Source: Candidatus Bathyarchaeum sp. (lineage in GTDB: Archaea; Thermoproteota; Bathyarchaeia; Bathyarchaeales; Bathyarchaeaceae). From it: 59,230 nucleotides of DNA. Of this stretch, positions 1 to 59,230 are shown in pieces. The stretch is from the NCBI GenBank assembly GCA_026014495.1, contig JAOZIF010000013.1, forward strand, positions 1-59,230, written 5' to 3'. Position 1 is the first letter of the stretch, and every line of letters starts with the position of its first letter. A model generated the notes under the pieces. It made no database searches and had not been told where the DNA came from. It worked only from the letters and a program-made list of their open reading frames with translations. A program made the translations under genes and the position numbers.

Positions 1-54
1 TCATGGAGGCCTTTGGAGCCTCTGACGGGAGTTCGAATCTCCCCCGGGCTACCA
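1..54 (+). tRNA. tRNA-Gln(UUG), 5' part cut off by the window edge
   Basis: Anticodon arm GAGGC-CTTTGGA-GCCTC, T arm GGGAG-TTCGAAT-CTCCC, 3' acceptor strand CCGGGCT-A-CCA (U72, typical of archaeal tRNA-Gln). Confidence 0.93.
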
Positions 55-103
55 CATTGCATGACACAATTTCTCTTTTGGACTTCAAGTTTCCATTGAT
101 GCC

Positions 104-862
104 TCAGAACAGTGGTTCAGACGCAACAGAAGCCCAAAGCCTTTCCGCATCTTTTTCTTGTGTTTTTGTTCCAGTAACTGCAAGGAGGTAGCTTCCTTCT
201 GCACCGCAGACTCCGCCGCTTGCAATCAGTTCTGCAGTGGCGCCTGTCAATTGTTTTATGGCCTCGATTTCGGTGAACACTTGACTTGGAACAAGAAACA
301 TGCGGTAGCCGTCTGCTTCGGGTGCGTTCAGTTTTTCGGTTAAGGCGTGAAGGTCAGTGTTGACGCGTTTTTCCAAGCCCACTGGAATAATTAACTTCAC
401 GCGGCGCCCAGCCACAGCCTGCATTGCCAAAGCAATAGTTCCCGCTTTTGGGTGTCCAATCAGGACCGCTGCCTGTTTGCGTTTCATGTCTAGCGCGTTT
501 GCGCCTTTCAAAATCACGTCGCCTTCCTTTAGAGAGTCCACTACGTCTCCGATTGTTTTTCCTTTTTGCCATACGCCATCTGTTATGATTACGTCGCCTG
601 GAAACTTGCTTTCGTCTTCCAATCTTCCTTCTGTAGTTACGGTTCCGCTTGGCGGCAGGGTGATTCCTCTGAAAAAATGTGTTTTGGAAAATCCTTTGAT
701 GTCAAGATGTTTGAGAATTTCTTCGGCTACGTATCCGTTTGTGGTGCCTGCGATGATGGCCAGTGTACCCTTTTTGAGGGTGCTCAAGACTTGTGGGTTA
801 GCTGCTAGTGCTTTAGCGATTAGCCGTTTTCCTGCTGATGGCGTAAATGTAAGTTGCTTCAT
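104..862 (-). CDS. Conserved hypothetical soluble alpha/beta protein
   Basis: Long protein-like ORF with Gly-rich motifs (AIIAGTTNGY, VILKGANALD). ATG at 862 is preferred; the track starts at GTG 871. Family not recognised. Confidence 0.75.
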   Translation of the reverse strand: MKQLTFTPSAGKRLIAKALAANPQVLSTLKKGTLAIIAGTTNGYVAEEILKHLDIKGFSKTHFFRGITLPPSGTVTTEGRLEDESKFPGDVIITDGVWQKGKTIGDVVDSLKEGDVILKGANALDMKRKQAAVLIGHPKAGTIALAMQAVAGRRVKLIIPVGLEKRVNTDLHALTEKLNAPEADGYRMFLVPSQVFTEIEAIKQLTGATAELIASGGVCGAEGSYLLAVTGTKTQEKDAERLWASVASEPLF

Positions 863-1101
863 TAAAACCACTTTCTTGTTGTGTTTAGCTATTACAGAGC
901 ATATGCATTAAAGCTTAATCCTGAAGACGCCCACTAGACGTGAATCTCTTCGGGTACAATTGTATATTAATTCAAAGATGCAATACCCTTCTGTTTTAAC
1001 ATCGGAACCTTGAACGAAACAAAAACCTGAATTCAGAAAAGAAAATAAAGACACGGTGATACACATCCTTAAAACGCAAAACAAGAATGTGGTGTGTATT
1101 A

Positions 1102-2592
1102 ATGAAACTGTCAAGAAATCGTTTAGCTGTTGCACTTCTTATAATGTTGATTGTAACAGTCGCCGTTATCAGTTATACTTTGTTTGAAAGCACCACTTCA
1201 AAACAGTTCTATGTTGGTGTTACATACTGCGGAAATTCTGAGCAGGAAGCAATGCTTCTAATCGATAAAGTCAAAGACTACAGCAACCTGTTTGTTTTGC
1301 AGTCTGGTTCGTTGCAGTATAACCTTGCTGCGGTGGAACAGATATGCGATTACGCAGTTAATTCGGGGTTAAATGTAATTGTTTATTTTAGCGTGAACGA
1401 AGTCCAACAAAATGCTTCCATCTCCTTTGTCAATACTGCACAGGAACGTTGGGGCAACAACTTCTTGGGCTTGTATTTTGGAGATGAACCTGGAGGGAAA
1501 ATGCTCGGGTCTCTCTTGGGCTGGGGTCAGTCTCCCATGGACTTGGGTTATATCCCTAGTTTAGGCGGCAATTTCTCTATGAGCTACCTTGGTTTTTCTG
1601 TCAAACAACAAAATGGCTCTATTGCAATTACAAGAACATTTGAGTTTTCAGGTGAAATCCATTTAACTTACATGGACGTAGTTAATTCAAATACCACAAG
1701 CATAACTTATTTTACAAATGGCACAATCAGAAGGGGCTACAGCTTTTTTGGGGATGATGCTGCAATAAATGAATTTTTGATATACTATCCAAACGGTACT
1801 GTTACATTGCAAAAAGGTGCGTCAGCCCCCTATATAGTTACAGACAGGGGAAATATTTCTCAGTTTGAACCATACCAACAAGTCTGGGATTCACGCACAC
1901 TTCCAACATATGATGAGATAGCAACGGCGCATATCGAAAGTAAACAATCACCACTAGAGTGGATACACAATAAAGTTGAAGTTAACATTTTCACTTCTGA
2001 TTTCGCTCTTTACTGGTGGGATTATCAAATCGGTTATGACATTGTTCTCGCACAGCTCGGCTGGAACCACACTTTAGCTCAGGATATAGCGTTAGTGCGA
2101 GGCGCAGCGCAGACGCAAAACAAGAATTGGGGTACAATAATCACATGGAAATACAATAATTCGCCCTACTTGGACAGCGGCGAAGCAATCTACGAACAGA
2201 TGCGTATGTCATATGAATGTGGAGCAGAATACGTCATAATTTTCAACTACGCCGAAGACATGCAGGGACCATACGGAACATTACAAGAAGAGCACTTTCA
2301 GGCATTAGAACGATTCTGGAATGAGGTTGTAAGCTCGCCTGAAGTTAAACAGGGGTCAGTTAAAGCTGAGGCAGTTCTGGTTTTGCCCAGAAACTATGGA
2401 TGGGGCATGCGGAATCCTGATGATACACTCTGGGGATTATGGAACGGTGACGAAAACTCACAGCAAATATGGCAGATTTCACGTAATCTTCTTGACCAGT
2501 ATGACTATGGTTTGGACATAGTTTATGATGACCCAGCGTACCCTGTCAATGGAAAATACAGCAAAATTTTCTATTGGAACCAAACAAGTTAA
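1102..2592 (+). CDS. Membrane-anchored/secreted protein, possibly glycoside-hydrolase-like barrel
   Basis: N-terminal hydrophobic helix, many N-x-S/T sequons, LYFGDEPGG motif, Trp/Tyr-rich. ATG 1102 follows GTGGTG (track start 1087). Confidence 0.7.
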   Translation: MKLSRNRLAVALLIMLIVTVAVISYTLFESTTSKQFYVGVTYCGNSEQEAMLLIDKVKDYSNLFVLQSGSLQYNLAAVEQICDYAVNSGLNVIVYFSVNEVQQNASISFVNTAQERWGNNFLGLYFGDEPGGKMLGSLLGWGQSPMDLGYIPSLGGNFSMSYLGFSVKQQNGSIAITRTFEFSGEIHLTYMDVVNSNTTSITYFTNGTIRRGYSFFGDDAAINEFLIYYPNGTVTLQKGASAPYIVTDRGNISQFEPYQQVWDSRTLPTYDEIATAHIESKQSPLEWIHNKVEVNIFTSDFALYWWDYQIGYDIVLAQLGWNHTLAQDIALVRGAAQTQNKNWGTIITWKYNNSPYLDSGEAIYEQMRMSYECGAEYVIIFNYAEDMQGPYGTLQEEHFQALERFWNEVVSSPEVKQGSVKAEAVLVLPRNYGWGMRNPDDTLWGLWNGDENSQQIWQISRNLLDQYDYGLDIVYDDPAYPVNGKYSKIFYWNQTS

Positions 2593-2710
2593 GGTCAATT
2601 TTTGCTTGCTATAGGTTCGTTAATTTCTTGTCATTCACTGTAGCAGTCAATTGTGGAACTTTTGGAGCCTTTGATTGGGTTATAATTTCTTGTGGGTATC
2701 CATTTTGAGT

Positions 2711-3499
2711 TTAATTTATTGCTGCTATTGGCTTGATTGGTATTATGTTCGCTATTTTGTTGTGGTAGTTCACTGTTACTTCAACGCCATAAACTGATTG
2801 TATGCCATCGGGAGTTAGCACTGAAGATGCATTGCCCGCGGCGAATATTTTTCCGTTTTTCATCATGACGATTTTGTCACAATATCTGGATGCTAGATTT
2901 AGGTCGTGAATTGCAACTACTGCAGCAAGTTTTTGTTTTGTGACTAGCTCGTGTGCTAGTTCCATTACTTCTAGTTGGTGTTTTATGTCAAGGTTGCTTG
3001 TTGGTTCGTCTAACAGTAGAACTTTTGCTTCTTGGGCTACTGATCTTGCAATGAGGGCTCTTTGTTGTTCTCCGCCGCTTAATTCGTTGAAGTTGCGTAA
3101 TGCGAGGTGCTCGATTCCTAGGAGAGCTAGGACTTGCCATGTTTTTTCAACATCTTTTTGGCTGCTTTGCCATGCGATGTGTGGTCTTCTACCCATTAGA
3201 ACGATTTCGAAGACTGTTAGTGCTTGAGGGCTAACTGAGTTTTGTGGAACGTATCCTACATGTTTTGCGATTTGTAGTCTGCTCATTTTCTGTATTTCAT
3301 TGTCGTTGAGTATGATGCTTCCGGATTTGGGTTTGAGTATTTTGTTTATGCACTTGAGTAGCGTGGTTTTTCCTGAACCATTGGGTCCTATTATTCCAAG
3401 AATCTGTGATTCTTGGAGTTCAAAAGACACTCCGTCAAGGGATAGAGAACTGTTATAGCTAAATGTAACGTCGCTGACTGTTAGTTTCATTTTGGTCAA
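2711..3499 (-). CDS. Iron-siderophore/cobalamin ABC transporter ATP-binding protein (FepC/BtuD type)
   Basis: Walker A GPNGSGKTT, signature LSGGEQQR, Walker B LLLDEPT, HDLNLA. Confidence 0.95.
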   Translation of the reverse strand: MTKMKLTVSDVTFSYNSSLSLDGVSFELQESQILGIIGPNGSGKTTLLKCINKILKPKSGSIILNDNEIQKMSRLQIAKHVGYVPQNSVSPQALTVFEIVLMGRRPHIAWQSSQKDVEKTWQVLALLGIEHLALRNFNELSGGEQQRALIARSVAQEAKVLLLDEPTSNLDIKHQLEVMELAHELVTKQKLAAVVAIHDLNLASRYCDKIVMMKNGKIFAAGNASSVLTPDGIQSVYGVEVTVNYHNKIANIIPIKPIAAIN

Positions 3500-3561
3500 C
3501 CTATGTTCTATATGGAAACGAAAAGTATAAGTGTTACCTTTTTATGAAACAGTAACACGGT

Positions 3562-5067
3562 GTGAATAAAATGAAAAAACGTGTTACCATCGCGATAATA
3601 CTCTCACTCATAATCGTTAGCTCCGTAATAATTGCAGGATGTAGCCTAAACTGGTTCGATCAAGGTGAATCTGAATCGCCCGAAGCCGAGTCGCCAGAAA
3701 CTGAAGAACCAGAAACCGAAATACCTGATACTGAATCTCCTGAAACTGAATCACCAGAAGAAGAACAACCTGAAGTAACGCACCTAAATTTGGCTCTTGA
3801 GATTTTTGGAAACGCCAACATGGACGACACAATAGACGACAGCGACGTTACATATCTGCAGCAAATCATTGACGGAAGCGCCACTGAAACACAGTTTGCG
3901 GATGCAACCTACGACGGTAACGTAGATGAAAACGACATCGAACAAGTCAACGCCATCATAAACGGTGATGCTTCATACATCACGTTACTGGATGGCAACG
4001 GCGAACTACTAACAGTATCCCTTCCCGTAAACCGCATAGTAATCGAGTATCTTAGTAACGCTGAACTGGTTCGCATACTAGAACTTGAGGACAATGTTGT
4101 TGGAATCGATTATGCTGTTGATCAACTCAAAGAGTTCTATTTCCCAGAAAACGCTAATTTAGTCTGTGTTGGACAACTGTATACTCCCGACTACGAGGCA
4201 GTTCTCAACGTAGACCCCGACGTATTATTGACTTTCAGCAAAGCTACTGAAGAAAAAGCCGAAAAGCTACCCAGCGTTGACGTGGTCTATCTAGGATTGT
4301 ACTACCCAAACGTGACATATCCCGAGGACTCAAGCTTTGTTCAGGGCATACTAAAAGCAGGTTACATCTTTGACAGAGTAACCCAAGCACGAGCCTATGT
4401 CGATTGGATTTTAGACTTAACTGACACCCTTAGTTCCCAAACAAGCAATCTTGCAGAAACTGAAAAACATTCAGTGTTCATAACAAACTACCCATACGAC
4501 GGCGCCGCTACAACAGTTAAAGCATATGTTACAATTGACACGCTAGGTCAGGTGTGTATCTTAGCTGGAGGCGCAAACATAGGGCAATCTTTGTCGGGTT
4601 ATTTTGATTCATCGTCAATTGCAGTTGATGCAGAATGGTTAATTGAATCAAATCCTGAATACATTTTCTTGCATACAGTACAGTACACTTATAGTGGCAT
4701 AGCGAAAGGTGACCCTAACCATGGCTATAATATTGACAACGCAACCAGCATAATGACCTGCGTAGGTGAATACCTCACCCAACCAGAATTTGCAAACATA
4801 GACGCCATAAAGAACGGAAACGTCTACATCATCGCAGGAGACTTCAGAAACAATGCAATGGGCGGCACTTTAGGCGCTGTTTACATGGCAAAGATACTTC
4901 ATCCTGATGTGTTTACTGACTTAGACCCCGAAGCAATACACCAAGAATACATAACACGATTCCTGCGTTTGGACTACAGCTTAGATGAGCACGGAATCTT
5001 TATGTATCCTACCATAAACACTACTGGCGATTTGATGGGAATACCAGACAGCTATGCGGTAGACTAA
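3562..5067 (+). CDS. Class III (Fe/B12) ABC substrate-binding protein with N-terminal dockerin-like domain
   Basis: Signal peptide ending IIAGC, acidic linker, paired Ca-loop motifs GNANMDDTIDDSD / ADATYDGNVDEND, then PxxRIV, PDYEAVLNVDPDV and AIKNGNVY segments. Confidence 0.85.
   Translation: MNKMKKRVTIAIILSLIIVSSVIIAGCSLNWFDQGESESPEAESPETEEPETEIPDTESPETESPEEEQPEVTHLNLALEIFGNANMDDTIDDSDVTYLQQIIDGSATETQFADATYDGNVDENDIEQVNAIINGDASYITLLDGNGELLTVSLPVNRIVIEYLSNAELVRILELEDNVVGIDYAVDQLKEFYFPENANLVCVGQLYTPDYEAVLNVDPDVLLTFSKATEEKAEKLPSVDVVYLGLYYPNVTYPEDSSFVQGILKAGYIFDRVTQARAYVDWILDLTDTLSSQTSNLAETEKHSVFITNYPYDGAATTVKAYVTIDTLGQVCILAGGANIGQSLSGYFDSSSIAVDAEWLIESNPEYIFLHTVQYTYSGIAKGDPNHGYNIDNATSIMTCVGEYLTQPEFANIDAIKNGNVYIIAGDFRNNAMGGTLGAVYMAKILHPDVFTDLDPEAIHQEYITRFLRLDYSLDEHGIFMYPTINTTGDLMGIPDSYAVD
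3673..3777 (+). repeat. Seven imperfect 15-bp tandem units encoding E-x-P-E-T-like pentapeptides
   Basis: GAATCGCCCGAAGCC, GAGTCGCCAGAAACT, GAAGAACCAGAAACC, GAAATACCTGATACT, GAATCTCCTGAAACT, GAATCACCAGAAGAA, GAACAACCTGAAGTA. Confidence 0.85.
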
Positions 5068-5142
5068 CCGCTTTATATCCCTTTTTTTCTTAGAAATATA
5101 TGAACCCTTTTTGTAATACAAAATGAAGAGGTTAAACAAACA

Positions 5143-5946
5143 TTGGGACTAATAAACTGGCAGGAACTATGGGAAATCAAACTCCAAAGTGCTCACCGGA
5201 CAGAACTTAACACTGTAGATTTTTGGGACAAACGTGCAAAAGGCTTTAACGAAAACATGTCACAGATGCAAAACTTGACGAAAAACCAGTTAGAAAGAAT
5301 ACAGCTAAAGCCTGAATATACTGTACTGGATGTTGGTGCGGGAGCTGGAAGATTAACAATACCTATCGCTAAACGCGTTAAACACGTTACAGCAATAGAG
5401 CCGTCAGTAAACATGTTTTCTATTTTAAAATCAAACACAACAAAAGAGAACCTGCAAAACATCACTGCCCTTAACCGTTCTTGTGAAGACTTACTTTTGG
5501 AAGATGCTGTTCAGCCACATGATGTTGTGGTTGCTTCTTTTTCTTTGTTTATGGTCAACATTGCACATGTATTAGAAAAGATGGATACGCTAGCAAACAA
5601 AACTGTATACATTTTCGTGTCCGCTTCAACGTGGATGCATGACGAACTGCAAAAAATCGTGAACGGAGACGTATCACCCATCAAGTCAAGTGACTACATC
5701 TATGTTTACAACATTCTTCACGATTTAGGCATACTTGCCAATGTTGACATCTGGAGTTCCGACTCTACACACTGCTACCACAATTTAGATGACGCCACAT
5801 CAAAATTTGGTGAAATGTACAACATAGCAGCCAACAAAAAAGCAGACCTTAGAGCATACCTTAACAAACATTTGGTAAAAGAAGACAAAAAACTTTGTTT
5901 AAAGCATGAACGGAAGACAGCGATGATATGGTGGACAAAAACCTAG
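5143..5946 (+). CDS. Class I SAM-dependent methyltransferase
   Basis: Motif I VLDVGAGAG, motif II AIEPS, FWDKRA N-terminus; lies between the binding protein and the permease. Confidence 0.9.
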   Translation: MGLINWQELWEIKLQSAHRTELNTVDFWDKRAKGFNENMSQMQNLTKNQLERIQLKPEYTVLDVGAGAGRLTIPIAKRVKHVTAIEPSVNMFSILKSNTTKENLQNITALNRSCEDLLLEDAVQPHDVVVASFSLFMVNIAHVLEKMDTLANKTVYIFVSASTWMHDELQKIVNGDVSPIKSSDYIYVYNILHDLGILANVDIWSSDSTHCYHNLDDATSKFGEMYNIAANKKADLRAYLNKHLVKEDKKLCLKHERKTAMIWWTKT

Positions 5947-7010
5947 CAGCTACATCTTCTGATGCTGAAACAGAAAAGAAAAAGTACAGAAAACTAGTTG
6001 CTAAGCGGCTGCTGTTTCTTGGCATCTGTACAATCTCTTTGTTTATTGTAGCAGGTGTTTCACTTGCTGTTGGCTCAGCCTCAATATCATTTACAGAGGC
6101 TTACGCTGCAGTTTTTAACAGGTTTTTTCCAGACTACTTCAATATTAGCTCATTGGCAGATACCGTTGTGTGGCATCTAAGATTGCCGCGGATACTAATG
6201 GCGGTGCTGGCTGGCGCAATATTTGCCATGTCCGGCTCCACAACCCAAGCAGTACTACGAAATCCGCTTGCCACCCCCTACACTCTGGGCGTTTCAGCAG
6301 GCGCTGGGCTAGGCGCATCTATTGGCATAATCTTGGGCGAAGGCATACTGGGGGAACATCTGATGATTATAGGAAACGCTTTTGTTTTCTCTTTAATTCC
6401 CGCTTTCGTAATTATGCTAATGATTAAACGCAGAGGAGCAGAACCTGCAACTATAATATTGTCTGGAGTTGCTGTGATGTACGTTTTTTCTGCCTGCAAT
6501 ACTTTGCTTCAGTACTTTGCAGAGGCTAACGCTGTTAGCGCTGCGGTGTTCTGGCTTGTAGGCGACCTGTCCCGAGCAGCTTGGTGGCAGTTGCCTTATG
6601 TGTTTGTTGTGTTTGTTGCGTGTTTGGCAATTAATATCAAACTGTCATGGGACCTTAACCTCATGAAGATGGGAGACGATACCGCAAAAAGCTTGGGCGT
6701 AGAAGTAGACCGTGACAGAAAAATCGTTTTAATTGCTGCATGCGTATCTACCGCAACTGTGGTCAGTTTCACAGGCGCCATCGGCTTCATATGCCTGCTT
6801 GCACCCCACATCTGCCGCGCAATTATCGGCGGAGATGAACGGTTCTTAATCTTAGCTTCATGCCTTTTTGGTGCAAACCTGTTGCTGGTTGCTGATTTGA
6901 TAGCCCGAAGAGTTATCGCGCCAATAATGCTGCCCGTAGGAGCACTAACAGCGTTTCTAGGTGGTCCCTTGCTGCTTTATTTGCTGATACGCCGAAAGAT
7001 TTCTTATTGA
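5928..7010 (+). CDS. FecCD/BtuC-family ABC permease
   Basis: LRLPRI, RNPLATPYTLGVSAGA, AKSLGVE, GAIGFICLLAPHI motifs; multiple TM helices. Confidence 0.95.
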   Translation: MVDKNLAATSSDAETEKKKYRKLVAKRLLFLGICTISLFIVAGVSLAVGSASISFTEAYAAVFNRFFPDYFNISSLADTVVWHLRLPRILMAVLAGAIFAMSGSTTQAVLRNPLATPYTLGVSAGAGLGASIGIILGEGILGEHLMIIGNAFVFSLIPAFVIMLMIKRRGAEPATIILSGVAVMYVFSACNTLLQYFAEANAVSAAVFWLVGDLSRAAWWQLPYVFVVFVACLAINIKLSWDLNLMKMGDDTAKSLGVEVDRDRKIVLIAACVSTATVVSFTGAIGFICLLAPHICRAIIGGDERFLILASCLFGANLLLVADLIARRVIAPIMLPVGALTAFLGGPLLLYLLIRRKISY

Positions 7011-7087
7011 ATTGTTGTTTTAGACTGGTTCAGTTGGTGTTATCCTTTTTTAACGTCATTGAAGTATAGAATTGATGGTAATGTATT

Positions 7088-8107
7088 ATGGGCTTCTTGC
7101 CAGGTAAGGTTCCAAACGAGGTTTTGGAGAAGATAGTTTTCAAAAACTTGGGCGCCAAAAGAGATGATGTTGTTCTTAGTTCATCTATAGGCGAAGATGC
7201 AGCCATAGTTAAAGCTGGAAACGAGGTTTTAGCGGTTTCGTCAGACCCGATAACAGGAGCCGAAAAGTGGCTGGGCTGGTTAGCAGTTCATGTGAGCGCT
7301 AACGACATTGCAACCCGTGGGGTTGAACCCAGATGGTTCAACTCAATTATACTGTTACCCAAAGATTCGGCAACCGAACTTGTAGAGAAGATTTGCACTC
7401 AAATGGACAAGGCAGCACGGCAACTAAGCGTTTCTATCATAGGAGGACACTGCGAAGTCACTCCTGGAATAGATCATCCAATAGTAACTGGATGCGCGAT
7501 AGGTGTTGCTGATGGCGGAAAGTATGTGACTTGTGGCGGGGCAAAAATAGGCGACAAAATAATCCTAACAAAAGGAACAGGAATAGAAGGAACCGCTATA
7601 CTTGCTTCAGACCGAAAAGAAGAGCTTCTAGATGTTTTTGATGAAAGCTTCTTGAAGAAAGCGGAAAGTTTCTTTGAAAGAATCAGTGTCGTGAAGGATG
7701 CTCTTACAGCGTTTAGAATTGGAGGCGTTTCAGCGATGCATGATCCCACTGAGGGCGGAGTCGCGGGTGGATTGCATGAGTTGGCTGACGCCGCAAACGT
7801 TGGTTTCAACGTTTATGAAAAGAAAATTTTGGTTCCTGAAGAGACACGCAAAATCTGTGAATATTTTGGTGTTGACCCTCTTCAACTCATAAGCTCTGGC
7901 TCGCTTTTGGTTGTTGCTAAAGAAGAGAAAACAGAGCAGATACTCAGCGGTTTGCCAAAGAATGGTGTTGAAGCTTCGGTGATTGGTGAGATTGTTGATC
8001 TTGCTTTGGGAAGAAACTTGTTCACATCAGCTGGAGAAAAAACTGAGCTTGTCCGACCTGACAGTGACCATCTTTGGAAAGCGCTAGAAAAGAATGCAAA
8101 AACCTGA
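7088..8107 (+). CDS. AIR synthase-related protein (HypE/ThiL/PurM superfamily)
   Basis: GEDAAI, SSDPITG, SANDIA, GGHCEVT, AMHDPTEGG motifs. Confidence 0.88.
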   Translation: MGFLPGKVPNEVLEKIVFKNLGAKRDDVVLSSSIGEDAAIVKAGNEVLAVSSDPITGAEKWLGWLAVHVSANDIATRGVEPRWFNSIILLPKDSATELVEKICTQMDKAARQLSVSIIGGHCEVTPGIDHPIVTGCAIGVADGGKYVTCGGAKIGDKIILTKGTGIEGTAILASDRKEELLDVFDESFLKKAESFFERISVVKDALTAFRIGGVSAMHDPTEGGVAGGLHELADAANVGFNVYEKKILVPEETRKICEYFGVDPLQLISSGSLLVVAKEEKTEQILSGLPKNGVEASVIGEIVDLALGRNLFTSAGEKTELVRPDSDHLWKALEKNAKT

Positions 8108-8112
8108 TTTTT

Positions 8113-9738
8113 TTAGAATTCTGGTTTTGTTTTTCCAAGTTTTTTGTCTAGGCATGCTTTGATGAAGCCGTAGTATTCTGGTTCTGGTTTAGTTGGTCTG
8201 CTTTTGAATTCGCCGTGGAACTGTGAGGCAAAGAAAAAGAAGTTGCTAGGTAATTCTAGAATCTCTTTTCTTCTCGCGTCGGGACTGTTTCCTGAGAAAA
8301 TAATTCCCTGCTCCTCTAAAGCACTCCAGTAGTCTGGATTGACTTCCCATCTGTGGCGGTGTCGCTCAAAAATTGTGTCTACCCCATAGAGCCTGTGTGC
8401 TATTGTGTCTTTGTGTACCCGAACTTCGTGGGCACCTAAACGCATGGTTCCACCTTTGTTGTTAACTGTTTTTTGTTCAGGCATTAAGTCAATCACTGGA
8501 TGAGGCGTATCTGGATTTATTTCGGTGCTGTTGGCTCCAGTGAATCCGCAAACGTTTCGGGCAAATTCAACGACTGCTAATTGGAATCCGTAGCAGACTC
8601 CAAGGAAAGGAATGTTGTTTTCGCGGGCAAACTGGATGCCCTTAATTTTTCCCTCAGTTCCTCTTGGTCCAAACCCGTAGGGAATGAAGATTCCATCATG
8701 CCCCTCAAGAAGCTTTAGTCCATCTGAGTTGTTTTCTAAGCATTCTGCTTCAATGTAATCTACCGTCACTTTTGTTTGACACGCAGCGCCAGAGTGCCTG
8801 AATGCTTCGTTCATGCTCACGTAGCTGTCAGTTAAACCTGCGTATTTGCCGATTAGAGCTATTTTTACTTCGTATTGGGGGTTTTCAAAGCAGTCTACAA
8901 ACTTTTTCCATTCACTCCATTCTGGAGCTTTTTTGGATATGCCTAATCTGTTGCAAACATAGTCGCCCATACCTTGTTTATCCAAGATTAATGGGACTTT
9001 GTAAATTGATGGAACATCATATGAACAGAAAACCGCCTCTTTGGGGATTGTACCAAACAGTGCTACCTTTCTTAGTGTTTCATCATCAATCATGTCCCTG
9101 CATCGGGCTACGATAGTGTCAGGTTGGATACCTATTCTGCGTAACTCGTTTACGCTGTGCTGAAGAGGCTTGGTTTTCATTTCACCTGTGACATCCAAAA
9201 TTGGAATTAGGGCAAGGTGCACGTAGAGTGTGTTATCAAAGCCTTCTTCTAGGCGCATCTGGCGTATAGCTTCCAGAAATGGCAAGCCTTCAATGTCGCC
9301 TACTGTTCCACCAAGTTCGGTTAAGACAGTATCTGCCTTTGATTTCTCGGCGACAGTGCGGATTCGCCGTTTTATTTCGTTAGTTACGTGTGGAACAATC
9401 TGGACGCATCTGCCTAGAAAGTCTCCGCGTCGTTCTCGGTCTATGACGGTTTGGTATATTTGTCCTGTTGTTACGTTGTTGTCTTTTGGCATGTTAGCGT
9501 CAAGAAACCGTTCATAACCGCCTAGGTCAAGGTCGGTTTCGCCTCCATCCTCTGTAACGAATACTTCGCCGTGGATGTAGGGGTTCATGGTTCCTGCGTC
9601 AACGTTCACGTAAGGGTCAACTTTGATGACTGTAACATCAACGCCTCTAACCTGAAGCATTTTGCCTATAGAAGAAGTAACAATTCCCTTACCAACAGAG
9701 GAAAGCACACCACCCGTTACAAAAATATACTTGACCAT
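8113..9738 (-). CDS. pyrG: CTP synthase
   Basis: KYIFVTGGVLSSVGKG, GEVFVTEDGGETDLDLG, glutaminase GVCYGFQ, ERHRHR, QFHGE. Confidence 0.98.
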   Translation of the reverse strand: MVKYIFVTGGVLSSVGKGIVTSSIGKMLQVRGVDVTVIKVDPYVNVDAGTMNPYIHGEVFVTEDGGETDLDLGGYERFLDANMPKDNNVTTGQIYQTVIDRERRGDFLGRCVQIVPHVTNEIKRRIRTVAEKSKADTVLTELGGTVGDIEGLPFLEAIRQMRLEEGFDNTLYVHLALIPILDVTGEMKTKPLQHSVNELRRIGIQPDTIVARCRDMIDDETLRKVALFGTIPKEAVFCSYDVPSIYKVPLILDKQGMGDYVCNRLGISKKAPEWSEWKKFVDCFENPQYEVKIALIGKYAGLTDSYVSMNEAFRHSGAACQTKVTVDYIEAECLENNSDGLKLLEGHDGIFIPYGFGPRGTEGKIKGIQFARENNIPFLGVCYGFQLAVVEFARNVCGFTGANSTEINPDTPHPVIDLMPEQKTVNNKGGTMRLGAHEVRVHKDTIAHRLYGVDTIFERHRHRWEVNPDYWSALEEQGIIFSGNSPDARRKEILELPSNFFFFASQFHGEFKSRPTKPEPEYYGFIKACLDKKLGKTKPEF

Positions 9739-9818
9739 CTAGTAAGACCTCACAATAATAAACCCCTAAAACGTGTTTGCCGTTAAAAATGCTTTCGACA
9801 AGATAATGTATTGTGCGA

Positions 9819-10436
9819 CTACGTGTGAGCTGAGTCCAAGTTTGATGTTTTGGTTTGGTTTAACGTATGTAATGCCAGTTCGCCAGCTTTTTTCATGTTT
9901 TTGCCAAGAGAAACAAAACCATGATTTCTAATTACAATTAGCTCCTTGTTGCCCATTACCTTCAGGACTTCTTTTGCTAACTCTATTGTGCCAGATTCGT
10001 ATTCTGTTTCAGTTATGGGCAGACTCATTTTTTCAGCATGGCTTACTATGTTGTCGTTGTGTCCATGAAAAACTGCGTTAATTTCTTTGTTTGCTTTGTA
10101 AAGCAAATGGTGCATTATCGACTCGGAAGATGGTTTCTTTTTGCCTTCAACAAAAAACGTGTTAGCTTTTTCGTCGTAAGCTTTGACATTAACAAAACAG
10201 TTGTCGGCTAAGTTCTCTTTGTTTTTCAGTCCAGACGCTGTTATCACAAAACCATCTTTTAATCTAAAACTCAGGTTGCCCGTGTAGTTTCCTTCAACCA
10301 CTGGAGTTAAACCGTTTTTCTGGAATTTTTCGCTCCATTCTTTTAGTTCCACAATTTTTGCGTCACTGGGAACCTTGTCAGAGACAAAAACGGTGTTGAA
10401 TCTTATTTTTCCTTCTTTCATTTGCTCATTCAGCAC
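9819..10436 (-). CDS. Class II aldolase/adducin family protein
   Basis: GNLSFR, ITASG, PSSESIMH, HGH and RNHG metal-binding histidines. Confidence 0.88.
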   Translation of the reverse strand: MLNEQMKEGKIRFNTVFVSDKVPSDAKIVELKEWSEKFQKNGLTPVVEGNYTGNLSFRLKDGFVITASGLKNKENLADNCFVNVKAYDEKANTFFVEGKKKPSSESIMHHLLYKANKEINAVFHGHNDNIVSHAEKMSLPITETEYESGTIELAKEVLKVMGNKELIVIRNHGFVSLGKNMKKAGELALHTLNQTKTSNLDSAHT

Positions 10437-10498
10437 TTTGTTGGCTTAGGGGTTTTGCAAAGTATAAGACGCCTATATAAACAGAGCAGATTATCGGT

Positions 10499-11563
10499 TT
10501 ATAGCCATTTTTTCTTTCTGAAATAACCTACCATTACTATACCTACGGCAAGCATAACAATGTAAACCATGGGATACCCCCAAGGCGAATCAAGCTCAGG
10601 CATATACTTGAAGTTCATTCCGTAGATGCCCGCGATAAGCGTTAATGGAATAAATATTGTTGCGATAATTGTTAATACTTTCATTACTTCGTTCATTTTG
10701 TTGCTGACGCTTGAAAGATAAATGTCAAGCATGCCCGAAAGCATGTCGCGAAAAGTTTCTAGGGCGTCAATGACCTGAATTGTGTGATCATAAACGTCTC
10801 GTAAGTAAATGTCGATGGACTTGTCGATTAGGGGCGATTCCCATCTTTCCAGTCTACTTATTACTTCCCGTAACGGCCAAACCGATTTGCGGAGATATAT
10901 TAGTTCACGTTTCAAGTTGTGGATTGTATGCAGAACTTCTGGTGTTGCGTTCTTAACAAGTTCATCTTCTATGTCCTCGATTTTTTCTCCAATTTTCTCC
11001 AGAACCATGAAGTAGTGGTCAACGATGGCGTCTATCAGAGAGTATGCAAGGTAGTCTGCCCCCATTTTTCTGGTGCGCCCACGATCAGACCTAATTCGTT
11101 CTCTGATGATATCAAAAACGTCTCCTTCATCCTCCTGAAACGAGACCACATAATTTGAGCCAAGAATCAGACAGACCTGCTCGGTTCTTGTTTCGTTTAC
11201 TTTTTCGTCGTATTGAAGCATTTTTAGGACAATAAACAGGTAATCATTAAAATCCTCCATTTTTGGGCGCTGCCCAGTATGCATGATGTCTTCTAATGCG
11301 AGGGGATGAATTTTGAGGTGTTTGCCGATTTGTTCGACATTATCTAGTTTATGCACCCCGTCTATGTTTATCCATGTTGTAGTTGGTTTATCTTTGAGGG
11401 GAAAACATTTGTCAACTGTGTTTACTTCTGTTTCCTCAAAATTGTTGCTATCATAAGTGATGCATGTAACCTTTACTTGTTCATCCTTTTTTTTACCAAC
11501 ATATACTGGGGTTCCGGGAGGAAGACCAGCTTTCTTTGCTAGCTTCTTGGTAAAACGTGGCGT
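10499..11563 (-). CDS. corA: CorA Mg2+/Co2+ transporter, full length only if initiated at ACG 11563
   Basis: HPLALED, YLRDVYDH, GIYGMNF, MPEL. The frame stays open 69 codons upstream of the track start (PRFTKKLAKKAGLPPGT...TWINIDG), giving 354 aa. No in-frame ATG/GTG/TTG occurs before the upstream TAG. Confidence 0.9.
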   Translation of the reverse strand, partial: TPRFTKKLAKKAGLPPGTPVYVGKKKDEQVKVTCITYDSNNFEETEVNTVDKCFPLKDKPTTTWINIDGVHKLDNVEQIGKHLKIHPLALEDIMHTGQRPKMEDFNDYLFIVLKMLQYDEKVNETRTEQVCLILGSNYVVSFQEDEGDVFDIIRERIRSDRGRTRKMGADYLAYSLIDAIVDHYFMVLEKIGEKIEDIEDELVKNATPEVLHTIHNLKRELIYLRKSVWPLREVISRLERWESPLIDKSIDIYLRDVYDHTIQVIDALETFRDMLSGMLDIYLSSVSNKMNEVMKVLTIIATIFIPLTLIAGIYGMNFKYMPELDSPWGYPMVYIVMLAVGIVMVGYFRKKKWL

Positions 11564-11620
11564 TACAGTGCACCCCCTGAAAGATTTTCGTGTAGACTAT
11601 TTAATACTTCTCAAAGCTGT

Positions 11621-12652
11621 TTATCCACTTCTGTTTGGCTCTAAAATTACCTTAAGCGATTTTCCTGCTTCTGCCACAAGCCTAAACCCTTCTGCCGCTT
11701 CTTTGAGGTCTAGCCTGTGGGTTATCATGTCAAAAACGTTGATGTGCTTTTGTGACAAAACATGCAATGCTTCTTTGAGGTCTTTTGGCGCTGCACCATA
11801 CGACGTTCGTATTGTTGTTTCGTTTCTCCAAAACTGGGTTATGGGTATCGGAATTTTAACTGTGGGGTCTGGAACCGCAAAAAACAGGATTGTTCCTCCA
11901 CGGTCTGCGCAGTCTAGTGCAGTTAATGCTGCTTTGGTTGCACCAGTGCACACAATTACTTTGTCCACTCCGGTTCCATCGTTAAGTTGTTTTAGTTGCT
12001 TAACTAAATCATTGTTAGCATCTATTGTGTGGTCTGCGCCAAATTTTTCTGCCAACTTTAGACGGTCAGCACTGATGTCCGCCGCAAAAATCTTCTGTAC
12101 ACCCTTCATTTTCGATAATTGTATGTGAAGTATTCCAGCCATTCCACTGCCAATTATCAAAACTGTGTCACATTTTTGCATATCCGATAATCTTTGACCC
12201 CTAACTGCACACGCTAACGGTTCAATGAATGTTCCTTCTTCATAGCTCATGTCTGCTGGCAGCTTGTAAACTCCGGATTCAATGTTAATTTTTGGCACAC
12301 GTATATACTGCGAGAAGCCTCCAGGAAAGTAATTTGTTGTGTGCAGGGTTTCGCAGGCTGTGTGCGCATCTTTTTTGCAGTAACAGCACTTGTTGCAGGG
12401 TACATGATGAGAAACAAAAACGCGGTCTCCAACTTCATATTTGGTGACGTTTTCTCCAACTTCATCTATTATTCCTGTTGCTTCATGGCCTAGCACTCGG
12501 GGCGCTTTTGGGAGCCTGTACCATTCTACACCGTCTGTTCCGCAGATTCCGCTAGCCATGACCTTTAGGAGAAATTCGTCGGGTCCAATCTCTGGTTTAG
12601 GGATGTCTTCTATTCGTATGTCCTTGTTGTTGTGGTAGACCGCTACAAGCAT
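11621..12652 (-). CDS. Zn-dependent medium-chain dehydrogenase (sorbitol/threonine dehydrogenase-like)
   Basis: GICGTD, GHE, structural Zn motif CxxCxxC-x7-C, NAD-binding GSGMAG. Confidence 0.93.
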   Translation of the reverse strand: MLVAVYHNNKDIRIEDIPKPEIGPDEFLLKVMASGICGTDGVEWYRLPKAPRVLGHEATGIIDEVGENVTKYEVGDRVFVSHHVPCNKCCYCKKDAHTACETLHTTNYFPGGFSQYIRVPKINIESGVYKLPADMSYEEGTFIEPLACAVRGQRLSDMQKCDTVLIIGSGMAGILHIQLSKMKGVQKIFAADISADRLKLAEKFGADHTIDANNDLVKQLKQLNDGTGVDKVIVCTGATKAALTALDCADRGGTILFFAVPDPTVKIPIPITQFWRNETTIRTSYGAAPKDLKEALHVLSQKHINVFDMITHRLDLKEAAEGFRLVAEAGKSLKVILEPNRSG

Positions 12653-12680
12653 TGCGTCACCAAAAATTAGGGAGAAGGAC

Positions 12681-13478
12681 TTATGCCTTTCCCGATTTTA
12701 CTTCTTCAAAGAGTTGTTGTGCTTCTTTGGCAGTGAGGTTTTCATGGATTATTCCACGTATACCTCGCATAACTGCTACTGGATACTGGTGTTGCCAAAT
12801 GTTTCTGCCAAGGTTAACGCCTATGGCTCCACATTGCATTCCGTCATAAACGAACTCGAATACCTCCAGTGCAGTGTCCACTTTTGGTCCGCCTGCGATT
12901 ACCACAGGAACAGGGCAGCCATCAACAACTTTAGCGAAATCTTCTTCACAGTAATATGTTTTGACTACTCTGGCGCCTAATTCAGCTGCTATTCTAGAGC
13001 ATAATCCTAGGTATCGGGCTGTACGCTTTTCGAGTTCTCTGCCTACTGCAGTTACTGCCATTGTGGGTATACCATAGTCTTCGCATTGGTCAACAAGCCG
13101 TGAAAAACTCTTCAAAGTTTGATGCTCATATTTGCCACCAACATAAATGCTCATGGAAACGGCGCTGGCGTTAAGCCTAAGAATCTCTGTTATAGAAGTC
13201 ATCTGTTCCTCATTTGACAGGTCGTCTCCGACTACGCTGTTGCCTCCAGAAACCCGCAGAATAATCGGCTTTTCAATTGATGGGTCTACACAGTTTCTAA
13301 GCACGCCTCGCGTCATCATTACAGCGTCTGCGTATGGAACAAGCGGTTTTATTGTTTCTCCGGGCTTCTCCAGTTTACGGGTTGGTCCCTGAAAATATCC
13401 ATGGTCAATAGGCAAAAAGAGCGCTTTTCCGTCTTTTTGTATGAGCCTGTTTAATCTGTTTTGGATTCCCCAATCCAT
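12681..13478 (-). CDS. lsrF: LsrF-like 3-hydroxy-5-phosphonooxypentane-2,4-dione thiolase (class I aldolase fold)
   Basis: MDWGIQNRLNRL, IDHGYFQGPT, catalytic Lys in VVKTYY, GCPVPVVIAGG, NLGRNIWQ, all matching recalled E. coli LsrF. ATG 13478 follows GAGGGAGG. Confidence 0.85.
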   Translation of the reverse strand: MDWGIQNRLNRLIQKDGKALFLPIDHGYFQGPTRKLEKPGETIKPLVPYADAVMMTRGVLRNCVDPSIEKPIILRVSGGNSVVGDDLSNEEQMTSITEILRLNASAVSMSIYVGGKYEHQTLKSFSRLVDQCEDYGIPTMAVTAVGRELEKRTARYLGLCSRIAAELGARVVKTYYCEEDFAKVVDGCPVPVVIAGGPKVDTALEVFEFVYDGMQCGAIGVNLGRNIWQHQYPVAVMRGIRGIIHENLTAKEAQQLFEEVKSGKA

Positions 13479-13479
13479 C

Positions 13480-13704
13480 TTATTTTCCTCCCTCATTCTG
13501 TGGTCTTACAATTAAATATCCTTTCTCTATAAGCCAATGATGAAACTGCCACGTAGTATACACACAATCAGTGCTGCATGTCTTCCTGACTTTTTCATAT
13601 TCTTCAGAGCCTGACTCTAGCTTGTTTAGTTCAACCTGCACAGGACAGCTTACGTCATTGCAGAATTCTCGGCGCTTATAATCAACAAAACCTTCTATGC
13701 TCAA
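13480..13704 (-). CDS. Small Cys/His-rich hypothetical protein
   Basis: 74 aa with C-x4-C, C-x3-C and FHHW; stop lies 1 nt before the lsrF ATG. Confidence 0.75.
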   Translation of the reverse strand: MSIEGFVDYKRREFCNDVSCPVQVELNKLESGSEEYEKVRKTCSTDCVYTTWQFHHWLIEKGYLIVRPQNEGGK

Positions 13705-13777
13705 AATTGAAACCTCAGTTGATTCTTCGAGTGTATACTCTAACTTTTAAAATTAACTCGCAACTGAGTTGTCACGT

Positions 13778-13828
13778 CTATTAGGAGACTAATAGAGGTT
13801 CATTGTTGAAAACTAACTTTTTTCTGAA
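13778..13828 (+). repeat. Dispersed intergenic element, copy 1 of 3
   Basis: CTATTAG-GAGA-CTAATAG-AGGTTCATTGTTGAAAACTAAC-TTTTTT-CTGAA; 45 nt identical to copy 3. Confidence 0.9.
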
Positions 13829-13953
13829 AAACAAAGCAAGACAACAAACATGGCAGTTAACTGCTTAGTCAAAAACCTGAAGGTCACAGTTTAATAATTG
13901 AAAACACATCTGATTCACGTGACTTGCAATATTTCGTTGTGAAGTGAAGCACC

Positions 13954-14865
13954 ATGTATGATGTTATAATTATTGGTTCTGGACCCGCTGGCTTAACCGC
14001 CTCCATTTACACAAGCAGAGCTGGACTAAAAACCCTTGTAGTTGCAGGAGCCACATGGGGCGGGCAACTCATGCTCACACGAGAAGTCGAAAACTTTCCA
14101 GGATTCGAAAACGGAATTCTTGGACCCACACTCATGGAACAAATGCACAAACAAGCTGAACGATGCGGAGCAGAACTAATCTTTGAACACGCCACCGCTA
14201 CGAACTTTAAATCAAAACCCTTCAAGGTGACCACTGGAAACAAGGTTTACGAAGCAAAAACAGTTGTCATAGCCACCGGCGCTTCAGCTAAGTGGCTGGG
14301 CTTAGAAAGCGAAACACGTCTTAGAGGCAGAGGCGTTTCAGTTTGTGCCACCTGCGATGCACCCTTTTTCAGAAACAAAAAAGTTGTAGTTGTTGGAGGA
14401 GGCGACACCGCCATGGAAGAAGCCCTATTTTTATCTAACGTTGTAAGCGACGTCAAAGTTATTCACAGACGAGACACGCTACGAGCCTGCAAGTGGCTTC
14501 AAGAAAAGGCATTTGAAAACCCAAAAATCTCGTTTGTGTGGAACAGCACAGTCACTGAGGTCCTAGGAAAAGACAGAGTAGAAGGCGTTAAACTTGCAAA
14601 CACTGTTTCTGGCGAACAATCCCGACTCTCTTGTGACGCTGTCTTTTTAGCAATCGGTTACACGCCCAACACTGGCATCTTCAAGAACCAAATTGAACTT
14701 GAAGAAACAGGCTACATTGTAGTCCATGACGAAACACGAACCAACATAGAGGGCGTGTTTGTTGCAGGCGATGTTGCAGATTACCGTTACCGCCAAGCCA
14801 TCGCCGCTGCTGGGTCTGGCTGCAAAGCAGCTCTTGATGTAGAAAAATATCTGTTAAGCACCTAA
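13954..14865 (+). CDS. trxB: Thioredoxin-disulfide reductase
   Basis: GSGPAG FAD motif, CATCD redox motif, GGGDTA NADPH motif, AGDV. Confidence 0.97.
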   Translation: MYDVIIIGSGPAGLTASIYTSRAGLKTLVVAGATWGGQLMLTREVENFPGFENGILGPTLMEQMHKQAERCGAELIFEHATATNFKSKPFKVTTGNKVYEAKTVVIATGASAKWLGLESETRLRGRGVSVCATCDAPFFRNKKVVVVGGGDTAMEEALFLSNVVSDVKVIHRRDTLRACKWLQEKAFENPKISFVWNSTVTEVLGKDRVEGVKLANTVSGEQSRLSCDAVFLAIGYTPNTGIFKNQIELEETGYIVVHDETRTNIEGVFVAGDVADYRYRQAIAAAGSGCKAALDVEKYLLST

Positions 14866-15013
14866 ACCAGCACAAATAATTCACAAAGAATCCAGAAAAA
14901 AGAGCATCACCGTCTGGACTAACAAAGCTTTTACATGTCCTGACCCAATAAACTGGGTTGAAAGCTTCTCCACAAAAATCGGGCATCAGCGAAAAAAAGG
15001 AGAAAAGTTAGTC

Positions 15014-16240
15014 ATGAGTGTACAATCTTACTCCAAAAAACTGGGAATCGTGGGCAAACCAAACACTGGAAAATCCACATTTTTTTCCGCTGCAACCCTA
15101 ATCCCAGTGGACATCGGAAACTATCCCTTCACAACCATCAAACCCAACAGAGGCATAGGATACCTAAGAACTCCATGTGTCCACACAGAATTCAATGTTG
15201 AAGATAACCCAAAAAACTCCCTGTGCCTAAACGGAATCCGATTAGTTCCTGTTGAATTAATCGACGTGGCAGGACTCGTCCCCGGAGCATGGGAAGGACG
15301 CGGACTAGGAAACCAGTTCCTAGACGAAATCAGACGCGCAGACGCGTTGCTACATGTAGTCGACGCCTCAGGGTCAACAGATTGTGAAGGAAAAATCTGC
15401 AAAAAAGGAGAACACGACCCCCTGGAGGACGTAAAGTTTCTTGAGAACGAAATAACCATGTGGCTAAACCAGATACTAAAAAAAGACTGGCCCAAAATGG
15501 CTAGAACTGCAGAATCAGGCAGAGAAGACATGATTTCTCTTCTAGAGTCGCGCTTGAATGGGTTAGGCATCAAACGGTTCCACATAATTGAGAGCCTAAG
15601 AAAAACAGACCTTAATATGGACAAACCAACACACTGGAGCGACCAAGACCTCATAACATTCTTGAATCTACTCCGAAGCGTTTCCAAGCCAACATTAATT
15701 GCCGCAAACAAAATTGACCTACCATATGCCGAAGAAAATGTTGAGCGCCTAAAAGAGAGCGGATACAGTGTTGTGGCCTGTAGCGCAGAAGCAGAACTGG
15801 CCCTTAGAAGAGCCGGAGAAAAAGGATTAATAACTTACAATCCCGGAGACTGCAAATTAACTCCAAAAAACCCTGAAAAACTCACCCCCGCCCAGAACAG
15901 AGCATTAAATGTTATTCAGGAACAAATCCTATACAAATTCGGGTCTACTGGAGTCCAAGAAGCCATTAACCATGCCTTCTTTGAGCTTTTGCAAATGGTT
16001 GCTGTTTACCCTGTAGAGGACAGTGAACATCTCAGCGACCACAAGGGCAGAGTTCTTCCCGATGTGTATCTTGTACCCTACGGAACTACTGTTCGCCAAC
16101 TCGCGTACATAATTCACACTGAATTAGGAGACAGTTTCATTCACGCAATTGATATTCGTGGAAAAAACAGAATCGGTGAAGACTATGTACTAAAAGACAG
16201 GGACGTAGTTTCGATAGTCAGCGCCAAGAAAAGAGGGTAA
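15014..16240 (+). CDS. ychF: YchF/Obg-family ATPase/GTPase, archaeal type with TGS domain
   Basis: GKPNTGKST, NYPFTTI, DVAGLV, NKID, C-terminal IHTELG. Confidence 0.9.
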   Translation: MSVQSYSKKLGIVGKPNTGKSTFFSAATLIPVDIGNYPFTTIKPNRGIGYLRTPCVHTEFNVEDNPKNSLCLNGIRLVPVELIDVAGLVPGAWEGRGLGNQFLDEIRRADALLHVVDASGSTDCEGKICKKGEHDPLEDVKFLENEITMWLNQILKKDWPKMARTAESGREDMISLLESRLNGLGIKRFHIIESLRKTDLNMDKPTHWSDQDLITFLNLLRSVSKPTLIAANKIDLPYAEENVERLKESGYSVVACSAEAELALRRAGEKGLITYNPGDCKLTPKNPEKLTPAQNRALNVIQEQILYKFGSTGVQEAINHAFFELLQMVAVYPVEDSEHLSDHKGRVLPDVYLVPYGTTVRQLAYIIHTELGDSFIHAIDIRGKNRIGEDYVLKDRDVVSIVSAKKRG

Positions 16241-16247
16241 ACAACTA

Positions 16248-17042
16248 TTACGTGCCAAAACGGCGTTTTCTTCTTTGATACATTCTAACTGCACGTAAAA
16301 GGTCTATGAATCTAAAGTCTGGCCAGTTCACATCCACGAAACACAGTTCACTGTAAGCAGACTGCCAAGAGAGAAAACCGCTAAGTCTTTCTTCACCAGA
16401 TGTTCGTATAATCAGGTCAGCATCCTGCTTTGGCATGTGGGCAGTGTATAGGTAGTTCTCAAAAACTTGTTCAGTGATGTCTTCAATTTTCAGTTCACCG
16501 TTTTTAACTTCTTCAGCTATTTTCTTCGTGGCATCAACAATTTCTGCTCTTCCACCGTAAGCCAACGCTATATTCAAAAACCGGTCGCTAAAGTTTTTTG
16601 TTGTTTCTTCTACGGGCTCAATAACTTCTTGAATCGATTTAGGTAAGAGGTCTATGCGCCCTATGGCTTTAACTCTGATTTTGTTTTCGTAAATCCGCTT
16701 ATTTGTAAGGATTGAACGCAGTTTTTCTTCGATAAGCTTCATAATTTCGTTTACTTCTTTTTGTGATCGCTGAAAGTTTTCGGTTGAAAAAGCGTATAAC
16801 GTAATGAATTTTGCATCCAGTTCGATACACCAATCAAGAAGTTCGTTAATCTTGTTGGCGCCATGACGGTGACCAACCCACGGGATCATTGCTTTGTGGA
16901 CTGCCCATCTCCTGTTTCCGTCAAGGATGATTGCGATATGTTCCGGTTTTTTGCCTTGGTTAACTTGGAACCACAGCCACTTTTCATATGCCTTATAAAT
17001 TCCTAAAACAGAGAGCAAACCTTCAAGCATATCTTTTACCAC
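16248..17042 (-). CDS. uppS: cis-prenyltransferase (polyprenyl diphosphate synthase)
   Basis: HIAIILDGNRRWA, LYAFSTENF, YGGR, IRTSGEERLSGF. Confidence 0.96.
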   Translation of the reverse strand: MVKDMLEGLLSVLGIYKAYEKWLWFQVNQGKKPEHIAIILDGNRRWAVHKAMIPWVGHRHGANKINELLDWCIELDAKFITLYAFSTENFQRSQKEVNEIMKLIEEKLRSILTNKRIYENKIRVKAIGRIDLLPKSIQEVIEPVEETTKNFSDRFLNIALAYGGRAEIVDATKKIAEEVKNGELKIEDITEQVFENYLYTAHMPKQDADLIIRTSGEERLSGFLSWQSAYSELCFVDVNWPDFRFIDLLRAVRMYQRRKRRFGT

Positions 17043-17166
17043 AAGAGTTAACGACTTTTGGTATTACCTTTTACATTCATTTTTTAGTGTTTCCCATTTG
17101 CTTATGAATGCTGGGAGTATATAGGCAAGAGTTTTAGATAATAAACCTTTCAATTATGCCGAAGTT

Positions 17167-18381
17167 TTAGGCATTCAGCTGGTCATCGAGTAAGTTGTCT
17201 TCAAATTCTTCCATTGTCTCTTCTGGTTCTTTGAAGTAGCTGCTGTATTTTCTACGTAACAATAGCACTGTAAAGAATGTAGACACCATAACAGGTATGC
17301 CCCCAACGATCGCGTAAACCAACGTGTAATAATTCACGTCTGGATTGATTAGTATCCGTCCCGCCTCAACAAACATAACAGAAGACCATGCAACCCCAAC
17401 CACTATGATAACAGTACGCCACAACCGCAGGTCATGTTCGAAGAAATAGCGAACCGCCCTGCCCATAAGTATGACACATATGCCGATAGCTATCAGGTAT
17501 GTTGAGCCATAAAGAAACTCTCCGATGAGTCCTGGAACTTGTGCAAATGGCTCAACTGTATCATTAACAACGCTCGCTACTGCTGTTCCCCCTAGATAGC
17601 CGCCAATAAGAATTATTAAAACTCCTGCAATGGCTGAAAAGCCTGCTATCTGCACAGGGACTGATGGCGGCGAATAATCTGTTATCAGTTTGTAAACGTT
17701 ATGGGTTGATTTGTCGAGTCTGAATCCTTTGATGCAAAGGTATGCTCCTATGATTATAGCTAGAGCTTGCACAGCATGAGACAGCAAATCAAAGTATGCG
17801 AGGGCGCCTAAAACAATGAAGAGTAATCCTGGAAGACCTAGGACTATTCTAGAATAGCGGGGGTTTTCTACAAGAATTTTCATGTAACGAGAAAAGACGG
17901 CGGCTGTTTCTTCGATGGATTTGCTGTGTTTTACTACAATTCTTCGAACAGAGGTAACTGGGACTCTTGATTCAATAAGGGGCAAAACCATCTCGTCTGT
18001 GTAGCCATCGGTAACAAGAATAACATCTGTGGCAGCAAACTTTTCTAAAACCTCAGTTAATTCGGCTACAAGTTGTCTGTCAGCTTCCACGCCCTCCAAA
18101 TCAGAGCCTGCTATGGTTCCAACTTCATACTCTTCTTGCCCTTTAGCACTTTTTTTCAGGTTGTCGTAGATTCTGACTGCTTCAAACATGGCGTTGGCGT
18201 CAGCTTCTTCAGGGTCTCGGAGAGCTAGACTTGCAGCAGCGTTAACGTTTTCTTTTCTTCCAAGGACTGGCGTGGCTATTCCTGCTTTCATGCCAAGATC
18301 GTCGTCCCTGTCGACGCATAGAATAAGAATACGCTCCGCCTTGTCTGCTTTAGGCATATTTGCTCTCCTTATATTACTCAT
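17167..18381 (-). CDS. DUF373 family membrane protein
   Basis: ILCVDRDDDLG, DPEEADAN, VVKHS N-terminal domain plus TM helices; adjacent to uppS as in other archaea. Confidence 0.85.
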   Translation of the reverse strand: MSNIRRANMPKADKAERILILCVDRDDDLGMKAGIATPVLGRKENVNAAASLALRDPEEADANAMFEAVRIYDNLKKSAKGQEEYEVGTIAGSDLEGVEADRQLVAELTEVLEKFAATDVILVTDGYTDEMVLPLIESRVPVTSVRRIVVKHSKSIEETAAVFSRYMKILVENPRYSRIVLGLPGLLFIVLGALAYFDLLSHAVQALAIIIGAYLCIKGFRLDKSTHNVYKLITDYSPPSVPVQIAGFSAIAGVLIILIGGYLGGTAVASVVNDTVEPFAQVPGLIGEFLYGSTYLIAIGICVILMGRAVRYFFEHDLRLWRTVIIVVGVAWSSVMFVEAGRILINPDVNYYTLVYAIVGGIPVMVSTFFTVLLLRRKYSSYFKEPEETMEEFEDNLLDDQLNA

Positions 18382-18465
18382 TTATTCGGAGGCACACTTT
18401 AATTTTGTCTTTATTTTTTTGATTCAACACTCCGTTGAATACACTCTAAATATGTTTACCTGAAT

Positions 18466-19344
18466 TTAGAGCAGTCCTTTTTCAGCCAAAATCTGGAATT
18501 CGTCCCACAACAGCTTTTCTCCGTTCTTCAACTTCGCTAACGCCCTTTCCTCCAAGTCTTTTTGGAGTTCACTTTGACGTTCAGACTTCTTTTTGTCTGC
18601 AGTTTCCTTCAATTCTTGTTCGATGGCTTTGATTTGTTTTATTAAATCGACACACTTTTCGTGTTTTTCTTGAGCTTGTTGCCTGCTTTCTACGTATTTT
18701 TGGTGTGCTTCAGTAGCTTCAGTTTGAAGGTCACGGGCTTTTTCTAAAATTGCAATCATTTGTGTGTGATATTTTTGGCTTTGTTCAGCCATTTCAGAAA
18801 GTTTTTCGTGAATTGTCTTTGCTTCGCTTCCAAAACCTTGTTGTTCTGTGCGCAACTCAAAGAGTTTATCCTTCACTTTTTTTATTCGCTTTTGAACAAC
18901 AAGCTGGGTTTCAAGCTCTCTTATCTGATTGATTAATTCCTGTTCTTCTTTTACGGGGAGTGAGCTTGTTTGAATTTTCCAGTCGAGTTCTTCAATTTCT
19001 CTAGATACCTGCCGCAAATTTCCGTTAGGTCGCTTTTCCTTTAATGCCCCGATTTTTTCTTGTAATTCCAAAACTTTGTCACGTTTCTCTTTGCCTTTGC
19101 TGCTTACCTGATTGCGCAGGTTTTTTAGTTCTTGGACTTGTTTGTTTATGTCATCTCTTTTTTGTTTGATGCTGTTTGCTTCTTTTCGTATGCTTTGGAC
19201 TTTTTCGTTGAGCTTGTTTCTTTTTTCAGCCCACTTTTTTGCTTCCTCGTTTAGTTTGTTTCGTTCTTCTTTGATTGGAATTAACTCTTGATTTAAGAAG
19301 TCAATTTTGTTTTTAGGGGAGTCAGCTATTTTATTCACGTCCAT
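18466..19344 (-). CDS. Archaeal coiled-coil protein (COG1340-like)
   Basis: K/E/Q-rich heptads, LEWKIQT-like segment, C-terminal KLKNGEKLLWDEF. Confidence 0.8.
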   Translation of the reverse strand: MDVNKIADSPKNKIDFLNQELIPIKEERNKLNEEAKKWAEKRNKLNEKVQSIRKEANSIKQKRDDINKQVQELKNLRNQVSSKGKEKRDKVLELQEKIGALKEKRPNGNLRQVSREIEELDWKIQTSSLPVKEEQELINQIRELETQLVVQKRIKKVKDKLFELRTEQQGFGSEAKTIHEKLSEMAEQSQKYHTQMIAILEKARDLQTEATEAHQKYVESRQQAQEKHEKCVDLIKQIKAIEQELKETADKKKSERQSELQKDLEERALAKLKNGEKLLWDEFQILAEKGLL

Positions 19345-19422
19345 GCAATTGTTTGCTTCAACAAAGTTTTGAGTTTTTCTTTTTGTTATTCTGGAACTGA
19401 TGTGATTTCTAAAATAAGAGGT

Positions 19423-20130
19423 TTATTCTAGTATGATGCGTGCATCAACCGTTTTTGCTCCTTTTTCGTAAACCATTACTGGATTTAAGTCAAGCTCTTT
19501 GATTTCTGGGTGGTCCATTACCAACTTTGAGGTATTTAGCAGGATTTTTGCTAGCGTGTCGATGTCGGCTGGTGGTTGACCCCGATAGCCTCGGAGGATG
19601 GGGTATGCTTTTACTTCAGTAATCATTTCTCGGGCTTCCTCTTCTGTGATTGGAGCAATTCTGAATGACACATCCTTCATAACTTCCACGAATGTTCCGC
19701 CAAATCCAAACATTAAGGTTTGTCCAAACTGTGAGTCTTTAATTGACCCAACTATGACTTCTGTTGCGCATGGAGCCATCTCCTGAACAAGAATGCCGTC
19801 AATTTTTGCGTCGGGTTTGTGCTTTTTTACGCTCTCCACAATTTGGCTGTACGCTTTTTTTGCATCCTCTTTGCTGTTAATGTTAAGAACAACTCCACCC
19901 ACGTCAACTTTGTGAAGAACATCAGGAGAGATGATTTTTAGAACAGTGGGATAACCAATTTCCTCTGAAAACCTTGCTGCTTCCTCCGCACTTTTTGCTA
20001 TCTTCAATGCAGTGACTGGTATTCCATATTCTTTACAAACTGTTTTTGCTTCATGCTCAAGAAGGCACTTTCTTTTCTCAGTTATTGCTTGATTAAATAT
20101 TTTGGTAACTTTTCCAGACACGTTTAACAA
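19423..20130 (-). CDS. ADP-forming acyl-CoA synthetase beta subunit (ATP-grasp)
   Basis: LLEHEAK, GYPTVLKIISPDVLHKVDVGGV, FGQTLMFGFGG, ELDLNPV. Confidence 0.92.
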   Translation of the reverse strand: MLNVSGKVTKIFNQAITEKRKCLLEHEAKTVCKEYGIPVTALKIAKSAEEAARFSEEIGYPTVLKIISPDVLHKVDVGGVVLNINSKEDAKKAYSQIVESVKKHKPDAKIDGILVQEMAPCATEVIVGSIKDSQFGQTLMFGFGGTFVEVMKDVSFRIAPITEEEAREMITEVKAYPILRGYRGQPPADIDTLAKILLNTSKLVMDHPEIKELDLNPVMVYEKGAKTVDARIILE

Positions 20131-20224
20131 CCTTTCTGTTTGGCTGCAAAGAGGTGTAAGTTTTTCCCCTTTCTAACTCTTTCGTATAATTTGGTCTTAA
20201 AAGTTAATTTGTTGCTAATATTTT

Positions 20225-20278
20225 TTCTGAAAAAAGGTTGTTTTCAACAATGAACTGCTATTAGTCTCCTAATATGCC
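20225..20278 (-). repeat. Dispersed intergenic element, copy 2 of 3
   Basis: Minus strand GGCA-TATTAG-GAGA-CTAATA-GCAGTTCATTGTTGAAAACAAC-CTTTTTT-CAGAA; about 5 substitutions versus the other copies. Confidence 0.88.
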
Positions 20279-20309
20279 TGTTCAGTTTAGGTGTAACATA
20301 CGTTTTGGC

Positions 20310-20510
20310 TTATTCGCCTTTTGTTATGAGCAAAAAGATTCCTGTTACTGTGACTGCCACGCCGACAATTACGAAGATGCCTGCAAAGTGGCTGATGTCG
20401 CCTGCTGGGGGGTCAATGGAATAGATTGTGACAATTGCTCCAATAATTATGAGTACTAACCCGACTATTTTTTCGGCTAATGTTAATCCTATAGGCATTT
20501 CTTCGCTCAT
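20310..20510 (-). CDS. Small two-TM membrane protein
   Basis: 66 aa, two clear hydrophobic helices, GGTG upstream of the ATG. Confidence 0.7.
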   Translation of the reverse strand: MSEEMPIGLTLAEKIVGLVLIIIGAIVTIYSIDPPAGDISHFAGIFVIVGVAVTVTGIFLLITKGE

Positions 20511-20660
20511 GCCAGCACCTTCAAGGTTTAAAGTTACAGTCTCAAGGCTTATTTTAATTTATCTAAGTTTTGTATAAATTTGAGCTAAAATGGTACTGCA
20601 AAACAGAACCAGAGTTTTAGTCCCATCAACTAGGCGACACTAGATGCTCTGATGAAAGCG

Positions 20661-21059
20661 TTAGATGACCGTGAATTCTAGTTGTTTTCCTTTGCGGTCA
20701 AATATTATGATGTTTTGTTTTGATTGGTAGGGGTAGCCTGTTATGAGCATGATTCTGCCATAAAACTTGTTTAAGTCCACAGTAGACGGGCGCAATGCGC
20801 CTGACGGGTGCGAGTGGGCAACTCCAATGACAGAGAAATCTATTGGAAGTCTGCTCAAGGGAAAAGCAGAGAATGTGCTTCCATGGGTTGCCATGGGTGG
20901 AATTTGGACATCAGTAACCACAAGTCTGTCTTTTTTTACTTTGCCTTTCAAAAGAAGAATTGATTCTCTTGGATGAAACATTTGCGCATAACTTAAAATG
21001 CTGTCCAAAACAGCCTGCTCAACAAAGACTTTTTTATCCAAACCAGACCCTCGTCTCAT
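20661..21059 (-). CDS. JAMM/MPN+ (Mov34) metalloprotease
   Basis: Conserved E (PRES) and HSHPSGALRPSTVD (HxH-x7-S-x2-D). ATG 21059 is preferred to the track start 21125. Confidence 0.9.
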   Translation of the reverse strand: MRRGSGLDKKVFVEQAVLDSILSYAQMFHPRESILLLKGKVKKDRLVVTDVQIPPMATHGSTFSAFPLSRLPIDFSVIGVAHSHPSGALRPSTVDLNKFYGRIMLITGYPYQSKQNIIIFDRKGKQLEFTVI

Positions 21060-21075
21060 TATTTTAAGAAATAGG

Positions 21076-21453
21076 TTATGTTTTGTTTGTTGTGTTTTTG
21101 TATGATTGTATATAGTTTTTTGCAAAGTTGTCGGCGTATTTTTCTATTCCACCCTGCGCATTTGTAACTCGTCTAAGGTGATGATAAAACTCGTGAAGAA
21201 TTATGTGTGGGCTATACAAGATTTCCCTGCGAGACACATGGATGGTTTGGTTTTTGGCTACGTAGCATGCTGGATTCTTTGAGTACCGTTTTGGCATGCC
21301 TACCTTAAGTTTTGGTTCCACAACTCCATAATGGCTGCTTAGCATCTTGAGAGCTTCATCAGTGTCCTTGGATAAAATTAGATAAACGATTTTTGCTCTA
21401 AAAATCACGTCATTATCAGTTAACATGTTTTGGCAAGACATTCCTGACTGCAT
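21076..21453 (-). CDS. Small zincin-like metalloprotein (HExxH)
   Basis: ILHEFYHH motif followed by EKYADNFA. Confidence 0.7.
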   Translation of the reverse strand: MQSGMSCQNMLTDNDVIFRAKIVYLILSKDTDEALKMLSSHYGVVEPKLKVGMPKRYSKNPACYVAKNQTIHVSRREILYSPHIILHEFYHHLRRVTNAQGGIEKYADNFAKNYIQSYKNTTNKT

Positions 21454-21471
21454 TCAGCTATTTTTTCTTTC

Positions 21472-21822
21472 TTACCAGCCATGTCTAATTGTTGCAGGAA
21501 TATTGCTCTTTTGTTTTTCCTTTTTCTCGGCACGTTTAAACATGTGAATTTTCACGGTGTTGCCTTCCAATGCAACCCAATAAGTGTGATTTAGATGATT
21601 ATGGTAAACAAACTTGTTCACGAGCTTCTGTAACTCGCTTGTGGATAAATAATCAGAATATACAAAGAGCTTGTTGCCTGTTGATGATACATCAACATTA
21701 AGTTTGGAACTTAGGAAACTGGACAAAGCATCTATTTTATCCTTCAATTTACCCACATCCACCTTCAATTTGCGTTTTCCTCTCATAAACAACTGTTTAG
21801 CCTCCACAACCCCTAATTTCAT
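21472..21822 (-). CDS. Putative eL22 (L22e)-like ribosomal protein
   Basis: By-eye alignment to recalled eukaryotic RPL22 motifs: LKVDV, LSSFLSSKLNV, KLFVYSDYLS, LQKLVNKFVYHNHLNHTYWV, VKIHMF. Alternative ATG at 21786. Confidence 0.55.
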   Translation of the reverse strand: MKLGVVEAKQLFMRGKRKLKVDVGKLKDKIDALSSFLSSKLNVDVSSTGNKLFVYSDYLSTSELQKLVNKFVYHNHLNHTYWVALEGNTVKIHMFKRAEKKEKQKSNIPATIRHGW

Positions 21823-21951
21823 TCTTTAATTGTATTAACGCTTTATGGAAAAACAACATTTTTCACGGCAACAAGACTTTTTTTGTGTATAAATCATCTA
21901 CGTACGGATAAACACGCCAAAACAAATTCTCAACTCATGGTAAATATGAAA

Positions 21952-22032
21952 GAGAATGCAGTACCCCAACCTTGAATAAAACTGAGCCATCAGGGGGAGA
22001 TAAAGCTAGTTTTAGATTGGGGTACTACTCTC
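21952..22032 (-). ncRNA. Candidate structured RNA (long imperfect hairpin)
   Basis: About 32 bp over 81 nt, including perfect AGTACCCCAA/TTGGGGTACT; three G-U pairs form only on the minus strand. Confidence 0.4.
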
Positions 22033-22253
22033 CCAAAAGAGCAAGTGCCAGTAATAAATCTTGCTAAAATAACAGACAAAGCTGTAACATAAAGCGCAAA
22101 AGAAGTAAATGTTCTAAGTACTTAATTCATTGATTATTTTTTTGTTATCTAGACGAAAAAACAAGAGACTTACAGGTTACAAGTTAAATGTAAACAAACA
22201 GTAACGACCTGAAATTGGGTTCAGCAACATAACAAAAGAGTCAATGTTAACAA

Positions 22254-22778
22254 TTACTTTTCCTTTTCTTCTGCCAAGTACTTGAAGGAAAACGGTTTAT
22301 TGACGCCGCCTTTAAGGTCAACAAGAATGAAATGCACGTCAAACATGAATTTTCCCCATGTGTTCTTGGCATCTGCAAGAAAGTTTTTGTATTCTGCATA
22401 ATTTTTGTGTACAGAAATTGTTATGGCGTTAACTCCCATGCCTTCAGCTCTTGAATCAAATAATATCTCTGGATGACGTTCCGCCCAACCTCTTGCCATT
22501 TTTTCTATTTCAGGTATATGTTTTCGTATATTTTCTATATTGAACTTAACAATAGAAAACGCCAATATTTCATATCCCATTTTAGCAAGATCAGGAATTG
22601 CAGAAAAATGTTGCAATACGCCATCGTTTAATAGTTTGCTCTTCATCCTAGATACAGTCGGTTGTGAAACTCCCAGAATTTTTGCTATTTCTCTATCGCT
22701 TCTGTTGGAATCCTTCAAATATTCCCTAAGAAGCTTAGATGACCTTCTATCAGATGCTTTGGATTTCTTTCCCATCAT
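22254..22778 (-). CDS. Lrp/AsnC family transcriptional regulator
   Basis: N-terminal HTH DSNRSDREIAKILGVSQPTVSR, PDLAKMGY, RAM-like C-terminal domain (track start 22814). Confidence 0.9.
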   Translation of the reverse strand: MMGKKSKASDRRSSKLLREYLKDSNRSDREIAKILGVSQPTVSRMKSKLLNDGVLQHFSAIPDLAKMGYEILAFSIVKFNIENIRKHIPEIEKMARGWAERHPEILFDSRAEGMGVNAITISVHKNYAEYKNFLADAKNTWGKFMFDVHFILVDLKGGVNKPFSFKYLAEEKEK

Positions 22779-23036
22779 TACCCCGCCCCAAATGACAGGC
22801 GTATTGTGAAGCAAGACAGCATATATTAGTTTTTGTTTGTAACAAAACTTCTACAACACATCCTGAAATCTAAAGAATACAATTTAAGAAGAATTGAATA
22901 AACTATAAAAAAATGTTGAACACACAGTCAAAATTTTATCACTCAATAACAATACACCGCGCGATTATTACCTATCATATTTTTAGTTGAAACAAAAAAT
23001 ATCTACAACATAAAACAAAATAACACTGGGATAACA

Positions 23037-23240
23037 GTGGACAAAAGAGCAAGAAGCTTAGCAAAAAGCGTAACCTACAGAATCACAGCATTTGTAGTGT
23101 TGATGATTATCACCTGGTACGTCACAGACAATTTGGCTCAAACAACCATAATATCAGTTACTTTTCAAGCAATCCAATTAGTCATATACTACATCCATGA
23201 ACGAATATGGGAAAACGTCAACTGGGGCAAAAAACCCTAA
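23037..23240 (+). CDS. DUF2061 family small membrane protein
   Basis: RSLAKSVTYR and YYIHERIW...WG motifs. Confidence 0.85.
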   Translation: MDKRARSLAKSVTYRITAFVVLMIITWYVTDNLAQTTIISVTFQAIQLVIYYIHERIWENVNWGKKP

Positions 23241-23316
23241 ACTGCACCTGTAACCAAAACCACAGTTAACATTCTATTGCATCTAATATGAGCTGCTCTT
23301 CCTAAAACTAAACAAG

Positions 23317-24414
23317 TTAATCAGCAGACATTTCTTCCAGTTTCGCTGGCAAATACTCGTCAACAATGTATGTTAAACCATATCTGCTGAAAGCCTCTTG
23401 TTCTGCTTTCTTCTTAATTTTCAGGAAAGTCTTGATTTCTCTTTTCCACAAGTCTCCAGTATATCTTGGGTCCTTTTCCAACTCATGAAGCCGTTTAATA
23501 TCCACATCCGTTAACGGGTCAGTAGGCAACTTGTAGTCAACAATGTCCGTGGCGTATACTCCGCCCCACTTAGCATCAGGTGTAGTTAACCCACGAAGAT
23601 GAGCTGCATTCGCTGAACCCGAAATAATAACCATGGCAATGTGCATTCCCCATGGGTCACCATCAGTGAAGATATAGACTGGAAGGTCTAGTTCAGTGTT
23701 CAGTCGATTAAGGAAATGTCTAGTTGCTCTAGGTGCTTGACCTGCAGTCAAAACAAGAAGTGCATTGAATTTTTCGTGAACACGTTCTTCAATAAAACGG
23801 GTAAACAAACCGCCTTTCTCGATTGCAATAACTTTGTCACATCCAGTCTTAGCGAACTCTGCAGAAACAACGGATGGACCAATCATAACTCCGTCAGGAT
23901 GAGAAGTCATGTTCAACTGTTTTCCTTCATATCCTGGAACCGTATACTCGATTGTTAAATCTCCAAATAGAGCAGAACGCTCTTCTGGAAACACATTAAA
24001 GTCCTCTCGGGCAAAACCCGTGGCTGTCTCCAAGTCAGTAAGTATATTGTTTGACTCTGGCTGGTCCTTGAATGTCATCTCATACGCCTGAGCAGAATAG
24101 TACACGTCCCTGAGTGTCGAAGTTTTACGGTTCTTCACAAGCTCGCTGGCAAAAAAACCAGCCCAAACCATCTGCGTGAAAGGCTTAATGTGCCGAATAT
24201 TTCGAGCATGGCGCTTAACGCTTTTCTCGCCTAGGATATACTGGCGTACATCAGGGCTATAGTAAATGTTTTCTGTGGAACGGCTTGGCATCTCTACCCA
24301 AGGAAACTTTCCTTTCTCCATTTGACCATAAAGTTCACCGCCAAACTCTCGAAGGTCATTTAGAACCGCGTCCTTCTTCTTTTTAGTTGAACTCTCACTT
24401 TCCTTCCGTTTCAT
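23317..24414 (-). CDS. top6A: DNA topoisomerase VI subunit A
   Basis: STLRDVYY (catalytic Tyr), TOPRIM IAIEK and DGDPWG, KKAEQEA. Confidence 0.97.
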   Translation of the reverse strand: MKRKESESSTKKKKDAVLNDLREFGGELYGQMEKGKFPWVEMPSRSTENIYYSPDVRQYILGEKSVKRHARNIRHIKPFTQMVWAGFFASELVKNRKTSTLRDVYYSAQAYEMTFKDQPESNNILTDLETATGFAREDFNVFPEERSALFGDLTIEYTVPGYEGKQLNMTSHPDGVMIGPSVVSAEFAKTGCDKVIAIEKGGLFTRFIEERVHEKFNALLVLTAGQAPRATRHFLNRLNTELDLPVYIFTDGDPWGMHIAMVIISGSANAAHLRGLTTPDAKWGGVYATDIVDYKLPTDPLTDVDIKRLHELEKDPRYTGDLWKREIKTFLKIKKKAEQEAFSRYGLTYIVDEYLPAKLEEMSAD

Positions 24415-26152
24415 ACTTCCTCACACTCTTCAACAACAACTCAATGTCTGGCGCTTCAGTCTTTCCAGCTAAATCTGTAGAAAACTGTGCTATCTTGGGC
24501 AGATACTTGGCGAAAACAGACAAACGTTTCTTCTCTTTAGCTACATGCTCTCGTTTAGCCAAAAACGTCTGCAAACGACGAGCAACCTCGCGGATTCCAT
24601 TCAAAATTTCAACTTTAACCTCAGGGCGGTCGGCAATAAACTCCTTGCCTACCGTCTTGTATGGAACCTTTGTGCTGCAAAGATGAACCAGAATAGCAAT
24701 TGGCATACCAGACGCAACTTTGTACCTTCTCCAGTTTATAGACCGAATTACCCTAATCGAAACGTCGCTGGCTTCATCATACAAAAGAGGAATCTTGTTT
24801 GCAAACCTGTAAACAACAATATCATCCTTTTTGGGAATATCCCCACCATACGCTATAGCCGTCTCCACAATGAATGGATGACCAGCATATGTTGACGGCT
24901 TTCTCTGAGAAACAGCAATAAACTCGGGTTTGAGTTCCTTAAGAATCCCAGCCCGCAGCAAATCTTCACCCAGAGGAGACAGGCAACTTGCATCTGGAGG
25001 AAGAAAATCAGTATACTGCTTCATCATCCGAACAAGCTTCACAATCTCGGGCGGCTTTAGTTTCTTTGGGTTTTTAGTTCTCACCAAGCCCGACGAAGCA
25101 AGTAAACGAAGAATAATTGTCCGGTCAACGTTTGGAAAGATGCTTTTTAGGAAAGCAATCATGTCTTGAGATTTTGCCTTTTTTAGTCCAACCTTGATTT
25201 GTTCTTCTGTTATTCTGCCAAAAAATTTCCTAAATTTCTTAGACTTGTTATTTGTTTCTACAAGCCGAGCAACTGCTTCGGGTTTTAGCCGCTTAGGGTC
25301 AGGCGTTCTTATGAATCCCGCGAAATCCAAAAAACTAAGAGAAGTGCCTTGACCGACTCGGTGAAAGTGTTTACGCATAAAATCCAGCAGGTTTCGGGAC
25401 TCAGTAACTCGTATGATACGTTGAAGGGTTTCAACATCCACGCCGTAGGGGTGAGTCAAAGTTTCTGTTGGCGGCGGCGGCATTTTAGTTGTTACCCGAT
25501 TGAACATGTACAATCTGCCTTTAGGGTCAACAAATTTTATGTCAGCATAGGGCGTAAGCAGCGCCGTCTGCTTTAGATACTCCAAAATCTTGGACATAGC
25601 CCTGTAGTAGTCTCCTTCCAAAGAATACTCAACAATGGTTCCGCGCCAATTTTCCTTGTTTCTTCTGGTCTTACGGTCCAAGATAAGCGGACGGTTCCGT
25701 TGGATGTCTATCATCATTTTAAACTCATAAACTTTGGAACCGCCAGTACTGGACTTCACGAGAACGGGTTTATGAGTGGTAATCTGACCATACAAAATAG
25801 CCATAGTTCCGCCCAAACCAAAAGTTCCACGCGCCTGTTTGAGTTTATAGTTTGAGCCAAACAAAACCTGACCAAACGCTGAAGGAATATGACGCGCTGC
25901 AATTCCAGAACCATTATCCATTATCAGCAAACGGTATACACCATTTCCTGACTCCGTTGTAGTACTCGCATCTTCCTCAGTTAATCGAACATACACTTCT
26001 GGAGGTACACTCATTTGGTCGGCAGAATCAAGAGAATTCTCCACAAGCTCTCGGATAGAAACAAAAATTGCACGCGAGGGATTTGTGAAGCCCGCTATGT
26101 CTCGGTTCCGGTAGAAAAAGTCTGCGGGGCTTATCTCTTGGAAGGTTACCAA
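24395..26152 (-). CDS. top6B: DNA topoisomerase VI subunit B
   Basis: EISPADFF, GHKL motifs ELVENSLD, DNGSGI, RGTFGLG, RFANKIPL; TTG start after GGCGGTGG. Confidence 0.97.
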   Translation of the reverse strand: MVTFQEISPADFFYRNRDIAGFTNPSRAIFVSIRELVENSLDSADQMSVPPEVYVRLTEEDASTTTESGNGVYRLLIMDNGSGIAARHIPSAFGQVLFGSNYKLKQARGTFGLGGTMAILYGQITTHKPVLVKSSTGGSKVYEFKMMIDIQRNRPLILDRKTRRNKENWRGTIVEYSLEGDYYRAMSKILEYLKQTALLTPYADIKFVDPKGRLYMFNRVTTKMPPPPTETLTHPYGVDVETLQRIIRVTESRNLLDFMRKHFHRVGQGTSLSFLDFAGFIRTPDPKRLKPEAVARLVETNNKSKKFRKFFGRITEEQIKVGLKKAKSQDMIAFLKSIFPNVDRTIILRLLASSGLVRTKNPKKLKPPEIVKLVRMMKQYTDFLPPDASCLSPLGEDLLRAGILKELKPEFIAVSQRKPSTYAGHPFIVETAIAYGGDIPKKDDIVVYRFANKIPLLYDEASDVSIRVIRSINWRRYKVASGMPIAILVHLCSTKVPYKTVGKEFIADRPEVKVEILNGIREVARRLQTFLAKREHVAKEKKRLSVFAKYLPKIAQFSTDLAGKTEAPDIELLLKSVRKYETEGK

Positions 26153-26375
26153 AGCTGGTTTCCACCGCCCATCGACATTTTAAGCTGTGAAAGCTGCGTT
26201 TTCATTGCGTTTGCATCGCCTCCGCGGTTTTCTGGACTGGGAACCGCGTCAGAACGGCATTGTATGATATGTAGCAACATGGCAGGGTCATTCATAATTC
26301 TATATGATATGTATTTCAATGTTTTTGTAAAATTTAAAGCTTAACTAATTAGAGCCCTTTTACAGCAGTTTTAGG

Positions 26376-26954
26376 TTACTCTCGGAATGTTGGCTCCCAG
26401 AGCTGCAACCTCTGTTTTTTAAGGTCTCTTCGTTTTTTGTGCAAGAAACGGTACACTGTTCCATGAAGGCTTCCCCTAATCAGCATAGTCACTGCTTCTC
26501 TAGCAATTGAGGCTTGATCAGGATACCCAATTATCGAAATCGTGTGACCATAAACCGAAATGTTTGCTTCACTTAATTCCTCAATTATCTTCCGGGTTTT
26601 GCCCTCTTTTCCAATCACTCTGCCTTTCAGTCTCTTTAAGTCAGATGGAGACCTGCCCACAATCTCCCGAAGGTCAATAACCTCAAAAATTATTTCTTCA
26701 TCATCAAGCAGCCTGAACGCATGGTCCGGCGCAAATCCTCTGCCGATGGCAGTAACAACCTCTTTTGCTCTAAACAGAACCGTTGGGTCCTCAGATGTTG
26801 ATGGAAGAGTTATCTGAACCGATCCATTTTCGCTGTCCACCTCCAAACTAACAGACAGCTTTCTTTCGATAACGTTTTTTACGGTGCCATCTGGACCAAC
26901 AAGAGCCCCGATACGATCTCTTGGAATCTTGATGTAAGCTTTACTTCCTTCCAC
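26376..26954 (-). CDS. KH-domain ribosome biogenesis protein (Dim2/Pno1/Krr1-like)
   Basis: RIGALVGPDG, AIGRGF, KGRVIGKEGKTR, GSLHGTVY. Confidence 0.92.
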   Translation of the reverse strand: MEGSKAYIKIPRDRIGALVGPDGTVKNVIERKLSVSLEVDSENGSVQITLPSTSEDPTVLFRAKEVVTAIGRGFAPDHAFRLLDDEEIIFEVIDLREIVGRSPSDLKRLKGRVIGKEGKTRKIIEELSEANISVYGHTISIIGYPDQASIAREAVTMLIRGSLHGTVYRFLHKKRRDLKKQRLQLWEPTFRE

Positions 26955-27735
26955 CTGTAACCCTCACGTAAATCTCATCTACTGATAATATGTCTGAAAC
27001 TTTCCTATTGAAATACCTATGCAAATTTTCAATGTCTCTACGCAGGAAACGCTCAGCCATAGGATGCTTAATCAACACAGATTGTGCGACATCAAAAATC
27101 ACGGGTTTTTTCTTCCACATCATGATGTTGTATTCGCTCAGGTCTGCATGTACCAAACCCGCTTTAGTATACAGCCGCTTCAAATAAGTTAAAATTAACT
27201 TGAAAACCTGTTCAGGGTTCTCTAGAACAGTTTCCTTTAGGAGAGGTGCACGTTCACCATTCTTGCCAATAAAATTCATGATTAGAACGTTCTTTTGGAT
27301 GGCCAAGGGCTCTGGAACATTGACTTTTGCGTCTTTAGCCCGCTGTAGATTCTTGTATTCTTTTTGCGCCCAAGTATAGATAAGAGAGCGTGTGTCTCTG
27401 CGGACATGAGAAAATCTGGGGTCACCTTCTATGTATGGAAGCATGCCTTTCTTGAATTCAGCGGAGCTGGTGAGATAAATCTTGATAGCCAACTCGTTTC
27501 CTTCAGTGTCTTTTCCCCAGTAGACTCGTGCCTCTTTTCCCGCGTTTACAACTCCATGAATCTCATCAATTATTCCCTTATTCATGAAATCGTATATTGT
27601 CATGAGCGTAGACTTGTCAAAAACCTCTTCGATAACTTGGTAATCTTCGCTGCGCTTATTTTTCATCAGCGACTCGATTTCATACGCTTTTTGCTTACGG
27701 CTAAGCCGTTTATCCACTTTATCTCTAAAAGACAC
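26941..27735 (-). CDS. rio1: RIO1 family Ser/Thr kinase
   Basis: GKEARVY, AIKIY, LVHADLSEYN, IFDVAQ. Confidence 0.95.
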   Translation of the reverse strand: MSFRDKVDKRLSRKQKAYEIESLMKNKRSEDYQVIEEVFDKSTLMTIYDFMNKGIIDEIHGVVNAGKEARVYWGKDTEGNELAIKIYLTSSAEFKKGMLPYIEGDPRFSHVRRDTRSLIYTWAQKEYKNLQRAKDAKVNVPEPLAIQKNVLIMNFIGKNGERAPLLKETVLENPEQVFKLILTYLKRLYTKAGLVHADLSEYNIMMWKKKPVIFDVAQSVLIKHPMAERFLRRDIENLHRYFNRKVSDILSVDEIYVRVTGGRK

Positions 27736-27873
27736 AACAGTCCTTCCTACACAGGTGATTACAGCTTTTCCTATTTAGGTTTCTCTGCAACCATGTAAAC
27801 CAAAAACTCTTGAAGAACTTCTATTAAGTGGGTTGCCAAGTATTTTCTGGAACGCTTCAAAGGTGACATAGAA

Positions 27874-28227
27874 ATGAAGTTTGTTAAGTTAACCGAAGAT
27901 GGGTGGCTGGAACGGCAAGGTTACTCCAAGAAAATCTTGCTCACCGAAAAAGACCTAAAATCTGACGGCAATATTGTTCAGATAGTCAAAAATAAGGCTC
28001 ACACCGAAATAAAGCCGCACTATCACAAAAAGATGATTGAAGTTTATCATGTTTTGAAGGGAAGTGCTGTTGTTTTCTGTGGAGACACAAAAGTTAGAGC
28101 CCAGCCCGGAGACACTTTGTTGTGTGAACCCGAAGAAGTTCACGGGTTAGTCAACGATACAGACGAAGATTTCATGTTTGCTGTCTTTAAAATCAACGCA
28201 AAAGACGAAGACATGTACTGGGTATAG
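27874..28227 (+). CDS. Cupin domain protein
   Basis: PHYH-x4-E-x5-G and GDTLLCEPEEVHG cupin motifs. Confidence 0.88.
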   Translation: MKFVKLTEDGWLERQGYSKKILLTEKDLKSDGNIVQIVKNKAHTEIKPHYHKKMIEVYHVLKGSAVVFCGDTKVRAQPGDTLLCEPEEVHGLVNDTDEDFMFAVFKINAKDEDMYWV

Positions 28228-28230
28228 CTT

Positions 28231-28527
28231 CTAAATTTTTACAATTTGCGCGTGGGGAACGCCGCAGATGTTTAGAACCGCTTCAGGGTGAACAAGCCCC
28301 TGTTCTATTGCTTTTTTCACGATGTTAGGTCCAACCATGTTCACAACCGTGGACTCTTCCATTAATGCAATAGCATCATCCACAGGCATTTTTGGACCTT
28401 TATAGAATTCTTCGCCAATCTTGAAAACTATTTTGCCATCCTTTAGAACTTCGCCTAGTAGTTCTTCGTCACAGGTTGCAAGAAGCACATGTTCTCCGCA
28501 TTTGCTCAACTTGGCGTATACTTCCAA
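28231..28527 (-). CDS. DUF424 family protein
   Basis: LLATCDEELLG, FYKG, VNMVG, GVPHAQ; TTG 28527 just after the aIF2-beta stop is preferred. Confidence 0.88.
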   Translation of the reverse strand: MEVYAKLSKCGEHVLLATCDEELLGEVLKDGKIVFKIGEEFYKGPKMPVDDAIALMEESTVVNMVGPNIVKKAIEQGLVHPEAVLNICGVPHAQIVKI

Positions 28528-28538
28528 GGTTAAGCGTC

Positions 28539-28943
28539 CTACAAAGTTGATATTGATGACCTTGCTCCACAGGCTTCGCAAACCAGAAACAAAAAGCGTC
28601 TATCTTTAACGATTTTTGTGTCTGGTCGAGTGCAAACAGGGCAGACTACAAACTCTTTGATGTATCTTTGGATGAGCCTCTCAAAGGTGTCTCTGTTGAA
28701 TTTTCCTTGAAAGATTGCTCGGTTACCTTGCATGGTTGCAGCGGTAGCCATCTCTTTTGAAAAGAACTTGAGAACGTGACGGGGTTCTCGGTTAAGGGCG
28801 TCACATATTTCTTTAAAATTTGCTAGGACTGTGCGCATGCCCATTATAAAACTTCGAGGCTGTGGAACCTCAAATCGTTTGTGTTCACGTACATCAGAAG
28901 GAAGCTTTGATTGAGCACGTTCAAGTAATTCTCTGTAATTCAT
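28539..28943 (-). CDS. eif2b: Translation initiation factor aIF-2 subunit beta
   Basis: YRELLERA, RFEVP, LNREPRH, CPVCTRPDT and CEACGA Zn ribbon. Confidence 0.96.
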   Translation of the reverse strand: MNYRELLERAQSKLPSDVREHKRFEVPQPRSFIMGMRTVLANFKEICDALNREPRHVLKFFSKEMATAATMQGNRAIFQGKFNRDTFERLIQRYIKEFVVCPVCTRPDTKIVKDRRFLFLVCEACGARSSISTL

Positions 28944-29088
28944 CCCTTAACGCCTACCCTACAGGAGTTTTGCCTTCAATAAAAGCCCTTCTCTTTTCTA
29001 AACAACAGACGCTTGATTTCTATAACGCAAACCACAAACTATATTGTAGTTGTCACGCAATAGATATACTTGAATTGGGGGAGATTCA

Positions 29089-29340
29089 GTGGGACTTTTA
29101 GACAGTGTTTCATCCGTTTTCGCTCGGCTCGAATTACGGTTTGAATTTTTTTATCCCCAGTTCATTGGGGTATACATAAAACGTAAACTGAAAGAATACA
29201 AAAAAACAGAACTAATAGACGACTACAAAGTGAAGTCTAGGCGCCAAGGAAAGTACCATTACTCCTTTGATGTGGATTTGTTTTTGAAAATAGAGAAAGG
29301 AGGTGAACTATCATGGTTGACGAAAAGAAAGGACACGTAA
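29089..29340 (+). CDS. Small hypothetical protein
   Basis: 83 aa, GTG start after GGGGAG, basic and aromatic-rich; overlaps the next small ORF. Confidence 0.55.
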   Translation: MGLLDSVSSVFARLELRFEFFYPQFIGVYIKRKLKEYKKTELIDDYKVKSRRQGKYHYSFDVDLFLKIEKGGELSWLTKRKDT

Positions 29341-29456
29341 AAGTGACTTTAGATGTGGAAATAAATGAGGCTCTTATGGACGTGATGAAAGAGAGCTTAG
29401 AAAATATGCCTCATCTGGTTCAGATGATGACCGAAAACAAAAAGAAGAAAGAGTAA
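29313..29456 (+). CDS. 47-aa small protein below the ORF-track cutoff
   Basis: GGAGGTGA RBS then MVDEKKGHVKVTLDVEINEALMDVMKESLENMPHLVQMMTENKKKKE-TAA. Confidence 0.65.
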   Translation: MVDEKKGHVKVTLDVEINEALMDVMKESLENMPHLVQMMTENKKKKE

Positions 29457-29584
29457 AAACACCTTCCAGTTTTTGTTAATTTGAAACAAGCTGATCAAGT
29501 AGGGCACTTTATTTTAGAGACAGGACTAAAACAGAAAATCCTTAAATCTTAACTTGACAATCGGGTAATAAGAAAAATATCGGA

Positions 29585-29659
29585 GGGCCCGTAGCTCAGT
29601 TTGGTTAGAGCGCCAGGCTCATAACCTGGTGGTCGCCGGTTCAAATCCGGCCGGGCCCA
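29585..29659 (+). tRNA. tRNA with CAU anticodon, most likely tRNA-Ile2 (agmatidine-modified)
   Basis: GGGCCCG/CGGGCCC acceptor, CCAGG-CTCATAA-CCTGG anticodon arm, TTCAAAT T loop. The acceptor type matches archaeal Ile2 rather than initiator or elongator Met. No intron, CCA not encoded. Confidence 0.9.
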
Positions 29660-29729
29660 CTGTAACAATTTTTGTGGCAAAAAGATTTAGTCATCTACTG
29701 CCACGTTTCTGTAAGGGAGCACTGTTAAG

Positions 29730-30920
29730 TTGAGAGAAGACCTTGAGCATATCCTAGCTGAGAAAGGTGCTGAAGCTTTGCTTTTGTACTCAGACAGCTA
29801 CAAAGACGCCAACATGTATTATCTTACAGAGTTTTTGGCTCCAGACCCCTTTGTTTTTCTCAAAAAAGTTGACGAGGAGCCTATCCTTGTAGTCAGCCAG
29901 ATGGAGTGTCCGCGTGCCCAAAAGCAATCTATCATCAAAGATGTGCGGTCATACTTTGACTACAACTATTTGACAGCAGTAAAATCGGCAAAGGAGCCTC
30001 AGTTGGGTGCTATACAGTTTCTTTCTGATTTAACAAAAAAGGAGTTGGGCACAAGAACAAAGATTTGTGTACCGCCAAATTTTCCAGTAATTGTTGCTGA
30101 TGTGATGCGTTCTGAGGGGTTAACGATTCAGCCAATGTTTGGTGTTGTCGAGAAAGCCAGAGAAACTAAAGATAACGCCGAAGTAAAGACAATTAAAGAG
30201 ATACAACGAATTAACGAAACAGTTGCCTCTGAAGCAATAAACCTGATAGCAAACTCGGATGTGGGCAGCAACAAAACCTTGCTGAGTAATGGGGAACCTT
30301 TGACTGTCGGCAAGGTGAAATCGTTTTTTGGACACAAACTTTTAGAACAAGGTTGCTTGGTCGAAGAAGACATCATAGTCGCATGTGGTCCACGCTCGTC
30401 TGATCCACATTATGTTGGTGAATCAGAAGACAAACTCAAAGCAGACCAGCCGATAATTTTGGATATTTATCCGCGGAGTTTGCAGAAACGTTACTGGACT
30501 GACATGACTCGAACCGTAGTGAAAGGAAAGTCATCAAACAAACTAAAGAAGATGTTTGATACAGTTTCTGAGGCAAAAAACGCTTCTTTAGATTCTATCC
30601 AAGCAGGAGCTGTGGGAAGCCAAGTCTATGATGTTTGTTGTGATGTGCTAGAGAAGAAGGGCTACCAGACCACGAGAAGCGGAAAAAAGGTGACCGTTGG
30701 GATGACTCATAGCCTTGGTCATGGGGTTGGGCTGCAGATACATGAGAGCCCCCGCATCGGTGAACTATCTTCGGTTCCATTGGGAGAGCATGTTATTGTG
30801 ACTGTTGAGCCTGGACTGTATGACCCCACGGTAGGTGGAGTGAGGCTAGAAGACATCATTGAATTAACAAAATCGGGATACAGTAACTTGACAAAAATGG
30901 AGACTCAACTAGAAATCTAA
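29730..30920 (+). CDS. Xaa-Pro aminopeptidase (M24 family)
   Basis: ILDIYP, YWTDMTRT, HSLGHGVGLQIHE, VEPGLY, GVRLED. Confidence 0.93.
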   Translation: MREDLEHILAEKGAEALLLYSDSYKDANMYYLTEFLAPDPFVFLKKVDEEPILVVSQMECPRAQKQSIIKDVRSYFDYNYLTAVKSAKEPQLGAIQFLSDLTKKELGTRTKICVPPNFPVIVADVMRSEGLTIQPMFGVVEKARETKDNAEVKTIKEIQRINETVASEAINLIANSDVGSNKTLLSNGEPLTVGKVKSFFGHKLLEQGCLVEEDIIVACGPRSSDPHYVGESEDKLKADQPIILDIYPRSLQKRYWTDMTRTVVKGKSSNKLKKMFDTVSEAKNASLDSIQAGAVGSQVYDVCCDVLEKKGYQTTRSGKKVTVGMTHSLGHGVGLQIHESPRIGELSSVPLGEHVIVTVEPGLYDPTVGGVRLEDIIELTKSGYSNLTKMETQLEI

Positions 30921-30929
30921 AGTTGTGCT

Positions 30930-31217
30930 TTAGCCCCCACTCATAAGAGACATTAGCATGACATTGTCGCCTTCATTTAGTTTTGCGTTCAGTCCGCCGA
31001 GTTGTCCAATGAATACTCCATTTATTGTGACTGAAAAGCCTGTTTTGATGTCTTTTACTCCTGGCTCGTAAACTTCTTTTTTGAATGCTGCGCCATGAAT
31101 TCCAGCTAATTTGTTTAGTAGGTCGTAGAGGGAGGATTTGTCTTCTATTTCGAGGTGTTCTTCTCTTTTGTTTAGCATGTTTTTGATGTATCCGAGGTAT
31201 TGGACTCTAACTTTCAA
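30930..31217 (-). CDS. moaD: MoaD/ThiS (SAMP-like) sulfur carrier
   Basis: Beta-grasp pattern with C-terminal SGG; divergent from aor. Confidence 0.88.
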   Translation of the reverse strand: MKVRVQYLGYIKNMLNKREEHLEIEDKSSLYDLLNKLAGIHGAAFKKEVYEPGVKDIKTGFSVTINGVFIGQLGGLNAKLNEGDNVMLMSLMSGG

Positions 31218-31514
31218 TGTTTTTCACCTGTTAGTCAATTACTTGTGGATGGTTGAGCTTTTTGCTGTTATATATTGTGTGGTGAATCTTATTTAGCGGT
31301 TATTGTGTGCTTTTTTTGTTATGGGCTAGTTTAATGGCAATTCAGTTTTTTCAAATTCCGTTATGCATTGCAAATACTATCGATATAATATTAGGCACAC
31401 CCTAAAAAAACGGTTAAAATTATGTTTCTGTTGAATCCAAAAAAAGATAAAGATTAATATTTATCTATCCGATTCATCTATTTCTCTCCAAAAGTAATCA
31501 ACGGAGGATTATGA

Positions 31515-33371
31515 TTGAGTTTCGCTAAACGAATTCTTTACGTAGATTTAACAACTGGGAAAACTGAAGTCAAACCCCTAGATATGAAATTGGCTAAAGA
31601 ATACATAGGAGGTATCGGTCTTGGAATGAAACTGTGGTTAGACCATTCCGAGGCAGGTGTTGACCCTTTCAGTCCTGAGAATCCCCTGATTTTCATGACT
31701 GGTCCTTTGACTGGTACTATGGCGCCTTCTGCTGGAAACAGTTATGCTGTTGTTTCCAAGTCACCTCTAACTAATACAATCGGCGAGGCTAAGGCTCATG
31801 GTTTCTTTGGGTCTGAAATAAAGCGTGCTGGATATGACCTCATCATATTCACAGGCAAAGCTGAGAAGCTGGTTTATGTTTGGATTGATGACGATTCTGT
31901 TCAGATTCTTGATGCAGAGCATATGAAGGGTATGTCTCCTGCTGAAACTGATGAGACTATCAGGGAAACCCTTGGCGATTTCTATATTCGTGTGTCTGCT
32001 ATTGGTGAAGCTGGCGAGAAACTGTGTCGGATTGGTTGTATAATTAATGACGAGTACCGTGCCATTGGTAGAGGCGGTATGGGCGCTGTTATGGGTTCTA
32101 AGAATTTGAAGGCTGTTGCTGTTCGTGGAACTAAAGATGTTGATGTTTCTGACCCTGAAGCGTTTACAGAGTTTGTTCGGACTGTTCATGAGCGTATGAA
32201 AGGTCCAGCTACACGAAAATACAGAACTTTGGGTACACCCGAGAACGTTTTGGTCTTGAATGCTTTGGCTGCTTTGGCTACCCGCAACTTTACTAATGCA
32301 ACTTTTGAGGGTGCAGAGAAAGTCAGTGGCGAGACTTTGAGTGAAAAGTATGTCAAGAAGATTATTGGGTGTGCAACTTGTGGTATGCGCTGTGACCACA
32401 TTGCTGTGGTTCCTGAAGGACAGTACAAGGGTAGCACTTCTCGTGTTGAGTTTGAGTGCCTGTGGTCTTGTGGTCCCCTCTGTGGCGTTGACCGTTTAGA
32501 TGCGATTATTGAGGCTATCCGTTTAGCTGACTATTATGGAATGGACGGAATTTCCATTGGTGTAATAGTGGCTATGGCTATGGACTGTTACGAAAATGGC
32601 GTCATAACTGACAAAGACACTGACGGACTGAAACTTAATTTCGGTAATCATGAGGCACTTGTTGAAGCAATTAAAAGAATTGGCACTCGCACTGGCTGGC
32701 TAGGAGACACGTTTGCTGAAGGAACCAAACGAGCAGCCGAAATAATTGGCAAAGACGCATACAAGTACGCTAACCACATCAAAGGAATGGAGTTGCCTGG
32801 TTATGATCTTAGGACATTGCAGACTGCTGCTTTGGGCTTTTCTGTTTCGTTCCGTGGAGCTTGCCACTTACGGTCTGGTGCTTATTCACCTGACGTGAAG
32901 GGCAAAGTTGACCGTTTCAAGATTGAGGCAGGAAGAGGAAAGATGATCATGGACGGTGAGGACCTGTATAACGTTGTTGACTCATTGATTTTGTGCAAGT
33001 TCTCAAGAGGTGTCATGTATGACGGTCTTAAGGACATGGCAAAATATTACGAGTTGGCAACTGGAATACCTATGAATGCTGATGATTTGTTGATGGCTGG
33101 TGAGCGGATTAACAATCTTGCTAGGGTGATTAACATTCGTGAGGGCGGAGGAACACGAAAAGAGGATACGTTGCCTTGGAAGATTCTGAACTTCCCAGTT
33201 CCTGAAGATTGTATTGGGAAGGGAGTTTATGTAAAGCAGGCAGAGTTTGACATTGGCTTAGATGACTACTATAAAGTTCGTGGCTGGACCAAGAATGGTG
33301 TGCCTACGCCTGAAAAACTCAAGCAAGTGGGTTTGGAGGATCTAATTCCGATTGTGGAGAAGAAGCTCTAA
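31515..33371 (+). CDS. aor: Tungsten aldehyde:ferredoxin oxidoreductase family protein
   Basis: ILYVDLT, IGGIGLG, GRGGMGAVMGSKNLKA, CATCGMRC, EFE, DYYGMDGIS, RGACH. Confidence 0.95.
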   Translation: MSFAKRILYVDLTTGKTEVKPLDMKLAKEYIGGIGLGMKLWLDHSEAGVDPFSPENPLIFMTGPLTGTMAPSAGNSYAVVSKSPLTNTIGEAKAHGFFGSEIKRAGYDLIIFTGKAEKLVYVWIDDDSVQILDAEHMKGMSPAETDETIRETLGDFYIRVSAIGEAGEKLCRIGCIINDEYRAIGRGGMGAVMGSKNLKAVAVRGTKDVDVSDPEAFTEFVRTVHERMKGPATRKYRTLGTPENVLVLNALAALATRNFTNATFEGAEKVSGETLSEKYVKKIIGCATCGMRCDHIAVVPEGQYKGSTSRVEFECLWSCGPLCGVDRLDAIIEAIRLADYYGMDGISIGVIVAMAMDCYENGVITDKDTDGLKLNFGNHEALVEAIKRIGTRTGWLGDTFAEGTKRAAEIIGKDAYKYANHIKGMELPGYDLRTLQTAALGFSVSFRGACHLRSGAYSPDVKGKVDRFKIEAGRGKMIMDGEDLYNVVDSLILCKFSRGVMYDGLKDMAKYYELATGIPMNADDLLMAGERINNLARVINIREGGGTRKEDTLPWKILNFPVPEDCIGKGVYVKQAEFDIGLDDYYKVRGWTKNGVPTPEKLKQVGLEDLIPIVEKKL

Positions 33372-33383
33372 GGAGGATGATGT

Positions 33384-33881
33384 GTGATGCCAACTATTCA
33401 TGAGAAAAAATTTGTTTCCGGTGACCCCTCAAAGTGTATTGGTTGCTGTGTCTGCGAGTACGCTTGTTCCATGAAACACGAAAACACCTATAATCCTACA
33501 AAGTCTCGTATTCGGGCTATTCGTTTGAATTCTTTTGTGAATTTGGCGGTTAGCTGCAGGCTCTGTGAGGATTCTCCTTGTGTTGCTGCTTGTCCGCGTG
33601 ATGCGCTTAGGCAGTCAGAAGAGAATGGTACCATCATGATTGATGAGGACAAGTGTAACGGCTGTGGATGGTGTATCGAAGCCTGTGATTATGGGGCTAT
33701 TCAGTTGCATCCTGACACCAGAAAAGTGTTTGTCTGTGACCTTTGTGAAGGTAATCCACAGTGTGTAGAGTGGTGCCCAGAGGAAGCTTTGGATTTCACG
33801 ACAAAGGATGTTGTTTCGCAGAAGGCACGGATAACAGCGGTCAAGAAGCTGTTCCAAGACGCACTATCGTCTGAAGAATAA
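33384..33881 (+). CDS. 4Fe-4S dicluster electron-transfer subunit
   Basis: CIGCCVCEYAC, CRLCEDSPCVAACP, CNGCGWCIEAC, CDLCEGNPQCVEWCP. Confidence 0.93.
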   Translation: MMPTIHEKKFVSGDPSKCIGCCVCEYACSMKHENTYNPTKSRIRAIRLNSFVNLAVSCRLCEDSPCVAACPRDALRQSEENGTIMIDEDKCNGCGWCIEACDYGAIQLHPDTRKVFVCDLCEGNPQCVEWCPEEALDFTTKDVVSQKARITAVKKLFQDALSSEE

Positions 33882-33933
33882 ACTCTCAAATATGTTGGAG
33901 CGTTTTTTGGCTCCAGCTTGATTTTTTCTTTTT

Positions 33934-34437
33934 TTAGGGTAGAATTTTTTCCAGAAATTCTGTTAGGTTTTTTACTGCTTGCTTTAGTGGTTGGGTTAGT
34001 CCTTCGCCAAATTCCGTGTCCATTGGCTGGATTATGAGCAGCGCGATTTTTGCTTGTGTGGTCTGTGTGAGGTAGTCACAAAAGATTCGTAGGGGCAACG
34101 TGTGGGTTGAGATTGACGTTTTTCTTATCAGTTGTGCTGGGTCTGCAAGTGTTGCTGCTCCTGCTTTTCTGTTTATTATTCCCGCGTCCACAAGTAGTAT
34201 GTGCGTGGGCTTGAAGGCTACTATTTGTTGCATGTAGCTTTCGGGGATTGTTTCTGCTTCTATTAGGTAGACAGATTTTGAGACTTTGTTTTGTAGGTTT
34301 CTTACGATTTCCACTCCTACGTTGTCGTCTCTTCTGAACGGGTTTCCGATGCCTGCAACGACTACTTTTTTTGCTCCAGAAAACCAGTCAGTTAGCGATT
34401 CTTTGATGTCAGGCACTTGTTTATCAGAACCACCCAT
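33934..34437 (-). CDS. hycI: Hydrogenase maturation protease (HycI type)
   Basis: GIGNPFRRDDNVG, ETIPE, LLVDA, STHTLPL. Confidence 0.88.
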   Translation of the reverse strand: MGGSDKQVPDIKESLTDWFSGAKKVVVAGIGNPFRRDDNVGVEIVRNLQNKVSKSVYLIEAETIPESYMQQIVAFKPTHILLVDAGIINRKAGAATLADPAQLIRKTSISTHTLPLRIFCDYLTQTTQAKIALLIIQPMDTEFGEGLTQPLKQAVKNLTEFLEKILP

Positions 34438-34598
34438 AACTACACAACCTACGTTAACTATGCAAGGAACAATAAACGCAAAATAAACTTATGGTTAACT
34501 GGAAGCTGTCAGAAAAAAGCCTGTTAATTGTTGTTCTGTTATGTGTCTACTAGTGTTAGTGTGAACTTTAGGCGGCAAACGTGTGCTGTGCTAAAAAG

Positions 34599-34653
34599 TT
34601 CAGAAAAAAAGTTAGTTTTCAACAATGAACCTCTATTAGTCTCCTAATATGCC
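34599..34653 (-). repeat. Dispersed intergenic element, copy 3 of 3
   Basis: Minus strand GGCA-TATTAG-GAGA-CTAATA-GAGGTTCATTGTTGAAAACTAAC-TTTTTTT-CTGAA. Confidence 0.9.
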
Positions 34654-34673
34654 GCACGAACATGTGAATACCG

Positions 34674-36332
34674 TTAGTGTGTTGTTTGTTTTTTTGGAAA
34701 AAATTTTGCGATAAGGGCTATCTCTACTGCAGCTGTTGTGGCAATAGCTAACACGCTAATTAGAGTCCATGTTGATGTTGGAATGAGTGTGAAATCTGCA
34801 GTTTTTATGAACCAAAATCTTTGCGTGTTTGATGCTTGACCTGTTTGGTTCCATGTTCCAACAAAAGCGTATCCGTTGTCGTTGGTTTGTATGACTGAGT
34901 CTGGGTTTGTGAAGTAGTTGCCCATTTCGATTGCTGTCTCTTTTTGTATGTTGCCTAAACTGTCAATTTTGGCTATCCACGTGAAAATTTGTGTGTCGGG
35001 GTCGAATACGCCAAACTCTGTTGCTTTTGTTGCAGATCCGACAAAGATGTAGCCTCCATCGTTAGCCTGCGAGATTGTTTGAATTGTGCTTGGATACTGA
35101 GAGTAAGAATAGCTTGTGTTCCAGACCATGTTGCCTTGATTGTCCATTTTGATTATCCAGCCATAAAGCCCTGCATACGTGTATCCCGCAACTATGTATC
35201 CGCTGTCATTGGTGGCTGTGCCGCTTGTGCCTTTTGGGTTAGCTGAGTTTTCGCCATGTAGCATGTACCATTGGATGTTGCCTTCGGGGTCAATTTTTGT
35301 GACACTCACTTTTCCTCCAGAGCCACCTCTTCCACTAACTGAGCCAAGAATAACGTAGCCATCATCTGTCTGCGTAAGTGATAGGGGATGGCCGATTGTT
35401 GCAGGTGCGATCGTCTTGTTTAGCTCAAGATTGCCGCTTGTATCTGTTTTAACAAACCAAGTTTCACTGATGTACATTGTATGAACATAGCCTGCGACTA
35501 AAGCGTAACCCTGATTACCCGTTTGAATAAGGCTTTCCAAACTTAAACCCACAACATCAGAGTGGCTTGTATTATGGGCAGTCAATAATCTACTCCACTG
35601 TATGTTGCCTTGGGAATCAATCTTGATTAGACAGATTTTGTCCTCTTGGTTTGAAAAATCATCTTCAATAACCTGTATTCCACCTAAAGCATAGCCTCCA
35701 TCACTTGTCTGAATAATGCTTGATAACTCCAGCCTTCCATCTTCAGCAGGGTAAGTTTTTGTCCACAGGACATTACCTGAAAAATCAGTTTTAACCAGAA
35801 TCGGTTTTTGGTTCACAAAAACGCTTTCAGTATCACTGTTTTCTTTAACAGACGCGTTTGTTCCCAACGCCAAATAGCCTCCATCAACAGTTTGAATAAC
35901 CGAGTTTCCACTTACTCCAAGCAGAAACTGTTCCCACTCTACCTTTGGTTCATAAAACGATTTAACGAATGAAACAGACAAAAGAAAACCCAAACAAATC
36001 AGCATAACAAGAATCGATGCAAAAACAAATTTCTTGGAAACCTTGATTCGGCTTTTTGTAAGCGAGTGACTGAATTTAGCGGCTTGTGGATGATTCTCAA
36101 GAAATGCAATTGCTTGTCGACCTTTTTCTGTTAGACAATATTTTCCATCTTTTCTTTTCTCTATTAGTTCATTTAGTATTTTTAGATGGTAGTTGAATCT
36201 GCCAGTGTTCGTGATTTTTAGAATGTTCATGAGCTCCATGTAACTCAAAGTGTCACTACTGTTTAAGCTCAACAAAATTTGTCTTCTGGTCTGATCCTTT
36301 AAGATTTTGTGGACAGAAAAATCTGCATCCAT
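34674..36332 (-). CDS. ArsR-like wHTH - TM - seven-repeat beta-propeller - TM fusion protein
   Basis: ILKDQTRRQIL...FNYHLKIL...YCLTEKG wHTH; TM FVFASILVMLICLGFLL; seven QTxDxGY repeats; C-terminal TM. ATG 36332 follows AAGGA. Confidence 0.85.
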   Translation of the reverse strand: MDADFSVHKILKDQTRRQILLSLNSSDTLSYMELMNILKITNTGRFNYHLKILNELIEKRKDGKYCLTEKGRQAIAFLENHPQAAKFSHSLTKSRIKVSKKFVFASILVMLICLGFLLSVSFVKSFYEPKVEWEQFLLGVSGNSVIQTVDGGYLALGTNASVKENSDTESVFVNQKPILVKTDFSGNVLWTKTYPAEDGRLELSSIIQTSDGGYALGGIQVIEDDFSNQEDKICLIKIDSQGNIQWSRLLTAHNTSHSDVVGLSLESLIQTGNQGYALVAGYVHTMYISETWFVKTDTSGNLELNKTIAPATIGHPLSLTQTDDGYVILGSVSGRGGSGGKVSVTKIDPEGNIQWYMLHGENSANPKGTSGTATNDSGYIVAGYTYAGLYGWIIKMDNQGNMVWNTSYSYSQYPSTIQTISQANDGGYIFVGSATKATEFGVFDPDTQIFTWIAKIDSLGNIQKETAIEMGNYFTNPDSVIQTNDNGYAFVGTWNQTGQASNTQRFWFIKTADFTLIPTSTWTLISVLAIATTAAVEIALIAKFFPKKQTTH

Positions 36333-36417
36333 ACTTAATCCTTTCAAAACCTACACAATTAAGCTTATTTGACTAAAATTTTTATCAAAAAATTACCATG
36401 CCCACAGAGAAATTCGC

Positions 36418-36537
36418 TGGTGCGGGGGACGGGATTCGAACCCGTGGAGGCCTGCGCCAGAGGATCTTAAGTCCTCCCCCTTTTCCTAGGGGATCTATGT
36501 TTGACCCGCTATTTAGACCTGGCTCGGGTACCCCCGC
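36418..36537 (-). tRNA. tRNA-Leu(UAA) with a 32-nt intron in the D arm (best fit 22/23; 36481-36512)
   Basis: GCGGGGG/CCCCCGC acceptor, GAGGA-CTTAAGA-TCCTC, long variable arm, CCA encoded; the intron forms a hairpin with BHB-like spacing. Confidence 0.93.
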
Positions 36538-36683
36538 CACCTCAATATTCACAACGCACCTTCGACATAAATGTTACTTGTGCGCAGAGCAGTTCAAGAC
36601 TGTTTTAGGTGTTGACTTGTTTTGTTTTTGGCGTTATGGTTATAACAGTCAACATGTTAGACATATTTTGGCGGGAAAAATCT

Positions 36684-36828
36684 GGGCGGGTATAGAAAAT
36701 TATGTTGGTTTTCTACCGAAGCCTAGCCAGGATAGGGCACGAACAGCACAAAATGTTGGTGTAAGCCTCCTAACAGGGAACTGGGAGTGAGCTCGGGGTC
36801 ACGGGTTCAAATCCCGTCCCGCCCGCCA
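36684..36828 (+). tRNA. tRNA-Arg(CCU) with three introns (9/10, 29/30, 37/38)
   Basis: Removing 36693-36720, 36743-36764 and 36773-36789 gives a complete cloverleaf: GGGCGGG/CCCGCCC, G73, CGAGC-CTCCTAA-GCTCG, CCA. Confidence 0.92.
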
Positions 36829-36871
36829 TCAAAAATTAGCTTTTCACGTGTTAACTTTACTGTTTACACTG

Positions 36872-37270
36872 TTATGATAGTAGTTTGACGTTTCTCCAGC
36901 CTCTTCCGCCCTTTTTTTGTTGCTGACCTTTTTTATGGGTTGGTTTGGGTGGAGTGTATGTTCTTTTTGGTGTGGTTTTTTGTTTTTGTATGTTGTTTCG
37001 GATGAATTTTCCCCATCCGCCTACTGTAGTGTTTGGAACGATTGCTTTTGTTGTGTTTGGTCCAAGGTAGCCTTCTACTATGTCAAAGAATTCTAGAGGT
37101 TTGTAGTCTCTTGTTGCTTTGATTACTGTTCCTTGTTCGACAAATAGTTTTGAGTAGTCTTGTTGGGCGATTCCTTCTGCTCTTATTTTGTCGTCTAGTC
37201 TGTTTTGCCATAGATGTTTCCAGTCAGTTCTTAGTTCATCAACGAATTCTTTTATTTCAGTACGTTCCAT
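36872..37270 (-). CDS. Hypothetical protein
   Basis: 132 aa with conserved-looking W-rich motifs (LWQNRLDDK, GGWGKF, GGRGW) and a basic C-terminus. Confidence 0.7.
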   Translation of the reverse strand: MERTEIKEFVDELRTDWKHLWQNRLDDKIRAEGIAQQDYSKLFVEQGTVIKATRDYKPLEFFDIVEGYLGPNTTKAIVPNTTVGGWGKFIRNNIQKQKTTPKRTYTPPKPTHKKGQQQKKGGRGWRNVKLLS

Positions 37271-37514
37271 TCTTTTTTCCTCAGTGACCTGTTATGTGCG
37301 TGTGTTGCATTATCGTCTTGTTATTTTATTGAATATAAGGACATAAGAAAGGAAATTCCTTACCAGATTTCTATACTTTTTTTATAGAACTAAAATCTAG
37401 AAAATTGTAAACGCTTTTCTATAGGTTTTTAAAAGACGAAAAATATGAAAAACAACTTCACAACACACTTATGCCCAACTGACAACAACTTCAATTCTCA
37501 AAAGAGGACACCAA

Positions 37515-37748
37515 ATGTCAACAATCGACAAAATCCTGTTCTTACTCAAAGACGGCAAATGGCACGACTTAAACGAAATCACACAAAAAGTCACCTCGTC
37601 AAAAACCAAATCAGAAATGGCTGTTAATTTCCTAAAAGAATATGACTTTATTAAACAAAACCAAGACACAAAAGTTAAACTTCAACCCACAATACTCAAC
37701 TTCATCACAACACTTCAACGCCTCGAAACCGAAGAACAAACTAATTAA
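37515..37748 (+). CDS. Small winged-helix protein
   Basis: ILFLLKDGKWHDLNEI...FLKEYDFI pattern. Confidence 0.65.
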   Translation: MSTIDKILFLLKDGKWHDLNEITQKVTSSKTKSEMAVNFLKEYDFIKQNQDTKVKLQPTILNFITTLQRLETEEQTN

Positions 37749-37833
37749 CCCTTTTACAAAAAGCAGACTTACAAATTTCTTTAACATAAGTTAATTACCA
37801 TTTAGCTGCTACTATACACCCGGAGTAGTCACT

Positions 37834-38916
37834 ATGATTGCTGATGGGCTGAAATTGTTTGTCAAAATGTTTCTTGTAATCACAGTGATTTTCACGGTTT
37901 TCTTTTTCTTTCTCTCCATTGTCTTGGGGCCTGTACTATTCTATTTCACACCTGATGGGTTAACCACCAGCATGCTTTACTTGTCAGCTCTACCCGTCTG
38001 GTTCTTCACTGCAACAATATACATTCCAATAGAACTTAATTTAGGCGTACTTTTCCTAAGCCTCTGGAGCATATTCACTTTGAGCTTTGTTGCGGCTTGG
38101 AAACTAAACGAAAACTTCCATCAAACTCTCAAAGAAAGCCTCACCAAACCCACAAGAAAACTCTTAAACAGTTCCCTATTTGCCCTGCCCATCATAAGCA
38201 GCATGACATACATTGCTGTTGTAGTAATCCAAAGCGTTCAAGAAGCAGGAGGAATCCCAACAGGAACCACGCCCCTGCCCGGAGACCCATTCATGGATTT
38301 TTTAGACCTCTCCTACTCTGCCGTGATTGAAGAAATCATTTTTCGTTTAATTCCAATCGGAGCCTTCCTGATCATCCACTTATTCATAACTAAGAAAACA
38401 GAACTGGTTTCTTTGAAACAAAAACTCAAACTGTTTTTCACGGCAATTTTGCTTCCCGATCACGCCAAAAGAATGGCTGGAACAAAAACAGTAGCTGACC
38501 ACGGAATCATCCGCGGAATCAGCCCAAGCGAATGGGGCATGGTTATTATCACTTCAGTAATTTTTGGCTTAGTTCACTTTGACCCCGGAGTTAGCTGGGA
38601 GATTGGAAAAGTCAGCTCAGCCACATTTGCAGGCCTAGTTATCGCCTTATGCTATCTAGTATATGGCGTCCATGTATCAATACTCATGCATTGGTTCTTT
38701 AACTCTTACACTGAAACCTTCATTCTTCTTTCAGATTTTTACCCTACAACAATACCGCTTGTTAATGCCGTAACTCTTACAATCCTTATTCTTGGCATTC
38801 TCGGGTGGATTGTACTGCTAACTTTAGGCTACCTCAAGTTGATTAGGACACTTCTAAAAAAAGACAAAAACCAGCAAACACAAACTACGTCGAGTCCATC
38901 AATATCACTTCAATGA
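37834..38916 (+). CDS. CPBP (CAAX/Abi) intramembrane metalloprotease
   Basis: EEIIFR, FGLVH, HWFFN motifs; multi-TM. Confidence 0.88.
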   Translation: MIADGLKLFVKMFLVITVIFTVFFFFLSIVLGPVLFYFTPDGLTTSMLYLSALPVWFFTATIYIPIELNLGVLFLSLWSIFTLSFVAAWKLNENFHQTLKESLTKPTRKLLNSSLFALPIISSMTYIAVVVIQSVQEAGGIPTGTTPLPGDPFMDFLDLSYSAVIEEIIFRLIPIGAFLIIHLFITKKTELVSLKQKLKLFFTAILLPDHAKRMAGTKTVADHGIIRGISPSEWGMVIITSVIFGLVHFDPGVSWEIGKVSSATFAGLVIALCYLVYGVHVSILMHWFFNSYTETFILLSDFYPTTIPLVNAVTLTILILGILGWIVLLTLGYLKLIRTLLKKDKNQQTQTTSSPSISLQ

Positions 38917-40174
38917 GATTGCTGATTTTAACCGTTTGTTGGCGGTTCTTTTTCATTTGCTTCAGAACAACCTTTTGTTCCTCAAGTTCCTTGGGGCCAA
39001 CAATCACAGCGTAGGCAACGCCCCTTCTGTTAGCATCCGCCAAAGCCTTTGATATAGAACGACCCATAACAGCAACTTCCACAAATAACCCCTTGTTTCT
39101 AAGCATCGCAGCAAGCTCCAACACTTTTGCCATACACTCGTCCTTTACGGATATGACAGCAACACTGTTTGTTGATGTTTCTTGGGTGACTTTTTGTTTT
39201 GTTAATGCTAAAACAATTCGGTCTATTCCTTGGGCAACCCCAACAGCGGGAATTGGTTCGCCTCCAAAGAGCTCAATTAGCTTATCATAGCGCCCTCCGC
39301 CGCCCAAGGCAATGTCAAGACCCGGAACATATGACTCAAAAATCATTCCTGTATAGTATTCCAAGCCCCTGGCAAAGCCCGCTTCAACTGTTACATCTAC
39401 TTGTGCTCCGCTCTCCTGTATTAGCTCAAGTATTTTCCACAGATTGTCTACGGCATCAACAGCGCTCTCATACTCTTGAATGCTGTCTTTGATTTGCTCT
39501 AGAACCTGAAAAGCATCTTCACCTTTTATTTCAAGCAAACTCTCTAGCGTCGCTAGACCCTTTTGTGAAATACCTGCGTTGCTGGCAAGCTCAAGAGCGT
39601 CAGCCCAAAGTTTCTTGTCCAGAAGCTGCCTTACGCTGTTTTGTTTTTCGTCATCCAGCCCTTCTTGTGTCAGTATTCCCCGTAGGATTCCTGTGTGCCC
39701 AACTTTGAAGCGATAATTTTTGAGTCCCAACTTCTTGAGGATGTTGTTGGTGAGTATCAGGATTTCTGCGTCTGCTTCTGGTCTTGCAGAACCAAAAAGT
39801 TCGTAGTTTGCTTGCCAAAACTCTCGGAACCGTCCATACTGGGGCTCATCGTAGCGGTAAAGGCTGCCGACACTAAAGAGCCGCATTGGTTTGGGCTCGT
39901 TTTTAAGTTTGTTAACTACCAAGCGGGCAACAGAGGCAGTGAATTCTGGACGCATGGCCACCTTTCTGTCTCCAAGGTCTTTGAAGGTGTACATTCGTTC
40001 ACGGATTTCCTCGCTAGTTTTAGCCGCCAAAAGCTCATATGACTCCAAAACTGGAGTAATTATCTCCTCGTAGCCGTAAAGCTTAGAGATTGTTCTAGAA
40101 ACCTGCTCAACATAACGCATTCTCTGCGCGTCCACGGGAAGCAGGTCTCTCATTCCGCGAACAGTCTTGAACAC
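38885..40174 (-). CDS. hisS: Histidine--tRNA ligase
   Basis: RGMRD, MRPEFTA, YRYDEPQYGRFREF, RGLEYYTG, GGGRYD. Confidence 0.98.
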   Translation of the reverse strand: MFKTVRGMRDLLPVDAQRMRYVEQVSRTISKLYGYEEIITPVLESYELLAAKTSEEIRERMYTFKDLGDRKVAMRPEFTASVARLVVNKLKNEPKPMRLFSVGSLYRYDEPQYGRFREFWQANYELFGSARPEADAEILILTNNILKKLGLKNYRFKVGHTGILRGILTQEGLDDEKQNSVRQLLDKKLWADALELASNAGISQKGLATLESLLEIKGEDAFQVLEQIKDSIQEYESAVDAVDNLWKILELIQESGAQVDVTVEAGFARGLEYYTGMIFESYVPGLDIALGGGGRYDKLIELFGGEPIPAVGVAQGIDRIVLALTKQKVTQETSTNSVAVISVKDECMAKVLELAAMLRNKGLFVEVAVMGRSISKALADANRRGVAYAVIVGPKELEEQKVVLKQMKKNRQQTVKISNLIEVILMDST

Positions 40175-40191
40175 TCCATCTCACCAATATG

Positions 40192-40773
40192 CTATTTTAG
40201 ATTAAGCTCTGACAAAGAATAGTAAACAATTTCGCCCCTACGATTAATAACCGCAAGAATCAAGTTTTTCTTCAAATTCTGAACATACCGCTGAGTTCTC
40301 GCCAGCTTCTCCACAGAAACAGACTGCCCCTCCTGTATGCCAAAAATAATGTGCTTGGCAGTTCCTTTACCATAATCTCCGCGCTCGTAGACGCGAAAAT
40401 CCATTCCCAACCCGAAGCCTTCCCGAGCAACATATCCGCGGCTTCTTAGGTCCCTGTAAATAAGATACCTTACCCATGCATCTTTGTCAACTAACTGGAA
40501 ACGCTTGAGCAGTTCCTGAAAAACCAGCTTTTTTCCAGTTTTCTTGTCTTTGACTTCTAGGGCTCCTTTGCCCAAAAGAAACAGGGCTTCATAGAAACTA
40601 AGGTTCAGCTTGCCGTTTTCCTCTACGCCGTAGCCTTTTGATGAAAACTCTTCAATTCCTTCAACTGAAGAGACAGTGACAACATCCTCTTTCAGAGAAG
40701 CGGCAATTGGCATTTCAATTTCTGGGCTTTTCTCAGCCTCAACTTCAGATTTATCCAACAGCAAAACCTTCAA
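40192..40773 (-). CDS. endA: tRNA splicing endonuclease subunit, probably structural (non-catalytic)
   Basis: LSFYEALFL, YRDLRSRGY, DFRVYERG, LAVINRRGEIVYY; the catalytic His position reads T. Confidence 0.88.
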   Translation of the reverse strand: MKVLLLDKSEVEAEKSPEIEMPIAASLKEDVVTVSSVEGIEEFSSKGYGVEENGKLNLSFYEALFLLGKGALEVKDKKTGKKLVFQELLKRFQLVDKDAWVRYLIYRDLRSRGYVAREGFGLGMDFRVYERGDYGKGTAKHIIFGIQEGQSVSVEKLARTQRYVQNLKKNLILAVINRRGEIVYYSLSELNLK

Positions 40774-40914
40774 TTCTCTACATATCCAGCTTATTCATAG
40801 GGTCTTAAGATTTTAATCTTTAGCTACTAGAGATTTAGACACTTTGTGATTTACCCGAAGGAAAACTGAAATTGTTTAACAACTGTTAATAGCAATTTTT
40901 GTGTCATTTATTTT

Positions 40915-42111
40915 ATGACTGCCCATTCTGATGAATCTGAAAGCAGTTCACCCCATAGATTGTTTATCCCTTCATTAGTGATGGCCTGTTTTGCTACTGT
41001 AACCTTAAGCCTTATGTTGAGTTATCTTCTTATCGATATCGCCTCTACCTTTCAAGTATCCTTAGGCAAAGCAAGCCAAACATCGCTTTTCTCCAGTATT
41101 ACAGTTGTAATTACAGCGTTAATACTGACCTTTTTGAGCCTTCGATTCAAACAAAAATCTCTGATAATAATAGGCCTAATCTGTATGCTAAGCTCAGGCA
41201 TAGGCTGCTTTTTTGCCCCCACACTAAATTTACTGTACTTGAGTTACTCCTTGCAAGGAGTTGCAAGTGTCATGGTGTTTCCAATGGCACTTGCATTAGT
41301 TGGAAATACCTATCCGACACAAAAACGAGCTAAAGCAGTAAGTTATCTAGTCGCTGCTGCATCCTTCTCTAATCTTGTGGTCGTTTGCTTAACAGGTCTT
41401 ATAGCAACCAATTTTGGATGGCGATTTATTCCGTTACTATTTGCTGTGCCTGCTTCCAGTGTGGCGTTGGTTTTGGTTTTCTTATTTGTTCCTTCTTATT
41501 CAGAGAACTCTTTAGCTGTTACCTCAACAGACTATTTGAAAAAAATCAAAAGCATTCTTTCAAACAGGTCTGCGACAGCTTGCTTTATTGGAAATAGTTT
41601 AAGAACTTCAGCACACATGGCAATTAGCCTTTTTGGGGTTTCCTTTTATCGACAGCGTTTTTTGATTACCATGGGCCAGTCAACGGTACTCATGTTGGGA
41701 GGTACACTCTTGTTTATTGTTGGCACTCTAATTTCAGGAAATATTTCAAGCAGATTCGGGAAAAAGCCTCTAACAATATTTAGTTCTGCTTTAGCTGGTT
41801 TATTCATAATTTGCCTCTATTACATGCCAAATTTTTGGTTTGCATTGCCCTTTGATTATTTAGCATTGTTTTTCTTTGGATTAGCCAGTTCAGCAGCGCT
41901 AAGTCATACTTTAGACCAAGTTCCAACATCTCGTTCCACATTGATGTCACTCAACACCGTTTTTGGAGCTTTAGGAACGGCTATAGCCCCCACACTAGGG
42001 GGAACAATACTTGATGCGTTTTCATTTGAGGCAATGGGGCTTACATTGGGCGCCTTGGGAGCAATAGCCGCCATTGTATTCGTTTTTACAAAAGAACAAA
42101 ACAGCAAATGA
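40915..42111 (+). CDS. MFS transporter
   Basis: About 12 TM helices, degenerate motif A (SSRFGKK), GWRFIP. Confidence 0.88.
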   Translation: MTAHSDESESSSPHRLFIPSLVMACFATVTLSLMLSYLLIDIASTFQVSLGKASQTSLFSSITVVITALILTFLSLRFKQKSLIIIGLICMLSSGIGCFFAPTLNLLYLSYSLQGVASVMVFPMALALVGNTYPTQKRAKAVSYLVAAASFSNLVVVCLTGLIATNFGWRFIPLLFAVPASSVALVLVFLFVPSYSENSLAVTSTDYLKKIKSILSNRSATACFIGNSLRTSAHMAISLFGVSFYRQRFLITMGQSTVLMLGGTLLFIVGTLISGNISSRFGKKPLTIFSSALAGLFIICLYYMPNFWFALPFDYLALFFFGLASSAALSHTLDQVPTSRSTLMSLNTVFGALGTAIAPTLGGTILDAFSFEAMGLTLGALGAIAAIVFVFTKEQNSK

Positions 42112-42328
42112 TGGGTAAGTTACGTGTCATTGTTATGCAGTTCTCACAAATAATCCGTCTGTTTATGTCCTTGATATTTGCTTTTTTGGGAATAAATTGT
42201 CGAAACTGTTTCATATCCACTTGAAGTACCCCTTTTGGAAGTGAGCTTTCTTGGATTTCTTTGGAAAAACAGGGATGGAACTGAATAAAAAATGGCGTTT
42301 TTTCATAGTTTTTTAGATTGTGGGTCAT
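42086..42328 (-). CDS. Possible small hypothetical protein
   Basis: 80 aa with CENC; TATATA about 25 nt upstream fits a leaderless start; 3' end overlaps the MFS gene. Confidence 0.3.
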   Translation of the reverse strand: MTHNLKNYEKTPFFIQFHPCFSKEIQESSLPKGVLQVDMKQFRQFIPKKANIKDINRRIICENCITMTRNLPIICCFVLL

Positions 42329-42481
42329 TTTTTTGAATTCCCAGACACTATATATGTAACCGTATGGTATATTGACCTGTAGAATCTCTTAGTGAACGTC
42401 GACAAAACGGTTTGTTCTGGTAGTCGTTTATTTTTGGGTATTCTCCTTTAGAAACAATGGAAAAAGATTGTTGATAATTAT

Positions 42482-42715
42482 ATGAAAAGAAGTCAGAGAA
42501 ATGCTAAGAATAGACGTGCCAGACACGTTAGATGCCCTGTTGAGGTGGGGACTGAATATACAGTGGATATAACAGAAACGACCCCTAATGGGGCAGGTCT
42601 CTGTAGAATCAAAGGCTTCTTAGTTTTAGTTAATGCCCCAAAAATTGGGAACTGCATAACTGTAAGAATAACAAAGACAGAACCTATGAGTGCAGAAGCG
42701 GAAATAGTCCAATAG
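42482..42715 (+). CDS. Stand-alone TRAM domain protein
   Basis: PVEVGTEYTVDI, GAGLCRIKGFLVLV, VRITK. Confidence 0.85.
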   Translation: MKRSQRNAKNRRARHVRCPVEVGTEYTVDITETTPNGAGLCRIKGFLVLVNAPKIGNCITVRITKTEPMSAEAEIVQ

Positions 42716-42779
42716 AATTCGTGTCTATGCGTGAGTTAAGATTTAGCGTTTAACCCTAAATTCATAGTTCAGCAAAAAA

Positions 42780-42828
42780 CTAATTAGTCTGATGTTAGAT
42801 AAAGTCTAATTGGAGACTAAGTCTAAAA
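42780..42828 (+). promoter_or_regulatory. Operator-like array with 17-bp period upstream of a wHTH gene
   Basis: AGTCT starts at 42786, 42803 and 42820; the third unit is the palindrome AGACT-A-AGTCT. Confidence 0.5.
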
Positions 42829-43194
42829 ATGAGACCTGCTAGTTTTTCAAAATATGATGTTGCCCTCTTTATTGATGACAACGGAAAAACACGGTGGACA
42901 CATCTTCTCAAAGAGTTTGTTGAAAACGGGTCAGAAAAGCACATCTCAAGACAACGATTATCTGATTATCTAAAAGAGTTAGTTGATGAAGGGCTAGTCA
43001 CAAAAACAGTTGACCCACGCGCATTAATGTTCAAAATGTACTGGCGCGTATACCCAATTTACACCGTGCCTAAAAGCAGAACAAAGAGACTGCAAGAAAT
43101 CAGGAACAAAAAAAAGTTGCTAGAGTTCATTGACTCTGCAAACCCAGAAGAAATCAAAAAACTACAAGAACACATTAAAGATTCCACTCTTTAA
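42829..43194 (+). CDS. Winged-helix DNA-binding protein
   Basis: ISRQRLSDYLKELVDEGLVTK recognition helix and wing. Confidence 0.75.
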   Translation: MRPASFSKYDVALFIDDNGKTRWTHLLKEFVENGSEKHISRQRLSDYLKELVDEGLVTKTVDPRALMFKMYWRVYPIYTVPKSRTKRLQEIRNKKKLLEFIDSANPEEIKKLQEHIKDSTL

Positions 43195-43215
43195 TCAAAC
43201 AAAAAGCTGCAAAAA

Positions 43216-44304
43216 TTAATCCTTGGTTTCTTCTTCCAGTTCTTTGAAGAGCGTTTTTTGTTTGCGTGACAGTTTTGTTGGCGTTTCTGCGGTCACTTCA
43301 ACAAACTGGTCGCCTTTGCCAAATCCGTGAAAATGAGGTAGCCCCTTGTTTCGCAGCTTGAACAGTGTTCCAGTTTGAGTTCCTGCGGGTATCTTTAGTT
43401 TTGTTTCCCCATACAGTGTGGGCACAAAGATTTTTGATCCCAATGCCAGTTTAGGAAAACTAACTTTTGCTTGGTAATAGATGTGGTCTCCTCTTCTAAC
43501 AAACTGTTTGTGGGGTTTAACATGCAAAACAACATACAAGTCGCCTCTTTGACCTGTGGTATTGCTGGGTGCTCCTTCTCCTGCAAGCCTGAGGCTGTTT
43601 CCCTCATCAACTCCAGCAGGAATATTGAGCATAATCTTTCTAAGCCCCCGAACTGCACCTGCACCTTTACATGCACCACAAAGATTCTCGGCAGGTACAC
43701 CTTTGCCGTGACATTTTGGGCACACTTGAACTTCTGCAAACCGCATAAAAGCTAAGGTTCTAATGATTTTAATCTCACCGTTTCCGCCGCACTCTGTACA
43801 TTTTTTTGCATCAGCTCCCTTTTTGATTCCGCTGCCGCCGCAGGTGCTGCATGACTCAAAACCTTGCATCTCAACCTCTTTTTTTAATCCAAAAGCAACA
43901 TCTTCCAAGGTTATTGTTAGGTCATATCTGAGGTCTGAACCTTTCCGACTGCCTCCTCGACCCCCTCCGCCTCTTCCAAACAGTACGTCAAAGATGTTCT
44001 CAAAACCGCCAAAACCTGCATTCCTAAAAATTGACTCAAAGTCTGCGCCCCTAAAGATGTCTTCTGCACTGTATTTGCCGTTTATTCCAGCGTGACCAAA
44101 ACGGTCGTATTGGCTACGTTTCTCATCATCAGACAACACTGCATAGGCTTCAGATATTTCTTTAAACTGGGCTTCAGCCTCCGGAGCCTTGTTTCTGTCG
44201 GGGTGATACTTCAAAGCAAGCTTTCGGTAAGCTTTCTTGATGTCCTCTTTAGGTGCATCCTTAGCGACATTTAGAACCTCGTAGTAATCTCGTTTTTGGG
44301 TCAT
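43216..44304 (-). CDS. dnaJ: Chaperone DnaJ
   Basis: J domain with HPD, G/F region, four CxxCxGxG repeats. Confidence 0.98.
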
Positions 44305-44338
44305 TTGGTAATCAGCCTAAAGGTGCACCTTGCAAAGG

Positions 44339-46201
44339 TTACTTCTCGTCTTTAACGTCTTCGTATTCGGCATCAACAACCTTCTTGCCCGACTCATCTG
44401 TTTCTTCAGGTTTCTGAGCCGCCGCCTGAGCCGCTGCCGCCTGCTGATAAATAACAGTTCCAACCTCTTGCAGAACCTTCGAGAACGCCTCACTTTCTGC
44501 TTTAATCTTCTCAACATCGGTGCCATTTATTGCCTCACGCAGTTTAGCTGCCGCATCATCTATCTTCTGGATCTGGTCTTTGGTGAGTTTGTCGCCCAAA
44601 TCCGTTTTTGTCTTTTCAGCAGTATAAAGAAGCGAATCTGCGTTGTTACGAACCTCAACTTCCTCTTTACGTTTCTTGTCTTCCTCAGCGAACTGCTCAG
44701 ACTCTTTCATCATACGCTCTTTCTCGTTTTCAGACAACTTGGTTGAAGCAGTAATGGTGATTTTTTGTTCTTTTCCAGTAGCCAAGTCCTTGGCAGAAAC
44801 ATTCAGTATTCCGTCAGCATCAATGTCGTAGGAAACTTCAATTTGGGGAACACCTCTTGGAGCAGCAGGAATTCCTGTTAAATTGAATGTACCTAATGAG
44901 ACGTTGTCTGCTGCCATTGCTCGCTCTCCCTGCAAAACATTGATTGTCACCGCAGTTTGGAAGTCCGCGGCTGTCGAGAATATCTGGCTTTTCTTTGTTG
45001 GAATGGTTGTGTTACGTTCAATAATCTTTGTGAAGACGCCGCCCAATGTTTCAACGCCTAACGACAATGGCGTAACATCAAGTAGCAGCAAATCCTTTAC
45101 GTCGCCAGCTAAAACACCGCCTTGAATTGCAGCGCCTACCGCAACGCACTCCATGGGGTCAACTCCGCGTTCTGCCTGTTTGCCAAGCAAGTCTTCAACA
45201 AACTTTTTGACAAGAGGCATTCTGGTTTGACCGCCAATAAGGATGATTTTGTCAATGTCTTTTGGCTCAAGTTTTGCGTCTTTTAGGGTTCTTAGTATTG
45301 GGTCTCTAATTCTCTCTACTATTGGTGTGGCTAGCTGCTCAAGCTTAGCGCGCGTAAGCGTTATGTGCAAGTGCTTAGGTCCATTTGCGTCAGAAGCGAT
45401 GAAAGGCAGATTAATGTCTGTGTTCACAAGAGTTGAAAGCTCTATCTTTGCGTTCTCTGCCCCCTCTTTTAGTCTACGCAACGCCATAGGGTCGCCGCTA
45501 AGGTCAATGCCTTCCTTAGTTTTGAATTCGTTCAAAAGATAATTGACTACCGTCTTGTCTACGTCAGTTCCTCCAAGCTGTGTATCACCGCTGGTAGATA
45601 AGACCTCAAAGACTCCTGTGCCAAAATCCATGATTGTAGTGTCGTTGGTTCCGCCACCAAAACTAAAGACAAGAATCTTCATTTCATTTTCAGTTTTATC
45701 CAGACCATACGCTAACGAGGCTGCTGTTGGCTCATTAATTATACGAGAAACCTCAAAACCAGCAATCTCGCCTGCATCCTTAGTAGCCTGCCTCTGGTTG
45801 TCATTAAAGTGGGCAGGAACCGTGATTACACATTTGCTGATTTTTTCGCCCAGAAAAGTTTCAGCATCACGCTTTATCTTCTGCAAAATAAACGCCGAAA
45901 TCTGCTGAGGAGTATAATCTTTTCCATGAATCGTAACTTTCTCGTTTGTTCCCATCTTCCGTTTTATCTCAAAGATGGAGCCTTCCGCGTTTGTAACTGC
46001 CTGCCTTTTTGCTGGCTCTCCCACAAGCAGTTGTCCCTCTTTTGTGAAAGCCACTACTGACGGAAACATTTTGCCCGCAAGAGTGGGTCCTTCCGCGCTG
46101 GGAATTGTTACTGGTCTGCCAGCTTCCATGATAGCGGCAGCTGAGTTTGTTGTTCCAAGGTCTATTCCTAAAATTTTTTCACGTTTTTCTTTTTCACTCA
46201 T
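44339..46201 (-). CDS. dnaK: Chaperone DnaK (Hsp70)
   Basis: [30 protein letters not shown]; phosphate-2 motif is atypical (FSFGGGTND). Confidence 0.98.
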
Positions 46202-46721
46202 TTTCCTTTTCCTCTTTTTCTGTTATACAAGAAACGTTAACCATGCAGGGTCGAAGAACTCGTCCTTTAAACACAAAGCCCCGTCGGACTTCCTCAAGAA
46301 CTATGCCCTCTTCACAATCGCTTCGTGGTATACTGACCACTAGTTCATGAAGCTCTGGGTCAAAAGCCTTGCCCATAGCATCAATAGGCTCTAGTCCCTC
46401 TTTCTCTAGCATGCGCGTTAGGTTCTGATGAATCATTTCAACGCCCTCCAAGAGAACTGAAGCATCAGCAGCTTCTTTTCCTGATGCAAGGGCTCTTTCC
46501 AAGTCGTCTACTACACACAGGAGCGCCGCAACCAGCTTCTCATTGCTTCGAACAGTCAACTCTGTAACTTGTCTTTCTGTTCGTTTTCGATAATTCTCAA
46601 AGTCTGCCTGCAGATACTTTAGTCTCCTCAAATAATCCTGCGCTTTCTCTTGCTCTTCGGCTAGGCGCTGCTCTAAATCTTGTATCTGCTTTTGAGGTTC
46701 TTTGGAACTATCTTTAGTCAT
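46194..46721 (-). CDS. grpE: Nucleotide exchange factor GrpE
   Basis: [25 protein letters not shown]; directly upstream of dnaK. Confidence 0.96.
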
Positions 46722-46917
46722 AAAATCACATTCTAGACGCTACGTATTAAATCTGTTCGAAAAGAATGAAAAAACTGAAGCTAATAATTTTTTCGATTTA
46801 TGGCTATGTACAGTTATTCAGTTGGTAAACAGCAAATTTGTTAATTGCAACCACACACCTTTAAGTGTGTAACAGAAAAGCATAAACTACATTTCGTAAG
46901 TTATTAGCGGGTGAATC

Positions 46918-47700
46918 GTGTTGTTTCTTGAACAGAACTTGGCAAAATTAAATGAGCGACTTTCAAAACACGGTCTCCATCTTGAAAAACAAGGCGACAA
47001 AATTGTTGTGGTCGAAGAAGTAATGTATCGCCTAAACAATCGACCCCTCCTCAAAAAAGAACTAAGACAAGAATACGACCTAAGGTTCCAAGGCGATTAC
47101 TCCCCAAAATACTGGTACATCGGAAACGAAGGCATAAAAAAACTATCTAGCAGACTATTAAAAACCAAACCAACTAAACCAGCAGACGAACTAAAAACTA
47201 AACTGACAACTTTTATCGAACAAATAGAAAACACAGAAATAAAAAACGGAATCAAAAAACTTCTTGAAGAAAACCCATATTATTACAAGTGCCCAGCAGC
47301 AAAACGGTATCATCACGCATACAAACATGGGCTACTCGAACACACAACCCAAATCATTGACCTCGCCTTTGGGCTAATCAAAACATTTGATGACGGAATT
47401 CAGGTAAATAAGGACCTGATAATCGCGGGTTCAATACTCCATGACATTGGTAAAATTAACTGTTACAAACTTGTTGACGGCGGAATTGACGTTTGCTCTA
47501 CAATCTCTGAACAAGACCACATAGTTAACGGAGTGAAACTAGCATCACAATACATTCAATGTAACGAAGTTGACCAGCTATTACATATAATTGCCAGCCA
47601 CCACAAAGAGAAACAGTATGGCTCTCCAGTTAGTCCAATATCAAATGAAGCATGGATAATCTCCTTAACCGATGATTTATCCTCAAAAATCATGGGATAA
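46918..47700 (+). CDS. HD-domain protein, YhaM/Cbf1-like C-terminus with an unrecognised N-terminal domain
   Basis: CPAAKRYHHAYKHGLLEHT, ILHDIGK, ASHH, DDLSS. Confidence 0.85.
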   Translation: MLFLEQNLAKLNERLSKHGLHLEKQGDKIVVVEEVMYRLNNRPLLKKELRQEYDLRFQGDYSPKYWYIGNEGIKKLSSRLLKTKPTKPADELKTKLTTFIEQIENTEIKNGIKKLLEENPYYYKCPAAKRYHHAYKHGLLEHTTQIIDLAFGLIKTFDDGIQVNKDLIIAGSILHDIGKINCYKLVDGGIDVCSTISEQDHIVNGVKLASQYIQCNEVDQLLHIIASHHKEKQYGSPVSPISNEAWIISLTDDLSSKIMG

Positions 47701-47966
47701 ACCGTAACCTAAGCAAACTATTTTTGTAACTGCCACAATCAGAAGCTAAGCCTAAAGATTTTTAAGAAAGTCCACATACTGGCTGTTTAGAGGTTGTAAA
47801 ATTGAGGGATCGTTTCCTCTACCGATAAATCTGTTCAGCCAATTAATCCAAGCTTTGTTAGTACATCCTCTGAAAGAACTATTTCTGTTCCACAACAACA
47901 CGTTATCGTAGAATATGGTGTAGTGGATAGATTTATTAGTAAAAATCAGATTGAAGGTGACGTATC

Positions 47967-49229
47967 ATGAACATTATAGAAAAAATCTTAGCCAACGCCT
48001 CAGGCAAACAAGAGGTTTCCCCAGGAGAAATAGTGGAAGCAAACATCGACGTGGCAATGACCCACGACCTAACAGGTCCACTAGCCATAAAATCATTCCA
48101 CGAAATTGGAGCAAAAAAAGTCTGGGACAAACACAAAGTAGTCGTTATCCTAGACCATCTGGTTCCAGCAAGCTCCGTGATATCCGCAGGACTGCACAAA
48201 ACGGTAAGGGACTTTGTTAAAGAACAAAAAATAACAAACTTCTATGATGTTGGCAGAGGCGGAGTCTGCCACCAAGTGATGCCTGAAATGGGTCATGTCA
48301 GGCCTGGAGAGGTTATTGTTGGCTCAGATTCTCACACATGCACTTACGGAGCATTCGGAGCCTTTTCTACGGGAATTGGCTCAACAGAAATGGCTGCAGT
48401 ATTTGCAACAGGCAAACTGTGGTTTAGGGTGCCTGAAGTAATCAAAGTTGATGTGACCGGCAAATTCCAGAAGCTGGTGTCAGCGAAAGATTTGACCTTA
48501 AACGTTGTTGGTACGGTTGGTGCTGACGGAGCAATCTATAAAGGGCTGGAGTTTTGCGGCTCTACAATACGGGACATGACTATTGATGGCAGAATGGTGT
48601 TGGCTAACATGGCTGTGGAGATGGGAGCCAAAGCAGGCATTATCGAGCCTGACAAGAAAACATTAGATTACGTTAACGCCCGAACAGACAAGCCATTTAC
48701 GGCAGTAAAAAGCGACAAAGACTCAACATACGAGCGAACAGTGAACATTGATGTTTCAGACTTGGAGCCACAAGTTGCTGTTCCACATTCAGTCGACAAC
48801 GTTAAGCCCGTGTCAGAAGTAGAGGGTACCGAAGTGAATCAAGCGTTCATAGGCTCATGCACTAACGGTCGCTTAGAAGACCTAAGAGATGCTGCTAAAA
48901 TAGTGAAAGGCAAAAAGATAGCAAAGACTGTTCGGTTAATTGTGATTCCAGCATCCCAAGAAATATACTTGAATGCAATAAACGAGGGACTGATTAAACT
49001 GTTCATGGAGTCTGGCGCAACAGTTGGTAACCCAAACTGTGGTCCATGCCTAGGTGGACACATGGGCATTATGGCAGACGGCGAAGCCTGCATCAGCACA
49101 TCAAACAGGAACTTTATTGGAAGAATGGGAAGCACCAAATCATTTGTATACTTAGCATCACCCGCAACAGTAGCGGCATCAGCCCTTACCGGAAAGATTA
49201 CAGACCCCAGAAAAGAGGCAGAGGTGTAG
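47967..49229 (+). CDS. leuC: 3-isopropylmalate dehydratase large subunit
   Basis: HDLTG, DHLVP, GVCHQV, GSDSHT, GSCTNGR, CGPCLG, STSNRNF. Confidence 0.93.
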   Translation: MNIIEKILANASGKQEVSPGEIVEANIDVAMTHDLTGPLAIKSFHEIGAKKVWDKHKVVVILDHLVPASSVISAGLHKTVRDFVKEQKITNFYDVGRGGVCHQVMPEMGHVRPGEVIVGSDSHTCTYGAFGAFSTGIGSTEMAAVFATGKLWFRVPEVIKVDVTGKFQKLVSAKDLTLNVVGTVGADGAIYKGLEFCGSTIRDMTIDGRMVLANMAVEMGAKAGIIEPDKKTLDYVNARTDKPFTAVKSDKDSTYERTVNIDVSDLEPQVAVPHSVDNVKPVSEVEGTEVNQAFIGSCTNGRLEDLRDAAKIVKGKKIAKTVRLIVIPASQEIYLNAINEGLIKLFMESGATVGNPNCGPCLGGHMGIMADGEACISTSNRNFIGRMGSTKSFVYLASPATVAASALTGKITDPRKEAEV

Positions 49230-49234
49230 TAGAG

Positions 49235-49735
49235 TTGACGATAAATGGAAAAGTCATAAAATTCGCAAGCAACATAGACACAGACGTTATTCTGCCCGGA
49301 CCATACTTAGTTCACACAGACCCGTACGAGCTGGCAAAACATGCCATGGCAGGCTTAGACCCAAATTTCCCAGAAAAAGCAGCCAGCGGAGTAATAGTTG
49401 TTGGAGGCAAAAACTTTGGTTGCGGCTCCAGCAGAGAACAAGCTCCAATCGCCTTGAAGTACTCTGGAGTACAATGTGTGCTTGCTGAATCATTTGCACG
49501 CATATTCTACAGAAACGCCATAACCATAGGCTTACCTGTTCTGGTTTGCACTGGAATTTCAAGCAAGGTTAAAGAGGGAGACGAATTAGCTGTGAATCTG
49601 CAGATGGGCAAAGTTGAAAATAAAACAAACGGCTCAGTGTTGCAGGCAACAAAGCTTCCAGAGTTCATCATGGAAATTCTTGAGAATGGAGGATTAATTT
49701 CACACCTGAAAAGGAGATTTGAAACCAATGAGTAA
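49235..49735 (+). CDS. leuD: 3-isopropylmalate dehydratase small subunit
   Basis: IDTDVILPGPYLV (YLV type typical of LeuD rather than HacB), NFGCGSSREQA, FARIFYRN; TTG 49235 follows the leuC stop. Confidence 0.92.
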   Translation: MTINGKVIKFASNIDTDVILPGPYLVHTDPYELAKHAMAGLDPNFPEKAASGVIVVGGKNFGCGSSREQAPIALKYSGVQCVLAESFARIFYRNAITIGLPVLVCTGISSKVKEGDELAVNLQMGKVENKTNGSVLQATKLPEFIMEILENGGLISHLKRRFETNE

Positions 49736-50762
49736 ATACACAATATCTTTAATCCCCGGAGACGGGATAGGCCCCGAACTGTCAGAGGCAACAATGGAAA
49801 TCTTGAATGCAGTTCAAAAACGGTTCGACATAGAGTTGGATGTAATTACGGTCGAAGCTGGAGACTCATGCTATGAAAAGACTGGAGTAGCACTTCCAGA
49901 AGAAACCGTTGAAATTATCCGAAACTCACATGCATGCATGAAAGGACCCGTAGGAGAAACTGCAGCTGACGTTATCGTTAAACTAAGAATCATGTTTGAC
50001 CTTTACGCCAACCTTAGACCAATCAAGGAGTACCCTCCAGTTCCCAGCCTAAAACCTGGCATTGACATGTTTTTTGTTCGAGAAAACACGGAAGACGTTT
50101 ACAAAGGAATAGAATTCGAGATGGCAGACAGTGCAATCTGTATACGTGTCATAACCAAGAAAAACAGCGAAAGAATAGCCAAGAAAGCCTTCGAAACCGC
50201 GAGAAGAAGAAACGGCAAGAAACGAGTTACTGCAATTCATAAGGCTAACGTTATGAAAAAGACGTGTGGACTGTTTGCACGGTGCTGCAGGGAAGTTGCT
50301 AAGCAGTATCCAGACATAAAGTTTGACGAGTTGTATGTTGATGCTGCGTCGATGCGGCTGATTAAGGAGCCAGAAACGTTTGATGTGTTTGTTACTCCAA
50401 ACATGTTTGGTGACATACTCTCTGATGAGGCAGCGCAGCTTATCGGCGGCTTGGGTATGGCTCCGGGAGCAAACATTGGTGATGATTTCGCGTTGTTTGA
50501 GCCTATTCATGGTTCAGCGCCTAACAGGGCAGGAAAACAGACCGCAAACCCATGTTCAATGATACTGTCGGCGAAGATGATGCTAGATTGGTTGGGAGAA
50601 AAGTACGAAGACAAAGAATGCTTGAAGGCCGCAGAGGCTATAGAGGATGCTGTGGCTAAAACTTTACGTAAAAGTGAAACAGTGATTCCTGACTTTGGCG
50701 GCAAAGCCAAAACCATAGAGATGGCACAGGCTATGGCTAAGGAGATAATTAACAGCAAGTAA
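49728..50762 (+). CDS. leuB: 3-isopropylmalate dehydrogenase
   Basis: GDGIGPE, YANLRP, HKANVM, NMFGDILSD, EPIHGSAP; ATG 49728. Confidence 0.88.
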   Translation: MSKYTISLIPGDGIGPELSEATMEILNAVQKRFDIELDVITVEAGDSCYEKTGVALPEETVEIIRNSHACMKGPVGETAADVIVKLRIMFDLYANLRPIKEYPPVPSLKPGIDMFFVRENTEDVYKGIEFEMADSAICIRVITKKNSERIAKKAFETARRRNGKKRVTAIHKANVMKKTCGLFARCCREVAKQYPDIKFDELYVDAASMRLIKEPETFDVFVTPNMFGDILSDEAAQLIGGLGMAPGANIGDDFALFEPIHGSAPNRAGKQTANPCSMILSAKMMLDWLGEKYEDKECLKAAEAIEDAVAKTLRKSETVIPDFGGKAKTIEMAQAMAKEIINSK

Positions 50763-50784
50763 GAGAATCTAGGAAGGGGGACGC

Positions 50785-52302
50785 TTGAAACAAAAAATCG
50801 AAGATTATGTGCGTATCTTTGATACTACCTTAAGAGATGGTGAGCAGACGCCAGGTGTCTCTTTAACTACGGAAGAGAAGCTGGAGATTGCCCGTCAACT
50901 TGACAAGGTGGGTGTAGACACTATAGAGGCTGGTACGCCGATTAGCTCTGAAGGAGAAAAACGGGCAGCCAAAGAGATTTCCAAGGCAGGTTTATCTGCT
51001 GAAGTATGTGCTTTGGCTCGTAGCAAAAGAAAGGACATCGATGTCGCAATTGCTTGTGATGTTGATGCAGTTCACACGTTTATTTCTACTTCTGAGGTTC
51101 AGATGAAGTACGCCGTGAACATGACTCCTCAAGAGGTTTTGGCAAGCTCCATAGATTCAATTGAGTACATCAAGAGTCACGGTTTGGTCTGCGAGTATTC
51201 TCCGATGGATGCATCAAGAACAGACAGAGATTTTCTGAAGCAAATCTGCAGAGTTGCAGAAGAGGCTGGAGCAGACCGCATAAACATTCCCGACACAGTT
51301 GGAATAATGATTCCAACAACCATGCAGCAGCTAATCACAGACGTCAAAAGCGTAGTCAAGATTCCAATAAGCGTACACTGTCACAACGACTTCGGCATGG
51401 CAGTTGCCAACTCTTTAGCAGGAGTTGAAGCTGGAGCGTCGCAGATTCATGTTGCAGTTAACGGGTTAGGGGAACGTGCAGGAAACGCAGCCTTAGAGGA
51501 AGTTGCTGTTGCATTAGATTTGATTTACAACAAGAAGACCAAAATTAATCATGCACAGCTCTATGAAACTTCAAGGCTAGTAGCAAAGCTAACTGGCATG
51601 CAAATACAAGCTAACAAAGCAATTGTAGGCGAAAACGCATTCTCTCATGAATCAGGTATCCACACGCGTGGGGTTACTGTTGCCCCTTCAACATTTGAGC
51701 CGATTAAGCCAGAGTTTGTTGGAAGAAAACGAAAACTAGTTGCAGGAAAACTGGCTGGCACCAGCGGAATACGTGCGGAGCTGGAGTCTAGTGGATTGCG
51801 TCCAACTCAGGAGCAGCTTGCAGAGGTTGTCAGAACTGTCAAGGAATTAGGCGACAAAGGCAAAACCGTTACAGACGCTGACATGTTGGCTATTGCAAGG
51901 GCTATTATGGGAAAGGTCGTCAAGGAGAAACGGATTGTTGACTTGACTGGCTTTTCGGTTGTTACTGGAATCGGAGTTACTCCAACTGCTTCGGTTAGGC
52001 TTGTGTTGGATGGTAAGGAGTACTTGGCTTCAGAGACAGGTTTTGGTCCTGTCGACGCGGCAATAAAGGCAGTCCAGAAACTGACGTCACCCCTAGTTAA
52101 TGTTAAGCTCAAAGAATACAGAATAGAAGCCACTACCGGAGGCTCCGATGCCATCGGAGAAGTCATAATCAAAGTCGAGGACAAAGATGGAAACGTGGTT
52201 TCTTCACGAGCAGTCAACGAGGACATAGTGATGGCAAGCGTAGAAGCAATGATAGACGGCATCAACAAAAGCCTGCTGAAAAGCAGAAACCGCAAAAAGT
52301 AA
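50785..52302 (+). CDS. leuA: 2-isopropylmalate synthase / citramalate synthase family
   Basis: DTTLRDGEQTPG, HCHNDFG, GERAGNA, HESGIH, C-terminal regulatory domain GFGPVDA. Confidence 0.88.
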   Translation: MKQKIEDYVRIFDTTLRDGEQTPGVSLTTEEKLEIARQLDKVGVDTIEAGTPISSEGEKRAAKEISKAGLSAEVCALARSKRKDIDVAIACDVDAVHTFISTSEVQMKYAVNMTPQEVLASSIDSIEYIKSHGLVCEYSPMDASRTDRDFLKQICRVAEEAGADRINIPDTVGIMIPTTMQQLITDVKSVVKIPISVHCHNDFGMAVANSLAGVEAGASQIHVAVNGLGERAGNAALEEVAVALDLIYNKKTKINHAQLYETSRLVAKLTGMQIQANKAIVGENAFSHESGIHTRGVTVAPSTFEPIKPEFVGRKRKLVAGKLAGTSGIRAELESSGLRPTQEQLAEVVRTVKELGDKGKTVTDADMLAIARAIMGKVVKEKRIVDLTGFSVVTGIGVTPTASVRLVLDGKEYLASETGFGPVDAAIKAVQKLTSPLVNVKLKEYRIEATTGGSDAIGEVIIKVEDKDGNVVSSRAVNEDIVMASVEAMIDGINKSLLKSRNRKK

Positions 52303-52369
52303 CATCTGTTTCCCAGCCAATTAATTGGTTGGATTAACTTCTATTTTTCTAAACCCACAAACTGTGTTG

Positions 52370-52630
52370 CTAAGCAGAACTGGTTTTTTTCCACCAGTAG
52401 ATGATTAGTATTCCTATACCAGCGAATAATACCGCTGTTAAGAGATAAAATGTAATAGATGTACTTGCAAACAGCTTGGTTTGAATTAACAGCACGTATG
52501 CATTAGTTGAATGTGCTTCAATGTAAAGTGATGCGGCATTTAGTATAATTGAGATAACAAAGCCTAACACTCCACAGAGGAAAACAAAAAAAGAGCACAA
52601 TGAAAGCGTTTTGACTGTTTCTTCGTTCAT
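52370..52630 (-). CDS. Small two-TM membrane protein
   Basis: 86 aa with two hydrophobic helices and a basic C-terminus. Confidence 0.6.
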   Translation of the reverse strand: MNEETVKTLSLCSFFVFLCGVLGFVISIILNAASLYIEAHSTNAYVLLIQTKLFASTSITFYLLTAVLFAGIGILIIYWWKKTSSA

Positions 52631-52800
52631 GTAAACAACTCTTATTTTTGTTTGTTCTCGTGTTTGCGCTATTAAATCTTAGCTCTAAAAATGGCTCTTA
52701 TTCCTGTTCTGACAAAGCACATACGGGACAGATTCATGTATAGCTGTGGCAAAGTCAAGTTCACGTCTTTTCAATGTCGTTATAGTTCTTTAATGCAGTT

Positions 52801-54402
52801 TCAGGGATTTGGCGAAAACCTTATGACTGATATTCGATAGGGACTGTTTCCAAACGTTTTCTCTAAAGTGAAGCTTCCAGAAGTAAGAACTTTATCTAGG
52901 ACATCAGAGGCTTTCCATTCTGACTGGAAATATGTTGTGTTGCCGTGTTCATACAAGAACAGGTACTTTACATTCAAACTGCTGCACTGTTCAATCAAGT
53001 ATGTTCCATTAAAGACGGGCTCATAAACATCAACAGGATACTCAGGATAATACCACAGTTCCCGTTCATCTGCGTCAGATGTCATCAAGTAAAAGTTCAC
53101 GGCATCTGGACTAAAGTAGTTCACTGCAAACAAAACTACTGCAGTTTCGCTTGGCTCTGAATTTTCGATTACATATTGGGTTGCTTCTTTGATGGGAATG
53201 TGAATGTTGTCTTTTTCGACCCAGTAGTATGCGTTAGCTAAGCTGTAGACTACACACGACGCCATCAATAGCACGAACAAAATGGCTACAAATTTGCGTA
53301 TAGCCCTCTTGTAGCTTGTAATGGTTGGTGCTTGTATGCTGTCTTTTAGTTTGTTCCATGTACACAACATGAAATCTGAGGCGGCGACTGCCAAGATGGG
53401 AAAAACGGGTATGATGTAGCGCCAGTTTCTGTTAGAGATAAAGATGGTATACGCCAAGTAGACTACAATGAACCAGATTAGCGAAAACTTGTCTTCTGGT
53501 TTTCTTCGCCACAGCCATAATCCTAAACCAAGAAAAGCAATAATGTAAACTGGCAATGAAATCGGATGAATATCAGCATAAGGATATGTCATCTCTATGA
53601 GGTAAAACACTGGAAGCGGAAACCGCTCACCATACCCGAGCCTTTCTTCACTGCCTGCCTGAACCGTGTATACCCACGTTTCAAGCCCTTCTGAAGTGTA
53701 ATGATTATACGCCAAAAAGAGCCACGGCAAAATAACAGCTGCTGCAATTATTGCAACAATCAAAATTTTGCCCATTTTGTACTTAACACGCTTTTTCCGT
53801 AACAAAAACACACTAACCAGCATGACTAAGCCTGCAATCGCAGTTTGATACTTGGCGAGAAACCCTAAACCTAGTGCTACTCCGCTTAGAATCAGCAGTT
53901 TTTGGTTGTTTGTGCGCATCCAAGAAAAGAACAAAAGTAATGCAATGGAAAAAAAGAAAACCAGAATGGTTTCAAGTATTGCCATTCTGCAGACAATGAT
54001 AAAACCCGGCATCGAAGCAAGCAAAACACTTGAAAGCAGCGCATTTTGGGGACCATAAAGTCGGTAGGCATACTCAAAGACAGCCCATACACAAAGTACA
54101 CCAAAGATAAGAGAAACAAGCCTGACTGAAAACAGGCTTGAACCTATAGTCGTGTAAGTTAATGCTACGATAACATCAAACAGTGGTGGGTAATACGAAA
54201 ACTGCAGGTATTCTTGGAATTGTCCACGACTTAACAGAAGCCCACTAACCACATGCTGGGTTTCGTCCCATTGAATTAGCGCGTAATCCAGATACACCAT
54301 TAAAATGGTGACGTAAACTAGAAGAAAAAGAACAAGAACTAAACGCCATCTGTTGAAGTGCTGCGCAACGCCAGAGATGGCAGACTGTAACCTGCGAATC
54401 AT
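52801..54402 (-). CDS. GT-C fold glycosyltransferase (PMT/ArnT, GT39/83-like)
   Basis: WDE motif after TM1, YYPPL, LAKY, RYIIP, C-terminal soluble domain. Confidence 0.88.
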   Translation of the reverse strand: MIRRLQSAISGVAQHFNRWRLVLVLFLLVYVTILMVYLDYALIQWDETQHVVSGLLLSRGQFQEYLQFSYYPPLFDVIVALTYTTIGSSLFSVRLVSLIFGVLCVWAVFEYAYRLYGPQNALLSSVLLASMPGFIIVCRMAILETILVFFFSIALLLFFSWMRTNNQKLLILSGVALGLGFLAKYQTAIAGLVMLVSVFLLRKKRVKYKMGKILIVAIIAAAVILPWLFLAYNHYTSEGLETWVYTVQAGSEERLGYGERFPLPVFYLIEMTYPYADIHPISLPVYIIAFLGLGLWLWRRKPEDKFSLIWFIVVYLAYTIFISNRNWRYIIPVFPILAVAASDFMLCTWNKLKDSIQAPTITSYKRAIRKFVAILFVLLMASCVVYSLANAYYWVEKDNIHIPIKEATQYVIENSEPSETAVVLFAVNYFSPDAVNFYLMTSDADERELWYYPEYPVDVYEPVFNGTYLIEQCSSLNVKYLFLYEHGNTTYFQSEWKASDVLDKVLTSGSFTLEKTFGNSPYRISVIRFSPNP

Positions 54403-54493
54403 TGCATGCCGACCAGTTGTGTATGTTTGTTACCTTCAGTTGCCTGAAATATTATATAAAAAAGATGGCAACTGACTGCGACACTGGCCATTT

Positions 54494-54928
54494 CTATGTG
54501 CTAGTTTTTCTTCGCAGTAAGATGCCTTCAAAAAAGAAAAGGAGCATAGCTAGTCCAGTCATTCCTGTTAGAAACAAAAAACTTGTTTCTATGACCAGCC
54601 ATGGAAGAAAGCAACTCAGCAAAATAATTGCAACTTCTGCTCCAAATGCTCCAATAAAAAAGAAAGAGTAGAACATTAAGCGGGGAACAAGGTTTTTGCC
54701 CACCCACACATGTCCACTGACACCTGTTTTTTCTTTGAGTATGTATTCGCCACACTCGTTTTTTTCGAGTAGCCCCATTGCTTCTAGTTTTTGCAGATGC
54801 CTGTGTGCCACGCTTGGGCTGCTAAGGTTTGCTCCACGCATAACGTCCCTAGTTCCAACTGGCCTGTTTTCTCCTACTACGTACGCGTAGACGACTAGTG
54901 TGTTGCCTGCAAGCTGCTCATTGGCCAT
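54494..54928 (-). CDS. wHTH protein with two C-terminal TM helices
   Basis: LVVYAYVV...VGTRDVMRGANLSSPSVAHRHLQKLEAMGLL; ATG 54928 overlaps the upstream stop. Confidence 0.78.
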   Translation of the reverse strand: MANEQLAGNTLVVYAYVVGENRPVGTRDVMRGANLSSPSVAHRHLQKLEAMGLLEKNECGEYILKEKTGVSGHVWVGKNLVPRLMFYSFFFIGAFGAEVAIILLSCFLPWLVIETSFLFLTGMTGLAMLLFFFEGILLRRKTST

Positions 54929-55757
54929 TGTCAGATTGCACCTGATACATTTCTTCATATGAAAGCGGGTGTAGCAAGTCAGTTTCTGCAAGTTCGTCTT
55001 CGGGAATTAGGTTGTTGTATATCCAACCTTCTTCGCCGTACTTTTCAAGCTGTATCTGGTCGACGACTTCGTTGTTTGCTGTCGTGAATGTTGTTGAATC
55101 GCTTGTGAATGTAGCCCATCCTAACCTGTAAATTGTTACTGTTACTGTCTGTGCTTCTCTGAGCTGGGTGACTGTTAGTGATGTGCCGCTTCCGCCTAGT
55201 GTCCCTTCTCCACTGCCTCCTTCATCGAACAACTGTGACTCGCTAACAGTCCAATTGTACTTTAGTAATCCGCCGCCACCGCCATATGTCTGATTGAATA
55301 GGTCAGTGTCAAACCAGTCGTCGCGCGTGAAATGGATGTCATCAAGGACTTCATCGAAAGTGAAAGAGCCGTTGCTGTTGGTTCCAACAAAAAAGTTCAT
55401 GGTTTCAATGAGTTCTTTGTCAGAGATTATTTCTATTGTGTAATACTCAACTCTTCCGTCGCTAACTTCATTTGTGGTGTCTACATTCAAGGTTAGATTA
55501 AGCATTAGTATGTGTTGTTCGCTGACAGAGTTTGTTTCGTTCAACCCACTATCCCATGGAAGTTCAAATGCGAAATCAGTGAGTGGACCATCGTTGGTGA
55601 CCCAATACGCGTATGGCATGTTGATGCTAAACCATGGTTCATTTGAGTTGTCGGCTTTTGCGGTTGCAGTCATCAAGAACACCAGAGGAAAAACCGAAGA
55701 AACTCCGATGATTAACGCAAGAATGCTGCATGCAATCAACTTTTTTTCAGTTTTCAT
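54918..55757 (-). CDS. Secreted/membrane-anchored hypothetical protein
   Basis: N-terminal signal/TM, acidic, N-glycosylation sequons, Gly-rich tracts. Confidence 0.75.
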   Translation of the reverse strand: MKTEKKLIACSILALIIGVSSVFPLVFLMTATAKADNSNEPWFSINMPYAYWVTNDGPLTDFAFELPWDSGLNETNSVSEQHILMLNLTLNVDTTNEVSDGRVEYYTIEIISDKELIETMNFFVGTNSNGSFTFDEVLDDIHFTRDDWFDTDLFNQTYGGGGGLLKYNWTVSESQLFDEGGSGEGTLGGSGTSLTVTQLREAQTVTVTIYRLGWATFTSDSTTFTTANNEVVDQIQLEKYGEEGWIYNNLIPEDELAETDLLHPLSYEEMYQVQSDNGQ

Positions 55758-55861
55758 GATTCATCTCCACCTTGACTACTACATAAATGAGCTTTATAAT
55801 TCTCCCCGAAGAACAAAACCGTTCTTGTCAAGAACACATCGATTATTTCCTCTAGGTTTAT

Positions 55862-56596
55862 TCACCTCTTTTCACTCGTTTTTCCAATAATTGCTACATA
55901 CTTCGAGTCACCAGAATCTATGAACTCCCTGACCGTCCACCATGTTCCCTTAATTACATCCAGCATTTCTTTTTTGGACACCATCAGGTAATCAAACCAT
56001 CCACTAACGTAGGTCTCAAATCGCGTTCTAATTCTCACCTGACCTGACATCCTGCCCTTTTTCTTGTTGAGCACATGATACGCCAAATGGTCTGGGTCCT
56101 CTGTCTGGTACGGGTCACGGGTGTCTGCGACAATCAAGGCATTCTCAGAAGTCATGTTGTAGAACTTTTTTAGCAACCTGCGAGCGTTACCTAAACTGCC
56201 AAGCAACCCAAAGTTGTTTCCCATCATTATAACCGTGTCAAACGAGCTTGGCTCAAAATCTATGTTTTCAATTGACATGACTTTTGCTTGCTTCAGTCCT
56301 CTGAGCTTGCAAACTTTTATTGCAAGAGGAGAAACGTCGATTCCAAGAGTATCAAAACCTTTTTTCTGCAAATACAACGCGTGCCTGCCCGCTCCACAGC
56401 CAACATCCAAAATGTTTCCTGTAACAAACTCCATTGCTTTTTGTTCAATTGGATGCCAGTTTTCATAACCCGAAAAATATCCTTTTGCAATGATGGTGTT
56501 TGTTAATCCGTCGTCTCTTTCTATAGTTTCACAGACATCTCTACCCTGATAATAAGCCATGAGCATCTGCCCGAAAGCGTCCTCTTCAGGTTCCAT
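55862..56596 (-). CDS. Class I SAM-dependent methyltransferase
   Basis: ILDVGCGAGRH, GIDVS, FDTVIMMGNNFG. Confidence 0.9.
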   Translation of the reverse strand: MEPEEDAFGQMLMAYYQGRDVCETIERDDGLTNTIIAKGYFSGYENWHPIEQKAMEFVTGNILDVGCGAGRHALYLQKKGFDTLGIDVSPLAIKVCKLRGLKQAKVMSIENIDFEPSSFDTVIMMGNNFGLLGSLGNARRLLKKFYNMTSENALIVADTRDPYQTEDPDHLAYHVLNKKKGRMSGQVRIRTRFETYVSGWFDYLMVSKKEMLDVIKGTWWTVREFIDSGDSKYVAIIGKTSEKR

Positions 56597-56677
56597 AACC
56601 TAATTCTCCATTAACAGGGAACAGAAGAACAACAACCACTCTAAATTAAAAACAAAAAATAAAAGACTTTTCAGCAA

Positions 56678-56815
56678 TTACTCAGTTGGTGCCTGCTTTG
56701 CTTTGGGTCTGCGTTTAAAATGGCACCTTCCAAACCAGTTTCTTAACCGTGACTGGCAGTAGCCGTCAATGTTGTTTACGCAGTGCTTTATGTTGCATTT
56801 TACTTTAGTGCGCAT
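56678..56815 (-). CDS. 45-aa Cys-rich small protein (DUF1540-like), below the ORF-track cutoff
   Basis: GGAG RBS then MRTKVKCNIKHCVNNIDGYCQSRLRNWFGRCHFKRRPKAKQAPTE-TAA. Confidence 0.55.
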   Translation of the reverse strand: MRTKVKCNIKHCVNNIDGYCQSRLRNWFGRCHFKRRPKAKQAPTE

Positions 56816-56866
56816 CTGTTGCTCTCCAAAAACAGCGGTCTTGAATGTAACAGAAAAGCGTCTGCT

Positions 56867-57886
56867 TTAATCCTTTCTTTTTTTCTTCAAACTAACCTCG
56901 GGAACAAGTATTCCTTCTTCTGTTATAACCGCATCTACATACTCTAAAGGCGTTATGTCAAACGCTGGATTTAGCACTTTGATTCCTTCAGGTGCTATTC
57001 TTTCACAGCCTATGTTTGTTACTTCTTGGGGGCTTCTTTCTTCGATAACTGCATCCTCAGAAGAACGAGATTGATCCATTGTTGACATAGGCGCAGCTAC
57101 ATAGAATGGGATTCCGTGCTCAAATGCCAAAACAGCAACATTGTATGTTCCAATCTTGTTCAAAACTGCGTCCCTGACAATTCGGTCGGCGCCAACAACA
57201 ACTTTGTCTACCATTCCTCTTGACATAACATAGCCTACCATAGTGTCGCTAATCAAAGTCACAGGAATATTATCGCGCATCAACTCATAGCAAGTGAGCT
57301 TTGCACCTTGAAGGCGCGGTCGGGTTTCACAGGAGATAACCTTAACGTTTTTGCCCTCTTCGATGGCGCCTCGTATAACTCCAAGCGCAGTTCCATAATC
57401 AACCGTAGCCAAGCTGCCTGCATTACAGTGGGTAAGAACCACATCACCATCCTCTATGAGTGTAGCACCGTGCTTGCCCATTTTCCTGTTAACTTCAACA
57501 TCTTCATCTGCCATCCTCTGCGCTTCAGCTACAACAGCTGCAGCCAAAGCCTCTTTTGTTCCCTTTGTTTCGTTAGCCTTCTTCATTACCCTGTCAATTG
57601 CCCAGAACAGATTCACGGCAGTTGGACGCGTCTTGCGTAACACCACAGCCGATTCTTCAAGCTCCTTTAGTAGCTCCTCTCTAGTTTTAGCCTTTGAATG
57701 AAAAGCACATAACGCCAGACCATACGCAGCCGCGACCCCAATAAGAGGTGCACCACGTAGTTTCATTTCTTTAATCGCAGACGCCATTGTCTTATAATCT
57801 GCTATTTTTACCCAGACAACTTCGTTGGGTAATTTTGTTTGGTCAACAAGAATTACTGTGCCGTCTTTCCATTCTATTGTTCGCAT
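56867..57886 (-). CDS. mtnA: S-methyl-5-thioribose-1-phosphate isomerase
   Basis: DQTKLP, LRGAPLIG, TRPTAVNL, LTHCNAGSLAT, ETRPRLQG, NKIGTY, NPAFDITP. Confidence 0.93.
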   Translation of the reverse strand: MRTIEWKDGTVILVDQTKLPNEVVWVKIADYKTMASAIKEMKLRGAPLIGVAAAYGLALCAFHSKAKTREELLKELEESAVVLRKTRPTAVNLFWAIDRVMKKANETKGTKEALAAAVVAEAQRMADEDVEVNRKMGKHGATLIEDGDVVLTHCNAGSLATVDYGTALGVIRGAIEEGKNVKVISCETRPRLQGAKLTCYELMRDNIPVTLISDTMVGYVMSRGMVDKVVVGADRIVRDAVLNKIGTYNVAVLAFEHGIPFYVAAPMSTMDQSRSSEDAVIEERSPQEVTNIGCERIAPEGIKVLNPAFDITPLEYVDAVITEEGILVPEVSLKKKRKD

Positions 57887-58063
57887 AACTCAAAACCTGC
57901 CTTTCACCTGATTTTGTGTTTGCTTCGATAATATGTTTTCTGCAAAAATAGAGCAAATTCATTTTGTAACCGTAAATTAAACAATAGGTTGTATGCTCTG
58001 CAAGACAATGTATTCAGGTGTAAACGTACAGTTTAATTACCGCCATATTCTCCAAAAATTTTT

Positions 58064-58148
58064 GAGTGACTACGGGAAGCGTCCACAATCGGTGACGACG
58101 TGGAGGGTTTTCATTTTTTCCCTACCTACGCTTCCCTGCGTCCCCGCC
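58064..58148 (-). ncRNA. Candidate GC-rich three-way-junction RNA
   Basis: P1 GGGAAGCGT/ACGCTTCCC, P2 AGGG/CCCT, P3 CCAC-GTCG/CGAT-GTGG; G-U pairs form only on the minus strand; AT-rich flanks. Confidence 0.45.
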
Positions 58149-58186
58149 AAACACTATTTTGTTATTATAGTCACAGTATGCATTTA

Positions 58187-58924
58187 TTATTTGCTGTCTT
58201 TTTTGTTGAGTTTTATTACAACCTCAATTGGGCTTCCTTTTGGAAGCTTTAGGTTCTGTCGCCAATCTTCTCCAACAGCAATAAGCGAATAAATTCCAGA
58301 GACTTCAGCTCTAGCTTTTTTAACAAAGTTAACCAACGCAGCCTGAGTCTCACCAGTTTTTATCATATCATCAACTATAAGCACGCTATCTCGGCGCTTT
58401 AGAGCATCCTTAGGCAGATACAATGTCATGGTATAGCCTGAATCACGCAAAACATAAGTTTCTTCAAGAAACGCTGGAACCCCAACTTCCTTGTTGCGTT
58501 TCGCAATCAACAAATCAACACCCAAAGCGTTTGCAACCATAGTTCCAAGCGGTATACCATCCACCGCGGCAGTCAAAACTTTTGTCACTCGTCCTCCTGC
58601 AAAGGTTGCAAGAGCGTGCTGGGCTGCCTGCTGAAGGATGTTATGGTCACCTACAATCCATGTGTTGTTGAAGTATCCAGCTGAGTTAAACTTTATTCGT
58701 CTACGAAGCTCAGCTTTCAAGCCAACAAGTTTGGTTAAAACGGTCCAAAGCTCTTTAGCCCGTTCAGCGTTTGGTAAAACATGACCCTTTGCGTACCTGC
58801 TTAAAACAGTCACAGGTAGATTGGTTTTTGCAGATAACTCTCTGTATGTGTACTCTTTTTTGGCTGTTCGAAGTAGTTCAATGGTCATTAATCGAAGTTT
58901 CAAGTCCTCTGCATGTGTATTCAT
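58187..58924 (-). CDS. HTH-fused type I phosphoribosyltransferase (archaeal APRT/PurR-like)
   Basis: N-terminal HTH YRELSAKTNLPVTVLSRY, PRPP loop VLIVDDMIKTGET. Confidence 0.88.
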   Translation of the reverse strand: MNTHAEDLKLRLMTIELLRTAKKEYTYRELSAKTNLPVTVLSRYAKGHVLPNAERAKELWTVLTKLVGLKAELRRRIKFNSAGYFNNTWIVGDHNILQQAAQHALATFAGGRVTKVLTAAVDGIPLGTMVANALGVDLLIAKRNKEVGVPAFLEETYVLRDSGYTMTLYLPKDALKRRDSVLIVDDMIKTGETQAALVNFVKKARAEVSGIYSLIAVGEDWRQNLKLPKGSPIEVVIKLNKKDSK

Positions 58925-59134
58925 AATAGCATCCCTTTTCTATACACATCAATAAATCAATTAATGCGTGTACAACCTACCTATTTTAACGTGGATAGAT
59001 TTATAATTTCCGTATAACCCTGCGCAACATAAAGACAATACACCACCAAAATGTTGCTTGAAACCTCACATTTAACGCGATAAACGAAAAACAGACACAG
59101 CCGTATTCCAAATATATTTCCTTGAAATAGAAAG

Positions 59135-59228
59135 TGGCGGATCCGCGGGGATTCGAACCCCGGATCATTGGATTTCTTCTTTTGTAGATTAGAAGTCCAA
59201 TGCCTTATCCTGGCTAGGCCACGGACCC
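59135..59228 (-). tRNA. tRNA-Arg(UCU) with a canonical 16-nt intron at 37/38 (59174-59189)
   Basis: GGGTCCG/CGGATCC acceptor, G73, TTGGA-CTTCTA|A-TCCAA, central helix CTTC/GAAG, CCA encoded. Confidence 0.95.
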
Positions 59229-59230
59229 AA

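What the first reader, a model, noticed from the sequence alone, without database searches (positions are those of the whole stretch)
9819..13704. LsrF thiolase + Zn-dehydrogenase + class II aldolase: candidate undescribed 5-deoxypentulose-phosphate pathway to acetyl-CoA
Seen: co-oriented run of Cys-rich mini-protein, lsrF, Zn-dehydrogenase, corA and class II aldolase, with no lsrK, lsrG or luxS in the window; mtnA is at 56867. Established: E. coli LsrF converts P-HPD (CH3-CO-CHOH-CO-CH2OP) + CoA to DHAP + acetyl-CoA; MtnA-family isomerases convert 5-deoxyribose-1-P to 5-deoxyribulose-1-P; class II aldolases (DrdA/Ald2) cleave that to DHAP + acetaldehyde. Inference: NAD-dependent oxidation at C4 of 5-deoxyribulose-1-P gives exactly P-HPD, so the dehydrogenase plus LsrF could salvage 5'-deoxyadenosine (radical-SAM waste) or methylthioribulose-1-P as DHAP + an acyl-CoA, independent of AI-2 signalling. 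This is a hypothesis, not a demonstrated activity.
Basis: inference. Interest (0 to 1): 0.8.

Follow-up and report, generated by a model that had tools for sequence, protein, structure and literature searches.

The report
Orphan LsrF-dehydrogenase cassette in Bathyarchaeia
An uncultured Bathyarchaeon carries a tightly coupled three-gene cassette (a small cysteine protein, a relative of the "quorum-sensing" enzyme LsrF, and a zinc dehydrogenase). The genome has no quorum-sensing genes, the cassette recurs across many anaerobic phyla, and it most likely turns a deoxy-sugar phosphate left over from S-adenosylmethionine chemistry into DHAP and acetyl-CoA by a route I found in no paper.

Summary
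The genes are real and lie where stated. It is mini-protein + LsrF + Zn-dehydrogenase.

- CorA and the class II aldolase belong to a pyrG-aldolase-corA backbone. That backbone persists in sister genomes that lack the cassette.
- The LsrF-dehydrogenase pair is adjacent in 15 of 20 diverse Bathyarchaeia loci. The dehydrogenase lies within 1.6 kb of LsrF in 56 of 66 informative loci from about ten bacterial and archaeal phyla.
- LuxS, LsrK, LsrG, LsrR and LsrB were not found in this 93%-complete genome or beside any of the 80 loci.
- MTAP and MtnA are present. MtnA is universal in the class, so its presence carries no co-occurrence signal.
- In other phyla MtnA sits directly beside the cassette in three loci. 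Class II aldolases are the most enriched neighbours.
- In Chloroflexi the Zn-dehydrogenase is replaced by an aldolase/SDR fusion.
- Cassette LsrFs keep the Schiff-base lysine and the phosphate site, but carry Asn where E. coli LsrF has Asp251.

The 5-deoxyribulose-1-P to P-HPD to DHAP + acetyl-CoA idea is chemically sound and is the best fit (about 0.45), but the substrate is unproven. A DKFP role is disfavoured. This scan has flagged the same cassette at least six times in other genomes. I found no paper on it.

The parts
13480..13704 (-). Cassette gene 1: 74-aa helical protein with invariant Cys15, Cys20, Cys43, Cys47 and His55. Family unknown; probably binds a metal.
   Evidence: No Pfam or NCBIfam hit. 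It is 56-70% identical between archaeal and bacterial copies, and every copy found lies upstream of LsrF, co-oriented (immediately upstream in most). The model is a four-helix bundle with pLDDT 82. No PDB fold match. The Atlas cluster holds about 1900 hypothetical proteins. A GAGGT motif lies 8 nt before the TTG start.
12681..13478 (-). Cassette gene 2: LsrF-type DhnA-family class I (Schiff-base) enzyme, a putative CoA-dependent thiolase. The ORF is open from 13496, but the likely start is 13478.
   Evidence: NF006081 scores 362 bits against a cut-off of 297. E. coli LsrF structures 3GKF and 4P2V match at E = 1e-77, with 47% identity. Conserved: Lys203, Asp57-His58, and Gly253-Arg254 of the phosphate site. 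Asp251 is replaced by Asn.
11621..12652 (-). Cassette gene 3: NAD-type zinc MDR dehydrogenase of the polyol / threonine-dehydrogenase branch.
   Evidence: PF08240 + PF00107. The best NCBIfam family is Tdh, at 189 bits against a cut-off of 380. The nearest structures are sorbitol dehydrogenases and archaeal Tdh. The sequence shows Cys37, His56, Glu57 and Glu144, the structural-zinc Cys86/89/92/100, GSGMAG, and Asp192. It starts 28 nt after the LsrF stop. It is adjacent to LsrF in 15 of 20 Bathyarchaeia loci and 46 of 66 informative cross-phylum loci.
10499..11575 (-). CorA Mg/Co transporter. A backbone neighbour, not a cassette member.
   Evidence: TIGR00383, 338 bits. It is present or absent between the dehydrogenase and the aldolase within the genus. 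It stays with pyrG-aldolase in genomes where the cassette is missing or elsewhere. The N-terminal 69 codons are open but have no ATG, GTG or TTG.
9819..10436 (-). Divergent class II (FucA/MtnB/Ald2-fold) aldolase-family protein, the only PF00596 gene in the assembly. A backbone neighbour and a possible DHAP-shunt aldolase.
   Evidence: PF00596, 78 bits. The best NCBIfam family is MtnB, at 56 bits against a cut-off of 137. Glu105, His124, His126 and His172 align with FucA Glu73, His92, His94 and His155. It is the only copy in the genome. Orthologues occur in 7 of 7 genomes of the genus, including the two without the cassette.
56867..57886 (-). MtnA (5-methylthioribose-1-P isomerase), the presumed supplier of the ketose-1-phosphate. 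It is 43 kb away and not linked to the cassette.
   Evidence: TIGR00512, 404 bits against a cut-off of 279. Present in 152 of 152 high-quality Bathyarchaeia.

Best explanation
The functional unit is a three-gene, translationally coupled cassette: Cys4 mini-protein, LsrF-type enzyme and NAD-dependent Zn dehydrogenase. I propose it is an oxidative, thiolytic alternative to the aldolase step of the DHAP shunt.

Proposed route:
1. MTAP and MtnA, both present in this genome, convert 5'-deoxyadenosine (and perhaps methylthioadenosine) to 5-deoxy- or 5-methylthio-ribulose-1-phosphate. This promiscuity is established for these enzymes in other organisms.
2. The dehydrogenase oxidises the C4 hydroxyl next to the methyl group. 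The product is 3-hydroxy-2,4-pentanedione-5-phosphate (P-HPD). This step is inferred.
3. The LsrF homologue forms a Schiff base at the carbonyl next to CH2OP through its conserved lysine and passes the acetyl group to CoA. The products are DHAP + acetyl-CoA (or methylthioacetyl-CoA). This step is inferred from E. coli LsrF.

The net result is NADH plus an energy-rich thioester and no free aldehyde, which would suit a fermentative anaerobe. The mini-protein's role is unknown; I guess a metal-binding accessory subunit. The neighbouring class II aldolase is a separate backbone gene. It may cleave the same kind of ketose-1-phosphate as a classical DHAP-shunt aldolase.
For: Shown by tool results:
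- LsrF equivalog score is above the cut-off, and the catalytic Lys and phosphate site are conserved.
- The dehydrogenase lies within 1.6 kb of LsrF in 56 of 66 informative loci from about ten phyla (46 directly adjacent and co-oriented). The median gap for the adjacent pairs is 17 nt. The pair is adjacent in 15 of 20 Bathyarchaeia loci from many families.
- No LuxS, FGGY kinase or ABM protein was found in the 93%-complete genome. E. coli LsrK, R, B, C, D and G give no hit in it. None of these six has a counterpart beside the 80 loci, apart from generic sugar-ABC permease matches to LsrC/LsrD in two of them.
- MTAP (393 bits against 382) and MtnA are present.
- MtnA is directly upstream of and co-oriented with the cassette in L112 and L118, and three genes upstream in L098. 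In L098 and L112 it comes with a class II aldolase and an aldehyde dehydrogenase, which is a DHAP-shunt set.
- PF00596 aldolases are the most enriched neighbours: 8 of 264 near genes, and not among the listed families in 145 far genes. Five Chloroflexi loci instead have LsrF followed by an aldolase/SDR fusion, so a dehydrogenase partner recurs by a second route.
- 4 of 5 complete cassette-bearing bacterial genomes have a true MtnA.

From established knowledge:
- E. coli LsrF cleaves P-HPD with CoA to DHAP + acetyl-CoA (Marques et al. 2014, cited in PMC11442133).
- M. jannaschii MtnA accepts 5-deoxyribose-1-P, and organisms with only mtnP + mtnA are said to need another 5'-deoxyadenosine route (PMC8102628).
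- The Tdh/Kbl pair is a precedent for oxidising CH3-CHOH and then cleaving with CoA.
Against: - No result identifies the substrate. The link to MtnA rests on 3 of 80 loci, two of them related Omnitrophota.
- MtnA is universal in Bathyarchaeia, while the cassette is in only 93 of 301 genomes. There is therefore no co-occurrence signal.
- Radical-SAM genes are not clearly enriched nearby: 7 of 264 near genes against 2 of 145 far genes.
- The genome-level anticorrelation with class II aldolases (odds ratio 0.19) disappears when counted by genus (odds ratio about 1; and the tallies).
- Cassette LsrFs carry Asn at E. coli Asp251 in 81 of 89 sequences. Diaz et al. proposed that residue as catalytic (PMC2728841). 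The chemistry may therefore differ.
- The pathway as stated does not explain the conserved mini-protein.
Confidence: 0.45

Rival explanations
1. Same two-step logic, different substrate. The dehydrogenase oxidises some other ketose or deoxyketose phosphate, for example L-fuculose- or L-rhamnulose-1-P, ribulose- or xylulose-1-P, or in bacteria 1-deoxyxylulose-5-P. The LsrF homologue then releases DHAP plus the matching acyl-CoA (lactyl-, glycolyl- or acetyl-CoA).
For: The enriched neighbours are DHAP-dependent aldolases of three kinds: PF00596, the PF00596-SDR fusion annotated as RhaD-type, and PF01116-like. All of these act on ketose-1-phosphates in general. The dehydrogenase is closest to sugar-alcohol dehydrogenases. 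Asn251 may signal a changed substrate. The cassette is patchy (93 of 301 genomes), as expected for a facultative catabolic trait.
Against: At 47% identity to E. coli LsrF, with most of the active site conserved, an acetyl-sized group is favoured. No sugar kinase or sugar transporter recurs next to the cassette. This genome has no FGGY kinase. Archaea lack the DXP pathway.
Confidence: 0.25
2. A DHAP-catalysed aldehyde-to-acyl-CoA cycle. A class II aldolase condenses acetaldehyde (or another aldehyde) with DHAP. The dehydrogenase oxidises the adduct. LsrF regenerates DHAP and releases acetyl-CoA. The net effect is that of an acylating aldehyde dehydrogenase, and it could run in reverse.
For: DHAP-dependent aldolases recur beside the cassette in several phyla and are fused to a dehydrogenase in Chloroflexi. 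In this genus the only class II aldolase usually lies next to the cassette.
Against: Most cassettes have no aldolase nearby. 71 of 93 cassette-bearing Bathyarchaeia have no PF00596 gene at all. The aldolase persists without the cassette in G005 and G016. One enzyme normally does this reaction.
Confidence: 0.07
3. The cassette makes or recycles 6-deoxy-5-ketofructose-1-phosphate (DKFP) or its by-product for the archaeal ADH-synthase / dehydroquinate-synthase-II route to aromatic amino acids.
For: This genome has an asd-ADH synthase-DHQS II operon on contig C52. LsrF belongs to the same DhnA family as ADH synthase and the M. jannaschii DKFP enzyme. In M. jannaschii, 5-deoxyribulose-1-P is reported to feed lactaldehyde and methylglyoxal (PMC8102628).
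Against: None of 5 complete cassette-bearing bacterial genomes has DHQS II. The cassette LsrF scores below the ADH-synthase cut-offs (184 against 299), while the C52 paralogue passes them. The cassette is in only a third of Bathyarchaeia.
Confidence: 0.05
4. Classical role: breakdown of phosphorylated autoinducer-2, taken up or formed abiotically, as in the E. coli lsr system.
For: The NCBIfam equivalog match to LsrF. Homologues in archaea have been read this way in print (PMC11442133).
Against: LuxS, LsrK (any FGGY kinase), LsrG (any ABM protein), LsrR and LsrB were not found in the genome. None sits beside any of the 80 loci. Without a kinase there is no route to phospho-AI-2.
Confidence: 0.03

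Closest known systems
LsrF of the E. coli / Salmonella lsr operon (3-hydroxy-2,4-pentanedione-5-phosphate thiolase; PDB 3GKF, 3GLC, 4P2V)
   Same: Same family, with the NF006081 score above its cut-off and 47% identity. Shared features: DhnA-type TIM barrel, Schiff-base Lys203, Asp57-His58, and Gly253-Arg254 of the phosphate site.
   Different: No lsrK, lsrG, lsrR, lsrACDB or luxS. The partner is a Zn dehydrogenase and a Cys4 mini-protein rather than the LsrG isomerase. Asp251 is Asn in 81 of 89 cassette sequences. Thiolase activity has not been tested.
DHAP shunt / 5-deoxyribose salvage (MtnP or MtnK/DrdK, MtnA/DrdI, Ald2/DrdA; R. rubrum, E. coli ExPEC, B. thuringiensis)
   Same: Same proposed input (5'-deoxyadenosine or MTA via MTAP + MtnA) and same product, DHAP. 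MtnA, a class II aldolase and an aldehyde dehydrogenase sit beside the cassette in Omnitrophota loci L098 and L112.
   Different: The aldol cleavage to a free aldehyde would be replaced by NAD-dependent oxidation plus CoA-dependent cleavage to an acyl-CoA. This branch is not described in the papers I could search.
Threonine dehydrogenase (Tdh) + 2-amino-3-ketobutyrate CoA ligase (Kbl)
   Same: The dehydrogenase's best NCBIfam and several best PDB matches are Tdh. The logic is the same: oxidise CH3-CHOH-R to a methyl ketone, then cleave with CoA to acetyl-CoA.
   Different: It scores far below the Tdh cut-off (189 against 380). The cleaving enzyme is a Schiff-base TIM barrel, not a PLP enzyme. 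The substrate is presumed to be a sugar phosphate.
Bifunctional class II aldolase / short-chain dehydrogenase (RhaD-ADH type, TIGR02632 / PRK08324)
   Same: It follows LsrF in five Chloroflexi loci, including Oscillochloris trichoides DG6, in the position the Zn dehydrogenase holds elsewhere.
   Different: It is an SDR rather than an MDR dehydrogenase, and it is fused to an aldolase-fold domain. It is not present in this window.

Membership tests
LsrF (NF006081, 3-hydroxy-5-phosphonooxypentane-2,4-dione thiolase) | Profile score above the curated equivalog cut-off | tested here: met
   362 bits against 297; 363 bits in the six-frame search.
LsrF (NF006081, 3-hydroxy-5-phosphonooxypentane-2,4-dione thiolase) | Schiff-base lysine (E. 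coli Lys203) and phosphate site (His58, Gly253, Arg254) | tested here: met
   VVKTYY, IDHGYF and GRN align with E. coli. The residues are named in PMC2728841. They are conserved across the 89 cassette LsrFs.
LsrF (NF006081, 3-hydroxy-5-phosphonooxypentane-2,4-dione thiolase) | Asp251 beside the catalytic lysine (specific to LsrF when compared with FBP aldolase and ADH synthase) | tested here: not met
   GVNLGRN here against GVDMGRN in E. coli. Asn occurs in 81 of 89 cassette sequences, Asp in 4.
LsrF (NF006081, 3-hydroxy-5-phosphonooxypentane-2,4-dione thiolase) | Lies in an lsr system with LsrK kinase, LsrG isomerase and the LsrACDB importer | tested here: not met
   No FGGY, ABM or LuxS family match in the genome. 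E. coli LsrK, R, B, C, D and G give no tblastn hit in it, and none has a counterpart in the 80 loci apart from generic sugar-ABC permease matches to LsrC/LsrD in two of them.
LsrF (NF006081, 3-hydroxy-5-phosphonooxypentane-2,4-dione thiolase) | CoA-dependent transfer of acetyl from P-HPD, giving DHAP + acetyl-CoA | not testable with these tools
   Needs an enzyme assay.
DHAP shunt / 5-deoxyribose salvage | Nucleoside phosphorylase (MtnP) or nucleosidase + kinase, plus MtnA isomerase | tested here: met
   MTAP NF006334, 393 bits against 382, on contig C100. MtnA TIGR00512, 404 bits against 279.
DHAP shunt / 5-deoxyribose salvage | Dedicated class II aldolase (Ald2 / DrdA) that cleaves the ketose-1-P to DHAP + aldehyde | tested here: inconclusive
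   There is a single PF00596 gene with the metal ligands and catalytic Glu intact. It scores below every NCBIfam cut-off. Its nearest structures are the Aquifex MtnB-like protein 2IRP, FucA, and 6BTD (E = 1.6e-7, deposited as a fuculose phosphate aldolase; that it is B. thuringiensis DrdA is from my recollection).
L-threonine 3-dehydrogenase (TIGR00692 / NF003808) | Profile score above the equivalog cut-off | tested here: not met
   189 against 380 and 182 against 458 bits.
Zn-dependent MDR polyol dehydrogenases | Catalytic Zn ligands, structural Zn Cys4, Rossmann GxGxxG with an acidic residue for NAD | tested here: met
   Cys37, His56, Glu57, Glu144; Cys86/89/92/100; GSGMAG; Asp192. Read from the translation. 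PF08240 + PF00107.
MtnB (methylthioribulose-1-P dehydratase, TIGR03328) | Profile score above the equivalog cut-off | tested here: not met
   56 bits against 137.
ADH synthase (TIGR01949) | Profile score above the cut-off, and linkage to DHQS II | tested here: not met
   The cassette LsrF scores 184 against 299. The paralogue on C52 scores 354 and lies between asd and DHQS II.

The most novel reading that the evidence does not exclude
A widespread three-gene cassette (Cys4 mini-protein, LsrF-type thiolase, NAD Zn-dehydrogenase), probably spread by gene transfer, is an undescribed aldehyde-free and energy-conserving end of 5'-deoxyadenosine / methylthioadenosine salvage in anaerobic bacteria and archaea. 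It would yield DHAP + acyl-CoA + NADH. On this reading the enterobacterial AI-2 enzyme LsrF is a late recruit from that older housekeeping pathway.
Probability: 0.4. Interest if true: 0.8.

Novelty: new variant of a known kind. Interest (0 to 1): 0.65.

Why it matters
How anaerobes that have only MtnP and MtnA dispose of 5'-deoxyadenosine is an acknowledged open point (PMC8102628). 5'-Deoxyadenosine is the inhibitory by-product of every radical-SAM reaction.

If the proposal holds, it would do four things:
- Give those organisms a route that avoids toxic aldehydes and captures a thioester.
- Assign a function to thousands of genes now auto-annotated as AI-2 / quorum-sensing enzymes in organisms with no AI-2 system. 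That annotation has already been taken at face value in print (PMC11442133).
- Define a new small metal-protein family.
- Suggest where the enterobacterial AI-2 enzyme came from.

The test is simple: three or four soluble proteins and an LC-MS assay.

Tried and rejected
- **Complex prediction** of mini-protein with LsrF and the dehydrogenase. No verdict, so it counts neither way.
- **Fold search** of the mini-protein model against the PDB. Nothing at E <= 0.001.
- **MtnA against the cassette in 301 Bathyarchaeia**. Uninformative, because MtnA is universal.
- **Complementary distribution of cassette and PF00596 aldolase.** The genome-level odds ratio is 0.19. When I collapsed to genera from the tables I got 16 both, 15 cassette only, 38 aldolase only and 38 neither. 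I do not use this as evidence.
- **Radical-SAM enrichment near the cassette.** 7 of 264 near genes against 2 of 145 far genes. Too weak to use.
- **"Second MtnA paralogue" on C150.** It is 83% identical and sits on a 1.65-kb contig. This is probably strain heterogeneity in the MAG, not a paralogue.
- **DKFP hypothesis.** Disfavoured, since 0 of 5 cassette-bearing bacterial genomes have DHQS II.
- **Treating corA and the aldolase as operon members.** Rejected.
- **Literature searches** joining LsrF with 5-deoxyribose, Bathyarchaeota, methylthioribose, DHAP shunt or radical SAM. No paper links them. The Marques 2014 paper itself is not in the library.

Full report
**What is there.**
The window comes from a Bathyarchaeia MAG of 2.19 Mb in 196 contigs, 93% complete. 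The closest LsrF homologues are named Bathyarchaeota or Bathyarchaeia. On the minus strand lie the following genes:

| Coordinates | Product | Evidence |
|---|---|---|
| 13480-13704 | 74-aa protein with 4 Cys | no Pfam or NCBIfam family |
| 12681-13496 | LsrF-type protein | NF006081, 362 bits against a cut-off of 297 |
| 11621-12652 | Zn-MDR dehydrogenase | best family Tdh, 189 bits against 380 |
| 10499-11356 | CorA | TIGR00383, 338 bits |
| 9819-10436 | class II aldolase fold | PF00596; best NCBIfam family MtnB, 56 bits against 137 |
| 8113-9738 | pyrG | NF003792 (CTP synthase), 770 bits against 308 |

- The mini-protein's stop codon is 1 nt before the ATG at 13478, which follows a GAGGGAGG motif. 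Most homologues begin MDWG, so LsrF probably starts there.
- The dehydrogenase starts 28 nt after the LsrF stop.
- The dehydrogenase carries the catalytic zinc ligands, the structural Cys4 site, and an Asp at the end of the second Rossmann strand, as NAD-dependent polyol and threonine dehydrogenases do. Its nearest structures are sorbitol dehydrogenases and archaeal Tdh.
- The aldolase-fold protein keeps the FucA Glu and three His ligands.

**What the conserved unit is.**
- In 20 relatives, mini-LsrF-dehydrogenase is always intact. CorA is present or absent between the dehydrogenase and the aldolase.
- LsrF occurs in 93 of 301 sampled Bathyarchaeia, in 31 of 107 genera.
- In 20 loci chosen across families, the dehydrogenase is next to LsrF in 15. 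Nothing else is conserved; the other neighbours include nitroreductase, topoisomerase VI, DHDPS and ABC transporters.
- The aldolase orthologue is confined to this genus plus one other genome. It occurs in the two genus members that lack LsrF and the dehydrogenase.
- pyrG-aldolase-corA stand together without the cassette in G005 and, in G013, apart from it.

**Beyond the class.**
A scan of one genome per species returned 80 loci with LsrFs 62-92% identical to the query. They come from Dehalococcoidia and other Chloroflexota, Desulfobacterota, Omnitrophota, Nitrospirota, Planctomycetota (Brocadiaceae, Scalindua), Latescibacterota, Actinomycetota, Thermoplasmata and Thermococci. LsrF was called in 72 of them, and 6 of those are cut too short to judge, leaving 66 informative loci:

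| Arrangement | Loci |
|---|---|
| LsrF then dehydrogenase, adjacent and co-oriented (median gap for all 46 adjacent pairs, 17 nt) | 44 |
| Reverse order | 2 |
| Dehydrogenase within 1.6 kb | 10 |
| Bifunctional class-II-aldolase/SDR instead | 3 (plus 2 where my ORF caller missed LsrF) |
| No dehydrogenase nearby | 7 |
| Truncated | 6 |

- The mini-protein precedes LsrF in 8 loci from five bacterial phyla and Bathyarchaeia. It shows 56-70% identity and has invariant Cys15, Cys20, Cys43, Cys47 and His55.
- Its model is a small four-helix bundle with no PDB fold match and no named family.

**Is it the AI-2 system?**
No. The assembly has no LuxS, no FGGY kinase and no ABM-family protein. E. coli K-12 LsrK, R, B, C, D and G find nothing in it. 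None of them has a counterpart beside the 80 loci, apart from generic sugar-ABC permease matches to LsrC/LsrD in two loci. LsrA matches only generic ABC ATPases.

**Is it a true LsrF?**
- It is 47% identical to E. coli LsrF.
- It keeps Lys203, Asp57-His58, and Gly253-Arg254 of the phosphate site.
- Asp251 lies 2.9 Å from the lysine. Diaz et al. singled it out as the LsrF-specific candidate catalytic residue (PMC2728841). It is Asn here and in 81 of 89 cassette sequences.

I file it in the LsrF family with one defining feature not met. Its thiolase chemistry is inferred, not shown.

**What feeds it?**
- MTAP (393 bits against 382) and MtnA are present.
- MtnA is in 152 of 152 high-quality Bathyarchaeia. 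Its presence, and the copy 43 kb away in the window, say nothing specific.
- In other phyla MtnA lies directly beside the cassette. Examples are Omnitrophota L112 (MtnA-aldolase-LsrF-DH-aldehyde DH), L098 (aminotransferase-MtnA-ORF-aldolase-aldehyde DH-LsrF-DH, with a B12/radical-SAM gene further upstream on the same contig) and Chloroflexota L118 (MtnA-mini-LsrF).
- I tallied Pfam families over the two genes on each side of the cassette (264 genes) and over a random sample of 145 genes lying at least six genes from the cassette:

| Family | Near (264 genes) | Far (145 genes) |
|---|---|---|
| PF00596 class II aldolase | 8 | not among the listed families |
| PF01116-like aldolase | 3 | not among the listed families |
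| IF-2B / MtnA | 2 | not among the listed families |
| Radical SAM | 7 | 2 |

  The radical-SAM difference is not convincing.
- 4 of 5 complete cassette-bearing bacterial genomes have a true MtnA.

The neighbourhood therefore points to DHAP-yielding ketose-1-phosphate metabolism. MtnA is the only recurring supplier.

**Mechanism.**
Oxidising C4 of 5-deoxyribulose-1-P (CH3-CHOH-CHOH-CO-CH2OP) gives CH3-CO-CHOH-CO-CH2OP. That is the constitution of P-HPD, the E. coli LsrF substrate. Thiolysis then gives DHAP + acetyl-CoA. The Tdh/Kbl pair is a direct precedent for "oxidise CH3-CHOH, then cleave with CoA". It is established elsewhere that MtnA accepts 5-deoxyribose-1-P in an archaeon, and that organisms with only mtnP + mtnA need another 5'-deoxyadenosine route (PMC8102628; PMC6079011). 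I give this reading 0.45. The same logic on another ketose phosphate gets 0.25.

**Tests that weakened or failed to help.**
- The cassette and PF00596 are anticorrelated genome by genome: 22 have both, 71 only the cassette, 130 only the aldolase, 78 neither (odds ratio 0.19).
- A few species-rich genera drive that result. By genus the counts are 16, 15, 38 and 38, which shows no association. I do not count it as evidence.
- The DKFP idea was prompted by the asd-ADH synthase-DHQS II operon on C52 and by the M. jannaschii literature. It is disfavoured, because 0 of 5 cassette-bearing bacterial genomes have DHQS II.

**Novelty.**
No paper in the searchable library joins LsrF with 5-deoxyribose, MTA, the DHAP shunt or Bathyarchaeota. 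One paper reads archaeal LsrF homologues as quorum-sensing genes. Earlier notes of this scan describe the same LsrF + Zn-dehydrogenase cassette in at least six other genomes with the same hypothesis. I treated those as leads and re-derived the context myself.

- the cassette boundary, with mini-protein in and corA and aldolase out;
- the Asp251-to-Asn difference;
- the control-backed enrichment of class II aldolases;
- the universality of MtnA in the class;
- the failure of the complementarity signal at genus level;
- the negative DHQS II test.

Noticed in passing
window 11357-11575 (minus strand): The CorA reading frame is open for 69 codons upstream of the GTG at 11356. It encodes a typical CorA N-terminus (KKAGLPPGTPVYVGKKK) but holds no ATG, GTG or TTG. 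An ACG follows a GGGGGTG motif by 7 nt. This could be a non-canonical start, a sequencing error or a truncated gene.
   Followed up: partly
G000 contig C52 (L002:445-3364): An asd - ADH synthase (TIGR01949, 354 bits) - 3-dehydroquinate synthase II operon. This archaeon uses the DKFP-dependent route to aromatic amino acids, and the source of its DKFP is unknown.
   Followed up: partly
G000 contig C150:270-1250: A second MtnA gene, 83% identical to the window's copy, sits on a 1.65-kb contig. It is probably strain heterogeneity or contamination in the MAG rather than a paralogue.
   Followed up: yes
L086, L100, L107, L115, L124 (Oscillochloris trichoides DG6, GL501404.1): In Chloroflexi, LsrF is followed by a 656-693-aa bifunctional class-II-aldolase/SDR protein (PRK08324 type) instead of the Zn dehydrogenase. 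O. trichoides DG6 is a named isolate, the only one among the 80 loci, and could be used for experiments.
   Followed up: partly
L069:9964-11283, L092, L094, L117 (Desulfobacteraceae): The cassette is followed by a divergent protein of about 430 aa that resembles class II fructose/tagatose-bisphosphate aldolases (PF01116, weak NCBIfam scores). This is a third kind of DHAP-dependent aldolase linked to the cassette.
   Followed up: no
L118:1573-4137 (Chloroflexota): A ribose-type sugar ABC importer (35% identical to LsrA, 30% to LsrC) lies about 2 kb upstream of MtnA-mini-LsrF, on the opposite strand. It may import 5-deoxyribose or methylthioribose.
   Followed up: no
window 13705-13953: The 250-nt divergent intergenic region between the mini-protein gene and trxB holds a TTTAAAA box about 45 nt before the mini-protein's TTG start.
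   Followed up: no
L032-L034 (Bathyarchaeia family f24): Here LsrF and the dehydrogenase are divergently transcribed. A 591-aa amidohydrolase precedes them, and two conserved small proteins of unknown family follow the dehydrogenase.
   Followed up: no

What the first reader, a model, noticed from the sequence alone, without database searches (positions are those of the whole stretch)
36684..36828. Triple-intron tRNA-Arg(CCU), including an intron at 9/10
Seen: intron 1 (28 nt, 9/10) has helix CGGG/ACCG and hairpin AGAAAA/TTTTCT; intron 2 (22 nt, 29/30) has helix GCAC/GTGT and hairpin CAGCA/TGTTG; intron 3 (17 nt, 37/38) is a strict BHB with CTCC/GGAG and CAG/CTG. The outer helix of intron 3 (30-31 with 39-40) adjoins the intron 2 site, which suggests ordered splicing. 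Introns 1 and 2 share ATGTTGGT, hinting at intron copying. Established: three-intron tRNAs are rare and best known from Thermoproteales. Position 9/10 is outside the positions I recall as common. The Arg-UCU gene in this window has only the canonical intron. Standard scanners may miss or mis-call this gene.
Basis: partly seen in the sequence, partly recalled or inferred. Interest (0 to 1): 0.8.

Follow-up and report, generated by a model that had tools for sequence, protein, structure and literature searches.

The report
Three-intron arginine tRNA with decoy leader
This is a real, conserved arginine tRNA gene of a mesophilic sediment archaeon (Bathyarchaeia), cut by three protein-spliced introns; the unusual intron beside the acceptor stem always comes with an upstream copy of the acceptor strand, which probably helps the splice site fold.

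Summary
Confirmed. Window 36684-36828 (+) is a tRNA-Arg(CCU) gene with introns of 28, 22 and 17 nt at 9/10, 29/30 and 37/38. ARAGORN and Rfam miss it. Removing the three introns gives a 75-nt cloverleaf plus encoded CCA. This product differs by 1-3 nt from intronless orthologues in sister genera.

The host belongs to Ca. Bathyarchaeum, a mesophilic genus, not to Thermoproteales. Twenty-two other species carry all three introns: exons are nearly invariant, introns diverge, and stems change by compensation. One species has cleanly lost intron 1, which fixes that junction.

Introns 2 and 3 form strict bulge-helix-bulge (BHB) motifs. They share nucleotides 30-33, so they cannot fold at once. Intron 1 is relaxed, with a G·A mismatch in the central helix. 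The shared octamer ATGTTGGT occurs in this species only and gives no evidence of intron copying.

New here: 38 of 39 distinct genes with the 9/10 intron, from several Bathyarchaeia families, carry a copy of the acceptor 5' strand (GGCGGG) 4-15 nt upstream. Only 1 of 26 genes without that intron does. The copy starts 30 nt after a conserved TATA box, at the predicted transcription start. I infer a decoy that occupies the 3' acceptor strand so that G1-G7 can build the BHB.

The scan had noted other non-canonical tRNA introns in this genome, but not this one.

The parts
36630..36645 (+). Conserved promoter: GGCGTTATGG followed by the TATA box TTATAA (36640-36645)
   Evidence: GCGTTAYGGTTATAA is kept in all genus orthologues and in other families. 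The TATA-to-decoy distance is 30 nt in 20 of 26 genes with this promoter motif (range 29-33), while the decoy-to-tRNA distance varies.
36670..36675 (+). Leader copy of the acceptor 5' strand (GGCGGG), the proposed decoy and predicted 5' end of the transcript
   Evidence: Present in 38/39 genes with the 9/10 intron and in 1/26 without it. RNAfold and RNAalifold pair it with the 3' acceptor strand/CCA end. No other tRNA gene of this genome has a conserved copy.
36684..36692 (+). Exon 1: tRNA positions 1-9 (GGGCGGGTA)
   Evidence: Invariant in 23 orthologues. Contiguous with GCCTAG in G001 and in intronless orthologues.
36693..36720 (+). Intron 1, 28 nt, at 9/10. Relaxed BHB: central helix C4-G, G5-C, G6-C, G7·A; bulges UA|U and AA|G; outer helix G1-G3 with C11-U13; 9-bp inner hairpin
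   Evidence: (3 pairs with double changes in the hairpin).
36721..36742 (+). Exon 2: positions 10-29 (D arm, 26, 27-29)
   Evidence: Mean identity 0.93, with variation only in the D loop. 100% BLAST match to an intronless orthologue.
36743..36764 (+). Intron 2, 22 nt, at 29/30. Strict hBHBh': central helix GCAC/GUGU, bulges GA|A and AA|G, outer helix A21-G23 with C31-U33, inner helix CAGCA/UGUUG
   Evidence: 4 of 5 inner pairs with double changes. The junction is fixed by species whose last intron base is T.
36765..36772 (+). Exon 3: positions 30-37 (GC + CUCCUA, anticodon CCU)
   Evidence: Invariant.
36773..36789 (+). Intron 3, 17 nt, at the canonical 37/38. Strict hBHBh' in this species: CUCC/GGAG, bulges UA|A and UG|A, CAG/CUG
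   Evidence: The inner helix is paired in only 77% of cells across the genus, so it is loop-like in some species.
36790..36828 (+). Exon 4: positions 38-76, including the encoded CCA (36826-36828)
   Evidence: Identity 0.97. 97% match to an intronless orthologue.

Best explanation
The locus is the only tRNA-Arg(CCU) gene found in a Ca. Bathyarchaeum genome. It is transcribed from a TATA box about 44 nt upstream and carries three introns.

[quoted passage not shown] The archaeal splicing endonuclease EndA cuts after the second base of each 3-nt bulge, and RtcB joins the exons. The product is a normal 75-nt tRNA with an encoded CCA.

The two halves of the D stem are used in different motifs: 11-13 in the BHB of intron 1, and 22-25 in that of intron 2. 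The motifs of introns 2 and 3 overlap (C27, G30-U33), so those two introns must be removed one after the other.

Inferred, not shown: the transcript begins with GGCGGG, a copy of the acceptor 5' strand. This copy pairs with the 3' acceptor strand/CCA end and keeps it from capturing G1-G7. G1-G7 is then free to form the intron-1 motif with the intron's ACCG and with C11-U13. After splicing, the true acceptor stem must displace the leader before RNase P can cut.

The confidence given (0.85) is for the gene model and BHB/EndA splicing. The decoy step alone I put at about 0.5.
For: Gene and junctions:
- The best BHB-scoring excision set gives tRNA-Arg(cct).
- The predicted product differs by 1, 2 and 3 nt of 75 from the intronless genes of G152, G181 and G073. 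Two of these (G152, G181) were scanned with Rfam and score 63.9-65.8 bits as tRNA.
- G001 lacks exactly intron 1.
- Exon identity is 0.93-1.00, against 0.67-0.78 for the introns.
- Seven pairs show compensatory double changes.
- No other CCU gene and no intronless copy was found in the assembly.

Enzymes:
- There are two EndA paralogues.
- The one on C115 is of the crenarchaeal catalytic alpha type and keeps the specificity-loop lysine (K39, aligned with A. pernix K44).
- RtcB is present.

Decoy:
- The 38/39 versus 1/26 association spans this order (families f1, f2, f6) and families outside it (f35, f27). It includes tRNA-Arg(CCG) genes.
- Within genus g2, G045 has both the intron and the copy, while G025 has neither.
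- The TATA-to-copy distance is fixed at about 30 nt.
- With the native leader, the computed probability of the acceptor stem falls to 0.01 and the outer helix of the intron-1 motif forms. With no leader or a shuffled leader, that helix has probability 0-0.05.
- RNAalifold finds the leader/3'-end helix unprompted.
- Control: the Arg-CCG gene of this genus has a 29/30 intron only and no conserved copy.
Against: - No RNA data exist: splicing, its order and the transcription start are all inferred.
- The acceptor sequence is GGGCGGG in every gene with the 9/10 intron, so the leader/3'-strand pairing cannot be tested by covariation.
- Because CCGCC occurs twice at the 3' end, two pairing registers are possible.
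- Secondary-structure energies still favour the leader helix after in-silico splicing (acceptor probability 0.00). Release of the decoy therefore needs something the model lacks, such as tertiary folding or RNase P.
- One gene with the intron (L057) has only a degenerate copy (GACGGG).
- G001 keeps the copy without the intron.
- The nearest-neighbour minimum-energy fold prefers a shifted register for the intron-1 central helix.
Confidence: 0.85

Rival explanations
1. The upstream GGCGGG has no RNA-level role. It would be a promoter-proximal or initiator element, or a neutral relic of a local duplication, inherited together with the intron-bearing gene version.
For: It lies at the predicted start site. 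In two genomes it is a direct tandem repeat, GGGCGGGTAT GGGCGGGTAT, which looks like a duplication. Genes with the intron in this order also share the promoter, so part of the association is common descent. G001 keeps the copy without the intron.
Against: Families outside this order (f35, f27) lack the shared promoter yet keep the copy, at a different spacing. Intronless relatives that still keep the promoter (L068, L071, L073-L075) have lost the copy. A neutral 6-7 nt relic would not survive at 0.79 leader identity while its flanks vary.
Confidence: 0.3
2. The gene is a decaying pseudogene: a tRNA broken by three insertions and never spliced.
For: Standard scanners reject it. There are no expression data.
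Against: Exons are invariant across 23 species while the inserts diverge with compensatory changes. It is the only CCU gene found. All three inserts sit in BHB motifs. Promoter and CCA are conserved.
Confidence: 0.02
3. The boundaries differ from those proposed, for example 8/9, 28/29 or 38/39, or two larger introns instead of three.
For: In this species each junction can slide by one base without changing the product (A9 = last base of intron 1; A29 = last base of intron 2; A38 = first base of intron 3). The RNAfold minimum-energy structure prefers a shifted helix for intron 1.
Against: Orthologues whose first or last intron base differs remove each ambiguity. The rule of cutting after the second bulge base fits only 9/10, 29/30 and 37/38. 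Natural genes carry each subset of introns: 9/10 only, 9/10+29/30, 9/10+37/38, and 29/30+37/38.
Confidence: 0.04
4. Introns 1 and 2 are copies of one mobile intron, as the shared octamer suggested to the first reader.
For: ATGTTGGT is shared in this species; 0.3% of shuffles give a shared string that long. Intron transposition is documented in Thermoproteales.
Against: None of the 22 orthologues shares it. Their longest common strings are 3-7 nt and differ from one another. Intron 1 is far older than intron 2: it is found across several families of the class, while intron 2 is limited to two genera. Testing 23 species makes one such hit unremarkable. Intron 2 more closely resembles the 29/30 intron of Arg-CCG, with the same boundaries CGA|AC...GYRTAA|GCC.
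Confidence: 0.04

Closest known systems
Multi-intron tRNA genes of Thermoproteales (e.g. Pyrobaculum islandicum tRNA-Pro(UGG) with introns at 25/26, 37/38 and 56/57; P. calidifontis tRNA-Glu(UUC))
   Same: Up to three short introns per gene, each in a BHB or relaxed BHB motif. They combine canonical and non-canonical positions, including 29/30. A crenarchaeal-type EndA is present. Neighbouring motifs may need stepwise removal.
   Different: The host is a mesophilic Bathyarchaeon with a 37 °C optimum, not a hyperthermophile. One intron lies at 9/10, which is not among the positions listed in the review I could read. That intron is coupled to a conserved leader copy of the acceptor strand. I found no description of such a copy.
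Split and permuted archaeal tRNAs (Nanoarchaeum, Caldivirga, Thermofilum)
   Same: Sequences outside the mature tRNA (leaders, trailers) pair to build the BHB that EndA cuts.
   Different: Here the leader is not part of a BHB and is not spliced. It is proposed to occupy the competing strand. The gene is contiguous and colinear.
Intron transposition families of Thermoproteales (Fujishima et al. 2010, as summarised in PMC4090602)
   Same: Introns are gained and lost on short evolutionary scales. Related genes here carry 0, 1, 2 or 3 introns.
   Different: I found no near-identical intron copies at different positions. The octamer match is confined to one species.

Membership tests
Archaeal EndA-spliced (BHB) tRNA introns | hBHBh' motif: a 4-bp central helix flanked by two 3-nt bulges, each closed by at least 2 Watson-Crick pairs (definition in PMC7714728) | tested here: met
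   Introns 2 and 3 meet it, with one G·U in the central helix of intron 2. Intron 1 meets the relaxed form only, with 3 of 4 central pairs and G7·A. In families outside this order (f35) its central helix is a full CGGG/CCCG.
Archaeal EndA-spliced (BHB) tRNA introns | Excision after the second bulge base yields a canonical cloverleaf tRNA | tested here: met
   ARAGORN calls tRNA-Arg(cct), 75 nt. The product is 1-3 nt from natural intronless orthologues; two of them (G152, G181) score 63.9-65.8 bits in Rfam.
Archaeal EndA-spliced (BHB) tRNA introns | The genome encodes a splicing endonuclease able to cut relaxed or non-canonical motifs, and an RtcB ligase | tested here: met
   Two PF01974 genes are present. 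The alpha type keeps the specificity-loop Lys. RtcB scores 579 bits. The subunit composition (alpha-beta)2 is inferred, not shown.
Archaeal EndA-spliced (BHB) tRNA introns | Spliced RNA and excised introns observed | not testable with these tools
Three-intron tRNA genes (known maximum in Archaea) | Three separate introns in one colinear gene | tested here: met
   The full set of three was seen only in genus Bathyarchaeum among the genomes searched.
Transposed intron families (Thermoproteales type) | Near-identical intron sequences at different positions or in different genes | tested here: not met
   Introns 1 and 2 share only a species-specific octamer.

The most novel reading that the evidence does not exclude
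An intron inserted right after the acceptor 5' strand can persist only because the pre-tRNA carries a cis-acting decoy. The decoy is a leader copy of the acceptor strand, placed at the very 5' end of the transcript. It sequesters the 3' acceptor strand/CCA end so that the splice-site motif can fold. Intron and decoy are gained, kept and lost together across Bathyarchaeia. This would be a new class of pre-tRNA folding element and a rule for where archaeal tRNA introns can sit.
Probability: 0.5. Interest if true: 0.72.

Novelty: new variant of a known kind. Interest (0 to 1): 0.6.

Why it matters
Multi-intron tRNA genes have been treated as a speciality of hyperthermophilic Thermoproteales. Here a three-intron gene is stably inherited in a mesophilic, globally abundant sediment lineage that has a cultivated representative (B. 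tardum), so it can be studied at the bench.

Such genes are invisible to ARAGORN and Rfam. tRNA counts, and completeness or codon-capacity estimates for Bathyarchaeia genomes, may therefore be too low. ARAGORN finds only 33 tRNAs in this genome.

The intron/decoy coupling suggests how a BHB can win against the strongest helix of a tRNA. It gives a simple experiment: mutate the decoy, then compensate.

Related genes with 0, 1, 2 or 3 introns form a natural series for studying intron gain and loss.

Tried and rejected
- My first in-silico splice used sequence positions instead of standard tRNA numbering and gave wrong boundaries. It was redone.
- Brute-force excision plus ARAGORN on the other long tRNA candidates of the genome was too permissive to assign their introns, so I dropped a full tRNA inventory.
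- Minimum-energy folding does not reproduce the BHB motifs: about -41 to -44 kcal/mol for the hand-built structures against -67.8 for the minimum-energy fold. Energies were therefore used only for like-with-like comparisons.
- A leader heptamer GGGCTTG upstream of this genome's Arg-CCG gene looked like a second decoy. It is not conserved in the genus and is taken as chance.
- I considered that the upstream copy is the real exon 1, or an alternative 5' splice site. In this genus it lacks G1 and U8-A9, so the product would be defective. The idea would work only in the two tandem-repeat genes (L085, L090).
- Literature: I could not check whether 9/10 is listed in the primary surveys. Sugahara 2008 and Fujishima 2010 are not held, and text search cannot handle '9/10'.
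- One pattern hit (L094) was a false positive inside a protein-coding region.

Full report
WHAT IS THERE

Window 36684-36828 (+) reads as nine bases of a tRNA 5' end (GGGCGGGTA), then three inserts interleaved with the rest of a tRNA, ending in CCCGCCC-G-CCA. ARAGORN finds only tRNA-Met and tRNA-Arg(UCU) in the window. Rfam finds no tRNA at this locus, even at E up to 10, where only T-arm fragments appear.

I enumerated every way of removing up to three segments that satisfy a loose BHB rule. The best-scoring solution removes 28 nt after position 9, 22 nt after 29 and 17 nt after 37. ARAGORN calls the 75-nt product tRNA-Arg(cct). Exons are 36684-36692, 36721-36742, 36765-36772 and 36790-36828. 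Introns are 36693-36720, 36743-36764 and 36773-36789.

WHOSE GENE IT IS

A sequence-specific scan of species-representative genomes returned only Bathyarchaeia records. They include the complete genome of Ca. Bathyarchaeum tardum M17C-01, a mesophile growing best at 37 °C. So this is not Thermoproteales.

COMPARATIVE PROOF OF THE GENE MODEL

- Twenty-three of 24 other genomes of the genus have a homologue at 82-92% identity. Twenty-two keep all three introns. G001 lacks exactly intron 1, reading GGGCGGGTA|GCCTAG.
- Across the 23 three-intron genes, exon identity is 1.00, 0.93, 1.00 and 0.97. Intron identity is 0.72, 0.67 and 0.78.
- On the hand-specified BHB structures of introns 1 and 2, 98% of cells are paired, against 35-48% when partners are slid. 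Seven pairs show double compensatory changes, and 0-2 of 500 shuffles reach the observed values, depending on the measure.
- Intron 3 has an invariant central helix. Its inner helix is paired in only 77% of cells, so it is loop-like in some species.
- Intronless tRNA-Arg(CCU) genes of sister genera differ from the predicted product at 1, 2 and 3 of 75 positions (G152, G181, G073). The two scanned with Rfam (G152, G181) score 63.9-65.8 bits as tRNA.
- In this species each junction can slide by one base. Orthologues with a different first or last intron base fix the junctions at 9/10, 29/30 and 37/38.
- The assembly (93% complete) holds no other CCU gene and no intronless copy.

THE MOTIFS

The published definition of hBHBh' is a 4-bp helix, two 3-nt bulges and at least 2 Watson-Crick closing pairs on each side.

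- Intron 2 is strict. The central helix is G24·U, C25-G, A26-U, C27-G. The bulges are GA|A and AA|G. The outer helix is A21-G23 with C31-U33. The inner helix is CAGCA/UGUUG.
- Intron 3 is strict in this species: CUCC/GGAG, bulges UA|A and UG|A, the anticodon stem as outer helix, and CAG/CUG as inner helix.
- Intron 1 is relaxed. It has C4-G, G5-C, G6-C and a conserved G7·A mismatch. The bulges are UA|U and AA|G. The outer helix is G1-G3 with C11-U13, extended by U-1/A14 and C-2/G15. The inner hairpin is 9 bp.

The motifs of introns 2 and 3 both need C27 and G30-U33, so they are mutually exclusive. Their hand-built conformers have equal energy, -41.0 and -40.9 kcal/mol. Some order of removal is therefore required, but its direction is open. 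Stepwise removal of adjacent introns is already described for tRNAscan-SE 2.0.

ENZYMES

The genome has two EndA paralogues.

- The one on contig C115 matches crenarchaeal catalytic alpha subunits best (2cv8, 3p1z_B). It aligns without gaps through the Crenarchaea-specific loop and keeps the lysine (K39, aligned with A. pernix K44) reported as essential for broad substrate specificity.
- The other lies in this window at 40192-40773 (-). It resembles the M. jannaschii and M. kandleri enzymes.

RtcB is present. A heterotetramer is an inference.

THE OCTAMER

ATGTTGGT is shared by introns 1 and 2 only in this species. The other 22 species share unrelated strings of 3-7 nt. It is not evidence for intron copying. 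Intron 2 looks more like the 29/30 intron of the Arg-CCG gene, which has the same boundaries.

HISTORY OF THE THREE INTRONS

- In the same order, many genera have intronless genes. Others have 9/10 only (G029, G045, G127, G128, JdFR-07, QDN_1), 9/10 plus 37/38 (G124), 9/10 plus 29/30 (G041), or 37/38 only (G030).
- The sequence pattern of the 9/10 intron occurs in 19 of 301 sampled Bathyarchaeia genomes; one of these hits (G224, L094) lies in a protein-coding region and is a false positive. Some hits are in families outside this order, where the gene is tRNA-Arg(CCG) and the central helix is a full CGGG/CCCG.
- It was not found in about 330 sampled genomes of other Thermoproteota classes. That pattern is sequence-specific and says nothing about other tRNAs.
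- So 9/10 is the oldest of the three introns. The full set of three was seen only in Bathyarchaeum.

THE UNEXPECTED PART: A LEADER COPY OF THE ACCEPTOR STRAND

Every orthologue keeps GCGTTAYGGTTATAA at about -52 to -39, and TTTTGGCGGGAAAAA just upstream of the tRNA.

- Over 65 distinct genes, 38 of 39 with the 9/10 intron have a copy of at least 5 nt of GGGCGGG within 30 nt upstream; 35 have at least 6 nt. Only 1 of 26 without the intron has one, namely G001, the recent loss.
- The association holds outside this order, in families that lack the shared promoter and have a different spacing. In two of those genes the copy is a direct tandem repeat.
- It also holds within genus g2: G045 has both features and G025 has neither.
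- Intronless relatives that keep the promoter have lost the copy.
- In this genome no other tRNA gene has an exact copy. The one wobble-pairing look-alike, upstream of Arg-CCG, is not conserved.
- The first G of the copy lies 30 nt after the first T of the TATA box in 20 of the 26 genes with this promoter motif, while the distance from copy to tRNA varies from 10 to 15 nt. This places the predicted transcription start on the copy.
- RNAfold on leader plus precursor pairs the copy with the 3' acceptor strand, and pairs G1-G3 with C11-U13.
- Across 26 genes, the acceptor-stem probability is 0.01 with the native leader and 0.41 with a shuffled one. The intron-1 outer helix forms only with the native leader.
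- RNAalifold finds a leader/3'-end helix unprompted, in a register that includes the CCA.

My reading is that the copy is a decoy. It ties up the 3' strand so that the strong GGGCGGG/CCCGCCC acceptor helix does not prevent the BHB next to it.

Caveats:
- The acceptor is identical in all these genes, so covariation cannot test the pairing.
- Two registers are possible.
- Secondary-structure energies keep the leader helix even after in-silico splicing, so release of the decoy is unexplained.
- No RNA data exist.
- I put this reading at about 0.5.

COMPARISON WITH WHAT IS KNOWN

Three introns per tRNA is the known archaeal maximum, described for Pyrobaculum and Thermofilum. A review lists 3/4, 20/21, 22/23, 25/26, 29/30, 30/31, 45/46, 53/54, 56/57 and 59/60 as non-canonical positions, but not 9/10. 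I could not read the primary tables.

Only three papers in the library mention both Bathyarchaeia and tRNA introns, and judging by their titles and abstracts (I read only one, where Bathyarchaeota appears in a footnote) none is about this. I found no description of a leader copy of the acceptor strand.

VERDICT

The intron-copying idea is rejected. The gene is a new variant of a known kind, and the intron/decoy coupling is the point worth testing.

Noticed in passing
window 36418-36537 (-): A divergently transcribed tRNA-Leu(UAA) gene of 120 nt with CCA lies 147 nt upstream. ARAGORN and Rfam also miss it. Removing about 30-35 nt from the D-arm region gives a class II tRNA-Leu. The exact intron boundaries are not resolved. 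Its 3' end is conserved next to the Arg gene in most relatives.
   Followed up: partly
window 40192-40773 (-), next to 38885-40174 (-): A second EndA paralogue of 193 aa lies 3.4 kb from the three-intron tRNA gene and directly upstream of a 429-aa ORF that I read as histidyl-tRNA synthetase from its sequence alone (not searched). The paralogue seems to keep Tyr/His/Lys at the catalytic positions. It resembles the M. jannaschii and M. kandleri enzymes rather than crenarchaeal beta subunits.
   Followed up: partly
L055, L057, L068, L071, L073-L076, L078, L080, L082, L083: Many Bathyarchaeia genomes carry a tRNA-Arg(CCU)-like gene whose anticodon loop reads CCCCUAA. That puts C instead of the near-universal U at position 33. 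Some genomes may have both U33 and C33 versions.
   Followed up: no
L084-L092 (families f35, f27) compared with the window gene: The same gene lineage (acceptor GGGCGGG, 9/10 intron, leader copy) carries anticodon CCG in families outside this order and CCU here. This suggests an anticodon switch within one gene family.
   Followed up: no
L085 and L090: Here the leader copy is a perfect tandem repeat, GGGCGGGTAT GGGCGGGTAT. The upstream unit could in principle serve as an alternative 5' exon giving the same product.
   Followed up: no
G000 contig C174:44666-44772 (-) and C56: The Arg-CCG gene, and probably the Arg-UCG gene, of this genome each carry an intron at 29/30. Its boundaries resemble those of intron 2 (CGA|AC...TAA|GCC), which hints at a shared origin among arginine isoacceptors.
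   Followed up: partly
whole genome G000: ARAGORN finds only 33 tRNA genes, including a doubtful 'tRNA-Stop(tta)'. A T-arm/acceptor scan finds further long candidates of 99-142 nt. The tRNA set is therefore under-called because of non-canonical introns.
   Followed up: partly
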